A stretch of DNA of 64,000 nt from the NCBI GenBank assembly GCA_030540075.1, contig JAUNWX010000008.1, forward strand, positions 8,638 to 72,637, written 5' to 3'. The stretch is from Lachnospiraceae bacterium (lineage in GTDB: Bacteria > Bacillota > Clostridia > Lachnospirales > Lachnospiraceae). Position 1 is the first letter of the stretch. Every line of letters starts with the position of its first letter. The notes under the pieces were generated by a model. The model ran no database searches. It had not been told where the DNA came from and saw only the letters and a list, made by a program, of their open reading frames with translations. Shown in pieces: positions 1-64,000 of the stretch. Made by a program: the position numbers and the translations under genes.

Positions 1-1020
1 AATGATAAGTTCAGCAATGACCATCCTTCGAATCCATGTTTTTTGATTACGCCACACAAAAGCAATTACCAATGTTATTCCTATCATCGGTAAATAGGCA
101 GCATTACTGGTCCAATCTGCCGATACTACAGAAGTGCTATTTGACATAGTCTCTGCTGGTAAGATCAATGCACGGAGCCATAGCAGAATATCCGTACTGG
201 AAAATGTAAGCGATGAACTGCCATACAATTTATCCGATGAAAGACGATTATTGTTCAATAGTATCATTGCCTGAGGTATAAAGGAAACTGATGCCATAGC
301 AATCCCAAGAATCCCTTCAACCATACACGAAACACAATCTCTTAAGTAATGAATATCTTCAAACAAATAACGGATCAGATAGTACACTGCAAAAAAAAAT
401 ATCTCCATCACGAGTGTACTTGGGCTACCGAGAGCAGTTATAAAAATCGTAAAGGCAAAAACTGCTCTTCTATTTTCAAGTATCAGACCATCTAAGGCCC
501 ATAATGTAAACGGGAAAATAACAAATGCATCATTTATAAAATTAAAAACCAAAACGCAGGCACTGTATCCAGAAAATGCGTACAGAATCGCTCCGATCAG
601 CGCAATATTTTGGTTTCTCACATATCGATGAATATATAAATATGCGCCTGTTCCCATTAATGAGTATCGCAAAACAACGAACCATGGAAGTGCATAAATT
701 ATCATATCCCGTGGAAATAATGCATTTATCAAGGTGGTAATATTAAATCCGCCAATTGAGCTTAAGGATTGCACCGCATCTCCACCCAAATCAAAAAACC
801 AACTCCAGCCAAATTCTCCCGAATAAATTGTGTCATGAATATAGTATAAATAAGGGATCGTTTCAGCATTGAAATCCTCACACATCGTAAGTATTCCACC
901 ATTCATGACAACAAACGGAAAAATGATGATGGTAGATATTATGGCACAAACCCAAAACGCACACCAACTATCGATGTTTTTCCTTTTTTGCCATAGTTTT
1001 GACTGCTTACTTATATTCAC
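1..1020 (-). CDS. YfhO-family (GT-C fold) membrane protein, 5' part; runs off window start
   Basis: Translated by hand from GTG at 1020 (GGGGG RBS) and open to position 1: MNISKQSKLWQ...DFNAETIPY...WSWFFDLGG...ALIGAILYAFSG...DWTSNAAYLPMIG. Multi-TM pattern and motifs typical of YfhO. Absent from the ORF track because it is truncated. Confidence 0.75.
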   Translation of the reverse strand, partial: MNISKQSKLWQKRKNIDSWCAFWVCAIISTIIIFPFVVMNGGILTMCEDFNAETIPYLYYIHDTIYSGEFGWSWFFDLGGDAVQSLSSIGGFNITTLINALFPRDMIIYALPWFVVLRYSLMGTGAYLYIHRYVRNQNIALIGAILYAFSGYSACVLVFNFINDAFVIFPFTLWALDGLILENRRAVFAFTIFITALGSPSTLVMEIFFFAVYYLIRYLFEDIHYLRDCVSCMVEGILGIAMASVSFIPQAMILLNNNRLSSDKLYGSSSLTFSSTDILLWLRALILPAETMSNSTSVVSADWTSNAAYLPMIGITLVIAFVWRNQKTWIRRMVIAELII

Positions 1021-1151
1021 TCTATGCCCCCATCTTTAACAATATATACCACTTTATGGTCCTGGCCCAATGTTTCTGTATTACCAGAATAGCGGTTCAG
1101 AATCGCCCAGAATACTCACAGTTCCATGACAGCTTATAAATCAACAATAGG

Positions 1152-2087
1152 TCACTCATTATTAGTTGCAGATATGTCTACATGTATTAAATCTCTTTTT
1201 TCAAATCTGATTGAGTTCCCCTCACGATTAATAACTTTGTGCACAGAAATATCCAACGATTTATCGCGAGATAAAAGCTCACCATACTTCAAGAAGTCTT
1301 CATCCGAAGCACTTTCACTTATCAAAGTTGATAGTTCTTTTCCAACTTCAGTAAATGGATATTGAGTTATGCTGGCTTTTTCTGGCTTTCCAGAAGACGA
1401 TGCAATCATCATAATCAAATCATGATTAATCATTAGAATTTGAGGTTCATTGCTTATGCTAAGATCAAAGGATATGAATCCGTTATTAAACATCAGGCCT
1501 AACTCATTCAACTTCATAATATTTGCATATGTAATTCCAGCACATTTTAAGTACTCGTTTTCATTGGGCAAAAAATAAACACTTTCGTTCATCACAAACG
1601 AGTGCGAACATATTTTGACAAAAAGCTCCGCATCTTTCTTGCTCAGATTCTTCATAACATCTATCGTCTTAAGCGAGAAAGAAGATGGTTGTGCGATTTC
1701 TCCCGCGAGGATCTTCGCCCACAAATGTTGCATAGCATCATCACTTACACTTCCTGTCGCTTCATAAAAGCGCACAAACCAATCAAAATCGTATTTTGCA
1801 CCAGTATTTATTCTTGGATGATCCTGATAATAACAATCCGCTTTTTTTGCAATAGTTAGAAAGTTATTTGCCTTATAATACTCGGTATAAGTCATTTTTC
1901 CAGAAGTGAGTAAATCATCCGCTACCTCTTTGAATTTACCCGCCTTTATTTTTTCAAATTCATCTGTTTTAGTATTACGTCTAAGAAAGATAGCAGTAAA
2001 AAGAGCGCCAGCAAAAGGCCCAACCGCTGACCCGATACTTTCAAGGTTTCTTGATAATAATGTAATTAGTTCAGTTCCATTCATCAC
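1152..2087 (-). CDS. DUF2806 domain-containing protein
   Basis: DWFVRFYEATGSVSDDAMQHLWAKILAGEIAQPSSFSLKTIDVMKNLSKKDAELF matches the DUF2806 signature as I recall it. Confidence 0.75.
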   Translation of the reverse strand: MMNGTELITLLSRNLESIGSAVGPFAGALFTAIFLRRNTKTDEFEKIKAGKFKEVADDLLTSGKMTYTEYYKANNFLTIAKKADCYYQDHPRINTGAKYDFDWFVRFYEATGSVSDDAMQHLWAKILAGEIAQPSSFSLKTIDVMKNLSKKDAELFVKICSHSFVMNESVYFLPNENEYLKCAGITYANIMKLNELGLMFNNGFISFDLSISNEPQILMINHDLIMMIASSSGKPEKASITQYPFTEVGKELSTLISESASDEDFLKYGELLSRDKSLDISVHKVINREGNSIRFEKRDLIHVDISATNNE

Positions 2088-2182
2088 TAGTCATGCCTTA
2101 TTTCGTAATCATTCAATGTTAACCGAGTAGGCTTACATTGTTATGAAGATTTCAAAAGAAAAATCAACATTTTCTGAATATT

Positions 2183-3997
2183 TTAATCATTCAAGTATCT
2201 TTGCCAAAAGTCTTCTGAATATATTTCATTTTTCATCTTTCGATAATCCTCTATAATACTTGCATTCGATTTTTTATATGAATCAATCGCCTTCTTAAAT
2301 CTTTTCATGAGTACTTTGTATCGAGCTCGATCTCTTAGCAACATATATCCTGTTCGATTGTCCAAATTCACTGCAATTAATCGTTCACGTAAATATATTC
2401 TTTCCGGCGTCCAAACACCATTATAAGGAATCGAGTTAATATCTTTTCGGTATCTCCCTATCCAGAACCTATGTCCATTTCGAGTAATCTTAGAAATAAC
2501 TTTCTGTATGAACGTTCGATTCCCATCAATATCTGGATCACCTAATCCAATATCGGGATTCCCGAATTTTGCTAAAGGTTCCATCTTATGAACAAGTTCA
2601 CTATTCGATTTTAATATTTCTTCTCCATGATCCTCCATAATATACGAAGGCCCCTTGAGATAATCCTCAATTGCACGCAGACACAGTTCAGCTGTGTCAT
2701 AATCCAATCGTATCAAAGCATCTCTAAAATCCTTCGTGGCTTTTCCAATGATATTCACATCATTCATCACACCAGAAATCGCATGGTCTACCAGCAGATT
2801 TCTGTTAACCTGATAGAAATCCATTGCAGCATTGTACTTTCCTGTAAAGCCCATATGCCATACGCAGATGCCGTTCATAGTAATAAAGCCCGGTTTACAC
2901 CGTAGTCCATATTCAATATCATCTCCACGCACAAACACAGGAACAGGCAGTCCCTTTTCTTTTATCGTATCCATCGGTATGCAGCAATACCACCATGCCG
3001 CATAATTATGATCGTCATCGACAGGAAACTCTTTTTCATTATATAGATTATCACTTAATAATTCATGATTCAGCTCTTCGCCCTTTAATGGAATAAAATG
3101 CCCATCCTTAGAAACCATTCCGATGTCTTCTTTTTGAATCTCGACATTTTCCATATAGAGCATTGCGCCACTGATAAAGTTTTTCTGATACTCCTCCTTC
3201 AAATGTTTTAACAAATAATATGTTTTTCGAATGCTCTCCGACTGCATATTAACATCGTCATCCATCAACAGTACATTGGTGATGGGTTCTTTCTGGTGCA
3301 TACACTCGATCATCCCTCGTGCAAAGCCGCCAGCTCCGCCTGTATTTTTATTAGGATGTAAAAAAATCCGATGATCTGAAGGAAAATTTTGTTCTGTAAG
3401 TGTATTTCCATTGTCCACAACATGTATAAACAGATGTTTTGCAACTTCATCACCTGAACATAACAATTCATCATAGAGTAATCTTATATTACGCGTAATA
3501 TATTTTTCCTTATGACATGTGGTGGAGCTAAGTGCCAGATTCGTGTGATTATCCGATGCGAACTCACCAGAATAATGCCCTGATTGTATTATGCAATCAC
3601 TTAAGGTTTCAATTTCGAAGCCAAGCATCATGTCATCAGTATCCGGCATAATTGCAGTGATTTCTTCAAATGAAGAACTACGAAATATCGCTTCACTATA
3701 AACCTTGATGTCGGTAGACCCATTCACCAGGTTGCACCCTATAAGCTTTAGAGAAAACTCCCCCTTAATGCGCAAAGCCAATTCAACATTCGAAACATCC
3801 GTATACTTTTTCCATTTTCTATTAGAAAAGCCGTTAAAGTAAGTATTAAACCCCACGTGTGAGAATTTGGGGAATCCAACACAAAGCGTCTGATTTTGAT
3901 AATAATCTACGCCTCTTACGCCTCTATAGTATAGTGTATAATGTTCCTTTAACATTTCCTCTTTAGGAAATACTAAATTTTGGATTACCTCTCTCAT
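2183..3997 (-). CDS. Glycosyltransferase family 2, GlfT2-like (putative galactofuranosyltransferase)
   Basis: VVDNG, NTGGAGGFARGM, LLMDDD, YAAWWYCCIP, RGDDIEYGLR motifs; long N-terminal extension. Confidence 0.8.
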   Translation of the reverse strand: MREVIQNLVFPKEEMLKEHYTLYYRGVRGVDYYQNQTLCVGFPKFSHVGFNTYFNGFSNRKWKKYTDVSNVELALRIKGEFSLKLIGCNLVNGSTDIKVYSEAIFRSSSFEEITAIMPDTDDMMLGFEIETLSDCIIQSGHYSGEFASDNHTNLALSSTTCHKEKYITRNIRLLYDELLCSGDEVAKHLFIHVVDNGNTLTEQNFPSDHRIFLHPNKNTGGAGGFARGMIECMHQKEPITNVLLMDDDVNMQSESIRKTYYLLKHLKEEYQKNFISGAMLYMENVEIQKEDIGMVSKDGHFIPLKGEELNHELLSDNLYNEKEFPVDDDHNYAAWWYCCIPMDTIKEKGLPVPVFVRGDDIEYGLRCKPGFITMNGICVWHMGFTGKYNAAMDFYQVNRNLLVDHAISGVMNDVNIIGKATKDFRDALIRLDYDTAELCLRAIEDYLKGPSYIMEDHGEEILKSNSELVHKMEPLAKFGNPDIGLGDPDIDGNRTFIQKVISKITRNGHRFWIGRYRKDINSIPYNGVWTPERIYLRERLIAVNLDNRTGYMLLRDRARYKVLMKRFKKAIDSYKKSNASIIEDYRKMKNEIYSEDFWQRYLND

Positions 3998-4080
3998 AAA
4001 AATCTCACCTCAAATAACTATTGCACTGCCTGGCGCATAATATGCAAACAAGAGCGACCTGTCATCAATATATTTTAATC

Positions 4081-5110
4081 TTAGATATTACATATCAAAT
4101 CAGAAACATTCTTTGATGCCATTTTTAAATTCTCCGCAATAAGGAACGTTAACCAGAAAACTGCACCAAGACAAAGCAGAATTTGCCATAACCGACTTTC
4201 TCCATTTAACCAATATGGCATTACAAGAATAAAAATACGATGATGAACAAGATATATTTCATAATTATACTTACAGATATATCTTGTCACTGTATTATCA
4301 ACGCGTATATTGTATAGAATAATAAATGATAAGCAGGATGCAAAAAATACAGGTAGATAATTGAATCCGAGTATTGTAGCTGGATTTAAAATCCAGATTA
4401 ATACACAAGCAAAAACTGCCAGAACCTCAATTTGTTTCGTGATCAAGTTTCTATATTTATCAAATATCATTCCTAACCAAAAATACATGATACCGTTGGT
4501 AAATGAGAAATAACCTCCTCCACCTGATAGAATTTGATATTTCAAGTTGAATACAAAAATTGTTCCTAGAACGATAGTAGTATATACTCCCCCCCCTGTT
4601 CGCTTTCAGTAACTTCCTGAGCAAAGGAAACAGACTATACACTACAAGAATCACACTCGTAAACCATTCTCCTGTAATCCAAACGGTGTTGATACCAATC
4701 CTGTTCCACAAATCACCAGCAAAGTTAAAACCAAAAAATGAAATTATACAACCTAGAAGATTCTCTTTTACATAGTTTATGTATCCACCATTTGAAATAC
4801 TGGAAATCAATAATGATACAACAAAGCTAATCCATAACGGAATACATATACGAATAATTCGTTTTTTGAAGAAAACAATAGTACTGAATTTTTCTTCATC
4901 TCCATAGTTATGCCAGAGAAGCGCTCCGGAAAGAATGAAGAATAGTCCGACTCCCAATCCACCGAAGCCGAACCCTCCATGGTCTATTACAGACATAAGT
5001 AAAGGATAAACCACGATACTATTCTCCGTACACGTTGTATAGAAATGCCATAATAATATCAACATCATGGCTAAGAATCGTATAAAATCATATCCCTTAT
5101 CTCTTTGCAT
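4081..5110 (-). pseudogene. Acyltransferase family 3 (O-acetyltransferase) split by a one-base frameshift in a G8 tract
   Basis: ORF 4460-5110 (YDFIRFLAMMLILLWH, GVGLFFILSG, FFKKRIIRI, GEWF) and ORF 4081-4545 (YEIYLVHH) join into one 342-aa multi-TM protein if the G8 run at 4589-4596 is G7 or G10. Confidence 0.8.
4589..4596 (-). repeat. Homopolymeric G8 tract (C8 on +) at the acyltransferase frameshift
   Basis: + strand tatatactCCCCCCCCtgttcg (C run 4589-4596, preceded by ct); minus strand AAC AGG GGG GGG AGT. Confidence 0.85.
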
Positions 5111-5146
5111 AGTTCTTCACCCTCACCGAATCATGCCGCAACATAC

Positions 5147-8100
5147 TCAGTCTTTAATAATTCCTATTTTTCTTAAAATCTTGCCTGGAGCCTTTACAAT
5201 CGCATGTCCAATTTTGTAGGAATGACTTTCATAGACCTTGTGTAAGTCTCTTTCCAGTTCCTGCTCGTGAATACGATTATGTAAATTAGCTCTTCTTAGC
5301 TCATTATTCCAAAAATCCAGTAATGAATACTCTTCTGAATTATTTAAATCATCTTCAAAAGGTATCGCTTTAAACATGTGCTTATCGAATTCTTTTGGAA
5401 AATGCATATACATCTCGTATGGTGCCGCCAGTTCTGTTTTATTGTAGTAGACATATTTCGTATATTTACCCATCTTTTCAATAAAATCAGAAACAAATTG
5501 TATTGCGTTACTCTGCAGCGTTTCGGTAATAAGCAGTGCTGCATAAGGCATATCAAATTCTCCAAAAACCGGTTTGATACCCCCCCTCTCAGTAAGCTTA
5601 TATCCAACTGTTGACGGTCCTCGTTCCATCAAGCAATGTTCGCGAATAGCACCTGTAATAACTGGCTTCACCGGATAGAAGCAGTAACATTTTATACCAT
5701 ACTTTTTCTGTCTGTTTTCCGCAAAGCCATCCCCATTCGTATGAAGATACAACGAACCAACTGGATACCCCAGTAAATTGGAAAGTGCCGCCTCTGGTCT
5801 ACCAGAATACCCCACATCAAAAATGAAGTCTCCCTGTTGAAATACTTGGTCAAAATATGTTTTTAAATCCTGCTTATATTGATTTAACAGTTCTAATGAA
5901 AATGCACTATCCTTAATGAATTTTAAGAAGTTTTCATATTCAGTATAATCACTGAAACACCTGTCTTTATGAAAATTCAAGGCTCTCGCTTCTTCCCATA
6001 GTTGCTCTTCCTTCATCGATACCGCTGGTTTTAAGTACTGGTATATTTTTTCAGGTGTAGCTGCAAATGGGCTCAGTTTTCTTCCAAGTGAGAAGATATC
6101 ATCTTCAACATTTACGTCGCATAATACGAGTGCTTTTCGAGATAAACGAATATAATCACTTCTTATCGAAGTGTCATTAATTAAGTCGAAGGCTTCCTTA
6201 ACCAGCCATCCGTCCCTGGCGACAAAATGCACACATGGTATATTATGTTCTATTGCCTGTTCCTTAACCCATTGTGCGATTGCCAATACATAGCCGCCAA
6301 TAACCTGGTAACCAATATAGCGCGGATCGTCATTATAATCCGATTCCGGATTAAACGAAACAAAAGGATTATCAAATGCCTTATTACACCCTAAGGCAAT
6401 CATTGCTCTTGTAGATGGAGAACTATCAAATAGCATTCCATAATCCTGTATCATTCCGCTATTTCTATAAATACGGCGGTACGCATCTCCGCCATAGAAC
6501 GGAGAATAATGCATAAAAATATCAGAACCCTTCGGCAAGTGCTCCGCCCGTATCCCTAACGATCTAGGCATTTCTACATCACTTTGCCAATTATCTCCCA
6601 AGTGAATCAACGACTTGGCATTTTTAATATCCAAATCCTTTAAAATATATTTAAAAAGATTACCCGTTGCCTTTGTAAGCATAATGTCGGAAGAAAGATA
6701 TAGTTTACTATATCCTCTATATCCATTTTTATCCAGAATTCCTTCTATAAAATCCTTCGGCAGATACATGTCGGAAGTGATGATAATTCTCTTTCCGGCA
6801 TCTTTGGCAAGTTGAAACAGTTCCTTTCCAAGTTGTCTCGGATAAAGTACCTGCTGTTCTATAGCAAGTTCTTCTTCCTTCATCTTTTCAATTCGTTCTA
6901 TGGATAAACCACAGTTTTCGCTTATATGATGATATATTTGTTCGTATGTTATATCTTCATTAGATGGGCTTTTAATCTTTTCTTCTACTCTTGCTCCATC
7001 TTCCGCATTTTTTCGAATCATCGCAAAATCAACAAACGACGCTATATCTTCATTCATTTTATTGGAGAGTATATCAAACAAATCCGTCGGATAAAGAAAT
7101 GGGCGAAGTAATAGTGTATCAAAAATATCAAAACTGACTGTATCTGTTTCGGCACTGACAATTTCTCGTTTAATTTGCTGATAATGGTCATAAACACCAT
7201 CCAATCTTGTTCTTTGTTCATAGAAAAGGTCAATTTGTTCTTTAGATACGGTATAGCCAAAACTTTGAGCTATTTTTCTGCTATAATAAGTTTCATTAAT
7301 TCTGTACAAATCTCGCTGTAAAATAGCTACAGCTGTATTTTTATATTTATTTAACAATTTTTTGTAGATGTCGCTACTATAGTTTGATTCTTCAATTAAT
7401 TCTTCAGCAAATAAGAAAGCGCCCTTCACATCATTTATGTAATTAAAACATGCTTTTTTATTTCTAAATGCACTAGTCATTCCGCCAGAATGCTTATAAT
7501 AATAATAATAAGCATTCTGAACATTCGTCACTTTCTGAGCATGCATCCATAAATCAAATGAGAAGGCAAAATCTTCCCACATCTGCATGCGACCATGCGA
7601 TTTTGCATATTTATTAAAATCCGGAAGGCATCTTTCCCATAATTCTCTAGTATAAATTTTATTCCAAATCAGCGACCAGCTAAAGCAAGATCCCCTCTGC
7701 TCTAAAAAAGAATGCAAAATCTCATCACCAGTCAGTTCAAAATCTTTAATTCTAAAAGGATCAAGATTCAAGTATTCTTTTACTCCATCCTCATATGCAA
7801 AGCACCATTCTCCCACAACCATATCCGAGTTCGTATCTATAGCTTTACGTAGCAGTGTACGAATCCAGTCATATGATAAGAAATCATCTGCATCAACAAA
7901 CAGAATGTACTCTCCCGTTGAAGCTTCTACACCTGTAATTCTGGTCTCAAACAATCCAGTATTCATCTCATGTCGAATCACTCGAACACGGCCATCCTGC
8001 TGGCTGTACCTACTAACAATTTCAACATCTTCTTTATTCGGTGTGCAATCATCTACTATAACAACTTCCAGATTATTGTAGGACTGCTTTAAAATGCTGT

Positions 8101-8188
8101 CTAAACAACGAGTCAAAAGCTGTTCACCTATATTGTATACAGGCACGATCACCGATACCAATGGCCCATTCATAATAAACTCATTCAT
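5147..8188 (-). CDS. GT2 glycosyltransferase fused to a HAD-like hydrolase domain (1013 aa)
   Basis: N-term VSVIVPVYN...VVIVDDCT...FVDADD; C-terminal half VSFDIFDTLLLR, IIITSDMYLP, HLGDNWQSD; terminal SYKIGHAIVKAPGKI helix. Confidence 0.8.
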   Translation of the reverse strand: MNEFIMNGPLVSVIVPVYNIGEQLLTRCLDSILKQSYNNLEVVIVDDCTPNKEDVEIVSRYSQQDGRVRVIRHEMNTGLFETRITGVEASTGEYILFVDADDFLSYDWIRTLLRKAIDTNSDMVVGEWCFAYEDGVKEYLNLDPFRIKDFELTGDEILHSFLEQRGSCFSWSLIWNKIYTRELWERCLPDFNKYAKSHGRMQMWEDFAFSFDLWMHAQKVTNVQNAYYYYYKHSGGMTSAFRNKKACFNYINDVKGAFLFAEELIEESNYSSDIYKKLLNKYKNTAVAILQRDLYRINETYYSRKIAQSFGYTVSKEQIDLFYEQRTRLDGVYDHYQQIKREIVSAETDTVSFDIFDTLLLRPFLYPTDLFDILSNKMNEDIASFVDFAMIRKNAEDGARVEEKIKSPSNEDITYEQIYHHISENCGLSIERIEKMKEEELAIEQQVLYPRQLGKELFQLAKDAGKRIIITSDMYLPKDFIEGILDKNGYRGYSKLYLSSDIMLTKATGNLFKYILKDLDIKNAKSLIHLGDNWQSDVEMPRSLGIRAEHLPKGSDIFMHYSPFYGGDAYRRIYRNSGMIQDYGMLFDSSPSTRAMIALGCNKAFDNPFVSFNPESDYNDDPRYIGYQVIGGYVLAIAQWVKEQAIEHNIPCVHFVARDGWLVKEAFDLINDTSIRSDYIRLSRKALVLCDVNVEDDIFSLGRKLSPFAATPEKIYQYLKPAVSMKEEQLWEEARALNFHKDRCFSDYTEYENFLKFIKDSAFSLELLNQYKQDLKTYFDQVFQQGDFIFDVGYSGRPEAALSNLLGYPVGSLYLHTNGDGFAENRQKKYGIKCYCFYPVKPVITGAIREHCLMERGPSTVGYKLTERGGIKPVFGEFDMPYAALLITETLQSNAIQFVSDFIEKMGKYTKYVYYNKTELAAPYEMYMHFPKEFDKHMFKAIPFEDDLNNSEEYSLLDFWNNELRRANLHNRIHEQELERDLHKVYESHSYKIGHAIVKAPGKILRKIGIIKD

Positions 8189-8219
8189 TTTAAATCCCCT
8201 TTTTCAATCTTCCTCAGAT

Positions 8220-8966
8220 TCAACGCTCTTTCTCAAACTGCATATACTTTTCTGCAATTTCATCAACGCTTCCTGTTTCCTGTACGCTTCCTTTATTTAG
8301 CCACAAAGCATGATCACACACCTTTTTCACAGATTCCATATTATGCGACACATACAACAGTGTCGTTCCTGCGTCGCGCATATCAGTCATGCGTTTCTCA
8401 CATTTCTGCTGAAATGCATAATCACCGACTGCAAGCACCTCATCGCAGATGAGGATGTCTGGCCGAACTATCGTGGCGATGGCGAAGCCGAGACGTGCCG
8501 CCATACCGGACGAATAGTTCTTAATCGGCATATCCAGAAAGTCTCGAAGCTCTGCAAAATCTACAATTTCATCAAAATGCTCTTCCATGAACTTATGGTT
8601 ATAACCCAGAACTGCACCATTTAAAAAAATGTTCTCTCTGGCTGTCAACTCCCCATCAAATCCTGCACCTAATTCGATGAGCGGTGCAATCGAACCATTC
8701 ACCGTCACGGTTCCTTTGTACGGTTTCAGAATACCGGAAATCAGCTTCAGCATCGTAGATTTTCCGGAGCCATTGGTACCCACCAGACCCCAGGCCTCTC
8801 CCTTTTTCACTTCGAAGCTTACATCCTTTAATGCAAGAAACTCCTGGAACATGAGTTTCCCCTGAACAAGCTTCACGAAATACTCTTTCAGGTTGTCTAT
8901 GCGCTCTGTAGCCATGTTGAAGCGAACCGTTGCATGGTCCACCTTTACTGCAATATCTGTATCCAC
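8220..8966 (-). CDS. wzt: Polysaccharide ABC exporter ATP-binding subunit (Wzt/RfbB/TagH-like), no C-terminal carbohydrate-binding module
   Basis: GTNGSGKST, YSSGMAARL, DEVLAVGD; 248 aa; follows Wzm. Confidence 0.9.
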   Translation of the reverse strand: MDTDIAVKVDHATVRFNMATERIDNLKEYFVKLVQGKLMFQEFLALKDVSFEVKKGEAWGLVGTNGSGKSTMLKLISGILKPYKGTVTVNGSIAPLIELGAGFDGELTARENIFLNGAVLGYNHKFMEEHFDEIVDFAELRDFLDMPIKNYSSGMAARLGFAIATIVRPDILICDEVLAVGDYAFQQKCEKRMTDMRDAGTTLLYVSHNMESVKKVCDHALWLNKGSVQETGSVDEIAEKYMQFEKER

Positions 8967-8987
8967 GTAAATCTCCTTTAGTCGATG

Positions 8988-9776
8988 TTAAATATAAAGA
9001 ATGAATTTATCCTGTGATTTAAAGAACACCCAGGTGCCCAAAACAAGCATGGTCAGTGCTACTACAAACCCATACAGAACCAGCCGAGGATCCGGGCAGG
9101 CTCCATCCAGAACGATCATGCGGAACTGCTGAATATAGCTATAGAGCGGGTTTAGATGCTTTATTCCTCTCTGAAGCCATTCCGGCAGCTGCTGAATCGG
9201 ATAGAAGATCGGCGTCACATACATCCATGCGGTGATAACCGCAGACCAGATGTACTGAATATCTCTGAAGAAAACCGTTGTGGCAGAGAGGAACATACCC
9301 ATGCCCAGACAGAAGATATACACTTGTAACAGAATGACTGGAACAAAAAGAATCCACGGCGTGATCATCACATGACAGAATATGAAGACGATCAGCATAG
9401 CGCCGAGTGAGAAGAGCATATTCACGCATGAACTTGTAACTGTTGATAGGGTGAATACATATTTTGGTACATAGACCTTTTTAAGAAGTGATGCATTTCC
9501 CAGAATAGCCCACATCGATTTATTCGTCGCCTCTGAGAAAAAGTTAAAAATCGTCTGGCCGATGATCAGATATACCGGATAGTTCGCAATGTCAAAACGG
9601 AACATATGTGAAAATACCAGTACCATGATACACATGATAAGCAGTGGATTCAATATGCTCCAGATATACCCTAAGAATGATCTTCTATATTTTAATTTGA
9701 TGTCCTTCGATACCAGTTCATGGAATAAATCTTTGTAACCAAAGAAGGTACGTATTCTCTCTTTCATTTTCTCCAT
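8988..9776 (-). CDS. wzm: Polysaccharide ABC exporter permease (Wzm/RfbA)
   Basis: KDIKLKYRRSFLGYIWSILNPL, FFRDIQYIW, YVTPIFYP, LNPLYSYI. Confidence 0.9.
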   Translation of the reverse strand: MEKMKERIRTFFGYKDLFHELVSKDIKLKYRRSFLGYIWSILNPLLIMCIMVLVFSHMFRFDIANYPVYLIIGQTIFNFFSEATNKSMWAILGNASLLKKVYVPKYVFTLSTVTSSCVNMLFSLGAMLIVFIFCHVMITPWILFVPVILLQVYIFCLGMGMFLSATTVFFRDIQYIWSAVITAWMYVTPIFYPIQQLPEWLQRGIKHLNPLYSYIQQFRMIVLDGACPDPRLVLYGFVVALTMLVLGTWVFFKSQDKFILYI

Positions 9777-9833
9777 TAATCTATGCTTCTCCTTATTGCT
9801 AAATATATAGATTATATCATATACGCTCTAATT

Positions 9834-10607
9834 TTACTTTATCTTCCTGTATTTCATGAAGCTCCTGAGTGCATAGTGCATCCAGTTTTTGAATGCCGAA
9901 GACACGCTAAGCCCAATATGCCGATAAGCCCGGAATGTCATGGCAGCAGCTTTCAATTTGTTTCCAGATCTAGAGGACTTCATGACGCGATAAATCAGTA
10001 ATGGTTCATCCAGACCATAGGCTTCTATCTTTTCTTTTTTCAGAATCGTCAGCCAGGTCACGAAGTCTTCGTGCACCTTATCCGAGCATGGCATCGAATA
10101 TTTCAGCATCAGTTCTCGTCTGATCATAACCGATGAACACGATACCACATTCTGTTTCAGCAGATCTTCGAAGTCTACACGTTTCGGGACATGAAGTGTA
10201 GAAGATAAAGGCAATCCATTTTCATCAATGAACGATGATCCGGTAAACAGAAAGTCATGCTTTCTTTCCGGAGCATCTTTATCTAACTGCTTCTGTAAGT
10301 TTAGCTGCTTTTCGAGTTTATCCGGTGCCCACAGATCATCGCTGTCCAGAAATGCGATCCAGTCGCCAGAAGCCATCCTAACTCCAGTATTACGCGCATG
10401 GGATACGCCTTTATTCCCCGGCAAATTCATCAGATGAATCCTGGAATCTTTCGTTGCATACGATTCTACGATTTCAGCTGTACGATCCTCACTGCAATCG
10501 TTCATCACCAGCACTTCAAAGTCTGTGTATGTTTGTACACAGACCGAGTCCAGGGTTTTCGCTATATATTTTTCAGAATTGTAACTGGGAATAATTACAG
10601 AAACCAT
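9834..10607 (-). CDS. Glycosyltransferase family 2 (TuaG-like)
   Basis: VSVIIPSYN, NDCSED, GVSHARN, AFLDSDDLW, HEDFVTWL. Confidence 0.85.
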   Translation of the reverse strand: MVSVIIPSYNSEKYIAKTLDSVCVQTYTDFEVLVMNDCSEDRTAEIVESYATKDSRIHLMNLPGNKGVSHARNTGVRMASGDWIAFLDSDDLWAPDKLEKQLNLQKQLDKDAPERKHDFLFTGSSFIDENGLPLSSTLHVPKRVDFEDLLKQNVVSCSSVMIRRELMLKYSMPCSDKVHEDFVTWLTILKKEKIEAYGLDEPLLIYRVMKSSRSGNKLKAAAMTFRAYRHIGLSVSSAFKNWMHYALRSFMKYRKIK

Positions 10608-10691
10608 CTCACCTTACCTTAACCAGGTATACAGAATCTTGTACCAGGAAGCAAAGCTCCTGCGTTATCACATTTCCACACGATTGCGTTA

Positions 10692-12086
10692 TCAATTACT
10701 GGATTTCAACGCATCTTCAAATCCGTCTTCTACGCCCTCTGCCGCATCTGAAGTAAAAATCACCTGTATGGTTTTCATCAGAATTTCAATATCCAGAGAA
10801 ATACGGTAATTCTGAATATACATCAGATCCAGCTTCAGCTTATCATACGCAGTCGTATTATACTTTCCATACACCTGCGCATATCCTGTAAGACCAGCCT
10901 TGACCTTCAGCCGGTATGCAAATTCCGGAATCGCCTCTTCGTACTTCGCAGCAATTGCCGGGCGCTCCGGACGAGGTCCCACCAGCGACATATCGCCCTT
11001 TAGAATATTGAAAAACTGAGGAATCTCATCCAGACGTGTCGCACGAATGAAATGACCGACCTTTGTAATTCGATCATCATCCTTCTGCGAAAGGCGTTCC
11101 TTTCCATCCTGCTCCGCGTTTTCCTTCATACTGCGAAACTTGTAAATATAGAAGCTTTTTCGGCCATATGTAAACCGCTCCTGCTTATAAAATACACTTC
11201 CATGATCCTCTAACTTGATGGCGATGGCAACCAGCAGCATGATTGGCGACGTTATAATCAGAAGAATCAGCGAGATGATGATATCCAGCAGTCGTTTCAT
11301 CACCTTACTCTCTATCGTCAAGCCTTCATTTCTCGCCATCAGCATCGGGGTATCAAACATATGCTGGCTTTCACTGGACCGTATGATGATATCCGAAATT
11401 TTAGGTGATACGTACGTACGGATATTCTGGTCATAGCAGTACTTCAGAATATCATTCCGACTTTTCGCACAGATATCACAAATGACCACGCCTTCATACT
11501 GTGGAATCATCTCAATCACACGATTTATTCCTTCATCGATTGAAACGAGCCCACTAACCGTAAACCGATCGGTACGATTCGCGATTTTCCGAATCAGGCT
11601 CGCTGCTGGGCGATCTCCATACACCATCAGTACCCTACGTGGCGGATAAGCTCTCAGATAAATCTTGTTGCAGGCCCATGCCCATGGAATAGAGAAGATA
11701 ATCTGCACAACTGTCATAAGCATAAGCGGCAACGCGTTTTCCAGATGCTTCGTTAACAAGATGATCATGACATATGCGCCCATATTTGTGATGATCGCAC
11801 CTACTGCCTGTGCAAATATGATATTAAACACGCGTATATATCCGTTTTTCCAGCCGTTATAAATGCGAACCACCAGATACATCGCCACTACGTAAACAGA
11901 CATAATCAGATAATGTCCTTTACGCCAGAACATTCGCTCCATCCGCAGATTATAGTACTTCGACCAGGTCAGCCAGAACGCTACTCCATAGATGGTTAAA
12001 AGTATAATGCAGAATAACCCCCTCAGGAGTCTTCTATATTGACTTCGATTATCCAAATTTTTTCTCGTTTCTATATAATTATTCAA
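10692..12086 (-). CDS. Polyprenyl glycosylphosphotransferase (sugar transferase, CpsE-like initiating enzyme)
   Basis: N-terminal TMs; KRLLDI, FYKQER, YKFRSM, RITKVGHFIRATRLDEIPQFFNILKGDMSLVGPRPE. Confidence 0.9.
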   Translation of the reverse strand: MNNYIETRKNLDNRSQYRRLLRGLFCIILLTIYGVAFWLTWSKYYNLRMERMFWRKGHYLIMSVYVVAMYLVVRIYNGWKNGYIRVFNIIFAQAVGAIITNMGAYVMIILLTKHLENALPLMLMTVVQIIFSIPWAWACNKIYLRAYPPRRVLMVYGDRPAASLIRKIANRTDRFTVSGLVSIDEGINRVIEMIPQYEGVVICDICAKSRNDILKYCYDQNIRTYVSPKISDIIIRSSESQHMFDTPMLMARNEGLTIESKVMKRLLDIIISLILLIITSPIMLLVAIAIKLEDHGSVFYKQERFTYGRKSFYIYKFRSMKENAEQDGKERLSQKDDDRITKVGHFIRATRLDEIPQFFNILKGDMSLVGPRPERPAIAAKYEEAIPEFAYRLKVKAGLTGYAQVYGKYNTTAYDKLKLDLMYIQNYRISLDIEILMKTIQVIFTSDAAEGVEDGFEDALKSSN

Positions 12087-13837
12087 GCATCCAGCTTAAG
12101 ATATTTCCTCCAGAACCCTGCGGTCTGCATAGTCTGAATTTCCCGCCGATATTCTTGCTGTGCCTTTCTGTACTGTGTAGCAATCAGTAAATATGTCCTT
12201 CCAATCGTACATAGTACGCCCATAAGTTCACGCCAGCTCTTATGAACCGCAATGCCTGTCTGCGAATCCGGATCAAACAGAATAACATTCTTTTTCCGAA
12301 AAAGAGCATATGGGTGAATCCCCATCGGATACGCATACACTTTATCACGCTGTGACGGCAGGAGCCATCCATTTACTGTAATCTGATATTTCCATTTATT
12401 CTTTACGGTATATTTCTGATACACATCCGAAATATTCTCAGGCTTTTGATAATTCCTAATTTCATTTTTCAGATTTTCATCGGTCGTCAGAGTATCTATC
12501 GGCAGCATTTTGTAGCCGGAATCCATCAATTCTCGATTCTTTTCCTGCGGGTTAAGATTCTTCAAATATTCTGGTCCTCTGCAAAAATCTCTGACCGCCA
12601 TGTAGGTCATATTCACATCCTTATACCGGAAGCGAAGTGTATTCGCCATGAAACGTTTAAAAATATACCTCTTCATGAAACGAAGATTACCATTCTGAAA
12701 ATAAACTGCATTTGTCAGCATGATATTCCGTATATCATAGTAGGACAAGCTTGATGCACGCTTATTCTCGAACACAGAATGCCATACATTTATGCCATTC
12801 AGCGTCATGACACCATTCCTGTTTCGCAGCCCATACTCCACATCATCCATATGAAGGAAGAATGGAATCGGCATGTTATCTTCTCTCACGACAGACAGCG
12901 GATAGCAAGCATACCACCATGCCGCATAGTCCCCCTGACGCAATTCTTCATTTTTCATGACATGCGCAAATGCCCGTAGATCCATCCCCTGATTCGTCAC
13001 AATCGGATCACCACCAGCCCAGTTTGCCGCCACCTCATGTAGGGTATAGCGTCGATCTAAGCGCAGCATCGCCCCCGCTACACTGGACAGCTTATACTGA
13101 TCTCGTGCATACGAAAGAAGACCATAGGTCCGCACCAGCGCATCCGGATTCAGTACGATGTCATCATCCATAAAAATCATATGCGTAAGATGCAGTTCTT
13201 CTTTCTTCCTCTGAATTTCCAGAACGCCTCGTGCAAAGCCACCGGTTCCGCCTGCATTCATATTCGGATAAACACGGATATGCTCATCCTCCAGCTTCGT
13301 AGCATCCAGTGACTGTCCGTTATCACTGATAAAAATATGAATCTTACCATACAGAGGAGATTCTGGATTCTTCAGAATCTCCTCTGTCAGCATACTGATA
13401 TTACGATACACGAATTCTTCTCTTTTATATGTGCAAATATCAAGCGCAAGTGATACATCCTGCTCAGGCACATCCTTCGTATAAAAATATCCGGACTTTA
13501 TCGGCATTACAGAACTGTCATCGATATTACGGACCGCAAAGTAAATAAATCTGCTAGTCTTTCCATACTCCATAGGAATGTCAACCGATTCTGCCTGTGG
13601 CATACCGATATCCACCGAAGAAAGGATGCCATACTCATCATGAACTTCTATATGAACAGCTGAAGCACATGATAAATGAAGCCGAATATCCCGCACTGTC
13701 GTGTATGTTCTCCACTTTTCAAGTGAAAATGCGTTAAAATATGTATTAAAAAAATATGTTCCACCGCTCACATGATAGAACATAGACTCATCACTGCATA
13801 TCTGCTTATCTGGCTGCAGAAGATTCTGCAATATCAT
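12083..13837 (-). CDS. Glycosyltransferase family 2, GlfT2-like (paralogue of 2183-3997)
   Basis: ISDNG, NAGGTGGFARGV, FMDDD, YAAWWYACYP, HMDDVEYGLR. Confidence 0.8.
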   Translation of the reverse strand: MILQNLLQPDKQICSDESMFYHVSGGTYFFNTYFNAFSLEKWRTYTTVRDIRLHLSCASAVHIEVHDEYGILSSVDIGMPQAESVDIPMEYGKTSRFIYFAVRNIDDSSVMPIKSGYFYTKDVPEQDVSLALDICTYKREEFVYRNISMLTEEILKNPESPLYGKIHIFISDNGQSLDATKLEDEHIRVYPNMNAGGTGGFARGVLEIQRKKEELHLTHMIFMDDDIVLNPDALVRTYGLLSYARDQYKLSSVAGAMLRLDRRYTLHEVAANWAGGDPIVTNQGMDLRAFAHVMKNEELRQGDYAAWWYACYPLSVVREDNMPIPFFLHMDDVEYGLRNRNGVMTLNGINVWHSVFENKRASSLSYYDIRNIMLTNAVYFQNGNLRFMKRYIFKRFMANTLRFRYKDVNMTYMAVRDFCRGPEYLKNLNPQEKNRELMDSGYKMLPIDTLTTDENLKNEIRNYQKPENISDVYQKYTVKNKWKYQITVNGWLLPSQRDKVYAYPMGIHPYALFRKKNVILFDPDSQTGIAVHKSWRELMGVLCTIGRTYLLIATQYRKAQQEYRREIQTMQTAGFWRKYLKLDA

Positions 13838-14670
13838 TTTTTCACTCTCCGTTTTTTCTGCTTCGCTATGTCATTCGAGATAATTCCATCCAGGGTATAC
13901 TTAAACGACTGCCAAGGTGTCACATAACCTTTATATAAATTTCTTTTCACCATGGTATAATACGCCGCATACAGAATGGATACTGGAAGTCCCAGCATAT
14001 ATCGGTTCGTAATCCCCCGCTTATAGAAGAAGTCTCGATCGAATCCCCTAAACCAGGTAGAGTCTGTCTGCGCTACTGTACCTATACTTTTCGGAACATA
14101 GTAGGCTTTCAGCCCCGCTTTTATACAGTCTCTCAGGAACTTGACTTCTTCGCCACCTCCATTTCCGGTTCCAGCGCCCATATCTTCATCAAATCGTATT
14201 CCACTTTTCAATATAGATTCTCTGCGAAATGATATCTGCCAGGATGCAATGCGCATCGCGGTCCATTTCGTAAGGCGCTGCATTTTCTGCGTTAAGCGGC
14301 TTGGCTGATTCGAGATTCGAAAACAGATGATGTCCGCATCTGGAAGTGCTTCATATGCCTTCAGGATAGTATCCTCATAGGATGAATCCAGCTGTTCATC
14401 ATCATCGCAGAGAAGACATAGATCTCCGACAGTATGCTGGATAGCCAAATTACGACTTTTTGACAGTCCTCGCGTGTTTGTTCTTATCATACGGATAGTA
14501 CCACGCGAACCGTTTTGCGCTTCAATCGCGTTGCGATCTAACGAAACATCATCCGAACACTCGGCCTGTGGGCACTGATTTACAATCAGCGCATCCGTCT
14601 GAATTCCTGTCTGTTCAGCAATTCTCATACCCTGCTGGTTCATACAGGAAATCAATACTTCCAAATTCAT
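13834..14670 (-). CDS. GT-A fold glycosyltransferase (family 2/A)
   Basis: LEVLISCMN, RGLSKSRNLAI, CLLCDDDE, FDEDMGAGT...GEE. Confidence 0.8.
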   Translation of the reverse strand: MNLEVLISCMNQQGMRIAEQTGIQTDALIVNQCPQAECSDDVSLDRNAIEAQNGSRGTIRMIRTNTRGLSKSRNLAIQHTVGDLCLLCDDDEQLDSSYEDTILKAYEALPDADIICFRISNQPSRLTQKMQRLTKWTAMRIASWQISFRRESILKSGIRFDEDMGAGTGNGGGEEVKFLRDCIKAGLKAYYVPKSIGTVAQTDSTWFRGFDRDFFYKRGITNRYMLGLPVSILYAAYYTMVKRNLYKGYVTPWQSFKYTLDGIISNDIAKQKKRRVKK

Positions 14671-14738
14671 AAAAATCCCTCTTAGTAAATGCTAAGAGAG
14701 ATTTTACCACAAGTCTTCTTTTATGAATAGTCTGCGAA

Positions 14739-15320
14739 TCAGTTCAATGACGCTGTACCCGCCTCTGTTGATTCTTCATCAGCCTGTTCGTTCGCTACAG
14801 ACTCCATAATCTTATTTCCATCCACGCTCGGATCCAGTGGAATCTCCGTTCCAGGCTGAATCGTTTCATCATACAGCGCTTCCCCACCACAGGTTACCTT
14901 ATAGGTGTAACTATAGATGTCATAAACAGAACCAAACTGTGTATCATCCGCCTGTTTGATACGAAAGTCCTGAATATAGGCATTATTATCAATTTTCTTT
15001 GTCACATCGGAAAGAAGAACCTGTACGGCATAATCTGCTACGCCTTCCTGAATATCTATATCAACCTCGATATTCTTCGTGTCATTATCGCCACTGATTT
15101 CCATCGATTTCACAAACGGAAATACCACATGCGTCTTCGAAAACGAATCGATGACATCATCATTCAGCTGATCAAAATCCATCTCATAAGGAGCATCCGC
15201 AGGGGCCGTCGTCATAACCGGATCATCCACTGGTGCTTCATACGTCGGCTTACATGCAGTTACAGAAAGCGCAACAAGTGCCGTCACGCCAAAAATCATC
15301 AAATTCTTCATCGATTTCAT
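14739..15320 (-). CDS. Acidic hypothetical lipoprotein
   Basis: MKSMKN followed by a hydrophobic stretch ending in lipobox-like VTA-C; Asp/Glu-rich body. Confidence 0.65.
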   Translation of the reverse strand: MKSMKNLMIFGVTALVALSVTACKPTYEAPVDDPVMTTAPADAPYEMDFDQLNDDVIDSFSKTHVVFPFVKSMEISGDNDTKNIEVDIDIQEGVADYAVQVLLSDVTKKIDNNAYIQDFRIKQADDTQFGSVYDIYSYTYKVTCGGEALYDETIQPGTEIPLDPSVDGNKIMESVANEQADEESTEAGTASLN

Positions 15321-15537
15321 ATCACATTCTCCTATGGTTTTCTGAGATCAGCGGTCGTTCGCATGCTTTCGATGCGATTACGTCACTGTTTAGGTTTTTA
15401 GTCAGATTACAACGTCGCCTATCATACCATTCTTTCAGGAAAAAGCCTAGCAGGTTCACGATATGTTCATGAAAAGTTCAGAGAGTTCTTTCATATCATT
15501 ATAGTCGAGTGCCTGATCTTCATACAAAAACCTGTTT

Positions 15538-15575
15538 AAAAAAGGTTCCGAGGATTTCTCCCCGGAACCTTTTTT
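15538..15575. terminator. Rho-independent terminator downstream of the cell-wall-binding protein gene
   Basis: AAAAAAGGTTCCG...CGGAACCTTTTTT inverted repeat with A/T tails on both sides. Confidence 0.75.
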
Positions 15576-15603
15576 GAATCTCTCAAAGAATGATGTTCAG
15601 AAA

Positions 15604-17130
15604 TTAGTCAGCAATGTACCAAGTCTTATCATCCTTCATATCATCATAAGCGTCCTTGCTTGCTGCCTTGTTAAGGATCTTACCATCCTCATCAGTCAGC
15701 CAGTACTGGTCGTTCTCATCCTTGACAGTCTTGTTCTTCACAAGAGTACCCTGCTTATTAACAAGATACATACCTACTGTCATATCATTATAATTGGTTG
15801 TGATGCTCAGACCATCAGTAGCTACTGCGCCATAGTTGTTGTCATCATCAGCTGCTGGCTTCAGAACCAGACCTGCAACAGTGAACTTCTTAATCTTTGT
15901 ATCATACTGAGTCTTTGCTTCACCATTCTTCTGGAAATAGAACTGATAGGTATCATCATCCATCTCGATGTTCTGATATCCAGTCTTCATGGAGCCATCC
16001 TTCTCTTCGTCAGTTGAGAAGAAGAATACACCATCGTTGTTCTTAGCGATCCACTCCTTAGCAGTGAAGTCATCAGGATTACCAACCTTGGTTACGCCCT
16101 GGTTATCAGCTCCAACAGCTACGAAGCCCTTCTGCATACGGCCGTACTCATCGAATGCATAGTACTTGCCATTGATCTTCTTCTTCTGATCAACAGTCAG
16201 CTTGCCATTCTTACCGAAGTAGAACCATCTGTAGTCATCGTTCTCGTAATCCTTGTTGATCCAATTCTCATCCGGAATAGCCCAAACCCAGGTGTTCTTT
16301 CTCTGAGAACCATCGCCATTGAGATATGCGATATTTGTTGCTGTAGTACCAGTAGCAATCTCATCAAGTGCGGACCATGTATCGCCATGCTGAATAGCCC
16401 ACTCATCAACCATGCGGCCGTACTCATCGAATACATAGTAAACGCCGTTGATCTTCTTACGCTTGCTGGACTGCTTGATGCCGTCGCCATCAAAGTAGAA
16501 CCAGTAATCCTCGGTATCGCCGTCTTCCTTCTCTACGTTAAGCTGAGCCCAACCAGTCTGAGCATGACCATCATTCCAACCGTTGAAATAGTAGTCAGCG
16601 TTCATCCAAGCCTGAGCATCGTCGTCATCCTGAGTGTGGGAATCAGTATTAACCCAGCCATAAAGCATGTGGCCCTCAGAATCGAATGCATACTTAAGGC
16701 CGTTGATGGTCTTAACCTTGTTCTTTGTAAGCTTCTTGTCAGACTCGGTGGTGTAAGCCTTACCATCGTTGCCGAAGTAGTACCACCAGTACTCAGCATC
16801 AAGATCGGTATTATCATCGTCGTCCATAGCTACAGCCTTCCAGGTATTCTTTACCATAGCGCCGTACTGGTCAACATAATAGTACTTGGTCTTGGAGCCG
16901 GACTCATCCTCGATCAGCTTATCGGTAGCCATAACTCCGTCGCTGTCAAGATAGAACCAATTTCCGTTTGCGGACTTCCACTCGTCAACAACCTCTGTGC
17001 CGTCGTTGTTCAGGTATCTCCAAGCGCCTGTTGAGTTATCCCAACCTGCTGCCATGGAAACAGCTGAAAAACCAAGAGCAAGAAGTGCTGCAGTTGAAAG
17101 TGTTGCCATTACCTTTGTCTGCTTCTTCAT
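15604..17130 (-). CDS. Secreted cell-wall-binding-repeat surface protein (CW_binding/choline-binding-like repeats throughout)
   Basis: Signal peptide MKKQTKVMATLSTAALLALGFSAVSMA; about 10 aromatic repeats (WFYLDSDGVM, YYYVDQYGAM, KYAFDSEGHM, YYVFDEYGRM, YYAFDEYGRM); no catalytic domain seen. Confidence 0.85.
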   Translation of the reverse strand: MKKQTKVMATLSTAALLALGFSAVSMAAGWDNSTGAWRYLNNDGTEVVDEWKSANGNWFYLDSDGVMATDKLIEDESGSKTKYYYVDQYGAMVKNTWKAVAMDDDDNTDLDAEYWWYYFGNDGKAYTTESDKKLTKNKVKTINGLKYAFDSEGHMLYGWVNTDSHTQDDDDAQAWMNADYYFNGWNDGHAQTGWAQLNVEKEDGDTEDYWFYFDGDGIKQSSKRKKINGVYYVFDEYGRMVDEWAIQHGDTWSALDEIATGTTATNIAYLNGDGSQRKNTWVWAIPDENWINKDYENDDYRWFYFGKNGKLTVDQKKKINGKYYAFDEYGRMQKGFVAVGADNQGVTKVGNPDDFTAKEWIAKNNDGVFFFSTDEEKDGSMKTGYQNIEMDDDTYQFYFQKNGEAKTQYDTKIKKFTVAGLVLKPAADDDNNYGAVATDGLSITTNYNDMTVGMYLVNKQGTLVKNKTVKDENDQYWLTDEDGKILNKAASKDAYDDMKDDKTWYIAD

Positions 17131-17185
17131 AATAAATGCACTCTCCTTTTTTTCTTTTCGAGCCTATAGGCTCAGTTACGGTGAG

Positions 17186-17214
17186 ATTATACCTCTAAGC
17201 GTGCTACCTTGCAA
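17186..17214 (-). promoter_or_regulatory. Sigma70-type promoter of the surface-protein gene
   Basis: Minus strand TTGCAA-17 nt-TATAAT, ~55 nt upstream of an AAGGAGAG RBS and the ATG at 17130. Confidence 0.75.
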
Positions 17215-17223
17215 GTCCTTTTC

Positions 17224-17380
17224 TTACGAGGTTCCGCGGAGGAAGTACTTGCTTCGTACTCTCTCATCATTTACGAGGTTATCTTACTGCGATTCGATCA
17301 GAAAGTATATAACAGAGTCATTACTAATTCTTACGAATTTCTTAAAGACTATCTTTCGTACTTCTTAATCAAATCTTAAT
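17224..17380 (-). promoter_or_regulatory. Cluster of direct-repeat boxes upstream of the -35 (possible response-regulator sites)
   Basis: AACCTCGTAA twice (17224-17233, 17271-17280); TTTAAG-N5-CGTAAG (17330-17346); ATTAAG-N5-ATTAAG (17364-17380). Confidence 0.4.
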
Positions 17381-17433
17381 AATTAACCTATGTCTGCGAT
17401 TATACATTCTTTTTGAAGGAATGCAAGCACTTT

Positions 17434-18636
17434 TTACATATTCGGTGAAGGCATGCCGAGATACATGTGCACATCACCGTCCTTCAAAGATCGATTATCC
17501 TTCACGTCGAGGGCGTCCATCCAGGCTCTGGTCGTCAGGGTGCCCCATGGACCGCTGCCTACGCCTCCGCCGTTATCGTTATCCCAGAGCCATGCCGGTG
17601 ATGGCCAGAGGCAGGTGGTCGGTGCGATCCGTGCATAGGCGTCCTGATCTACGCCCTGCTGCCCGTGGTGTGCCATCTGTACGATATCTGATTTCAGTTC
17701 AGAGGCCGTACAGGTTTTGATCAGATCCTTTCCGCCGTCGTACGCGAGGTCGCCGAGGATCAGGATAGACTGGCCGCTCACACGGATCTTATAGACCAGA
17801 CTGCTGTTATTTACACCGTTATAGGTATATACGCCACGGTTGTTTAATACACGGATGTTTACATCATCGATGTTGATTTCTGTGCCACGGCCGATATTAT
17901 TCGTCACGGTACCGACCGGAAGCTTCGTAAAGGCACTCAACAGCTGATCTGCGATGCCGGCTCCCGTCGGGGAAACCTGGCGATACCAGTCCGGCGTTGC
18001 CAGCGAGCAGTAGATCTTATCGATTTTGATTTTCCTGGCGGTATCATTCAGAATCGCGCAGAGTGCACCGACATGATCCTCGTGCGGATGCGTGATGAGC
18101 CAGGCATCCACCTTTCCGCCCTGCTGCAGGATAAGTGATGACAGTTTATCTGCATCCGCTTCCCAGCCGCCATCGATGACGATGAGCTTTCCGTGTGGGC
18201 TCCTGATGACGATGCTTAGATTCTGCGCACCTGTTGCGCTTCCCAGCATCCATAACTCGCCGACACCACTTGCTCCAGTTGAAATCGATGTGTATGTCCC
18301 CGCCATTCCTGGAGTCTGTACTGTCTGTGCAGCTGTACTGCCTGCCGTACCGACTTCCTGTCCATTGCCACCGCCCTGGATCGACGTCATCTGTGTACTG
18401 GTACTTCCCGGTCCAGATACAATCTGTACGTTTGTCACATCTTGTGCCGATGCCGACGGCGCGGTCGATATGCCTGGCATATAGGTCGTCTGCGCCATGG
18501 TCGTATCGATGATCGGCGCTGCCTGCGCAGGCATCCTGCCGAAGATAAACAACGTCATCATCAGAAGGCAAAGGATTAGCGCATGCGCCATGCTATCTAT
18601 TTTCAATCCCTTCATTAAATTCCAGTCAAGTCTCAT
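17434..18636 (-). CDS. Secreted metallo-beta-lactamase-fold hydrolase (ComEC/Pce-like) with S/T/G-rich N-terminal linker
   Basis: IVIDGG, LITHPHEDHVG, ILGDL, QMAHHG; signal peptide ending AQA; Thr/Ser-rich region after it. Confidence 0.8.
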   Translation of the reverse strand: MRLDWNLMKGLKIDSMAHALILCLLMMTLFIFGRMPAQAAPIIDTTMAQTTYMPGISTAPSASAQDVTNVQIVSGPGSTSTQMTSIQGGGNGQEVGTAGSTAAQTVQTPGMAGTYTSISTGASGVGELWMLGSATGAQNLSIVIRSPHGKLIVIDGGWEADADKLSSLILQQGGKVDAWLITHPHEDHVGALCAILNDTARKIKIDKIYCSLATPDWYRQVSPTGAGIADQLLSAFTKLPVGTVTNNIGRGTEINIDDVNIRVLNNRGVYTYNGVNNSSLVYKIRVSGQSILILGDLAYDGGKDLIKTCTASELKSDIVQMAHHGQQGVDQDAYARIAPTTCLWPSPAWLWDNDNGGGVGSGPWGTLTTRAWMDALDVKDNRSLKDGDVHMYLGMPSPNM

Positions 18637-18648
18637 AACGTTCCTTTC

Positions 18649-20355
18649 TCACAATTCGATGATTGAGGCGCTATTGATGCCCACATAAAGAAGAAGCATA
18701 AAAATCGGTGTCGTGACCGGAATCGCGATATTGACCACCGCCTGCACCGCATAGGCAAGCACTGCGAAGCCGCAAGCAATAGCGCAGGCATTGCCTGGCT
18801 TTTTCAGCATCTGCCGAAGACTCGTCGTCAACACCCCAAGGTATGCAAGCGTACCTAGTATTCCGATAGTGGTCAGATACTCTATATATTCGTTATGCGC
18901 CGAATCAAATATGCCATAGCCTGCGTCCCGCATCGCATGCTTATAGCGGTCCATGGTGATAATGTAGTAGGTATCCGGCCCATACCCGATGAGCTTCTTT
19001 AAGAAACTGGCATCCTTCGTAAAATATTCCCAGGCCAGGCGCCAGTTGAAGCCTCGACCTGTTCCCCAGTTATCGCCAAAGATCAGTACATTACGATACG
19101 CATTCCATATTTCCGGATGTTTCCCTGTATTGGCATCTACGAAGATGGCTACTGCTACCAGAATACCTGTTAAGAAAAGCCCCAGCCAGATATGGCGCGC
19201 AATTCGCGTTGTCCTTTTTTCCACCGCCTGCATCACTTCCTTACGGAAGCGAATCGACAGCGCTATCGAAAAAATCCAAAGTGCGATCGTAAGAAAAAGT
19301 ATGGCTTTTGTTTTTCCAAGTGTCACAAAAACACTGCCGCCATCACAATCTGCCATCGTTGCCCGTCCAATGGTCAGCTGTGCTGTAATGACCACGCTCG
19401 TCATAAAGATACTCAACGCAATAAAATAGCGAGCTATAGTTTCCCGTGCATTCCAGCCCACAAAAGGAAGGAACGTAAAAATCGCAGCTGCCGCAAGAAG
19501 CCCATTATCGCTAATACCCATCACGATTGCGAGCGAGGAAAGTGCCAGCGCAATACATGTCAATATCGACTCGCGTTTTGAGTTCGAAAGCGTGAACAGT
19601 GCAACCGCTGCACCTAAGTGCAACGCCACCATATTTGTATAGGTATTGATATTGCCCACACTGGAAACAAAGGTATAAATATACTCGGGGCGTGTGTTCT
19701 TGTGAAATCCAAATAAATCTAAAAGGAAGAAATCTGTCATCCCCCAAATTTCCGGCAGACACGCAGCGATGAGGTAGGCGTAGATGTGCCATTTCTTGAA
19801 ATGATAGAATCTGGTTACAAGCCAATACGCGATGAAGAACATGAGCCAGAGGACGAGGCCACTGAAGCGACCGCGGCTGCCCCAGAGGGCTTCGTACTGG
19901 TAGTCGGCGAAGATTACGGACAGAGTCATGATGAAGATCAGTGCGATGAAGCAGATATCCGTCTTCGTGAGTTTCGTTTTGAGGACATTCCACTTCAGAT
20001 TCTCTTTAAACTTCGCTGTGAGGGCTCCGCCATTATCTCGTTTATCCGTAGTCAGATAGAAGATGCCCAGCACGAGAAAGAGGACGCCGTAGATGAGGGT
20101 CGGGATCCAGTAGAGCTGGAAACGAAATTTCAGGATGTCGAAGTATTTGTCATGGGTTGCGAGGGGGAAGATGCAGAGATAGAAAAGCACATAAATTGTC
20201 ATCAGATTGCTGGCGATGCGACCAAAGCGTTGATTAATACGGTCGCTTTCTGGGCCGACTGCATTCTGCAGTCCGATTGTGTTCTTTTCTCCTGCTGCCG
20301 TCTTTACTTCCTGTACTGCTTTTGCTGTGTTTCCGGATTTCTTTTGCTTGCTCAT
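18649..20355 (-). CDS. O-antigen ligase / O-oligosaccharyltransferase-like membrane protein (Wzy_C domain)
   Basis: About 12 TMs; WGTGRGFNW, LIGYGPDTY, FDSAHNEYIEYLTTIGILG with the conserved His. Confidence 0.8.
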   Translation of the reverse strand: MSKQKKSGNTAKAVQEVKTAAGEKNTIGLQNAVGPESDRINQRFGRIASNLMTIYVLFYLCIFPLATHDKYFDILKFRFQLYWIPTLIYGVLFLVLGIFYLTTDKRDNGGALTAKFKENLKWNVLKTKLTKTDICFIALIFIMTLSVIFADYQYEALWGSRGRFSGLVLWLMFFIAYWLVTRFYHFKKWHIYAYLIAACLPEIWGMTDFFLLDLFGFHKNTRPEYIYTFVSSVGNINTYTNMVALHLGAAVALFTLSNSKRESILTCIALALSSLAIVMGISDNGLLAAAAIFTFLPFVGWNARETIARYFIALSIFMTSVVITAQLTIGRATMADCDGGSVFVTLGKTKAILFLTIALWIFSIALSIRFRKEVMQAVEKRTTRIARHIWLGLFLTGILVAVAIFVDANTGKHPEIWNAYRNVLIFGDNWGTGRGFNWRLAWEYFTKDASFLKKLIGYGPDTYYIITMDRYKHAMRDAGYGIFDSAHNEYIEYLTTIGILGTLAYLGVLTTSLRQMLKKPGNACAIACGFAVLAYAVQAVVNIAIPVTTPIFMLLLYVGINSASIIEL

Positions 20356-20481
20356 GGAGAAGCTCCTTTAAGTAATTAATCGTAATAGTTTTCAGTAGGA
20401 CAGTGTCGTTCTGGATACATCATCACATGGATAGATGCTCTATCTGAGGCTATCCATGCCATAAAAATATCCATGTAGCAA

Positions 20482-20524
20482 ATTTCAGCGCCAAATCGCC
20501 CCTTCGGTCAATCCGCGCTGAAAT
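20482..20524. terminator. Hairpin downstream of the LCP gene
   Basis: ATTTCAGCGC (20482-20491) / GCGCTGAAAT (20515-20524) perfect 10-bp inverted repeat; long loop. Confidence 0.35.
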
Positions 20525-20542
20525 CTGTCTGTGTCGTTCGTA

Positions 20543-22819
20543 TTATGCGCCAGGGCCTTCGACGAGTTCACTGCCTGGTCCGCCAGGGATGACTTCGCTG
20601 GTGTGGCTGCTGCCCGGTCCTTCGCTGCTGTTGTTTGAGCTGGAGCCTGGGCCGGCGGTGCTGCTGTTATGATTCGAGCTGGAGCCGCCCGGGCCGTCGT
20701 AGCGGTTCTCCGGGGTCTTGCCCGGCTCTTCGATGGTTTCCTTCTGGCTCTCCTTCGTCTCCGAGCTGTTGTCCTTCTTCGACTCCTTCGTCTCGTCCTT
20801 CGAGTTTTCCTTCGTTTCCTTCTGGTTTTCCTTGGTTTCCTTCGTCGGACCTTCGATGATCTCACCCTCGTCGGTCTCAGATTCCTTGGTTTCGCCTTCC
20901 TTCGTTTCCTTCGTCTCGTCGGACTTCGTCGTTTCCGTGTCGGCCTTGATCTTATTGCCTTCGGCATCCGTCTCGTAGATGTACTTTCCGTTCTTGTCGA
21001 CGCCCTTAATCAGGTAGCCGTTCTTGTCGGTCTTCGGGACCTTGATGACATTGCCGTCGGCGTCGGTTTCGGATTCCTTCGTTTCGTCGACCTTCGTCTC
21101 GGTGCTGGCCTTGATCTTATGACCGTCCGCGTCGGTCTCGTAGATGTACTTGCCGTCGGCGTCGGTGCCCTTGATCAGGTAGCCGTCCTTGTCGGTCTTC
21201 GGCTTCTTGATGCTGTCACCGTTCTCGTCGGTCTCGGTCTTCGTCTTCTCGCTTTCGTCCTCGTCGGACTTCGTGAACTTCTTATCCGACTCTTCCGACT
21301 CCTTATGGCTCGCATAGTAGCCGGAGTCGTCCGATATCTTCTGGGAGTAGCGCTTCACCGCATCCGATACGGTGTAGTTCTCATCCGCGAAGAGGATGCT
21401 GTGGAGCCAGACGACATTGGACTCCAGTGTCGCCGGGATGACGCATGCGCCCTTCTTTCCCATCATCTGATCCTTCAGGTCCTTCGGGAAGCCGACGGAC
21501 TCGCGGATGTTGTAGCGGGAGATGCCCTTCGCGAGCTCGATGATGTCTGCGGTGTCGATGTTAAAGGCCACCTGCGGGAGCACGGTGTCGATGATCTTCG
21601 TGAGGGTCGCGAGGTCGGTCTTCTTCGCGAGGTCGAGGCACTGCGAGATGACTTCACGCTGGCGCTTCGTACGCTCGAAATCGCTGTCCATGTAGCGGAG
21701 GCGGGCGTAGGCCACGGCCTGGACGCCGTTCAGGTGCTGCGGGCCGGCCTTCTTGATGTACATGGCGGCCGGGTTCTGTGCGCTGATGCCGGACTTCAGG
21801 CAGGTTTCGTGAATGTAGGCATTCATATAGTAGAAAGCCGCCTTCGAGACGTCGATGTCCACGCCGCCGAGGAGGTCGATGACGTCCGCCACGGCCTTCC
21901 AGTTGAAGGTGACGTAATTCTCGATGTCGAGGTCAAGGTTTTTATTCAGCATCGCGACAGCCTGCTCCGGTCCGCCCTCGGCGTAGGCTGCGTTACTCTT
22001 CGAATAGCGGTCACCCTTTCCGAGGTTCAGGTAGGTGTCACGGTAGACGGAGGTCAGGGTGATATCACCGGTGCCCATGTTAACGTTTGCGATGATCTGT
22101 ACGTCGGCATTTGCGCCCTTGCCGACGTCGCCGTTACGGGAGTCGACGCCGAAGACGGCGACGGTCCAGTAGCCGGACATCTTCTGCTTCTGGGAGATGT
22201 CGATGTTGTCGTTTCGCACCTTGCTGACATCGAAGGCGACGTCGGCGGTCATGTGCATGTAGCGATAGACGAAGCCGAAGCCGAAGATGCAGACGAGGGT
22301 CAGTAGCTCGACGATCACCATGGTGATGATGCGGGTACGGCGGGCCTTCTTCTTTTTATCACGCATGCGGCGCTCGTAGTCGGCGTCGAACTGTCCCTCG
22401 CCGATGCTGTTGAGCTGGCGGACGCCCGGCTGGGCCTCCTGCGGCTTCTTCACCGGCGTCGTGCGACGCGGGCGGGCGGTAGAGCCGGTGGCCGGTCGTG
22501 TGCCGGTGGTTCCGGTCGTCGGACGGGCATCGGATGCGTCGGTCATGCCGGCTGCTGAGCGAGGGTCCGGCGAGTGCGGGGTACGGGCTGTGCCGTCCGC
22601 GGCTCTGGCTGCTCTTCTCGCCGCTTCCATCTCCGAGAGATATGGATTACTGCGACGAGGCGTCGCCGCGTCACCGCTCTGCGGGTTCATGGCCTTATCC
22701 ATGAGCCGTCCGGCCATCTGCTTATCGTTTACGATTCTGTCTTCGAGTGCGCGCTGTTCGGCTTCTGCCTCTGCCTGCGTGTGCGGGCGGCGCGTTTCCT
22801 TGCCACTGTCAAGTGCCAT
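20543..22819 (-). CDS. LCP (LytR-CpsA-Psr) family phosphotransferase with long cytoplasmic N-terminus and repetitive extracellular tail
   Basis: AVFGVDSR, ADVQII, SVYRDTY, LNGVQAVAYARLRYMDSDFERTKRQR; single TM. Start chosen at MALDS (GAGG RBS). Confidence 0.9.
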   Translation of the reverse strand: MALDSGKETRRPHTQAEAEAEQRALEDRIVNDKQMAGRLMDKAMNPQSGDAATPRRSNPYLSEMEAARRAARAADGTARTPHSPDPRSAAGMTDASDARPTTGTTGTRPATGSTARPRRTTPVKKPQEAQPGVRQLNSIGEGQFDADYERRMRDKKKKARRTRIITMVIVELLTLVCIFGFGFVYRYMHMTADVAFDVSKVRNDNIDISQKQKMSGYWTVAVFGVDSRNGDVGKGANADVQIIANVNMGTGDITLTSVYRDTYLNLGKGDRYSKSNAAYAEGGPEQAVAMLNKNLDLDIENYVTFNWKAVADVIDLLGGVDIDVSKAAFYYMNAYIHETCLKSGISAQNPAAMYIKKAGPQHLNGVQAVAYARLRYMDSDFERTKRQREVISQCLDLAKKTDLATLTKIIDTVLPQVAFNIDTADIIELAKGISRYNIRESVGFPKDLKDQMMGKKGACVIPATLESNVVWLHSILFADENYTVSDAVKRYSQKISDDSGYYASHKESEESDKKFTKSDEDESEKTKTETDENGDSIKKPKTDKDGYLIKGTDADGKYIYETDADGHKIKASTETKVDETKESETDADGNVIKVPKTDKNGYLIKGVDKNGKYIYETDAEGNKIKADTETTKSDETKETKEGETKESETDEGEIIEGPTKETKENQKETKENSKDETKESKKDNSSETKESQKETIEEPGKTPENRYDGPGGSSSNHNSSTAGPGSSSNNSSEGPGSSHTSEVIPGGPGSELVEGPGA

Positions 22820-22907
22820 TCGTTTATCCTCATACTGCGGGTTGCAGTTACTTTTCAAAAAAACTTAGACGATTTTACCATACTTGCCCCGCTTCAGCAG
22901 TTTTTAC

Positions 22908-24323
22908 TTAATATGCATTTTTGTTTACGAATCCTTTAAAAATCGTAAGGAACAGGATTTTTACGTCGAGGGACATGGTCCAGTTCTCGATGTACCAGAT
23001 GTCGTACTTGACGCGCTCATAGATCGAGGTGTCGCCGCGGAGACCGTTGACCTGGGCCCAGCCGGTCATGCCCGGGCGAACCTGATGCTTGATCATGTAG
23101 CGCGGGATTTCCTCCTTAAACATCTCGACGAACTGGGTGCGTTCCGGTCGCGGGCCGATGAGGGACATCTGGCCGGCGAGGACGTTGAAGAACTGCGGGA
23201 ACTCGTCGATGGAGGTTTTCCGGATGAAGCGGCCGACGCAGGTGACGCGCGGATCGCCCGGGACGGTCCAGCCCTTCTTTTCGTCGGCTTCGGTCTGCTG
23301 CACCATGGAGCGGAACTTGTACATCATGAACGGCTTGTTGTGAAGGCCGACGCGCTCCTGCTTGAAGATGATCGGGCCCGGCGAGGTGAGCTTGATGAGG
23401 ATCGCGACGACGAGCATGATCGGGCTGAAGAGGATGATGCCGACGAGGGCGCCGAAGATGTCGACGGCGCGCTTCGCGGTGGCCTTGACCGGGTCGGTGA
23501 GCGGGACGTTCCGGATGTTGATAACCGGGAGGCCGTCCATGTCTTCGGTGACCGGCTTCGAGTGGATGATGTTGTTATAGTCGGGGATGAACTTCGTGTG
23601 GACGCCGGACTTCTCGCAGACATGGACGATGCCGTCGAGCTTTGCGTAGGCCGCGAGCGGCAGGGTGATCGCGATTTCGTCGATGGTATTCTGCGCGAGG
23701 ATGTGCTCGAGCTCGGAGATGCGGCCAACGACGCGAACGCCCTTGTAGCCTTCGCCGACTTCGGCGATGTCGTCGACGATGCCGTAGATGTGGTAACCCC
23801 AGTCCGGGTTACGGCGGCAGGCGTCGATGAACTGGTCGGAGGCGTCCGAGAAGCCGACGAGCATGACGTGCTTCTGGTTGAAGCCCTTCCGGCGGAGGCG
23901 CGACAGGATGTAGCGGATGCCGAAGCGTTCGATCGTCGTCAGGGTGATGTCGATGAAGGAGAACGCGACGAGCATACGGGTCGAGAAGTTGCCGAAGTAT
24001 CCGGAGCGTCGGAACGCGAAGAGGATCGAGGTCAGCAGCATGAGGCCGACGGCGCAGGCCTGGCAGATGTGCCAGAGCTCGGCGCGCTTCGAGTGGGTGC
24101 GCTTCGGCTCGTACAGGTGGAACGCCCAGTAAAGGAGGAGGTACGCCGGTACGATCGGAATGAGCGCAGCAAAATAGACCTGCGGCGGGAGTACGCCGTG
24201 GCCCGCCGGGAAGATCGGTGCAACGATCGTCAGGAGCCACGCGAGGGCGTAGGACGCGCAGATGATGAGGACGTCTAGAAGGACGTGAAGATTATTCAAA
24301 AAACGCTGGTTATCTTTAATCAT
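22908..24323 (-). CDS. Undecaprenyl-phosphate glucose phosphotransferase (WcaJ-like)
   Basis: MIKDNQR start; KRAVDI, IFKQERVG, MYKFRSM, FIRKTSIDEFPQFFNVL, PRPER, VRPGMTGWAQVNGLRGDT. Confidence 0.9.
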   Translation of the reverse strand: MIKDNQRFLNNLHVLLDVLIICASYALAWLLTIVAPIFPAGHGVLPPQVYFAALIPIVPAYLLLYWAFHLYEPKRTHSKRAELWHICQACAVGLMLLTSILFAFRRSGYFGNFSTRMLVAFSFIDITLTTIERFGIRYILSRLRRKGFNQKHVMLVGFSDASDQFIDACRRNPDWGYHIYGIVDDIAEVGEGYKGVRVVGRISELEHILAQNTIDEIAITLPLAAYAKLDGIVHVCEKSGVHTKFIPDYNNIIHSKPVTEDMDGLPVINIRNVPLTDPVKATAKRAVDIFGALVGIILFSPIMLVVAILIKLTSPGPIIFKQERVGLHNKPFMMYKFRSMVQQTEADEKKGWTVPGDPRVTCVGRFIRKTSIDEFPQFFNVLAGQMSLIGPRPERTQFVEMFKEEIPRYMIKHQVRPGMTGWAQVNGLRGDTSIYERVKYDIWYIENWTMSLDVKILFLTIFKGFVNKNAY

Positions 24324-24481
24324 ACTGGGAGTATACTCTATTTTTCTGAAAAACCTAGAGCAAGGATGTTAGAAATTTCTTAGGATTTCGGGATGATCGT
24401 AGCATTTTCGCTAAGACGAAGCCCGGAGGGGTGACAACAGAGGCCCGGCGCATTTCACAAAATGAGGTCTTACGGCAGTCA

Positions 24482-24912
24482 TGACATTAAGGTTTTCTGA
24501 GATTTTCACAAAAAGCTGATTTTTCCTCGCGATGCCATTAGACGAGTTTCGGAATCCCTCGTTTTTCTTGGTTCGTGCCATTAGTTTTTTTCGAAATTCT
24601 CACAAAACCCGTTTTATTCTTCATCGTGCCATTATCGACGTTTCACAATCTACCTGTATTCCCGGCTGATGCCATTAACTTTTTTCGCAGACTCTTTCTT
24701 ATCTCGAAGTATGCCATTATATTTATGACTTCGAAGCGCGAATACAGCTGCTTTTTCAGAGAAATCCTGGCTTCGACCTAAAGTCACCGCTTCGAAAAAC
24801 AAGCCTTTTGCGTCAAAAACCGGGAAATAGCCCTTCGATTACCTCCAGGAATTTCTGTGAGATAATGTCACTACCTTCTCCTCAGGGCGAAATTGTGAAA
24901 TACATAATGTCA
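24482..24912. repeat. Degenerate intergenic array with TG(C/A)CATTA cores
   Basis: Direct cores at 24482, 24533, 24576, 24627, 24670, 24712; inverted TAATGTCA at 24863 and 24905; spacings 51/43/51/43/42 and 42. Confidence 0.75.
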
Positions 24913-24925
24913 TCCCGCTACAAAT

Positions 24926-24982
24926 TCACAGATCCGTGATAATCTTCTGGAGGTAGTACTGGTTTGTCTTCTTGTTATCCAT
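24926..24982 (-). pseudogene. Truncated HEPN/DUF86 toxin (first 18 codons only)
   Basis: MDNKKTNQYYLQKIITDL* overlaps the stop of the upstream MNT gene; resembles the N-terminus of Firmicute DUF86 proteins, then stops and runs into the repeat array. Confidence 0.6.
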
Positions 24983-25457
24983 ACACTTTAATACCGTCCT
25001 TTAGAATTTCATTTACGAGTTCGAGATTATCTTTTAACTGCTCGAGGTTCAGCAGATCCACCTCTTTTTTCAAAGCTTCCCGGAGGTCTTCGACGAGTTC
25101 ATAGAACTTCATGCCGGAAACCGTGGTAGAAATCAGCAGGTCTACATCACTGCTTTCCGTCGCTTTTCCTTTTGCGTAGGAGCCGAACAGATAGCAGTAA
25201 TCCACATCATAGGCTGCGAAAATATCGCGACATACATCTTTTATTTTCTGGATGCTTAAGATACCGTGGCTTTCATCGATGAAGCCATACTGATCCAGTT
25301 TCTGCATCATATAGACATATTTCGGCGTATCCTGCCTTTTTTCATCCGTTTCATAGTTCTGATATGTACGAACCGGGATTCCCAGGTACTTCGCACACTC
25401 GACCTGGGTCAGTTTCTTCTGCTTTCTTAGCGTTCTTAATTTCACTTCACTGCTCAT
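24975..25457 (-). CDS. XRE-HTH + minimal nucleotidyltransferase (MntA-like antitoxin)
   Basis: LRKQKKLTQVECAKYLGIPVRTYQNYE; YLFGSYAKGKATESSDVDLLI; VDLLN. Confidence 0.85.
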   Translation of the reverse strand: MSSEVKLRTLRKQKKLTQVECAKYLGIPVRTYQNYETDEKRQDTPKYVYMMQKLDQYGFIDESHGILSIQKIKDVCRDIFAAYDVDYCYLFGSYAKGKATESSDVDLLISTTVSGMKFYELVEDLREALKKEVDLLNLEQLKDNLELVNEILKDGIKVYG

Positions 25458-25506
25458 AATTCAGTCCTCTTTAGAAAATAGACTAGCTATTCTTTCTGCT
25501 ATGAGT

Positions 25507-26265
25507 TTACGTGGTCATCCCTCCGTTCTTCATTCTTTTTATATCCTTTGGGTATACCAGCTTCCATTCACCTGAATAGCCGGGTTCACTTATGCCGTTT
25601 GTCAGATATCGCTTTGAATTTCCACTCTTCTCTTTGCATATTTTTATAAATTCATCGCTTATGCCAAAATCTGTCTGATACTCACTAAAAATAAATCCTG
25701 TCTTCTGATATAAAAAGGCACTGTCATATCCAGACAGATATTTTAACATTTTGCCCTCATCTATACTGTTTACAGCAACTATACACGAAAGAACCTCTTC
25801 GAGTCCGGCGATAAGATTTATATCCTTTATAGAATCCACGATCGTTCGTTCTTTATCCGTAATCCGCACACCACTGCCAAACTCCGGAGATTCTATCCCT
25901 TCCTTCAGCTGCGATTTAATGTAGTGATATGTATATCCATCAAATTCAAAATCACGAAAGCGTGCCTCGGAGCCAACATAAACCTCATAGAAGACCTGAT
26001 CGACGATCCCATAGTACTCAAAGGCCGTATGATGCGACACATAGGAAGATGACGTAATTGCACTGGCCACCTGAAATCTGTCCGCTACCGGCCCGCCATT
26101 TTCACCGCTCACGCATGTGTATAATCCATTTCGAATTTTTAATACCAGGTTCTCTTTCAGAAGTTTCCCTAAAGCCACTCTTGCTGACCATTCACTTGAA
26201 TACAGGGCATTCACTTCTTTCATAGAAAAAACCGGGCACTGCAGTAATTCATAATATAAATTCAT
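25507..26265 (-). CDS. AbiEi-family type IV TA antitoxin / transcriptional regulator
   Basis: N-terminal wHTH (LVLKIRNGLY), SYVSHHTAFEYYG, VRITDKERTIVD; start at MNLYY with GGAG RBS. Confidence 0.75.
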   Translation of the reverse strand: MNLYYELLQCPVFSMKEVNALYSSEWSARVALGKLLKENLVLKIRNGLYTCVSGENGGPVADRFQVASAITSSSYVSHHTAFEYYGIVDQVFYEVYVGSEARFRDFEFDGYTYHYIKSQLKEGIESPEFGSGVRITDKERTIVDSIKDINLIAGLEEVLSCIVAVNSIDEGKMLKYLSGYDSAFLYQKTGFIFSEYQTDFGISDEFIKICKEKSGNSKRYLTNGISEPGYSGEWKLVYPKDIKRMKNGGMTT

Positions 26266-26720
26266 ATTTCTGCTCCGCATGGTTAAGATTATGTCACTTT
26301 TTAGCGTTATTCATGCAAATTTTGTACTTATTCTTAACTTATCACTGCGGAGGGATTTTGTCGAGTTGAATATTTGATAGCCTGTAAGCACTGTTTGAAG
26401 TAGGAACGGAATCAAGGAACAGTACGCTGGACGCATTTATGCGTCCGGACAGTCCTTGACGAAGTGACGCGGATCACGAGATTATCCATAAGTGCGAAAC
26501 AAAAGGAATCTGCAGACGTTTGATAGCGTAACGCCGTTTTGCCCCTGAGCTGGGGCGGGGCCGAAAAAGAAGAAGTAATCGCTACCTGGCAAGGGGCGGG
26601 CGAAGGGGCAAACGATGAAGAACTAAGGATAATTACGCACTTCGCAGAAAAGCCCTGAGACTGGCCTGTAGAGCCAATTCCAGGACTTTTGAACGTTTTG
26701 TTGCTATTCACTCGTACCCT

Positions 26721-27995
26721 TTAGCTTTTCAAACTTCCGATAGGCACGACATACACGCCATCGTGACGGCAGTATGCGTAATCTCCGGTTCCGGTGAGTA
26801 CCATAAGAAATGATGGTGCGTTCATCTTATCGGTATCTATTTTAGCTTCCATTGCTTTCAAACTCTTTGCGCCTTCCTCAATGAGTTTGTCTCCACCGAG
26901 CTTGATCTCAATGAGTCCATACTTTCCGTTTCGCAGATGAATGACTGCATCGCACTCCTGCCCGTCTTTATCCCGATAATGATAGACTTCGCCGTTCAGA
27001 GCATCCGCAAACACACGAAGGTCTCGGATGCAAAGTGTTTCAAAAAGGAAACCGAACGTCTTGAGGTCATTCACAAGGTCATTCGGCCCAATACCCAAAG
27101 CCGCAGCGGCGATGGACGGGTCGATATAATACCGAGTATCGGACGAACGGATCGCTGTTTTTGACCGCAAATTTGGATTCCATGCAGGCATGTCCTCCAC
27201 CACAAAAATTTTGCGAAGGGCATTTACATAAGCAGCAACCGTATCCTCGCTGATAGGCATTTCATCGTTTGCAGCTATATCCTGTGCCAGCACCGTATTC
27301 GACACCTGTGCTCCCTGATTTCTTGCATAGGAACGCATCAGCCGTTTTACCCGTTCGGGATTTTTTTGCACATCATCGGCACGGTTAATATCGGAGTGAA
27401 CAACGGCATCATAGTAATCCATTGCCTGATCCAAAGCAATCTCTTCTCGCATATCCACCGCTTGCGGCCATCCGCCTCGGCAGACGAGGAACGCCAAGCG
27501 GTCAATGCTGAGTTTGGAATCTCCGTCAACTTCCGCATCTCCATCAAACAGATCTTTGAGACTGACATCACCGGTGGAATCACCCGATTCATACAGGCTC
27601 ATGGGTCTCATGGTCAGCCATGTAAACCGCCCCGTACCAGAGTGCGTGATTTCCTTGGTGTCGGCGGGCACGGCAGAACCAGTCAAAACAAACTGTCCCA
27701 GCTCGTCTCGGTGGTCAACCTCAAAGCGGATGGCATCCCACAGCTTCGGAGCAAGCTGCCATTCGTCAATCAGTCTCGGCGTTGCACCTTTCAGCAGTCG
27801 CTTGGGGCTGAGTTCCGACATGGTGATATTCTGTTCTTTCTTTTCGGGATCATCCATATAAAGAATACTGGCGGCAAGTTGTTCGGCAGTAGTCGTTTTG
27901 CCGCACCACTTTGGTCCCTCAATCAGAACCGCACCTTTGCCCTCCAATTTCCGTTTCAGTATATCATCAGCAATTCGCTTTCGGTAATTTTTCAT
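26721..27995 (-). CDS. AAA_14 ATPase with DUF4143 domain
   Basis: EGPKWCGKTTT, LIDEWQ, LTGSA, GGWP, YYIDPS, GFLFETL, YHYRDKDGQECDAV, IEIKLG. Confidence 0.9.
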   Translation of the reverse strand: MKNYRKRIADDILKRKLEGKGAVLIEGPKWCGKTTTAEQLAASILYMDDPEKKEQNITMSELSPKRLLKGATPRLIDEWQLAPKLWDAIRFEVDHRDELGQFVLTGSAVPADTKEITHSGTGRFTWLTMRPMSLYESGDSTGDVSLKDLFDGDAEVDGDSKLSIDRLAFLVCRGGWPQAVDMREEIALDQAMDYYDAVVHSDINRADDVQKNPERVKRLMRSYARNQGAQVSNTVLAQDIAANDEMPISEDTVAAYVNALRKIFVVEDMPAWNPNLRSKTAIRSSDTRYYIDPSIAAAALGIGPNDLVNDLKTFGFLFETLCIRDLRVFADALNGEVYHYRDKDGQECDAVIHLRNGKYGLIEIKLGGDKLIEEGAKSLKAMEAKIDTDKMNAPSFLMVLTGTGDYAYCRHDGVYVVPIGSLKS

Positions 27996-28062
27996 TCAAA
28001 ATACCTCGTTTCCATTCGTGGTATCTGTATTATACCCCGAAATCACGACTTTTACAGCATTT

Positions 28063-28131
28063 TTCGTCGAGTTGGCGAAATATTGTTCGGCGTGTTGGCG
28101 GAATACTATTCGGCGAGTTGGCAAAATGCAT
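28063..28131. repeat. Three tandem 23-bp repeats upstream of the AAA gene
   Basis: ttcgtcgagttggcgaaatattg / ttcggcgtgttggcggaatacta / ttcggcgagttggcaaaatgcat. Confidence 0.8.
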
Positions 28132-28229
28132 TTTGGAAAGTCGGCATTAGAGCGTTTCATTTCTCACCAGAACCGACAATTTGATTTCTTTATCTTCTGT
28201 CTCAAATAAAATCATCAAGCAAAGAAATA

Positions 28230-28268
28230 CGCAGCAAAAATACGCAAGTTTTGCGTGTTTTTGCTGCG
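28230..28268. terminator. Long hairpin downstream of the GT2 gene
   Basis: CGCAGCAAAAATACGCAA / TTGCGTGTTTTTGCTGCG, 18-bp stem with one G-U type mismatch. Confidence 0.55.
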
Positions 28269-28343
28269 CGTAGATATGCAATTATTGCGTGTTTTATGAT
28301 TGCGTCTTTGATGCTTTCACAATACGCGATCGCTTGTGTGGTT

Positions 28344-30863
28344 TTACGACTGGGTGCCGGCGTCGGGGCCGTCCCAGACGATGCCTTTCAGGAGGGCGTA
28401 GTGCATGGGTTCGCCGACCTGTTCCTGGGTGAGGTCCTTCAGGGCGAAATTGGCCTTGCGGAAGGTGAGGGCCGGGCTGTAGTACGGGTCGCCGTCGCGG
28501 AGGATGTCCTTCCAGGTGGTGCCGAAGGTGAGGATTTCGGAGTGGAAGCGGGCGAGCTTCTCCGGAGTGTCTTCCATGCCGCGGGACTTCGATTCGTAGT
28601 GGTAGAACTTCGCGTACGGGTTATACACGACGAGCTTTCCGAGAGCGCGGACCTTCATGCAGTAGTCGACGTCGTTGAAGGCGACGGCGAGCTTCTCGGT
28701 GAAGCCGCCGACTGCGTCGAAGAGGCTCCGCTTCGTAAGGAGGCAGGCTGCGGTGACGCAGGAGTAGTCCTGGATGCACTTCGCACGGTGCATGTAGCTG
28801 AGATCCGAGTCGTGGATGCGCACGAAGGCTGCACCGGCGATACCGCCCATGCCCATGATGACGCCGGCGTGCTGGATGTCTTCGTCCGGGTACAGGAGGC
28901 GTGCACCGCAGATGCCAACGTCTTCGCGCTGTACGTAGCCGATCATTTCATCGATGGAATCCGGGTCGATCTCCTCGATGTCGTTGTTCAGGAAGAGCAG
29001 GTACTGACCGTGCGTGAACTGAACGCCGTAGTTGTTGATTGCGGAGTAGTTGAACGGGCCGTCCCACTTCACGACCTTCACATTTGAGAATCGTTTCGGA
29101 AGCTCTTCATAGTACTTCCAGGTTTCTGCCTGATCCGAGTTGTTCTCGACGATGATGAACTCGAGGTTTTTATAGTTTCCGGCACTCAGTGAACTGATGG
29201 CCTTGTCGAGGTCGGCAGTGTGGTCCTTATTCGGGATCACGACGGAGATCAGCGGCTGCTGATTTTCGTAGATCGGGTGGTAGAAGCCGTAGGTGATGCC
29301 CTGCTCGACCTTCTGAATCGGGAGGCCGATGCGCTTGCAGTGGTCGTACACGGCGCGGGCGCCGGCCTCGAAGGCGTAAAGCTTCGCTTCCGGGTGTTGC
29401 GCGGTGGACGCCTGGTGCGCGCGCCAGTGGTACAGCACCATCGGGATGTGGATGATGTTGCTGCTGGTGAAGCGGCCCTGGCGGAGGAGCGCCTGGTCAA
29501 GCGGGTTCAGCGCAGCAGCGATGGCCGGCTGTGGACTCATCTTTGTAGCCGAAATCTGGCCAACGACGCCAACCGTAGTCGAAGCAGCGGTGCCGCTCTG
29601 CTGCGCGCTCGTGACTGCGTTCGCGTGGGAAGCATTGGCGCAGGAAGCTAGACGGGCACGCTCCATCGCCTGGGCTTTCTCGGTGGCGCGGAGGATAAGG
29701 TCGTAGTCCTGGGCACCGTCGTAGGCGCTGCGCTCGTAGATCTTCCGGCCGTCGGCGTCGGTCTCGGCGATGGCGTCGAGGAGGCTGCGGCGGGCGACGA
29801 AGAGATGGCAGATGTAGTTCACGGAGCGGAGCAGGTCCGGGTTGAAGTCGGTCTTGAAGTGCGGCTCGAAGTAGTAGATGTCCTCGAAGTCAACCTTGTC
29901 CTCGTCGGAATAGAGGACCTGGACGTCCGGGTGGGCATTGATCGCGCGGACGCACTCATAGAGGGCCTGCGGCTCGAGCTCGTCGTCGTGGTCGGCGAGG
30001 ACGATGAAGTCGCCGGTCGCCATGCGGATCGCGGCGTTGGTGTTCTCCGCGATGCCGAGGTTCTCCGCGAGGGTCTCATAGCGGAAGCGGCTGTCTGCGG
30101 CGGCGTACTCGGCGAGGACCTCCTGCGGTGTCCGGCCCTGCGCCGGGTCGTGTTGGATCTTCGCATACGGGGTCGCATCCACGAGGCAGACCTCGAACTT
30201 CGGGTAGGTCTGCTCGCGAATCGAGTCGAGCATGCGGCGGAGGAACTTCTCCGGGGTCGCGTAGACCGGGATCACGATGGAGAAGGTCGGCTGCTGTGCG
30301 AAATCGCCGGCACTCTCCCGCTGCTCGGCGAGCGCCTCGTCGCTGATGCGAACCTTCTTATACCACTCGTTGTAGTCGTAGTCGTCCTGGATGTTCTGGA
30401 TCTTGTGGACGGACTTCTTAAAGAGGGCGCGGAGGCCGTGCTTCTGGAAGTACTCCCAGGCCACCTCGACGGTCTCCCAGTGGAACAGGGCGAGGAGCTT
30501 CTCGCGTTTCCGGTGGGCGACGGAGTTGAACTCCTCGAGGATGTGGTCGGTGAACTTCACGCGCTTCGTCTGGCCGTCGGCCTGGAGCACGAGGATGCGG
30601 GTCTCGCCCTGTGCGTACGGGGTGTGGACGTCGAAGCCGAGGTCGCGCTGGAGCGCCCCGTGCGCCTTCACATAATCGCCGAAAAAGGCGCTGACCACCT
30701 CATCGCGGCGTACAGAGGACACGGTCGTGCCCGGGACAGGGTTGCCTGCCTGATCCACGACCGTGAACTTCACTTCTTCTTCTGGATTTGAGCCGAAGGC
30801 CCAGCCCTGGAGCATGAGTTCGCCCTCACGCGCCAGCGCGATATCTACTTTAAATCGTAACAT
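28344..30863 (-). CDS. Two-domain GT2 glycosyltransferase (rhamnan/O-glycan synthase type) with Ala-rich insertion
   Basis: FSIVIPVY, LADHDDEL, YSDEDK, DGAQDYD, HIPMVLYHWR; second domain ISVVIPNKDH, FNYSAINN, LFLNND, AFNDVDYC, HYESKSRG. Confidence 0.88.
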   Translation of the reverse strand: MLRFKVDIALAREGELMLQGWAFGSNPEEEVKFTVVDQAGNPVPGTTVSSVRRDEVVSAFFGDYVKAHGALQRDLGFDVHTPYAQGETRILVLQADGQTKRVKFTDHILEEFNSVAHRKREKLLALFHWETVEVAWEYFQKHGLRALFKKSVHKIQNIQDDYDYNEWYKKVRISDEALAEQRESAGDFAQQPTFSIVIPVYATPEKFLRRMLDSIREQTYPKFEVCLVDATPYAKIQHDPAQGRTPQEVLAEYAAADSRFRYETLAENLGIAENTNAAIRMATGDFIVLADHDDELEPQALYECVRAINAHPDVQVLYSDEDKVDFEDIYYFEPHFKTDFNPDLLRSVNYICHLFVARRSLLDAIAETDADGRKIYERSAYDGAQDYDLILRATEKAQAMERARLASCANASHANAVTSAQQSGTAASTTVGVVGQISATKMSPQPAIAAALNPLDQALLRQGRFTSSNIIHIPMVLYHWRAHQASTAQHPEAKLYAFEAGARAVYDHCKRIGLPIQKVEQGITYGFYHPIYENQQPLISVVIPNKDHTADLDKAISSLSAGNYKNLEFIIVENNSDQAETWKYYEELPKRFSNVKVVKWDGPFNYSAINNYGVQFTHGQYLLFLNNDIEEIDPDSIDEMIGYVQREDVGICGARLLYPDEDIQHAGVIMGMGGIAGAAFVRIHDSDLSYMHRAKCIQDYSCVTAACLLTKRSLFDAVGGFTEKLAVAFNDVDYCMKVRALGKLVVYNPYAKFYHYESKSRGMEDTPEKLARFHSEILTFGTTWKDILRDGDPYYSPALTFRKANFALKDLTQEQVGEPMHYALLKGIVWDGPDAGTQS

Positions 30864-30973
30864 GATATTTCCTTTATATGAGCCGGCGACGCTGCGTCGG
30901 CTTCGTTCAATGCCGTCGGGCGGCAGGCAGATGGCAGTTCTTCACTGTCCCGGCAGCGGAGCCGAGGGCTGCA

Positions 30974-31987
30974 TCAACTGAGCGGGTGGTCCGTTCTCTC
31001 AGCATTGGCCTCGGTACGGGAGGCGTCGGCCATGCCGCCGATCATCGCGTCCTCCGGGAAGTTCAGGCGCTCCTCTTCGACGACGAGCGGGCGACGCATG
31101 ACGCGCTGGTTGATGCTCAGGATGTACTCGCCGAGCAGGCCGATGAAGAATATCTGCACGGAGCCGAGGAAGAGCATGCCGATGAGCATCGGGGCCATGC
31201 CGGCCGGGAAGCGATCCCACCAGATGAGCTTCATGACGAGGTAAATGATGGCGATCAGCATACTGATGGCGCTGCAGACGGCACCGAAGAACACGGCCAT
31301 ACGGAGGCCGACCTTCGTGTAGCTCGTGAAGCCGAGCATCGCGGCGTCGTACAGGGTGTAGAGGTTGTTGTGCGTGATGCCGGCGCGGCGCTTCGGCTGG
31401 GTGTACGGAATTTCCTTCCGGTGGAAGCCGAGCTCGGCGACGATGCCACGCAGGAACGGCGTCGGATCATTGAGCTGACGCATGACGTCGATGAAGGCGT
31501 GGTCGTAGAGGCCGAAGCCGGTGAACTGCGCGATCTGGTCGACGGAGGACATCTTCTGGATGAGCTTGTAGTAGAGGCCGCGGAGGGCGTACATGAGCGG
31601 ATTTTCCTTCGAGTGGGTCTTCACGCCGATGGCGATCTTGTAGCCCTCCTCCCAGGCCGCGACGAACTGCGGGATCATCTCGACCGGGTCCTGGAAGTCG
31701 GCGGCCATGAGGATCGTGGCATCACCGGTGGACTGCAGCATCGCGTAGTACGGGCTGTTGAACTGTCCGAAGTTCTTCGCATTGAAGATGGCCTTCACCT
31801 GCGGGTCCTGCGCACAGAGGCCGCGGATCAGCGCGCGCGTCTCGTCGTGGGAATCGTTGTCGATGTAGAGGAGCTCGTAGCGGTACTGCGGGAGCTCGGA
31901 AGCGAACATGCTCCGAAGGGCCTCGTAGAGCGGAACGACATTCTCCTGCTCGTTATAGCATGGAATCACAATGCTGATGGTTTTCAA
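30974..31987 (-). CDS. GtrB/CsbB-like polyprenyl-phosphate glycosyltransferase (GT2 with two C-terminal TMs)
   Basis: ISIVIPCYNE, IDNDSHD, NAKNFGQ, MAADFQDP, PFLRGIV; TTG start after AGGAG. Confidence 0.85.
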   Translation of the reverse strand: MKTISIVIPCYNEQENVVPLYEALRSMFASELPQYRYELLYIDNDSHDETRALIRGLCAQDPQVKAIFNAKNFGQFNSPYYAMLQSTGDATILMAADFQDPVEMIPQFVAAWEEGYKIAIGVKTHSKENPLMYALRGLYYKLIQKMSSVDQIAQFTGFGLYDHAFIDVMRQLNDPTPFLRGIVAELGFHRKEIPYTQPKRRAGITHNNLYTLYDAAMLGFTSYTKVGLRMAVFFGAVCSAISMLIAIIYLVMKLIWWDRFPAGMAPMLIGMLFLGSVQIFFIGLLGEYILSINQRVMRRPLVVEEERLNFPEDAMIGGMADASRTEANAERTDHPLS

Positions 31988-32114
31988 AATGGTATCTCCT
32001 AACGTGAGAGTGATCAGTGTGGGCACGCGGGCCCGAATCTTATCTATATTACACTCTATGGGAGGAGGTGGCAAGATTTGGGGAGGGATTTATATTCCGG
32101 GGATTTTCAGAAAA

Positions 32115-32143
32115 CAACCGGGGCGAAGAAATCACCCCGGTTG
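32115..32143 (-). terminator. Rho-independent terminator after the AlbA_2 ATPase gene
   Basis: CAACCGGGG...CCCCGGTTG followed by TTTTCT on the minus strand. Confidence 0.65.
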
Positions 32144-32153
32144 AACGCTTAAC

Positions 32154-33617
32154 TTACTGTTTTTGATTACATCTCACATATTTCTGGTCGTGGCTTCTCG
32201 GTTTTTCCGGAATCGTAAGTCGCACCAGTCCTTTTTTTACGAGCGGATAGATGTAGGTCTGCATCGCATACGTAACGGTTTTCAGCCCCAGAAATTCTGC
32301 GATTTCATCTTTACTTCTCGGCACGCTTAAATAATCCATAAGGGAGGCATCGGTTTCCCGGGACTTAAAATCCTGTTCTTTCGAACCATCGTTAGAACGA
32401 TCGTTATACAGTATAACCGTAAATGTTCCGCGCTCGTCTAAGAATACCGGTTCATCCAGTCCATACTTTTCCATCGTCTTTCGAATCGTCGGTATTCCAG
32501 AATATCGATTCTCCGTCAAACCCAGGATTTCCATCGCATTGACGAGTACCGGATTTCTCGTATCCGGCTGCTTTTTTCCAAGCTGATCCAGGCGAAGTCT
32601 TCCATAAATCCCGCCCGGATTACTTATTTCAATTCGATCCGGGAACATCTTTATCTGAATCGGCATGCCCTCCGTGTGAATACTGTAGTCTCTATGCACG
32701 AGCGTATTCAGGATCGCCTCTCTGATCGCCGTAACAGGGTATTCGGTTCGGTCCTCCCGCTTTCCTGTAGAAGGATCAATGATCGTCTTCGTCCGCATAT
32801 TTTTACGCACAAACGCAATCGCCTGGTCAAGCATCTCCGGAATCGTGCCCTCTATTCTCTGATTATCGATAAATCGTTCACCCGTTTCCCCGAGTTCACC
32901 GATTTCATCCCCCGGCACGACGACAGCCGTGATACAAAGCTGTGGGAAGAACGCCTGTGGGTATCTGCAAAAAAGCAAAACGGCGCTTAACGTAAGCTCT
33001 TCACTTCTCGTCAGGCTCATAAGCTCATAGATCGTCTTATCCGGAAGTTCACTTAAATTTTTCTTTTCTTCTTTGAGTTTATCAATGTATGCGCCCAGCA
33101 ATGCACCATCGATCACGTCAAAGGATGCTCTCGGAACACTGCGTATGTCATCCTGATACTTCTTTCTGAAGGACTCATAGCTGTAGATTTCATATTCTGT
33201 CATCGGTTCATCGCTGTCACCCACCCGGATATACGAGCCTTTGAGACGTCCGCTCCCCTTGTAATAGCAAGGGCGATCTGCAAGATCTATACCCGGTATC
33301 TCCGCCGATACGAAAAACTTCCCTTCCTTCTCAGCCACTGTAAGAAGTGGTCTGACCGCCGGTTCCATCTGAAGGCACTGATTATTGATCTGCTTCTGAA
33401 TGTCCTGCGCATCATAAACGCCACATTCTTCGAAGTCATGCTCTTCATCCACGCCAAAAATGATTACACCACCATCATCCTGATTCGAAAAGCTCGACAA
33501 AGAATCATAGAGACGCTTCGGACACCCCTGCTTCGCAGCTTTCAGTTCAAGTGTTTGCGTTTCATATTTGCTTTTCTGAATAAGTTCAAGTTTTTCCAGC
33601 AGTTCTTCACTTGTCAT
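32154..33617 (-). CDS. AlbA_2 (Schlafen-like) + HATPase_c_4 protein with C-terminal HTH
   Basis: LELKAA, SSFSNQDDGGVIIFGVDE, YIRVGDSD, EYPVTAIREAILNTLVHRDYS, IEISNPGG, RNPVL, EKPRSHDQKY. Confidence 0.85.
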   Translation of the reverse strand: MTSEELLEKLELIQKSKYETQTLELKAAKQGCPKRLYDSLSSFSNQDDGGVIIFGVDEEHDFEECGVYDAQDIQKQINNQCLQMEPAVRPLLTVAEKEGKFFVSAEIPGIDLADRPCYYKGSGRLKGSYIRVGDSDEPMTEYEIYSYESFRKKYQDDIRSVPRASFDVIDGALLGAYIDKLKEEKKNLSELPDKTIYELMSLTRSEELTLSAVLLFCRYPQAFFPQLCITAVVVPGDEIGELGETGERFIDNQRIEGTIPEMLDQAIAFVRKNMRTKTIIDPSTGKREDRTEYPVTAIREAILNTLVHRDYSIHTEGMPIQIKMFPDRIEISNPGGIYGRLRLDQLGKKQPDTRNPVLVNAMEILGLTENRYSGIPTIRKTMEKYGLDEPVFLDERGTFTVILYNDRSNDGSKEQDFKSRETDASLMDYLSVPRSKDEIAEFLGLKTVTYAMQTYIYPLVKKGLVRLTIPEKPRSHDQKYVRCNQKQ

Positions 33618-33881
33618 TTCGCTTTTCCTTTCTGTTTTTCAAATTCCAATTTATATTTTATACTTTGATTTATGTTTTCTCAAGTTGTAATTTGTACTTT
33701 TGCGCTACAAATTTGTACTTTTGATGAATATTTGCTTTTTTGTCCTTGATATTTGCCTTTTTATTTTAAAATTTTCATTTTTGTTTTCACTCTTCCAGTT
33801 TTATTTACCTTTTTGATTTTACATTTCATGTTTTCTATTTTAGTTTTGTCTGCATAGAATGGCACTAAAAAAGGCACAAAA

Positions 33882-33907
33882 ATAACCGCCCGGAACCTGG
33901 CGGTTAT
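33882..33907 (-). terminator. Rho-independent terminator after the sugar-biosynthesis operon
   Basis: ATAACCGCC...GGCGGTTAT followed by TTTTG on the minus strand. Confidence 0.65.
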
Positions 33908-34018
33908 CTTCGTAACCAATAAAATGCAGGGCCAACCGTCGATCGGCAGCACTCTTATCATTATAGTAACATCTTTCGTCGCCCACTGCGCCTTGTATTT
34001 TTACAGCAATCTTGACAC

Positions 34019-35506
34019 TTAGATTTTCACAGCGATTTTGATGGCTTTTCGTTCTTTCATGTCGTCGATGGCCTGGGCGATCTGGTCAAGGCCGTCGTAG
34101 TGCTCCGTGATGAAGATCGACGGGTGCACGCCGCTCTCCTGCACGATCTGCATCACGCGTTCGAGGTTCTGGCGTCCGCCACGGCTCAAGGAAAACTTCA
34201 GGGTTTTTCCGGCCATGCCGCGGCCGATGGAGAACTTCGGAATCTGGATGCAGTCGATGTTGTCGTTCAGCGTCACGGTGTGCGCTTTCCTGAGCACGTC
34301 GCCCGGCACAGCGAACGTCGGCTTCGATGATGCGCTGCCGGTCGTGCTGAGCGTGCTGGTCGGCTGCGCGCCAGCGGTCGAGCCGAGCGTGCTGGTCGGC
34401 TGCGCGCCTGCTGCCGATGCAGAGGCGGTCGTGCGGTCGACGTTTATGTCGCCGGTGGCCTGTGCTTCTGCTTCGACAGCTGCGTCGGTGCTGGTGAGGT
34501 AGGTTTCGGCGCTGTTCATGGCTTCGAGGGTTTTCAGCTCGCCGCCCTGGGTGTCGAGGTCGGCGCCGTAGTACATGACGTTCGAGACGACGCCGGTGCC
34601 GTACTGCACCATGTCGATGGCCTGCGGGAAGGCGAGGTCATCGCCGCCGCAGATAAGCACCTTATCCGCACCCTTCGTCTGTGTCTTCGTGAGGACGTAG
34701 TTCACGACGGGAGAGCCGGTGGAGTTCGCGAGCGGATGCATCCCCTGCGGGAGCGGACAATGCAGGTGGCGGTAGTTCAGCACTTCGACGTGACAGCCTG
34801 ACTGCGCAGGGGCCTGCTCCCGACCTCCGCCCGATGCTGCGGAAGCGCAGTCGGACGACATCGCCAGACCGAAGTCGCTCATGGATTCCGCGATGCGGAC
34901 GTTTTCCGGGCGGGAGCCGACGGCGTAGATCGTGCGGGCGCCGGCGAGCTTCGCGCCGAGGATGGCGGCGAGGCCGATGGCCCCGATGCCCATCACGACG
35001 ACGGTGTCGCCCGGCTTGACGCCGGCCTCTTCGACCGCGGTGAAGCCGGTCTGGAGAACGTCGACGCACATGAGCGCGTCCTCGAGCGTGAGGCCGTCTG
35101 GGATGCGTGCGAGGTTGCGGTCCGCGTACGGAAGATAGAACAGCTCCTGGAAGGCACCGTCGATGGTGTTTCCGAGCATGTGGGCGCTGAAATTATGGCC
35201 CGCATGCGCGTAGTTCTCTTCGACGTCCGGCTGGCTCCAGTCCGGGGTGATCGCCGATACGGCCACGACATCGCCGACACGAAAATCCGTCACCTCTGCG
35301 CCGACTTCCTCAACGCGGGCGATGACCTCATGGCCGAGCGTCAGGTCCGGGCGCTTCGGACTGCCCTGCCAGATCGTGTGGACGTCCGAGGTGCATGGCG
35401 AGACAAGCAGCGGCTTCAGCAGCGCACCATGCGCGGCCGCCAGCGTCGGACGATTCTTCTCGATGTAGGCGATATTTCCTTTTCCCTTTAAAACAAGAGC
35501 TTTCAT
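34019..35506 (-). CDS. Zn-dependent medium-chain alcohol dehydrogenase with low-complexity insertions
   Basis: SPCTSDVH, LGHE, DVLQTG, VMGIGAIGL; start at MKALVLKG. Confidence 0.85.
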   Translation of the reverse strand: MKALVLKGKGNIAYIEKNRPTLAAAHGALLKPLLVSPCTSDVHTIWQGSPKRPDLTLGHEVIARVEEVGAEVTDFRVGDVVAVSAITPDWSQPDVEENYAHAGHNFSAHMLGNTIDGAFQELFYLPYADRNLARIPDGLTLEDALMCVDVLQTGFTAVEEAGVKPGDTVVVMGIGAIGLAAILGAKLAGARTIYAVGSRPENVRIAESMSDFGLAMSSDCASAASGGGREQAPAQSGCHVEVLNYRHLHCPLPQGMHPLANSTGSPVVNYVLTKTQTKGADKVLICGGDDLAFPQAIDMVQYGTGVVSNVMYYGADLDTQGGELKTLEAMNSAETYLTSTDAAVEAEAQATGDINVDRTTASASAAGAQPTSTLGSTAGAQPTSTLSTTGSASSKPTFAVPGDVLRKAHTVTLNDNIDCIQIPKFSIGRGMAGKTLKFSLSRGGRQNLERVMQIVQESGVHPSIFITEHYDGLDQIAQAIDDMKERKAIKIAVKI

Positions 35507-35519
35507 AATACAGTTCCTT

Positions 35520-36782
35520 TTACTGGTACTCCTCAATCCGGTCTGTGCGGAGCACGAGGATGCGGACGTTTTCGTCGAAGCGTTCGCGGATGATGCCGGC
35601 GATTTCGTCAGTGTAGCCCGGGGCGACGATGAGGATTTCATCGACTGGGTGGGCGACGGCGTAGTCCGGGGCCACGATCGGGATGTGGGAGGCCGGCGAG
35701 AAGCGGCCCTGCTTGAACGGGGCGGAGTCGATGATGTACTCTACTCTTCCGCCGAGCTTCGTGGTGGCGGCGAGGGTGAAGCCCTGGTGGCTCGCACCCC
35801 AGATGGCCATGGTCCGATGACTCTCCGAGAGGTGGTCGATGTGTGCATTGACCGAAGCAGAGAGACGGTCGTAGCTGTTGCGCAGGGCGGACACGTCGAT
35901 GAGGCGGCCGCTGTAATGGAGCTCGCTGAGCTCGTCCGGGTCGGCCTTCCGCACGATGGCCTCGATCGTGTCACGGTTCACGAGGTCCATGCTGAGGAGC
36001 TCGAAGCCGCAGTCCTGCAGGAGCTTCTGGAGCGTGAACTCGGTGTAGTTCGCGATGTGGTCGCGGAGCAGCTCGTAGTAGCCGTTGTAGCGGAGGATGT
36101 ACTCAAAGCTCGGGACGGTGATGAGGCCGAGGGCCTGTGGCTTCAGGTTGTGCCATATGTTCCGGAGCATGTCGCACGGATCCGGCTGATGCTCGAGGAA
36201 GTTGAACTGCACGAAGGCGTCGAACGGGCCCTCCGGGTAGCGCACGTCGCCGGTCGCGAAGCCCTCGTAGACGCGATACTTTTTATCGGCAGAGGCATTG
36301 GCCTCCGCAACGAGCGACGCCTTATGCTCGATGCCGACAAGGTGGAGCGGGGCGGCGTTCGGCTGACCGGACAGCGGGTCACGCTCCTGATCGCGGGCGA
36401 GCGCAGCGGCACCTTCCGGGTCCTCGGCGAGATTCTGCCACATGCGAAGGAACTCACCGCGGCCACAGCCGACTTCCACGATACGGCGACCGCGGATGTG
36501 CTGCTCCTGCATGGCGGTGAGGAGGCGCGCGTACTCCTCGTGGCGGAGGCGCGTCATGGTGCGGGTGCCACCGCCGGCGCGGATGACGTCACGGTAATAG
36601 TCGACCGGCTCGGTGTCAAACTGGACGAGGCCACAGGACGGGCACTGGCAGAGCGTGAGGCTCAGCGGATGGTCCTCCGCGAGCTCCGACGCCGCCGGGA
36701 TGTTCTGCGCACTCGCCGGCATGTCATCGAGGGTCATCAGCGGCGACAGCGCGTGGCCGCAGGCGATACAGGTCATGTTCAT
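35520..36782 (-). CDS. NDP-sugar C-methyltransferase-like protein (Zn-binding N-terminus, class I SAM domain, C-terminal domain)
   Basis: CIACG...CQCPSCGLVQ, VEVGCGRGEFL, FNFLEH, YYELLRDH, AIWGASHQG, IIDSAPFKQG. Confidence 0.78.
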   Translation of the reverse strand: MNMTCIACGHALSPLMTLDDMPASAQNIPAASELAEDHPLSLTLCQCPSCGLVQFDTEPVDYYRDVIRAGGGTRTMTRLRHEEYARLLTAMQEQHIRGRRIVEVGCGRGEFLRMWQNLAEDPEGAAALARDQERDPLSGQPNAAPLHLVGIEHKASLVAEANASADKKYRVYEGFATGDVRYPEGPFDAFVQFNFLEHQPDPCDMLRNIWHNLKPQALGLITVPSFEYILRYNGYYELLRDHIANYTEFTLQKLLQDCGFELLSMDLVNRDTIEAIVRKADPDELSELHYSGRLIDVSALRNSYDRLSASVNAHIDHLSESHRTMAIWGASHQGFTLAATTKLGGRVEYIIDSAPFKQGRFSPASHIPIVAPDYAVAHPVDEILIVAPGYTDEIAGIIRERFDENVRILVLRTDRIEEYQ

Positions 36783-36947
36783 ATATAAATCCTTTCGTCG
36801 GTCATAAAGTAGATCAAGCGCAGCCAGACGCTGCTCGTCTAACTCCACCATCCTTTCGACAGCTATGAAGTAGATTCTTCGATCTGCTTTGCCGTCTTAT
36901 ATTTCCAGCATCAGATAAATTTTAAAAGCTGATGCAGCATCCGCGGC

Positions 36948-38078
36948 TCATGATGCTGTGCCTTTTTCCCGCATCGTCTTCAGGAGCATGCCGATGCCGG
37001 CTTCAAAGGAGATTTCCTGGTGGAAGCCGAGGCGCTGGAGCTTGAGGATCTCCGGCGACATATTCGCGGCGCCCTCTGCATTGTTCGCGCGTGTACCGAA
37101 GCGGAGCTCCGCGCCATCCCCCGCGATGGCATTCATCGCGATGACGTACTTTTTCAGCATGCGCGAGTCGGAGCCGGCGATGTCGTAGATGCCGGTGCGG
37201 GTGTCCTCAGAGCGGAGCAGGATGCGGATCGCGCGGGCGAGGTCGTGGACCTCGAGGTAGTTCCAGCGCTGCTCGCACGGGCCGAGGGTGATGGCTTCGT
37301 GGCGAAGGGCGGCGCGAAGCACGGTGTTCACGAGGCTCGTTTCATGGTCGCCGCTGCCGTACACGCTGTAGATGCGCATGTGGATGAACTGCATCGGCGC
37401 ATCGTCGTAGATTTCCGAGAGGAGACTCTGTTCGGTCGCCCAGCGGCCGAAACTGAGCTTCGCCTTTCCGTACGGACTCACCGGCATAGGCACGCGGTGA
37501 TTGCCGCTGCCGTACTCTGCCTGGGAGCCGGCGAAGAGGAACTTCCGCGCACCGAGCAGCTTCGCGTAGAGGTAGGCCTTCTTCGCGTTCTGGATGTTCT
37601 CGATCTGGATGTTCGTGTCGCTGCGGCCCGCGGAGCCGACGCCGTCCCACGCGAAGTGGACCCACGCATCGATGAGGGGCGCGGTGTCGTCGGCCAATGC
37701 AGGCGACGGCAGGCAGGTGGCCGTCTGCTGTGCGGCAACGACAGGCGCTGCGCTGTGCGCAGGGTCCGCCGCGACCTGCATGGCTGCTGCCGTGCCGGAA
37801 TGACCGGCAGGCTCGGCGCTGCGAGCAGGGGCCGCTGCGCCATCGAGGCCCATCACCTCCGCGTAGTGCGCTTCGCCGAGCTCGGCTTCCGGCAGCTCAC
37901 TCAGGTCGACGCGGACGGTCCGGTACGTCGGGTACGCGCTGATGCCATGCGCATCGAGCTCCTGTGCGCGCCGGCTGCCCGGGCGCATCGCGCCGATGAC
38001 CTCATGGCCCTCCTGAAGCAGAAGCTTCGCCGTATATAAGCCTAAAAAACTGGTGATGCCAGTGATCAGCACTCGCAC
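36948..38078 (-). CDS. NAD(P)-dependent epimerase/dehydratase/reductase (extended SDR)
   Basis: VLITGITSFLG, HFAWDG, AGSQAEYG, YGKAK, RIYSVYG, WNYLEVHD; GTG start after AAGGAG. Confidence 0.85.
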   Translation of the reverse strand: MRVLITGITSFLGLYTAKLLLQEGHEVIGAMRPGSRRAQELDAHGISAYPTYRTVRVDLSELPEAELGEAHYAEVMGLDGAAAPARSAEPAGHSGTAAAMQVAADPAHSAAPVVAAQQTATCLPSPALADDTAPLIDAWVHFAWDGVGSAGRSDTNIQIENIQNAKKAYLYAKLLGARKFLFAGSQAEYGSGNHRVPMPVSPYGKAKLSFGRWATEQSLLSEIYDDAPMQFIHMRIYSVYGSGDHETSLVNTVLRAALRHEAITLGPCEQRWNYLEVHDLARAIRILLRSEDTRTGIYDIAGSDSRMLKKYVIAMNAIAGDGAELRFGTRANNAEGAANMSPEILKLQRLGFHQEISFEAGIGMLLKTMREKGTAS

Positions 38079-38140
38079 GATATTCACTCCTTCTTACTTC
38101 TCTCCTGGTTTTTCGCAAAACCAGGAGAATTCTGATTTCT

Positions 38141-38390
38141 GCATTGCTGCGTTTCACAAAATGCCAAATCCGAAGAATTCAGCATTGCCGTTTTTTGACA
38201 GAATCAAGCTTTTCTGAAATCTTACATTACTGGTTTTTTCGCAATATCGCGGTTTGAATAAAATCAGCATTACAAAATAACACAATCAGACCTTGTTTCT
38301 GAAAACAGCATTACAAACTGGCAATGCTGTTTCTCGCAAAACCCTGCATTTGTCAACCGAAGGACATTTTCCTCCCAAAATCTAATGTCA
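38141..38390. repeat. Degenerate ~42-bp-period array with RCATTRC cores
   Basis: Cores at 38141, 38182, 38224, 38267, 38308 (spacing 41/42/43/41), inverted GCAATGC at 38321 and TAATGTCA at 38383. Confidence 0.7.
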
Positions 38391-38467
38391 ATCCAGTCGA
38401 ACTCACTCATTTGCCAACGCGCGAGACGATCGCCTCAACCAAGATGTCGGAAAAGGCGGCAGCCCAC

Positions 38468-41071
38468 TCATTTGCCAACCCGCGGGACGATCATGATCCG
38501 GTCCATCTCCTCGTCCGGGAGGTATGGCGCGAGGTCCTCGAGTGGCGGGCTGATGATGCTGCCGTCCGGGAGGCGCTTCGCGGCGGACTTCGGGAGGAAC
38601 TGCTGGGTCAGGGTCACCATGATCTCGCAGATGGCCGGGCCGTCGGTCGCGAGGGTCTCCGCAACCGCGTCGTGCAGCTCCTCGTTGTGGTGCGCGCGGA
38701 TGAACGGGAAGCCGTACGCGTGCGCGATCTTCTCCATGTCCGGGAAGCTCAGGTCCTGGACGCCGCCCATGCCCGAGTCGATGCCAATGCCTACAAGCGG
38801 CTCTCCGCGGAAGAGGTTGGTCTGCGTCTGGCGGATGCTGTGGTAGCCGCCGTTGTTGATGACGAAGATTTTGATCGGCAGCTGGTGGCTGATGATCGTC
38901 TGAAGCTCCTGCAGGTTCATCTGGATGGAGCCGTCGCCGGTGAGGACGAGGATGTCATGCTTCTCGTACGCCGGGTAATGCTCGTCGCGTCCGGTCCAGT
39001 ACGGGTCACGGAGCTCGGCGGCGAGCCGGTCATCGGCGGATTCATGGAAGGATGGATCCGCAGCCAGTGCAGAATAATCGTGGTCCTGCTGCGCGTCGCC
39101 TGCATTGGCGTCGGAGGTTTCCCGTGGAAGTGAGGCGTCCGCGCCGCCGCAAGGGGTCGCGTCGACGGAGGCGTGCACAGCCACCGCGGCACCGATCGCC
39201 GCCGGAAGTCCGTAGCCCATCGAAGCCACGCCGTCCTGCGAGATGAAGCGGGTGCCCGGCTTGATGCGGTAGGCCTGTCCGCCCGCCACGCACGGGGATC
39301 CGTTGCCGACGACGGTCACCTGGCCCGGGGCCGCCTGGTCGGAAACCTCCTTGATGAGCGCATAGACGTTGGCGAAGGACGCCGGGTCCTCCGGGGACAG
39401 GGTCGGGTCGCTCGGCGCGAGGTACTCCGGCAGGATCGTCGGGTAGTTGTCGCGGTAGAACGCGCAGGTCGCGAGCCAGCTGAGCCGCGCGGCAGCCGGG
39501 GTAGTTTCTTTATTTGCAGTGCCTGCGTCGGAAGACGAATCTTCGGCCGGGGTGACGCTTGTCTTGGCTGCAGATGGAGCGTCCGCTGAAGCCGAGGTGT
39601 CGGTCGATGTCAGGGCCGCCTCGGCCTGGGTGCCGGTCGACGGCTGTGCCACTGCATTTTCAGCCAGCACATCATGGCGCGCTTCTTCCGTGTGGCAGAC
39701 GCAGAGGGCGTCGTCGCGGAGGAGGCCTTCGCCGCCCTGGAAGAGCGGGTGCGCCGGGGTGTGGCCGAGGACGTGAAGCTCGCGGAGCAGGCACTTGAGG
39801 AGCTGACGGGCGTCGGCGTGCACGGCAAGGTCACAGTGCACGGACGGCTTGCGGAGCTCCTCGGCGTCGATGTCGTTCACGATCACATAGGCGTCACGGG
39901 CCCAGCTCTTGAAATCGTAGCCGACCTGACGGATGTTGAGGCGGGAGCCAATGCTGAGAATCAGGTCTGCATTCTGTACGGCGAGGTTGCCCGGGCGGTC
40001 ACCGCGACCACCCGGACGGCCGACGTAGAGCGGGTCGTCGCTCGGGATGATGTCCGGTCCGTTCCAGCCGACCACGACCGGAATATTAAGGAGATGCGCG
40101 ACCTCCAGGAAGAGCGACTCGGCGCCCGCAATGCGGATGCCGTTGCCCGTGTATAAAATCGGGCGACGGCTCGCGCGGATCTTCTCGAGGATGAGCTGCA
40201 CCTGCTGCGGATCCACCGGCGGCACAGCGGCCTCTCGCTTCGACGTATCGGCATCCGCCGGGATCCGGTGCGCCGCTGCATAGGCTTCGGCCGCCACGGC
40301 TGCCGGGGACGTCATCGCAGCTGCAGAACCGGATGCTGCCGGGATGTCGGAAGCGGCGTCGGTGACGGATGCGTGGTCGACTGCATTGGCCTCATACGGA
40401 GAGCGCGCGAAGGCGTTCCGGCAGTGCGGGCAGGCGTCGATGTGCGTGGTGACGTCCGGGGAGGTGGCCCAGCCGTCGCCACCGGCCGCGTAATCCACCG
40501 GGTCGAAGCCGATCAGTTCGTCGGTCTCGATGTACTTTCCCTGGATGTCGACCGGGATGTCGAGCCAGCAAGGGCCCGGGCGGCCGGTCTGGCTGAGATA
40601 TATGCACTTTTCGAGCACGTAGCGGACGCGGTACGGGTCGGTCAGCATCTCCGAATACTTCGTCATGCAGTCGATGGACTTCGTGATGTCGAACTCCTGG
40701 TCGCCCATCGCGCGGAGGCGGGTGCCGTTCTGCTCTTCTGCCCAGCGCGCGGTGTTGTCATAGCGAACCTGGCCGGAGATGATCAGCATCGGGATGGAGT
40801 CGAGCCAGGCACCGAGCACGCCGGTGATGGCGTTTGTGCCGCCCGGGCCGGAGGTCACGCAGAGAAGCGCCGGACGGTTGTAGATGCGGGCGTAGCTCTC
40901 CGCGGCCATCGCGCAGGCCTGCTCGTGGTGCTGGTAGAGCGTGTGCATGCCCTTCTGGTGGCCGAAAGCGTCGTTCAGGTGCATGGCACCGCCACCGGTC
41001 ACGCTGAAGTTCTGGGTGATGCCGTTGGCGACGAGGGTTTCGGAAATGTAGTTCGCAAGCTTGATTTTCAT
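38468..41071 (-). CDS. Thiamine-pyrophosphate-binding enzyme (acetolactate-synthase-like, YerE-type), inflated to 867 aa by insertions
   Basis: VTGGGAMHL, HHEQACAMAAE, VTSGPGGTNA, GPCWLDIPVD, SMGYGLPAAIGA, GDGSIQMN...NN TPP motif. Confidence 0.88.
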   Translation of the reverse strand: MKIKLANYISETLVANGITQNFSVTGGGAMHLNDAFGHQKGMHTLYQHHEQACAMAAESYARIYNRPALLCVTSGPGGTNAITGVLGAWLDSIPMLIISGQVRYDNTARWAEEQNGTRLRAMGDQEFDITKSIDCMTKYSEMLTDPYRVRYVLEKCIYLSQTGRPGPCWLDIPVDIQGKYIETDELIGFDPVDYAAGGDGWATSPDVTTHIDACPHCRNAFARSPYEANAVDHASVTDAASDIPAASGSAAAMTSPAAVAAEAYAAAHRIPADADTSKREAAVPPVDPQQVQLILEKIRASRRPILYTGNGIRIAGAESLFLEVAHLLNIPVVVGWNGPDIIPSDDPLYVGRPGGRGDRPGNLAVQNADLILSIGSRLNIRQVGYDFKSWARDAYVIVNDIDAEELRKPSVHCDLAVHADARQLLKCLLRELHVLGHTPAHPLFQGGEGLLRDDALCVCHTEEARHDVLAENAVAQPSTGTQAEAALTSTDTSASADAPSAAKTSVTPAEDSSSDAGTANKETTPAAARLSWLATCAFYRDNYPTILPEYLAPSDPTLSPEDPASFANVYALIKEVSDQAAPGQVTVVGNGSPCVAGGQAYRIKPGTRFISQDGVASMGYGLPAAIGAAVAVHASVDATPCGGADASLPRETSDANAGDAQQDHDYSALAADPSFHESADDRLAAELRDPYWTGRDEHYPAYEKHDILVLTGDGSIQMNLQELQTIISHQLPIKIFVINNGGYHSIRQTQTNLFRGEPLVGIGIDSGMGGVQDLSFPDMEKIAHAYGFPFIRAHHNEELHDAVAETLATDGPAICEIMVTLTQQFLPKSAAKRLPDGSIISPPLEDLAPYLPDEEMDRIMIVPRVGK

Positions 41072-41208
41072 TACTTACTCCTGCTTTTCGTGAGGAGCGC
41101 GGCTCCTCGTGATGTAGTGTATTTCATTGTACTAGTTCGCGGGGAGAGGCGCAAGGGGACGAGGTGGAAGACACGCGTCACGCGCCAGCCTCATCTATCC
41201 AGACTGCA

Positions 41209-41248
41209 TAAAAACCGCCACATGCCGGGGTGGCTATGTGGCGGTTTT
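41209..41248 (-). terminator. Rho-independent terminator after the TSUP-arginase genes
   Basis: AAAACCGCCACAT / ATGTGGCGGTTTT 13-bp stem with a T run on the minus strand. Confidence 0.65.
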
Positions 41249-41313
41249 CGTCTGGTTCAGTGGATGCGGGCCTTGCAATATGGATGCCCGACGGAAAGCT
41301 CCCCGGTGCGCCG

Positions 41314-42270
41314 CTACTGCATGCGCGCCAGATAATGCTCGAGAAGGCGGCGATTTACGCCGTCGCTTCGGCGGAGGTCGCGGGTGTCGTCGAGGATGCG
41401 GCGGCAGGCGTTATAGGCGGGTTCGCCGCAGATGTCGGCACCGAGGATGTGGATCTGGGGGGCTGTGGTGAAGCGGTCGAGTTCGTGCCGGAATTCGGCT
41501 TCGGTCATGATGCCCTGGTCCCAGTTGGTGCGGAGCACTTTTCGGGAAAGGACGTCCTTATCGATGGAGATGTAGACCGGGAGTCTGAGCTCGTCAAGGA
41601 TGTGTGGCAGCTCGCGCGCTACACGGCCGTCCAGGATGTCGTCCTCCGTAAAGCAGTAGAAGCGCACGGGCGCGGATGAGCGTGGGGATTGATCGTCGGC
41701 TTCCCGGCGCATGAACGTCCAGGTGTGGGCCGGGAGATTCACGTCCGAAGCGTTGGGTGTCCTGTCATGCACAGCGGAATCTGCAATCATCCGCGGTTCA
41801 GATGCTGTTCCAGACACGCTTCCAGCGCTGAAGTTGTCTTCGTCAACGAGACTCTGCAGCTCGCGTTCGATGATGTCGGCCTGGGCGCGTTCCGGGCCAA
41901 TGATGAGGACGGCGCGGCAGTGGCTGTTCCGGAGGAGAACGTCGCGGATCCAGGAGCCACAGCTCATGAGGCCGGGGAAGACGGGCTTTCGGAGGTCGAC
42001 GTGGTGATCGTAAACGACGAGGGCGAAGTCTTCCGTGATTTTTTCGCACCAGAAGCGCGTGAGGTAGTGGTAGTTGCCGTTGTCGAGAAAGTGGAGGCCG
42101 CGCGCCGGGAAGTCGGCGATGCGACGACGTATCTCATCCGCGGCGGCATCGTCGCAGAAGCCGTTGGTGCCGGACAGCGTGGTGAAATCGAGAATGTAAG
42201 GAATGAACGAATAGAACGTTTCGTCTTCGTAGATGTGAGTGAAGTTCATGATGATGACGGGATCCTGCAT
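41314..42270 (-). CDS. Arginase/ureohydrolase-family protein
   Basis: DNGNYHY, YDHHVD, SCGSWI, YISIDKDVL, NWDQG; AAAGGAGG RBS before MQDPVII. Confidence 0.75.
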   Translation of the reverse strand: MQDPVIIMNFTHIYEDETFYSFIPYILDFTTLSGTNGFCDDAAADEIRRRIADFPARGLHFLDNGNYHYLTRFWCEKITEDFALVVYDHHVDLRKPVFPGLMSCGSWIRDVLLRNSHCRAVLIIGPERAQADIIERELQSLVDEDNFSAGSVSGTASEPRMIADSAVHDRTPNASDVNLPAHTWTFMRREADDQSPRSSAPVRFYCFTEDDILDGRVARELPHILDELRLPVYISIDKDVLSRKVLRTNWDQGIMTEAEFRHELDRFTTAPQIHILGADICGEPAYNACRRILDDTRDLRRSDGVNRRLLEHYLARMQ

Positions 42271-42337
42271 GTGCCTGCCTCCTTTCCACATTTATGCGGA
42301 CGGGTGCCTGCGTCGAGGGCACCTGCATTGGCCTGCC

Positions 42338-43105
42338 TCACAGGATGTACTCGGTGACGACCTTGATGGCGAGGAGGACGAGTACGACGAGGATCGACGG
42401 GCGGACGATTTTCATGCCGTTTTTCATCATGAGGCCGGCGCCGATGTAGTTGCCGATCATGTTGCAGATGGCGCATGGGATGCCGAGCAGGAAGACGGTC
42501 TGGCCGTGCAGGATGAAGATCACGAGGGAGGTGATGTTCGTCGTCAGGTTGATGACCTTCGTCTGGCCATTGGCGGTTTTGATGCCGAGCTTCGCGAAGA
42601 CGGTGAAGGCGATGATGAGGAAGGTGCCGGTGCCCGGGCCGTAGAAGCCATCATAGAAGCCGATGATGAGGGCGGCGAGGATGGCGGTCACGTAGACCTT
42701 CGCGCTATCCGTCGATGCTTCTTCGACGTTGTCGTGGAAGATGTGGCGGTTCAGGACGATGAAGGCGGTCACGGGCAGGACGACGAGCAGGATTGTGACG
42801 AGGACCTGTTCCGGGATGAGGAGGCTGATGCGGGCACCGATCGAGGAGCCGATAACAGCCGCAACGATAGACGGGATCGCGAGCTTCCAGTTGACGAGGC
42901 CTTCGCGGATGAAGCGGACGGTCGCGACGGTGGTGCCGCAGCAGCTGGAAAGCTTGTTGGTGCCGATGGCGTAATGCGCCGGGAGGCCGGCGAGCAGGTA
43001 GGCCGGAAGGGAAATCAGACCGCCGCCTCCGCCGATGGCGTCGACGAGACCGGCGAGAAAAACGAGCGGACAGCAGATAAGATAGGTTAGAAATGTGATA
43101 TGCAT
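42338..43105 (-). CDS. Sulfite exporter TauE/SafE (TSUP) family transporter
   Basis: AGLVDAIGGGGGLISLP, AIGTNK, GFYDGFYGPGTGTF, NLTTN. Confidence 0.9.
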   Translation of the reverse strand: MHITFLTYLICCPLVFLAGLVDAIGGGGGLISLPAYLLAGLPAHYAIGTNKLSSCCGTTVATVRFIREGLVNWKLAIPSIVAAVIGSSIGARISLLIPEQVLVTILLVVLPVTAFIVLNRHIFHDNVEEASTDSAKVYVTAILAALIIGFYDGFYGPGTGTFLIIAFTVFAKLGIKTANGQTKVINLTTNITSLVIFILHGQTVFLLGIPCAICNMIGNYIGAGLMMKNGMKIVRPSILVVLVLLAIKVVTEYIL

Positions 43106-43459
43106 AGTGGTGGTACCTCGATGTATGGTGGGGTTTGGCGGGGTGGCGGGCGGTGGTGCCACGCGGCAGGGCGCGGAGCGGTGCGGGCGTGGGCGCAGCA
43201 GCGGCGCGGACGGCAGGCAGCTGCGTCAGGCGCGACAGCGGCGCAAGTGGCAGGCACGAAGCCATCCAGGTTCTGTTCGTCTGCATTGGCCCAGCTGAGC
43301 AGGCCCGAACAATGATGTTCATGTTATACTTTTCTTTTCGCAAGCGCAAGCCTTAAAATGGATATGATTTCTATAGCCGGGAGTTGGGGTGCTACGAAGA
43401 AGCTGTTCAGAGTACTTCCGAACGTGTTTGCAGGATAGTGAAGGAGGCGCACGCAAAAA

Positions 43460-43835
43460 TAGACACGATATTAAATTTTTGCGATACGTGTATACAAAAT
43501 AGACACGAACATGCATTTTCAAAATATATGTCTACTGTTTTTCTTCCCGATGAGGTAATTTGAAGAGAAAACTATACACGGATGGCCCTATTTAAAAATC
43601 GTGTATAGAAAAAGGAGTAAAGAAGCATAGTTTCACTTACTTTTCGGGTTTTAACTATACACGATTTCTAAATTCTGTCTTTAGTGTATATTTTCATCTG
43701 AAAACCTCTGTGAAACCCTGAAAATCAGTATACACTATTTTTCATATCGACGATCCGTGTCTATAGCCCGCAATCGTGCCTTATAAATTCAAGCCAGAAC
43801 TATACACGCAGCATCTATTTTGCAATTCCTGTATA
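43460..43835. repeat. Array of six 35-bp quasi-palindromic sites TA(T/G)ACACG-N19-CGTGT(A/C)TA
   Basis: Left arms at 43460, 43500, 43573, 43656, 43729, 43801; every spacer is exactly 19 nt. Confidence 0.9.
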
Positions 43836-44088
43836 GTTTTCGCAGATACCCTCCCGGGCGACTGGATCCTCCACATGCGGTAAAGATTTTGTGATCCCTG
43901 TATAGTATAAACAGATATCGCCCGGGACGACAGGATTGCCAACACTCAGCAGCCGTCTTATGATCCCTGTATCATTAAAAGCACTCCTAATAAAAAGCAG
44001 CCTGGATCGAGATAAGCTGCTCTCAAGCAGGATATCATCACCCAGACTGCTTCCTTCCATCTGTCTATCTTTCTGTCTGAATCATCCG

Positions 44089-44901
44089 TCACCCGACGTC
44101 CGTGCTGCCTTTGCCGAAATAGTACTCCAACAGTTGCTGTACGTAGATCTCGTCCAATGGCATTTCCTGCGTTTCAAACGACATGATCAGGTTTACGCCA
44201 GGATAAATTCCATTATTCAGGTATGTCCGCATCTTCTTTATAAAATCCTGCTGATAATCCTCATCATCCATCATGCCGAAGTGTTCATAATAATAGATAT
44301 CCCCACTTTTCGGGTCTACGATCGTAAAGTCTGGATAATTTGGTTTTCTGGTATTTTCCAGTTCCAGCCTGCATTCATAACGGAATGGCAATTTCGCATT
44401 TCTCAGAAGATTATAAATCGAGCGTTCTGATTTGGAACGGACAAATTCACCGCTCACCGTCGGTACATTCAGATGTCCCGGATTCATCGGATTCTTTTCG
44501 TAATCCGCACAGGCCCACGCTTTCAGATTCTCCGGCAGATCATACAGAAATGCTTGTGTCAATTCACGAAGCGCTCCCGAGTGCTCCAGTATGTATTCGG
44601 CATGCTTGATTTTTTGCAGGCTCTTCAAGCAGCACTCATAGGCTTCGATCTGTTGCTGAATATCTTTTAATTTCGCCTGATAAACCCGCTTCAGCGCCAA
44701 CGTCTCCGCCAGTTTCCTTTCTTTTTTCGATAAATATTTCGGCTTTTGCGAACCCGGCGCGCGATAGAGCCAGCTCCAGCCCTGTGGATTCACCCGGAAG
44801 TGAATCGTTCCCTCCGGCGCCGTTTCCAGCCAGCGTTCATACTGCGCGCGTGCGCTCCGCAACCGCTCGATTTCATATTTCATTTTTTCAGATAAATCCA
44901 T
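44089..44901 (-). CDS. Hypothetical protein with a C-terminal PD-(D/E)xK/DUF559-like nuclease motif set
   Basis: AGGAGG RBS before MDLSEK; coiled N-terminus; VRSKSE, PFRYE, YPDFTI, YYYEHFGMMD, KMRTY. Confidence 0.65.
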   Translation of the reverse strand: MDLSEKMKYEIERLRSARAQYERWLETAPEGTIHFRVNPQGWSWLYRAPGSQKPKYLSKKERKLAETLALKRVYQAKLKDIQQQIEAYECCLKSLQKIKHAEYILEHSGALRELTQAFLYDLPENLKAWACADYEKNPMNPGHLNVPTVSGEFVRSKSERSIYNLLRNAKLPFRYECRLELENTRKPNYPDFTIVDPKSGDIYYYEHFGMMDDEDYQQDFIKKMRTYLNNGIYPGVNLIMSFETQEMPLDEIYVQQLLEYYFGKGSTDVG

Positions 44902-44962
44902 ATTCCTCCTTATAGTCAAGTGATTTCTACACAAAGCGGGCAAATCCTGCCGCTGATTCGAC

Positions 44963-47962
44963 TTATGTCTGCTCTTCGCGAACGAACAGCGTCGCAACCC
45001 AGCCTGCGGCGGCTGCGCTGAAGTAAGCGGTCGGATAGTCCACACCACCCTGGCTCTTCCGGGTGCCGAGGGCAATGCCGGCGGCCTCTCCTTTGGTGGT
45101 TGGGAGGTAGGCCTGGCGCGGCCGGCCGTTGACTCTGTATTCGCTTAATTCGAGGTAGCCAAGTTCCGCCAGCTTTCGGTCGATGGTCGCACCATACAGC
45201 TTCTTTCGTCCCTGGTCCTGCTGCTCTGCTTCCTCGACGAGCGTGTTCAGAAGCGCAGCGATTTCCGGCGAGCGCAGGCCGTCCGCACAGTGGAAGGAGG
45301 CGGCTTCTGCCACAGTCAGGAAGAAGTCCTGCTTTTTCTTTACCTTCTTCCGCGTCCGCTGCTGCAGGTACTTCTCCTCGAGGAAGGCGAGCAGGACATC
45401 ATCCGGGATAAAACGGTATTTCGGATTCTGCTGCGATTCTGACCTTGCTTTCGGCACGGACTTTATAACAGGTGCAGGCACACCGGCATCCGTCAGGCCT
45501 GCACACGTGCTGTTTTCCTGATGCCCCGGATCAGCCGCGAATCCCATGCTTACAGAACCTACCGTACTATCCTGTATCTTTCCCGACTCATTTTCACAGA
45601 AACCTGCAAAGTTCCCAAGGTCAGCCGCGAATCCCATGCTTGCACAGGCTCTGGTACCATCCTGCAGATCCTGCTGAATCTCCTCCGACACGTTTTCATA
45701 GAAGTCTGCGACACGTGCAGGGTCGAGGGCTTTCCGGATCTCATCGGTAAAGGCTTCGTAGTGGAGTTCCAGCTTCCGCTGGCCGACACCGTGGATGCGC
45801 GCAAATTCCTCGCGGGTGAGCGGGAGCATACGGCACATCTCCACCAGTGACTTATCGGTGAAAATCTGGTACGCCTGCACACTCCGTTCCATCGCGAGCC
45901 GCTTCCGAAGCGCTTTCAGATTTCCGAGCAGCTGCGTCCGCATCTCAGGCGAAATCTCGAGACGGGCACTTTCAAGCAGCCGAAGCTGCTGCGTGTCGGG
46001 CTGGTATGCGCTGGTCCTGACCTGTGTGGCACACCCGGTTTCATTCGGAAGCTTTTGTGCATCGGCCTCGCCATCGAGAATCCGGGCAGAAGCATTGCCC
46101 TCAGATGCCGTGACATCCGTGAGACGACCGTCCGCTGGGCACTCCGGCACACGTGACGCCGGCCACGGCGCAGAGGACGACAGCGCAGGCGCTTCTCCCG
46201 ACGTCTGTGCGGACTGACCGAGCGCCGTGGCCATCGCATTTTCATTTTTCTGATATTCGACTTTTCGCATCGCCATGATCCTTCCTGTGCGCTTCGCATG
46301 CGCATCATAATCGAAATGGTGCTGCTTTTCGCCCGCCTTCCACAGGCGGATCTTCCGCCCGACATCCATGTCCGTCTCGAGCTGGTGCAGATGTTCGCGC
46401 ATCCGTTCCTGAAGGCCCATAGTATCGCTGATGCCATAGCGGTCCTCCTCGAGGAAGTGCTCTGGATTGCAGTTCACGCAGCAGCTGTCACGCGGGATGG
46501 AAAATGCGCGGAAATTCTGCACGCGAATTCCCGGCTCCCACAGCTCCCAGGGATCCGTGCGGAGATGATCATATTTATAGGCCTGGTTTCGCATGTGCTC
46601 CCGATCGGCATAGCGTATGAAGACATGCTGCTTCTCCGCGCGCTTCAGCTGCATCGACACCTTCTGAACGCGGTTTACCGGATAGCGCCCGGACTGCCGG
46701 ATCGTCCGCAGGCTCTCGTCGACCGGCAGCTCTGCGCTCGTCAGCACTCGATTCCGCGACGGAAGCGTGATGACCTCGTAGTCAGCGGACGTTTCATCTG
46801 CCTGCTCAACATAATTTTTCATAAATGCGCGCAGACACTGATGCGTCATCGCGTAGCGGCGCATCGCTTCAAACTGCCGCTTCACCTGCGCGACGACTTC
46901 CGGATACGCCTGGTAGCCGAGCGTCACCTTCCCGAGCTTCGTGCGCTGGAGCTCGAAGTCGCGCTCGTTCGCAAGGAGAATGCACTCGGCCGGCAGGCCG
47001 TCACATCCCGCATGGACGACTTCCTGATAATAATGGTCGAGACTTTCCGGCATCGTGTAGTGCAGCACGAAGCGCACATCCGACCGGTCCAGCTCGAGAA
47101 AAGGATCCGGCGTCACGACGAGGATCCGGGCGCCTGCGCAGAAAGCCCGGGCATTCGCCATCCGCTCCTCGCGGGTCAGACCTGCGTGGTAGGATAGCGC
47201 CGGGAAACCGCTGCGATTGAGCAGCTGTGCGATGTGCTCCGTCAGACGATGCTCTGTGCAGTAGATGATGCCTGCTTCGTCTTCATGGCGGCGTAGAAAA
47301 TCGAGGAGAAACGGTGCCTTGCGCTGTGGCCGATGCACCGACAGAAAGAGATTCAGGCGTTCAAACTGATGCCGGATGAGAAGTGGATGCTGAAGTGAGA
47401 AAAAGTGCCCGATGTCCTGCTCCATCTGCCGCGTTGTCGGCAGTGCCAGTGCAAGGACCGGTGGACGGGAGTGCGCTGCCTGTCGCTCGAGATCCTTCAG
47501 CAGAAGTGGGATCGCGTAGTAGAGCGGCTGGAAATGTGGTGCGTGGATCGAACAGATCTGGGCTTCATCGATGACGATCAGGGAAATCGATGCCTGAGAG
47601 ACGAGGAAAGAGCGGATTTTAGACTTCTCCAGAAGACCTGGTGAGACAAAGAGTATTCGGAAATGATGTCGTCGGACGCGCTCCCGCTGCGCGGCCATGA
47701 CATAATCCGTCGTGCCGGAATGCAGCATCGCCGCAGGGATACCATCCTGCTCAAGCATAGTGATTTCTTTTTCCATGCGCTCTTTAAATGAAGAAATGAT
47801 CAGTATGATTCCCGGAAGCTGCCCCACCAGCCGTCGGTAGCAGTCCAGACGAAGCTGACCGACCGGCGGCATCGCCAGCACATCCCTGCCGCTTTCCAGC
47901 GCGGAAAGGATTCGCGCATAGGCCGAGGCCAGAGACATTTCAGATCGATGAACATCGGACAT
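44963..47962 (-). CDS. RecQ-like protein with degenerate helicase motifs, split RQC Zn site, HRDC domain and C-terminal extension
   Basis: Colinear with RecQ (GRDVLA, IDEAQ, GIIYC, YHAGL, VRFVLH, YYQE, HRDC IFTDKSLVEM...GVGQRK), but Walker A and motif VI are substituted. Confidence 0.82.
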   Translation of the reverse strand: MSDVHRSEMSLASAYARILSALESGRDVLAMPPVGQLRLDCYRRLVGQLPGIILIISSFKERMEKEITMLEQDGIPAAMLHSGTTDYVMAAQRERVRRHHFRILFVSPGLLEKSKIRSFLVSQASISLIVIDEAQICSIHAPHFQPLYYAIPLLLKDLERQAAHSRPPVLALALPTTRQMEQDIGHFFSLQHPLLIRHQFERLNLFLSVHRPQRKAPFLLDFLRRHEDEAGIIYCTEHRLTEHIAQLLNRSGFPALSYHAGLTREERMANARAFCAGARILVVTPDPFLELDRSDVRFVLHYTMPESLDHYYQEVVHAGCDGLPAECILLANERDFELQRTKLGKVTLGYQAYPEVVAQVKRQFEAMRRYAMTHQCLRAFMKNYVEQADETSADYEVITLPSRNRVLTSAELPVDESLRTIRQSGRYPVNRVQKVSMQLKRAEKQHVFIRYADREHMRNQAYKYDHLRTDPWELWEPGIRVQNFRAFSIPRDSCCVNCNPEHFLEEDRYGISDTMGLQERMREHLHQLETDMDVGRKIRLWKAGEKQHHFDYDAHAKRTGRIMAMRKVEYQKNENAMATALGQSAQTSGEAPALSSSAPWPASRVPECPADGRLTDVTASEGNASARILDGEADAQKLPNETGCATQVRTSAYQPDTQQLRLLESARLEISPEMRTQLLGNLKALRKRLAMERSVQAYQIFTDKSLVEMCRMLPLTREEFARIHGVGQRKLELHYEAFTDEIRKALDPARVADFYENVSEEIQQDLQDGTRACASMGFAADLGNFAGFCENESGKIQDSTVGSVSMGFAADPGHQENSTCAGLTDAGVPAPVIKSVPKARSESQQNPKYRFIPDDVLLAFLEEKYLQQRTRKKVKKKQDFFLTVAEAASFHCADGLRSPEIAALLNTLVEEAEQQDQGRKKLYGATIDRKLAELGYLELSEYRVNGRPRQAYLPTTKGEAAGIALGTRKSQGGVDYPTAYFSAAAAGWVATLFVREEQT

Positions 47963-48211
47963 CTCGAGTAGTTCCTTTCGCTCGGAGTGTAATAATCATA
48001 ATCGCAACGACGAAATCAGAAGCCCGATTTCAGAATTAGGAAAACAGAAAACAGAAATCAAGGCCAGGTATACACTGTGACGATGGCTCGCATAGAATAT
48101 CTGCATGTATTCTTAAATAACTTCATCTTTTTGCATATACATATCGTAATATAAGTTTTTACTTTTGGCAATATCAACAAACAGACTATATTTGGTTTTT
48201 GCACATCTCAA

Positions 48212-57197: not shown

Positions 57198-57965
57198 TTA
57201 CAGCATCTGTGCAAGCGAACAGATCTCGATGCCTTCCTTCGTGAGGGTCTCGCGGATCTTTGCGACAAAGGCGAGGGCCTTCGCGCCGTCACCGTGTACG
57301 CAGATCGAGTCGGCCTTCAGCGGGATGTCCTTTCCGGTGATGGCGGTGACCTTCTGCTCCTTGATCATGCGGACGACGCGGGCGATGGCTTCGTCTTCGT
57401 CGGTGATCATCGCGCCTTCCTTCGAGCGGTTCACGAGGGTACCATCCTCCTCGTACGCGCGGTCGGCGAAGACCTCCGAAGCGGCACGGAGGCCGCAGTC
57501 CTCGGCGGCACGGATCATCTCACTGCCGGAGAGAGCCATGAGGATCAGCTTCGGATTGTACTCTGCGATGGCTTCACAGATGCCGTGTGCGAGCTTATAA
57601 TCCTTCGCGGCCATGTTGTAGAACGCGCCATGCGGCTTCACATGCTGCATCTCCAGTCCGGCGGCCTTACAGAAGGCATCCAGTGCGCCGATCTGGTACA
57701 GCGTATAGGCCTTCGCTTCCGCCGGGCTGATCGTCATGTTGCGGCGACCGAAGCCCATGAGGTCCGGATAGCCCGGATGTGCGCCGACATGGATGCCGGC
57801 CTCCCGTGCCATCTCGATAGTCTTTTTCATCACGACCGGATCAGATGCATGAAATCCACATGCCACGTTGGCCGAGGTGATCAGCGGGATGATCTGATCA
57901 TCCGAGCCCAGGGTATAGCGGCCGAAGCTCTCGCCGAGGTCGCTGTTTAAATCTACACGATACAT
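57198..57965 (-). CDS. pxpA: 5-oxoprolinase subunit A (LamB/YcsF)
   Basis: [55 protein letters not shown]. Confidence 0.93.
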
Positions 57966-58085
57966 CGTTTCTTCCTCCTGTTATCCATCATTCGCGCGAG
58001 GTGGTACCCCTCGCGTCATGCTGACCGAGGCTGCATGCTGCCCCGGTCCTGCCCTGTACAGATGTCCTGCACCTCGAAGTCTGCA

Positions 58086-59432
58086 TCACGTAAGATGCAT
58101 GATGTCCTCGATGAAGTCGGTATCCGCCTTGCCTTCGGCGAAAACCGGATGCTTGATGATCTGGTACTGGAAGTCGAGGTTCGTCTCGACACCGACCACG
58201 AGCATCTCGTTGAGGGCGGAGCGCATCTTCATGAGGGCGGCTTCTCTCGTCGGAGCATGGACGATGACCTTTGCGATCATCGAATCATACTCGGACGGGA
58301 TCCGGTAGCCGGTATAGAGACCGGTATCGACGCGGACGCCGTTGCCGGCCGGCAGATGCAGGTGCTTTACCACACCCGGGCTCGGCATGAAGTTCTTCGC
58401 CGGGATTTCCGCGTTGATGCGGCACTCGATGGCATGTCCACGCGGCTTCACATCCTCCTCCGTGAAGCTCAGCGGTTCGCCTGCCGCGACACGGATCTGT
58501 TCGATGATGAGATCGGTGCCGGTCACCATCTCCGTCACGCCATGCTCCACCTGGATTCGCGTGTTCATCTCCATGAAGTAGAAGTGCCCCTGCGGGTCCA
58601 CGATGAACTCGATGGTGCCTGCATTAGTATACTGTACAGTCTTCGCCGCGAGGATCGCACAGCGGTTCATTTCGGCACGGGTTTCGTCGTTGATGGCCGG
58701 GGATGGTGACTCCTCGATCAGCTTCTGGTGATTTCGCTGGACGGAGCAGTCACGGTCGCCGAGGGCGACGACATGACCGAAGTTATCCGCCATGATCTGG
58801 ATCTCGACGTGGCGAGGCTTCTCGATATAGCGCTCGATGTACATGGTGTCATCCCCGAAGGCGTTTGCAGACTCGCGCTGTGCGAGGCCGAACTCAAACT
58901 CGAATTCATCCTCAGATGTCGCGACGCGCATGCCCTTACCGCCGCCCCCGGAGGAGGCCTTGATGATCACCGGATACCCGATCTCACGGGCGAGCTTCTT
59001 TCCGGTCTCGGCATCGTAGACCGGCTCGCGGGTGCCCGGAACGACCGGCACACCGGCATCCATCATCGTCTTCCGGGCATGGGACTTGTTGCCCATGCGG
59101 TCGATGACGTCCGCATCCGGTCCGATAAAGGCGATGCCGTTTTCCTTACAGCGGCGTACGAACTCACTGTTCTCCGACAGGAAGCCATAGCCCGGGTGGA
59201 TCGCATCGGCACCGGTGTTGATGGCCGCCGTGATGAGCTGGTCCATATTCAGATAGTTGTTCTTCGCCGGACCCACTCCGATGCAGATCCGTTGATCCGC
59301 AAGCTGCGTGTGCAGGCTGTTCTGGTCCTCCTTCGAGTAGACCGCGACACTCTGGATGCCCATGTTCCGGCAGGCCCGGATGATGCGGACCGCGATCTCG
59401 CCTCGATTGGCAATTAGTATTTTTTCAAACAT
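58086..59432 (-). CDS. accC: Biotin carboxylase
   Basis: ILIANRGEIAVR, HPGYGFLSE, GGGGKGMR, RDCSVQR, EMNTRIQVEH, ECRINAE, YDSMIAK. Confidence 0.93.
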   Translation of the reverse strand: MFEKILIANRGEIAVRIIRACRNMGIQSVAVYSKEDQNSLHTQLADQRICIGVGPAKNNYLNMDQLITAAINTGADAIHPGYGFLSENSEFVRRCKENGIAFIGPDADVIDRMGNKSHARKTMMDAGVPVVPGTREPVYDAETGKKLAREIGYPVIIKASSGGGGKGMRVATSEDEFEFEFGLAQRESANAFGDDTMYIERYIEKPRHVEIQIMADNFGHVVALGDRDCSVQRNHQKLIEESPSPAINDETRAEMNRCAILAAKTVQYTNAGTIEFIVDPQGHFYFMEMNTRIQVEHGVTEMVTGTDLIIEQIRVAAGEPLSFTEEDVKPRGHAIECRINAEIPAKNFMPSPGVVKHLHLPAGNGVRVDTGLYTGYRIPSEYDSMIAKVIVHAPTREAALMKMRSALNEMLVVGVETNLDFQYQIIKHPVFAEGKADTDFIEDIMHLT

Positions 59433-59450
59433 CGGCCGCGCCTCCTGTTC

Positions 59451-59897
59451 TTATAGTTTCTTTACGCGGAACAGAGGCTGACCATACTCGACCTTCTGCT
59501 CATTGCTGACGAGCACGGCCTCGATCTCGCAGTCATAGTCCGCCTGAATCTCATTCATGAGCTTCATCGCCTCGAGGATACATACCGTCTGACCTGCCTT
59601 CACATGATCGCCGACCTTGACATAGGCCGGTACATCCGGTGCCGCAGCGGAGTAGAAGGTGCCGACGATCGGTGCGAGGATCAGCTCGAACTCGTCCGCG
59701 GCCTCCGCCTTCTCTTCTGCAGCGGTCGGCTGTGCCGGTGCTGCGGCCAGCGGTGCAGCCGGAACGCCCGCGGCGATCACCGGCGGATGGGTCAGCTTAC
59801 TCATCGTGATTTCGGTATCGCCATCCTTGATGGAAAACTCCGTCAGGGAGGAATTTTCAACGATCTTTACCAGTCCTTCAATCTTCTCTAAATCCAT
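59451..59897 (-). CDS. accB: Biotin carboxyl carrier protein
   Basis: APIVGTFY, EAMKLMNEI biotinylation motif, VEYGQPLF. Confidence 0.93.
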   Translation of the reverse strand: MDLEKIEGLVKIVENSSLTEFSIKDGDTEITMSKLTHPPVIAAGVPAAPLAAAPAQPTAAEEKAEAADEFELILAPIVGTFYSAAAPDVPAYVKVGDHVKAGQTVCILEAMKLMNEIQADYDCEIEAVLVSNEQKVEYGQPLFRVKKL

Positions 59898-60022
59898 ATG
59901 AACATCTCCTTATCATCAATCTATAACCACTTCTGACGCACTGCCTGCACACCGGTCGGCTTCCCGCTTCGGTCTGCACGTGCCCCGCATACAGAAGTTC
60001 GTATCGTTTACTCCGGTCCCGA

Positions 60023-61036
60023 TCAGGCTTCATCCGGGAACAGACGGCGGATGCGCTTCGCTACCTGCCGCACAACCAGTACTTCCTTACATGGCTTATG
60101 GATCAGCGCATGCATCGCGATGTAGCTGTTTTCCTCTTCCTGATACAGTCGCTGCGCTTCCTCGACAGACACCGCCTCGAAGCGGATCTTCTGATCGGTC
60201 TTCCGCTGTACCAGCTTCGGAATGTCGACACTGATGACCGTCGCGATCTTCGCATAGCCACCGGTGGTCTGTCGGTCAGCGAGCAGGATGATCGGCTTGC
60301 CATGCGACGGCACCTGGATGGAGCCGAGCGCGATCCCCTCTGAAATGATATCTGAGGTGGTCTTTGGTGCGATAAACGGGCCCTCGAGTCGACAGCCCAT
60401 ACGGTCGAAATCACTGGTGACGGTATACTCCTCGTTCAGGAAATTATGGATACCCTGCTTACTGAACATGTCATCCTGCGGGCCCATGACCACGCGGAGC
60501 GTCACGCTCTCCTCGTCATACTCGTGCAGATCGAGCTTTCTCGAGAGGAAGAACGGAAGGTAATTCCGCTTGATACGGAAGCTGATATAATCGCCCTCCA
60601 TCAGCTTTCTTCCCTTGAAGCCACCGATCTTACTTTTTAAGCTCGTGCAGCGGCTGCCCATCACGACCGGAATCTTGAGATAGCCGGAAAAGGCGATGTA
60701 GCCGCGGCTTCCGGTGCGCGCACTTCCGAGCTTCAGAATATCGCCCTTTTTCATATAGAGTGCCGTGTACATCGGCGCCGGCTCCCCGTTCACCTCCGGA
60801 TGGAAATCACCGCCGGTGATGGCGATGATGCAGGCGGACGTAAACTCCAGCGTCGGTCCGATCAGTGTGAACTCCAGCACTGCCTCGTTCTCCGGGTTAT
60901 CCAGCAGAAGGTTTGCGATCTTAAAGGAGCGAACATCCATGACGCCGGAAACGCCGAAGCCCTGGCTCTGGTATCCGGTGCGCCCCATATCCTGCACGGT
61001 CGTGAGCAGTCCCGCTTTTAATATACGAATTCCCAT
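60023..61036 (-). CDS. pxpC: 5-oxoprolinase subunit C (KipA / allophanate hydrolase subunit 2)
   Basis: GLLTTVQDMGR, DRMGCRL, GSIQVP, ADRQTTGGYAKI. Confidence 0.9.
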   Translation of the reverse strand: MGIRILKAGLLTTVQDMGRTGYQSQGFGVSGVMDVRSFKIANLLLDNPENEAVLEFTLIGPTLEFTSACIIAITGGDFHPEVNGEPAPMYTALYMKKGDILKLGSARTGSRGYIAFSGYLKIPVVMGSRCTSLKSKIGGFKGRKLMEGDYISFRIKRNYLPFFLSRKLDLHEYDEESVTLRVVMGPQDDMFSKQGIHNFLNEEYTVTSDFDRMGCRLEGPFIAPKTTSDIISEGIALGSIQVPSHGKPIILLADRQTTGGYAKIATVISVDIPKLVQRKTDQKIRFEAVSVEEAQRLYQEEENSYIAMHALIHKPCKEVLVVRQVAKRIRRLFPDEA

Positions 61037-61037
61037 A

Positions 61038-61766
61038 CTACACCTCACCTTCGCGAATCGTGCACTCGTATTCACCGCGTGCCACCTGCTCCTTGATTCG
61101 CAGGTACTCATCCTCATCCACCGGCACGAAGCGGATATAGTCGCCCGCCTCGAACAGGATCGGCGTTTCACGCTCCGGATCGTAGGTTTTCACCGGTGTC
61201 ATACCCATCAGCTGCCAGCCTCCCGGCGAGTCCATCGGATAGATGCCGGTCTGGGAGCCGCCAATGCCTACACTGCCGGCGTCGATTTTAATTCTCGGCG
61301 TCGCGAGTCTCGGTGTGTGCAGGCGCTCATCGAGACCACCGAGGTAGCAGAAGCCCGGCAGGAAGCCGAGCATGTAGATCAGGTAATCCTTCGAGCTGTG
61401 GAGAGCGATGACCTCCTCTTCGCTCATGCCGGCATGCTCCGCGATGAATGCAAGGTCTGGACCATACTTACCGCCATAGCAGACCGGAATCTCGTACACC
61501 TTCTTTTTCTCGCTGCCTGCACTGGTTTCCACCTTCAGGAGCTTCTTCATCCGCCGTGTGATCTCCGCATAGGAGGTGACACGCGGATCATAGTTGATGA
61601 GCAGAGAGCAGAAGGCCGGGATGACGTCCAGCACACCTTCGATGTGCTGCTCCTTCATAAGCTCCACCATCGATTTGATCTTTCGATTGATCTCCGGGTT
61701 GATCTCGTGACCGAACTCGATCAGCAGCGAGCTGTCCCCGGCGGTTAAGATACGAATATCTTCCAT
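61038..61766 (-). CDS. pxpB: 5-oxoprolinase subunit B (KipI)
   Basis: AGDSSLLIEF, IPVCYGG, LGFLPGF, GSVGIGGSQTGIYP, SPGGWQL. Confidence 0.92.
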   Translation of the reverse strand: MEDIRILTAGDSSLLIEFGHEINPEINRKIKSMVELMKEQHIEGVLDVIPAFCSLLINYDPRVTSYAEITRRMKKLLKVETSAGSEKKKVYEIPVCYGGKYGPDLAFIAEHAGMSEEEVIALHSSKDYLIYMLGFLPGFCYLGGLDERLHTPRLATPRIKIDAGSVGIGGSQTGIYPMDSPGGWQLMGMTPVKTYDPERETPILFEAGDYIRFVPVDEDEYLRIKEQVARGEYECTIREGEV

Positions 61767-61976
61767 ACTGTAAATCTCCTTTCTCCAGGTAAGACGCAGT
61801 ACGTAAACCTGAAGACGATATCATGTCATGCATACGGGTCTACCACATCCATGTGTGCGAAACGTGTTGCGTAGACCGTTCTATATATGTGCAGAAAATT
61901 GGTACAGTGAAACGCTGTACCAATTCCCTGTGCTGCAACGGTTCCGGCTCAGATCACCCTCGCCGCTGCAGGTCTT

Positions 61977-63182
61977 TTAGAATAATCCGCCGATCTTCGT
62001 AACGAAGGTCGGGATGCCCATATAGGCCGATAAGATCACGACGAGGACGCCGAGTACCAGCAGGACGGTCGGATGATGATAATCCGCACCCATGATCGAC
62101 TTCTTCTGGGAAGCGATGAGGCAGATACCGAGGGTGATCGGAAGGATGAGTCCGTTGAATGCACCTGCGAGTACGAGGAGGGTCGCCGGATTTCCAAGAA
62201 CGATCATAACGGCTGTCGAAACGACGATGAATCCGATGATGACGGCATTCTCGTTCTTTGCGATCGCCGGGTGGAAGGTCTTTAAGAAGGATACAGAAGT
62301 GTACGCGGCACCGATGATGGAGGTTACGGCTGCACACAGAAGTACGAGACCTGCGAAGCGGTATCCGATCTCACCTGCACCCTGCTTGAACGCGTCTGCT
62401 GCCGGGTTCGACGCATCGAGCTCTACACCTGCCCTGCTGACGACACCGAGCACGGCGAGGAAGAGGAAGATACGTACGATGGTGGCGATGCTGATACCCA
62501 TGACCGAGCTTCTGTTGATTTCGGCTGCATTGTCCTTACCAGTGATGCCGGCATCGATCAGACGGTGCGCACCGGAGAAGGTGATGTAGCCGCCGACGGT
62601 TCCACCCATGAGGGTCAGGATTGCCGGGAAGAGTGGCTGGATACCGGTGGACGGCGCGACGGTGTTCTTCAGTGCGTCGCCTACCGGTGGCTTGACCACG
62701 ATGATCACGATGAAGATGACCACGATCATGATGGCGCCGAGGACCTTTGTCAGGGTGTCCATCGCGGATTTCGCGTTCTTGAAGAGGAAAACGACGATGG
62801 CGATGGCTGCCGCGATGACATATCCGATGGTGGTCGGAATACCGAGCAGGGTGTTCAGGCCCAGCGAACCGCCGCCGACATTGCCGATGTTAAAGACGAG
62901 GCCGCCGAGCACGACCATGAAGGATACGAAGTAACCGAGTCCAGGGAGAACCTTATTCGCGACATCCTGTCCGCGAAGACCGGTCGTACAGAGTACGCGC
63001 CAGATGTTGAGCTGTGCGACCGCTGAGAGAATGATCGATACCAGGATGACGAAGCCGAAGCTCGCCTTGTACTGCCCGGTAAATGTGGCGGTCTGTGTCA
63101 GGAAGCCAGGTCCGATCGCGGATGTGGCCATCAGAAATGCTGCTCCTAAGAGCGCGCCGCTGCTTTTTTTCTTCTCACTCAT
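61977..63182 (-). CDS. NRAMP-like transporter (YcsG-like)
   Basis: LGAAFLMATSAIGPGFLTQT, FNIGNVGG, GGTVGGYITF, SIIGAAYTS. Confidence 0.88.
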   Translation of the reverse strand: MSEKKKSSGALLGAAFLMATSAIGPGFLTQTATFTGQYKASFGFVILVSIILSAVAQLNIWRVLCTTGLRGQDVANKVLPGLGYFVSFMVVLGGLVFNIGNVGGGSLGLNTLLGIPTTIGYVIAAAIAIVVFLFKNAKSAMDTLTKVLGAIMIVVIFIVIIVVKPPVGDALKNTVAPSTGIQPLFPAILTLMGGTVGGYITFSGAHRLIDAGITGKDNAAEINRSSVMGISIATIVRIFLFLAVLGVVSRAGVELDASNPAADAFKQGAGEIGYRFAGLVLLCAAVTSIIGAAYTSVSFLKTFHPAIAKNENAVIIGFIVVSTAVMIVLGNPATLLVLAGAFNGLILPITLGICLIASQKKSIMGADYHHPTVLLVLGVLVVILSAYMGIPTFVTKIGGLF

Positions 63183-63476
63183 GATGAAGTCCTCCTGTTC
63201 TGGAAAAGTTCGCAGTTTCTGTGTCTTTAACTGCTGTAGAATACAGAAAACATAAGCCCCATTCTTTTTCTGCACGTGTCTTTTTGTTTCAAATCCCCTG
63301 TTTTATGAATTCCGAAACATATTCAGAGCGATCTTTATAACTTAAAGCAATCACTTGCTCTGATGAAATAAGTATGCGTCATGATTTGTAGAATAGCAAG
63401 TAGAAATCGGGCGTCAGCCTTTCGGATTTGGCATATCAGACATTCTGGATGTGTCTTTTAAGTTATCACAGAGTGA

Positions 63477-63708
63477 TCATGAACCCCGGAGGGCCGACCA
63501 CAGAAGCACAGTACTGCGAGACCGGAAAAATCACAAATTGGGCTCTAAGAACCAGTAAGCCCTCTGCAATCGCTGAGTTTTCTTCATGAAAACTCAGCGT
63601 TGCTAGAGGGTCTAAGGAAAATTACTAACTGGTTCTAAGAGCCCAATTTAGATTTATTCACGGTCTCTCCGTATGGCTTCTGTGGTCGGCCCTCCGGGGA
63701 TTTCATGA
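63477..63708. repeat. 232-bp nested palindromic element (REPIN/MITE-like)
   Basis: Perfect 24-bp inverted repeat (63484-63507 / 63676-63699), 20/21-bp pair (63535-63555 / 63629-63649), perfect 12-bp pair (63571-63582 / 63588-63599), TCATGA at both ends. Confidence 0.8.
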
Positions 63709-63710
63709 CA

Positions 63711-64000
63711 TCACTTCTGGATGTAGTAGAAGTCGTCCTCTGGCATGGTGCCGCCGACGGACTTCGGGTTTGCGTCGAAGAGTACCTGGAGGTAGCCTGC
63801 GAGGTCGGTCTTCATCTCGTCACCGGCGATGGCGACGATGTTGCAGTTCGGGAGTGCCTTCTTCGCTACCGGTGCCTTCGCGATGATGCCGTACTTCGCG
63901 ACGAGCTCTGCGGTGGCGTCGATGTCGGCGTTTGCTTTCTCGGTGGATGCCTGATGATTGGCGATAAACTGGTCGACTTCTGCGGCACGGTTCTCGAGGA
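63711..64000 (-). CDS. NitT/TauT-family ABC substrate-binding protein, 3' end only
   Basis: Hand translation ...AELVAKYGII AKAPVAKKALPNCNIVAIAGDEMKTDLAGYLQVLFDANPKSVGGTMPEDDFYYIQK*; enters from the window end. Confidence 0.75.
   Translation of the reverse strand, partial: LENRAAEVDQFIANHQASTEKANADIDATAELVAKYGIIAKAPVAKKALPNCNIVAIAGDEMKTDLAGYLQVLFDANPKSVGGTMPEDDFYYIQK

Follow-up and report, generated by a model that had tools for sequence, protein, structure and literature searches.

A RecQ-derived gene with degenerate helicase motifs, probably encoding a pseudohelicase, is kept under selection within part of a gut Lachnospirales genus

The window analysed here is a stretch of 64,000 nucleotides from a Lachnospiraceae genome (assembly GCA_030540075.1, contig JAUNWX010000008.1). 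Its minus strand carries, at 44963..47962, a gene of 999 codons plus stop, defined by its open reading frame and translation and by the recQ HMM; its 999-aa product is called pseudo-RecQ below. The plus-strand reading of the same positions is full of stops. A Shine-Dalgarno-like AAGGA lies 9 nt 5′ of the ATG, and a promoter-like site (TTGATA-18-TATATT, 10/12 matches) is found upstream at 48148..48177 on the same strand. The proximal ~240 nt upstream of the gene are 74-83% conserved in relatives, and the upstream ABC operon has a strong terminator at 48563-48596. Scanning the whole window at Rfam gathering thresholds gave 0 structured-RNA matches. Tandem Repeats Finder detected no array within the gene in the source genome, the sole array being at 48040-48057; repeat expansions appear only in relatives. 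A search of public sequencing runs for expression of the gene listed no RNA run, and none of the 12 DNA rows that it returned contained more than 0.11 of the sampled words.

The adjoining gene on the minus strand (44089..44901), separated from the pseudo-RecQ gene by 61 nt, encodes 270 aa with a PD-(D/E)xK-like C-terminal domain (PADLOC PDC-S68 C-terminus, E = 3.3e-25; HEAT_CxxC_PD-DEXK, E = 1.1e-4). Its protein has no Pfam, NCBIfam, PHROG or PDB sequence match, and PHROGs gave no match for pseudo-RecQ either. A "PDF ... EHFG" stretch is visible in the protein, whose assignment as a nuclease is putative. Palindromic CTATACACG-type repeats cluster on both sides of this two-gene module, at 43559-43841 and 48211-48550.

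The product of the 44963..47962 gene is clearly a RecQ homologue, with similarity far beyond chance. It matches NCBIfam TIGR01389 (recQ) with E = 2.5e-81 and 273.9 bits and TIGR00614 (recQ_fam) with 183.1 bits, both under the cut-offs of these models (640.2 and 219.8 bits, respectively), and it matches PDB RecQ cores by sequence (E = 1e-35). A Pfam scan detected Helicase_C and HRDC, and no DEAD/DEAH domain. The AF2 model has a core pLDDT of about 90, and Foldseek aligned it with 4tmu, 6crm and 1oyw (E = 7e-27 to 8e-26; rmsd 2.5-2.7 Å over 378-380 columns). The model has the RecQ catalytic-core fold of two RecA-like domains and a zinc subdomain: RecA-like domain 1 covers residues ~10-200 (47363..47935, minus strand; placed by alignment with canonical RecQs, pLDDT about 90), and RecA-like domain 2 covers residues 201-340 (46943..47362, minus strand; Pfam Helicase_C, E = 2.1e-10). 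The original prediction, made from the DNA letters, of a full-length RecQ homologue whose frame stays open for 999 codons is thereby borne out, and the structure prediction that it had proposed as a check yields a core superposing on 4tmu and 1oyw.

The set of features with which RecQ handles nucleotide (motif 0 Gln, Walker A GK[ST], DExH and the motif VI arginines) is not found in pseudo-RecQ. Aligned with canonical RecQs, it wholly lacks motif 0 (FGYxxFRxGQ), a loss that the original prediction had not listed. In motif I (residues 31-42), Walker A PTGGGKS has become PVGQLRL (PPVGQLRL, residues 32-39), with Arg38 at the Lys position, Leu39 at the Ser position, and two P-loop Gly replaced by Gln and Leu. 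Motif Ia (residues 55-63, with SSFKERM at 57-63) is degenerate, as is motif III (residues 170-177), where TAT has become LPT (LALP, 172-175). Motif II reads DEAQ rather than DEAH at residues 132-135, with D132-E133 retained and the His lost. RecA-like domain 2 retains motif IV YHAG, and its motif V has changed from ATNAFGMGID to VTPDPFLELD (within VTPDPFLELDR; VTPDPFLE, residues 283-290). Motif VI has changed from GRAGRDG to VHAGCDG (QEVVHAGCDG, 313-322), both of its arginines being gone in the source genome. All six motif strings quoted in the original prediction are found in the translation, and the degeneracy is family-wide: the degenerate motif I string is conserved as MPPVGxLRLDCY in 118/126 family proteins, and the degenerate motif V is identical in 110/126. 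ATPase activity has presumably been lost.

A strict regular expression found Walker A, DExH and motif VI, all three, in 133 of the 144 nearest canonical cluster representatives; when the 11 exceptions were aligned, the eight that cover motif I all had GKS, and the other three lacked the N-terminus. Within the pseudo-RecQ family the loss is graded. The short form, in genome G063, lacks motif I and reads NDAH; a long form, in G021, retains both DEAH and QEVGRAGRDG; in the crown group motif II is DEAQ, and the motif VI arginines then go one after another.

Beyond the RecA-like domains, the zinc-binding subdomain (residues 341-498; 46469..46942, minus strand) holds C376, then an insert, then C494, C495 and C498. 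These four zinc-ligand positions are at least 90% conserved across pseudo and canonical sequences. The gap between C376 and the CCxNC cysteines is about 118 residues, compared with about 17 in canonical relatives, and the putative zinc site is spaced CCxxC as against the canonical CxxCxxC. The cysteines had been predicted to be kept and split by a ~115-aa insert, which agrees well with this gap. The family-specific insert itself is about 106 aa (residues 386-491, window 46490-46807; pLDDT 29-73) and is absent from the short basal form. An Atlas search for the origin of residues 386-576 gave only RecQ_Zn_bind clusters and no relative outside RecQ_Zn_bind, the best score of 0.90 (141 shared features) being a lead only and the structural rows having TM of at most 0.30. 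Residues 499-575 (46238..46468, minus strand) form a conserved helical segment, modelled with low confidence, at the position of the canonical RQC/winged helix. Pfam found no RQC match in pseudo-RecQ; among canonical RecQs of the same genus, RQC is absent from G011 and present in G018.

Two low-complexity linkers enclose the HRDC domain. Linker 1 (residues 576-657; 45992..46237, minus strand; pLDDT <50) varies in length between aligned relatives, and linker 2 (residues 751-865; 45368..45712, minus strand) holds a two-copy SMGFAAD remnant. The HRDC domain (45713..45991, minus strand; pLDDT about 96) matches Pfam HRDC at residues 677-742 (E = 8.6e-16) and the PDB HRDC structure 1wud (E = 1.6e-9). 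The C-terminal alpha/beta domain (residues 866-999; 44966..45367, minus strand) is common to canonical RecQs of the same genus, sharing 34.7% of residues with the C-terminal end of RecQ from G011 across 118 aligned aa. Modelled alone it has a pLDDT of 84.6; a PDB profile search gave nothing below E = 0.17 and Foldseek nothing below E = 0.33, and the best Z in a wide VIA search, to RacA/MerR-like DNA-binding domains, was 4.7, within the noise range stated for the tool. The expectation that HRDC and the C-terminal domain had been kept thus holds.

Selection differs along the protein, as emerged from the per-domain dN/dS comparison that the original prediction had called for. Overall NG86 dN/dS is 0.21-0.28 (11 pairs), compared with 0.07-0.11 for whole canonical RecQ genes of the genus; all canonical values come from the 6 pairs, out of 10, that were unsaturated. 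Constraint on RecA domain 1 is relaxed some five-fold (0.20-0.35 vs. 0.03-0.06 in the canonical RecQs of the genus). RecA domain 2 has dN/dS of 0.00-0.17 (canonical 0.02-0.07), and HRDC has 0.22 when compared with G021 and 0.00-0.10 in the six pairs that are closer; both are about as constrained as in the active RecQs of the genus. The zinc-subdomain insert has dN/dS of about 0.11 in 5/7 pairs (the remaining two give 0.20 and 0.30), the segment of residues 499-575 has 0.00-0.16, and linker 1 has 0.29-1.09. Purifying selection acts on RecA domain 2, HRDC, the C-terminal domain and the zinc subdomain, its new insert included. The genes flanking pseudo-RecQ have dN/dS of 0.01-0.27, and the overall value for pseudo-RecQ lies at the upper end of this range. 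Of the 11 copies in genomes, 10 have an open frame, 708-1393 codons long, and all indels observed preserve the reading frame. The exception to open frames is the G019 copy, in which an in-frame TGA falls where G560 aligns; this could reflect incipient decay or an error in sequencing.

The original prediction had called the gene a RecQ paralogue. This proved wrong, since it is the sole RecQ-like gene in its genome: the search for a canonical recQ elsewhere in the assembly (93.6% complete) returned no second RecQ, the next recQ-model scores being about 25 bits. recJ and recO are present. Across 50 genomes of the genus, 11 have the pseudo-RecQ form, six have a canonical RecQ over the cut-off and none has both; 26 have no RecQ match at E <= 1e-20, and six more have weak SF2 matches only. 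In 10/11 cases the pseudo-RecQ locus is flanked by TauE/orf325/TPP and, at its other end, by the ABC2/ABC-ATPase/NPCBM operon, the 11th contig being too short to judge. In the related genome G011, the same ABC operon is about 5 kb away from a canonical recQ, of which the pseudo-RecQ gene is the positional counterpart. Five RecQ-less genomes of the genus, taken for an empty-site comparison, gave no match to the flanking ABC2 permease. In the tree, a single branch with SH-like support of 100 sets all 12 pseudo sequences apart, and their stem measures 1.06 changes per site; the tree carries a long-branch warning and leaves unsettled which canonical RecQ is sister to the clade. Pseudo-RecQ arose once, and its motifs then decayed further step by step. 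More than 120 pseudo-RecQ clusters at 90% identity, with 70-97% identity to the query, are among the matches listed.

Descent from an active family, degenerate catalytic motifs and retention by selection, the marks of a pseudohelicase, are all found in pseudo-RecQ. Because the motifs are lost and selection nevertheless keeps the protein intact, it is probably a non-motor, DNA-binding pseudohelicase. We give a probability of roughly 70% to this reading, in which a lineage-specific RecQ derivative would have lost ATP handling and the motor and kept a folded protein that binds DNA or protein independently of ATP. A chromosomal recQ would have given rise to a descendant confined to a subclade of a gut Lachnospirales genus. 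ATP binding and hydrolysis would have been lost while the fold was kept, and the motor and unwinding would have gone because of that loss. The remainder may serve as an ATP-free scaffold that binds DNA or recruits proteins through HRDC, the C-terminal domain and the new insert, with the disordered, repeat-rich linkers presumably acting as spacers only. Substrate recognition and partner contacts may persist, as in Deinococcus radiodurans PriA, with RecJ and RecO at hand. Since RecQ seems dispensable in the genus, selection on pseudo-RecQ could be for something marginal.

It is very unlikely that pseudo-RecQ is still an active ATPase or helicase working through non-canonical motifs, e.g., with Arg38 serving for the Walker A lysine. 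The RecQ core fold, kept with high model confidence, the retained D132-E133 and YHAG, and the strong constraint on RecA domain 2 would suit such an enzyme. However, seven motifs are hit together (motif 0 absent; two P-loop Gly, the Ser/Thr, the DEAH His and, in the source genome, both motif VI arginines lost), and the losses accrue one step at a time through the clade, the pattern to be expected when selection for ATPase activity has ceased. Furthermore, active RecQs of the genus show about five-fold stronger constraint on RecA domain 1, and K-to-R changes at Walker A and changes of the motif VI arginines abolish hydrolysis in SF2 enzymes. There is a small chance that the Arg at the Walker A Lys position, together with D132-E133, allows residual nucleotide binding. 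Slow pseudogene decay after RecQ had become dispensable in the genus would fit the 26/50 genomes in which RecQ was not found, the in-frame TGA in G019, and the many variable low-complexity inserts with near-neutral linkers (dN/dS up to 1.09). Decay of this kind, for which dN/dS near 1 and frequent stops had been named as the signs, was nevertheless not seen, and we consider it highly improbable: 10/11 frames are open at dS up to about 1.5, the folded domains have dN/dS of 0.00-0.17, similar to neighbouring housekeeping genes, every observed indel is in frame, and the degenerate motifs themselves and the promoter-proximal 240 nt are conserved.

Another possibility is that pseudo-RecQ is the non-motor DNA sensor of the adjacent PD-(D/E)xK-like protein, the two forming a defence or repair module with a layout like that of Hachiman HamAB. 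The genes are on the same strand and adjoin in 9/11 genomes, they have been inverted jointly relative to the flanks in 3/10 informative loci, and the likeness of the nuclease domain to the PDC-S68 C-terminus and a UvrD_C_2 domain in one distant relative are in keeping with such a module. We still judge it unlikely. The nuclease-like gene is missing beside the dead RecQ in G022 and G063; its family is dispersed over 45/301 genomes of the order and multi-copy (seven or eight counted matches in several genomes, some with stops), which argues against a dedicated partnership; and, of 24 foreign loci, it sits amid unrelated housekeeping genes in the 22 whose flanks were scanned. The source genome has a second, broken copy. 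Moreover, alleles of the gene have dS of 1.6-2.2, whereas the flanks have 0.15-0.25, so the gene has its own history; it is probably not a dedicated partner of pseudo-RecQ. The original prediction of a catalytically dead scaffold, decoy or sensor retained beside a nuclease-like gene therefore divides in two. Family-wide motif degeneracy and purifying selection make a retained, catalytically dead scaffold the best reading of the sequences, and the neighbour is a weak argument for a functional pair.

A bolder version of the pseudohelicase reading is rather doubtful. It would make pseudo-RecQ the first RecQ-derived bacterial pseudohelicase, exapted as an ATP-independent factor that recognises DNA structure or sequence through HRDC, the C-terminal winged-helix-like domain and the new zinc-subdomain insert. 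Such a factor might bind the palindromic repeats or hold branched DNA for RecJ/RecFOR, as a stand-in for true RecQ.

Set against bacterial RecQ (TIGR01389; E. coli, C. sakazakii and D. radiodurans cores 1oyw, 4tmu and 4q47), pseudo-RecQ has RecA-like domains and a zinc subdomain that superpose within 2.5-2.7 Å and an HRDC domain, and it shares its neighbourhood and C-terminal domain with a canonical recQ of the genus. It differs in lacking motif 0, in the degenerate motifs I, Ia, II, III, V and VI, in scoring under both curated cut-offs, in having no detected RQC/winged helix, and in its ~106-residue insert at the zinc site and several disordered variable inserts. Matches to PADLOC DpdF models (E = 1.1e-72) and PsyrT (E = 2.4e-44) reflect a generic RecQ-family likeness and are no stronger than the similarity to housekeeping RecQ. 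No partner gene of the Dpd or PsyrTA sets, as generally known, was among the scanned neighbours, which are TauE, a TPP enzyme, sugar-modification genes and ABC transporters; the sole adjoining defence-library match is the PD-(D/E)xK-like gene.

A literature search, with subscription journals outside its coverage, found no bacterial RecQ with dead motifs and no RecQ pseudohelicase. The closest published precedent found is the PriA pseudohelicase of Deinococcus radiodurans, which, in the accessible portion of the report, has no ATPase or unwinding activity, yet binds DNA and DnaB (PMC4504706). As described there, it too is a bacterial SF2 repair helicase whose motifs degenerated in one lineage while the gene was retained (PMC4504706). 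It belongs to the PriA family, not RecQ, and its loss of activity was measured according to the same portion (PMC4504706), whereas that of pseudo-RecQ is deduced from motifs. As far as this account of PriA goes, pseudo-RecQ also has added domains and a far narrower spread, a subclade of one genus. The eukaryotic Utp25p, a DEAD-box pseudohelicase, likewise keeps an SF2 helicase fold without catalytic motifs, but its role lies in ribosome assembly and its ancestor was an RNA helicase, in the accessible part of its description (PMC9539457).

RecQ helicases are defined by their motor, and here the motor appears to have been discarded while the remainder is still under selection. Pseudo-RecQ would separate the ATP-independent roles of RecQ, such as recognition of DNA structure by HRDC and recruitment of partners, from unwinding. 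Beginning with canonical RecQ and ending with the fully degenerate form, with a short form (Walker A dead) and then a long form (DEAH and motif VI kept) in between, the series would offer an evolutionary dissection of the passage from helicase to pseudoenzyme. It also carries a warning for annotation: pipelines are likely to label such genes "RecQ family ATP-dependent DNA helicase", and the genomes that carry them probably have no RecQ helicase activity.

The frame at 44963-47962 on the minus strand of the window was confirmed to be open for 999 codons; the plus-strand translation of the same interval contains many stops. The product is, by sequence comparison, plainly RecQ-like: it matches the NCBIfam recQ model (E = 2.5e-81, 273.9 bits, not reaching the cut-off of 640.2 bits), the recQ_fam model (183.1 bits, cut-off 219.8), and the RecQ cores in the PDB (E about 1e-35), and Pfam found Helicase_C and HRDC in it and no DEAD/DEAH domain. 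All six substituted motif strings listed in the original prediction are present in the translation. Aligned with canonical (motif-intact) RecQs, the protein wholly lacks motif 0, has Arg38 and Leu39 in place of the Walker A Lys and Ser, Gln and Leu in place of two P-loop Gly, DEAQ for DEAH, and LPT for TAT; motif V is VTPDPFLELD and motif VI is QEVVHAGCDG. The zinc cysteines are, as had been proposed, retained but split (C376 ... C494, C495, C498), with ~118 residues after the first Cys vs. ~17 in canonical proteins.

Motif loss is graded across the clade. The basal, 708-aa form in genome G063 has no zinc-site insert and carries VPPVWASRARCY at motif I, NDAH at motif II, and QETDRAGWDG at motif VI, while the form in G021 has the insert and MPPIGELRSQCY at motif I and keeps DEAH and QEVGRAGRDG. 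The remaining degenerate-form genomes have the insert, MPPVGxLRLDCY, DEAQ, and QE[LV]VHAGRDG, the last reading QEVVHAGCDG in the source genome (G000), G008, and G016. This series matches the order expected if motifs 0 and I went first, taking the ATPase activity with them, and drift in the rest followed. The degenerate strings are conserved among 126 family proteins (MPPVGxLRLDCY: 118/126; VIDEAQICS: 117/126; VVTPDPFLELDR: 110/126). A strict regular expression recovers Walker A, DExH, and motif VI together in 133 of the 144 nearest canonical representatives; among the 11 exceptions, GKS is present in all eight that cover motif I, and the other three lack the N-terminus. Motifs II and VI are partly decayed in two exceptions, P0169 and P0260, which are otherwise canonical and keep Walker A (motif II NEAH or DDAQ; motifs V and VI altered), so partial decay of RecQ motifs may recur in other lineages.

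The gene had been described as a paralogue, and this description did not hold: G000 (2.31 Mb, 69 contigs, 93.6% complete) has no second RecQ-like gene, the next matches to the recQ model scoring ~25 bits. We surveyed 50 genomes of one genus, for which the relatives' public records are labeled "Oribacterium sp." and are chiefly metagenome-assembled genomes. RecQ exceeds the cut-off in six, and one more (G009) has canonical-looking RecQ fragments at contig ends. The degenerate form, checked by alignment, occurs in 11 (G000, G002, G008, G016, G019, G021, G022, G055, G056, G057, and G063), in six the only matches score ~85-95 bits and lie in 470-590-aa frames, and 26 have no RecQ match at E <= 1e-20. 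Degenerate and canonical RecQ occur together in none of the 50. G047, which has a canonical RecQ, also carries two RecQ-like frames under the cut-off (G047:C23:20699-21748, 1001 aa, 196.9 bits; G047:C24:25719-26789, 665 aa, 271.5 bits), the first being 22% identical to the window protein.

The degenerate recQ is flanked by a TauE/orf325/TPP-enzyme block and an ABC2-permease/ABC-ATPase/NPCBM operon at 10 of 11 loci; the 11th contig (6.3 kb) does not extend far enough to show them. The canonical recQ of G011 lies ~5 kb from a matching ABC operon (57-69% identity between its products and those in the window). Canonical RecQs of the genus share the C-terminal 120-130 residues (that of G011 with 34.7% identity over 118 aa), and the RQC domain is absent from the G011 RecQ as from the degenerate form. 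A FastTree of 51 rows places the 12 degenerate sequences on the same side of one branch (support 100, stem length 1.06 changes per site); it does not resolve their sister group, and the program gives a long-branch warning. The clade is narrow, since only ~6 cluster representatives (P0122-P0127) in a library of 1.84 billion at 50% identity belong to it, and all matches ranked below them are canonical RecQs (23-38% identity). It is well sampled, with >120 clusters at 90% identity among the matches listed (70-97% identity to the query). Elsewhere in the window, positions 1-8000 have 35-37% GC beside a region of ~55-63% GC and may be a foreign island. At 32154-33617 (minus strand), a 44% GC patch within a high-GC polysaccharide-synthesis cluster encodes a 487-aa protein with Schlafen AlbA_2, HATPase_c_4, and Fic-like C-terminal domains and weak PADLOC matches to pAgo-associated models (E = 1e-17).

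Pairwise dN/dS (NG86) for the whole degenerate recQ is 0.21-0.28 (11 pairs), compared with 0.01-0.27 for seven flanking genes. By region (G000 vs. seven relatives), dN/dS is 0.20-0.35 in RecA1 (residues 1-200), 0.00-0.17 in RecA2 (201-340), 0.14-0.35 in 341-396, 0.11-0.30 in 397-502 (0.11-0.12 in five pairs), 0.00-0.16 in 503-575, 0.29-1.09 in the linker 576-665, 0.00-0.10 in HRDC (666-750; six pairs, with 0.22 vs. G021), 0.17-0.44 in the linker 751-865 (one pair saturated), and 0.12-0.30 in the C-terminal domain (866-999). Canonical RecQs of the genus gave 0.03-0.06 for RecA1, 0.02-0.07 for RecA2, 0.04-0.11 for HRDC (four usable pairs), and 0.07-0.11 for the whole gene (6 of 10 pairs usable, the four G058 pairs being saturated). 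RecA1, the former ATP-site domain, is thus relaxed ~five-fold, and RecA2 and HRDC remain under roughly the constraint seen in working RecQs. The per-domain comparison suggested with the original prediction found the folded domains constrained, and the frame is open in 10 of 11 genomic copies (708-1393 codons). The G019 copy is divided into two frames, 496 and 755 aa long, by a single in-frame TGA at the position aligned with G560 of the window protein; this is either a true nonsense allele or a sequencing error.

An AF2 model built from a 116-row alignment (mean pLDDT 71 over residues 1-999) has a core resembling RecQ catalytic cores (residues 10-390, pLDDT about 90), with HRDC (660-750) at about 96 and the C-terminal domain (880-995) at about 90; the insert and following helices (397-575) fall to 29-73, and two linkers (576-657 and 751-865) are below 50. 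Modeled alone (pLDDT 84.6), the C-terminal domain has three helices and a β-hairpin. Its fold has no convincing match (Foldseek E >= 0.33; VIA Z <= 4.7), so a winged-helix-like DNA-binding role, suggested by the best VIA rows (RacA/MerR-like DNA-binding domains), is only a lead. In-frame inserts of low-complexity or tandem-repeat sequence distinguish the relatives at no fewer than seven sites (N-terminal, between motifs II and III and motifs IV and V, in the zinc subdomain and both linkers, and inside the C-terminal domain), most of which are in the short state in G000; proteins range over 708-1393 aa in genomes and 891-1268 aa among near-full-length metagenomic proteins.

The neighboring gene (44089-44901, minus strand) encodes a PD-(D/E)xK-like product of 270 aa. 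Its C-terminal domain resembles that of PDC-S68, a PADLOC candidate (E = 3.3e-25); the protein also shows weak likeness to a PD-DEXK model and has no match in Pfam, NCBIfam, PHROG, or PDB. That the two genes form a functional pair would fit the position of the nuclease-like gene directly after the degenerate recQ in 9 of 11 genomes and the inversion of both as one relative to the flanks at 3 of 10 informative loci (in G002, G019, and G055), and we keep this reading as a rival because of the joint inversion. The inverted module, compared with window 43000-49000, takes its promoter region along. However, the family is dispersed: among 301 genomes of the order, 45 carry it, and several of these have seven or eight counted matches; several copies bear stops, and the second copy in the source genome is broken (G000:C58:19777-20577). 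Foreign copies (24 loci fetched, L047-L070; flanks of 22 scanned, 44 flanking frames) sit singly among unrelated housekeeping genes, their neighbors including tRNA synthetases, RimP, SufB/D, MutY-like, PriA, RecD2, and aldolase, and alleles beside the degenerate recQ have dS of 1.6-2.2 vs. 0.15-0.25 for flanking genes. With a family so dispersed, multi-copy, and carrying its own allele history, the proposed partnership is not an established one, and we consider it improbable; the family has the look of a selfish or mobile nuclease gene that stands on its own, and it lacks family annotation.

Imperfect palindromic units of ~45 nt (CTATACACG ... CGTGTATAG) cluster at window 43559-43841 and 48211-48550, the intergenic regions on both sides of the two genes. 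Their 9-mer occurs eight times in the window vs. 0.28 expected, seven of these in the two flanking regions, and 15 times genome-wide, about the expectation from base composition. The same clusters occur in G016 and G057, both with the nuclease allele type of G000, and could be operators or recombination sites.

As read from its sequence, the window gene, which is confined to a subclade within one genus, is probably a pseudohelicase derived from RecQ. The original proposal stands in part: motif degeneration and purifying selection agree with a retained dead scaffold, but paralogue status and the nuclease partnership are not supported. A literature search found no RecQ of this kind; the closest published precedent that it returned, by analogy, is the PriA of D. 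radiodurans, which is reported to show no ATPase or unwinding activity and to retain binding of DNA and DnaB (PMC4504706). The carriers have recJ and recO and no true RecQ, and what they maintain under selection is a RecQ fold without the residues for ATP binding and hydrolysis. Such a protein would need no ATP to work as a scaffold that binds DNA or recruits partners, with contacts possibly made by HRDC, by the C-terminal domain, and by the new zinc-site insert.
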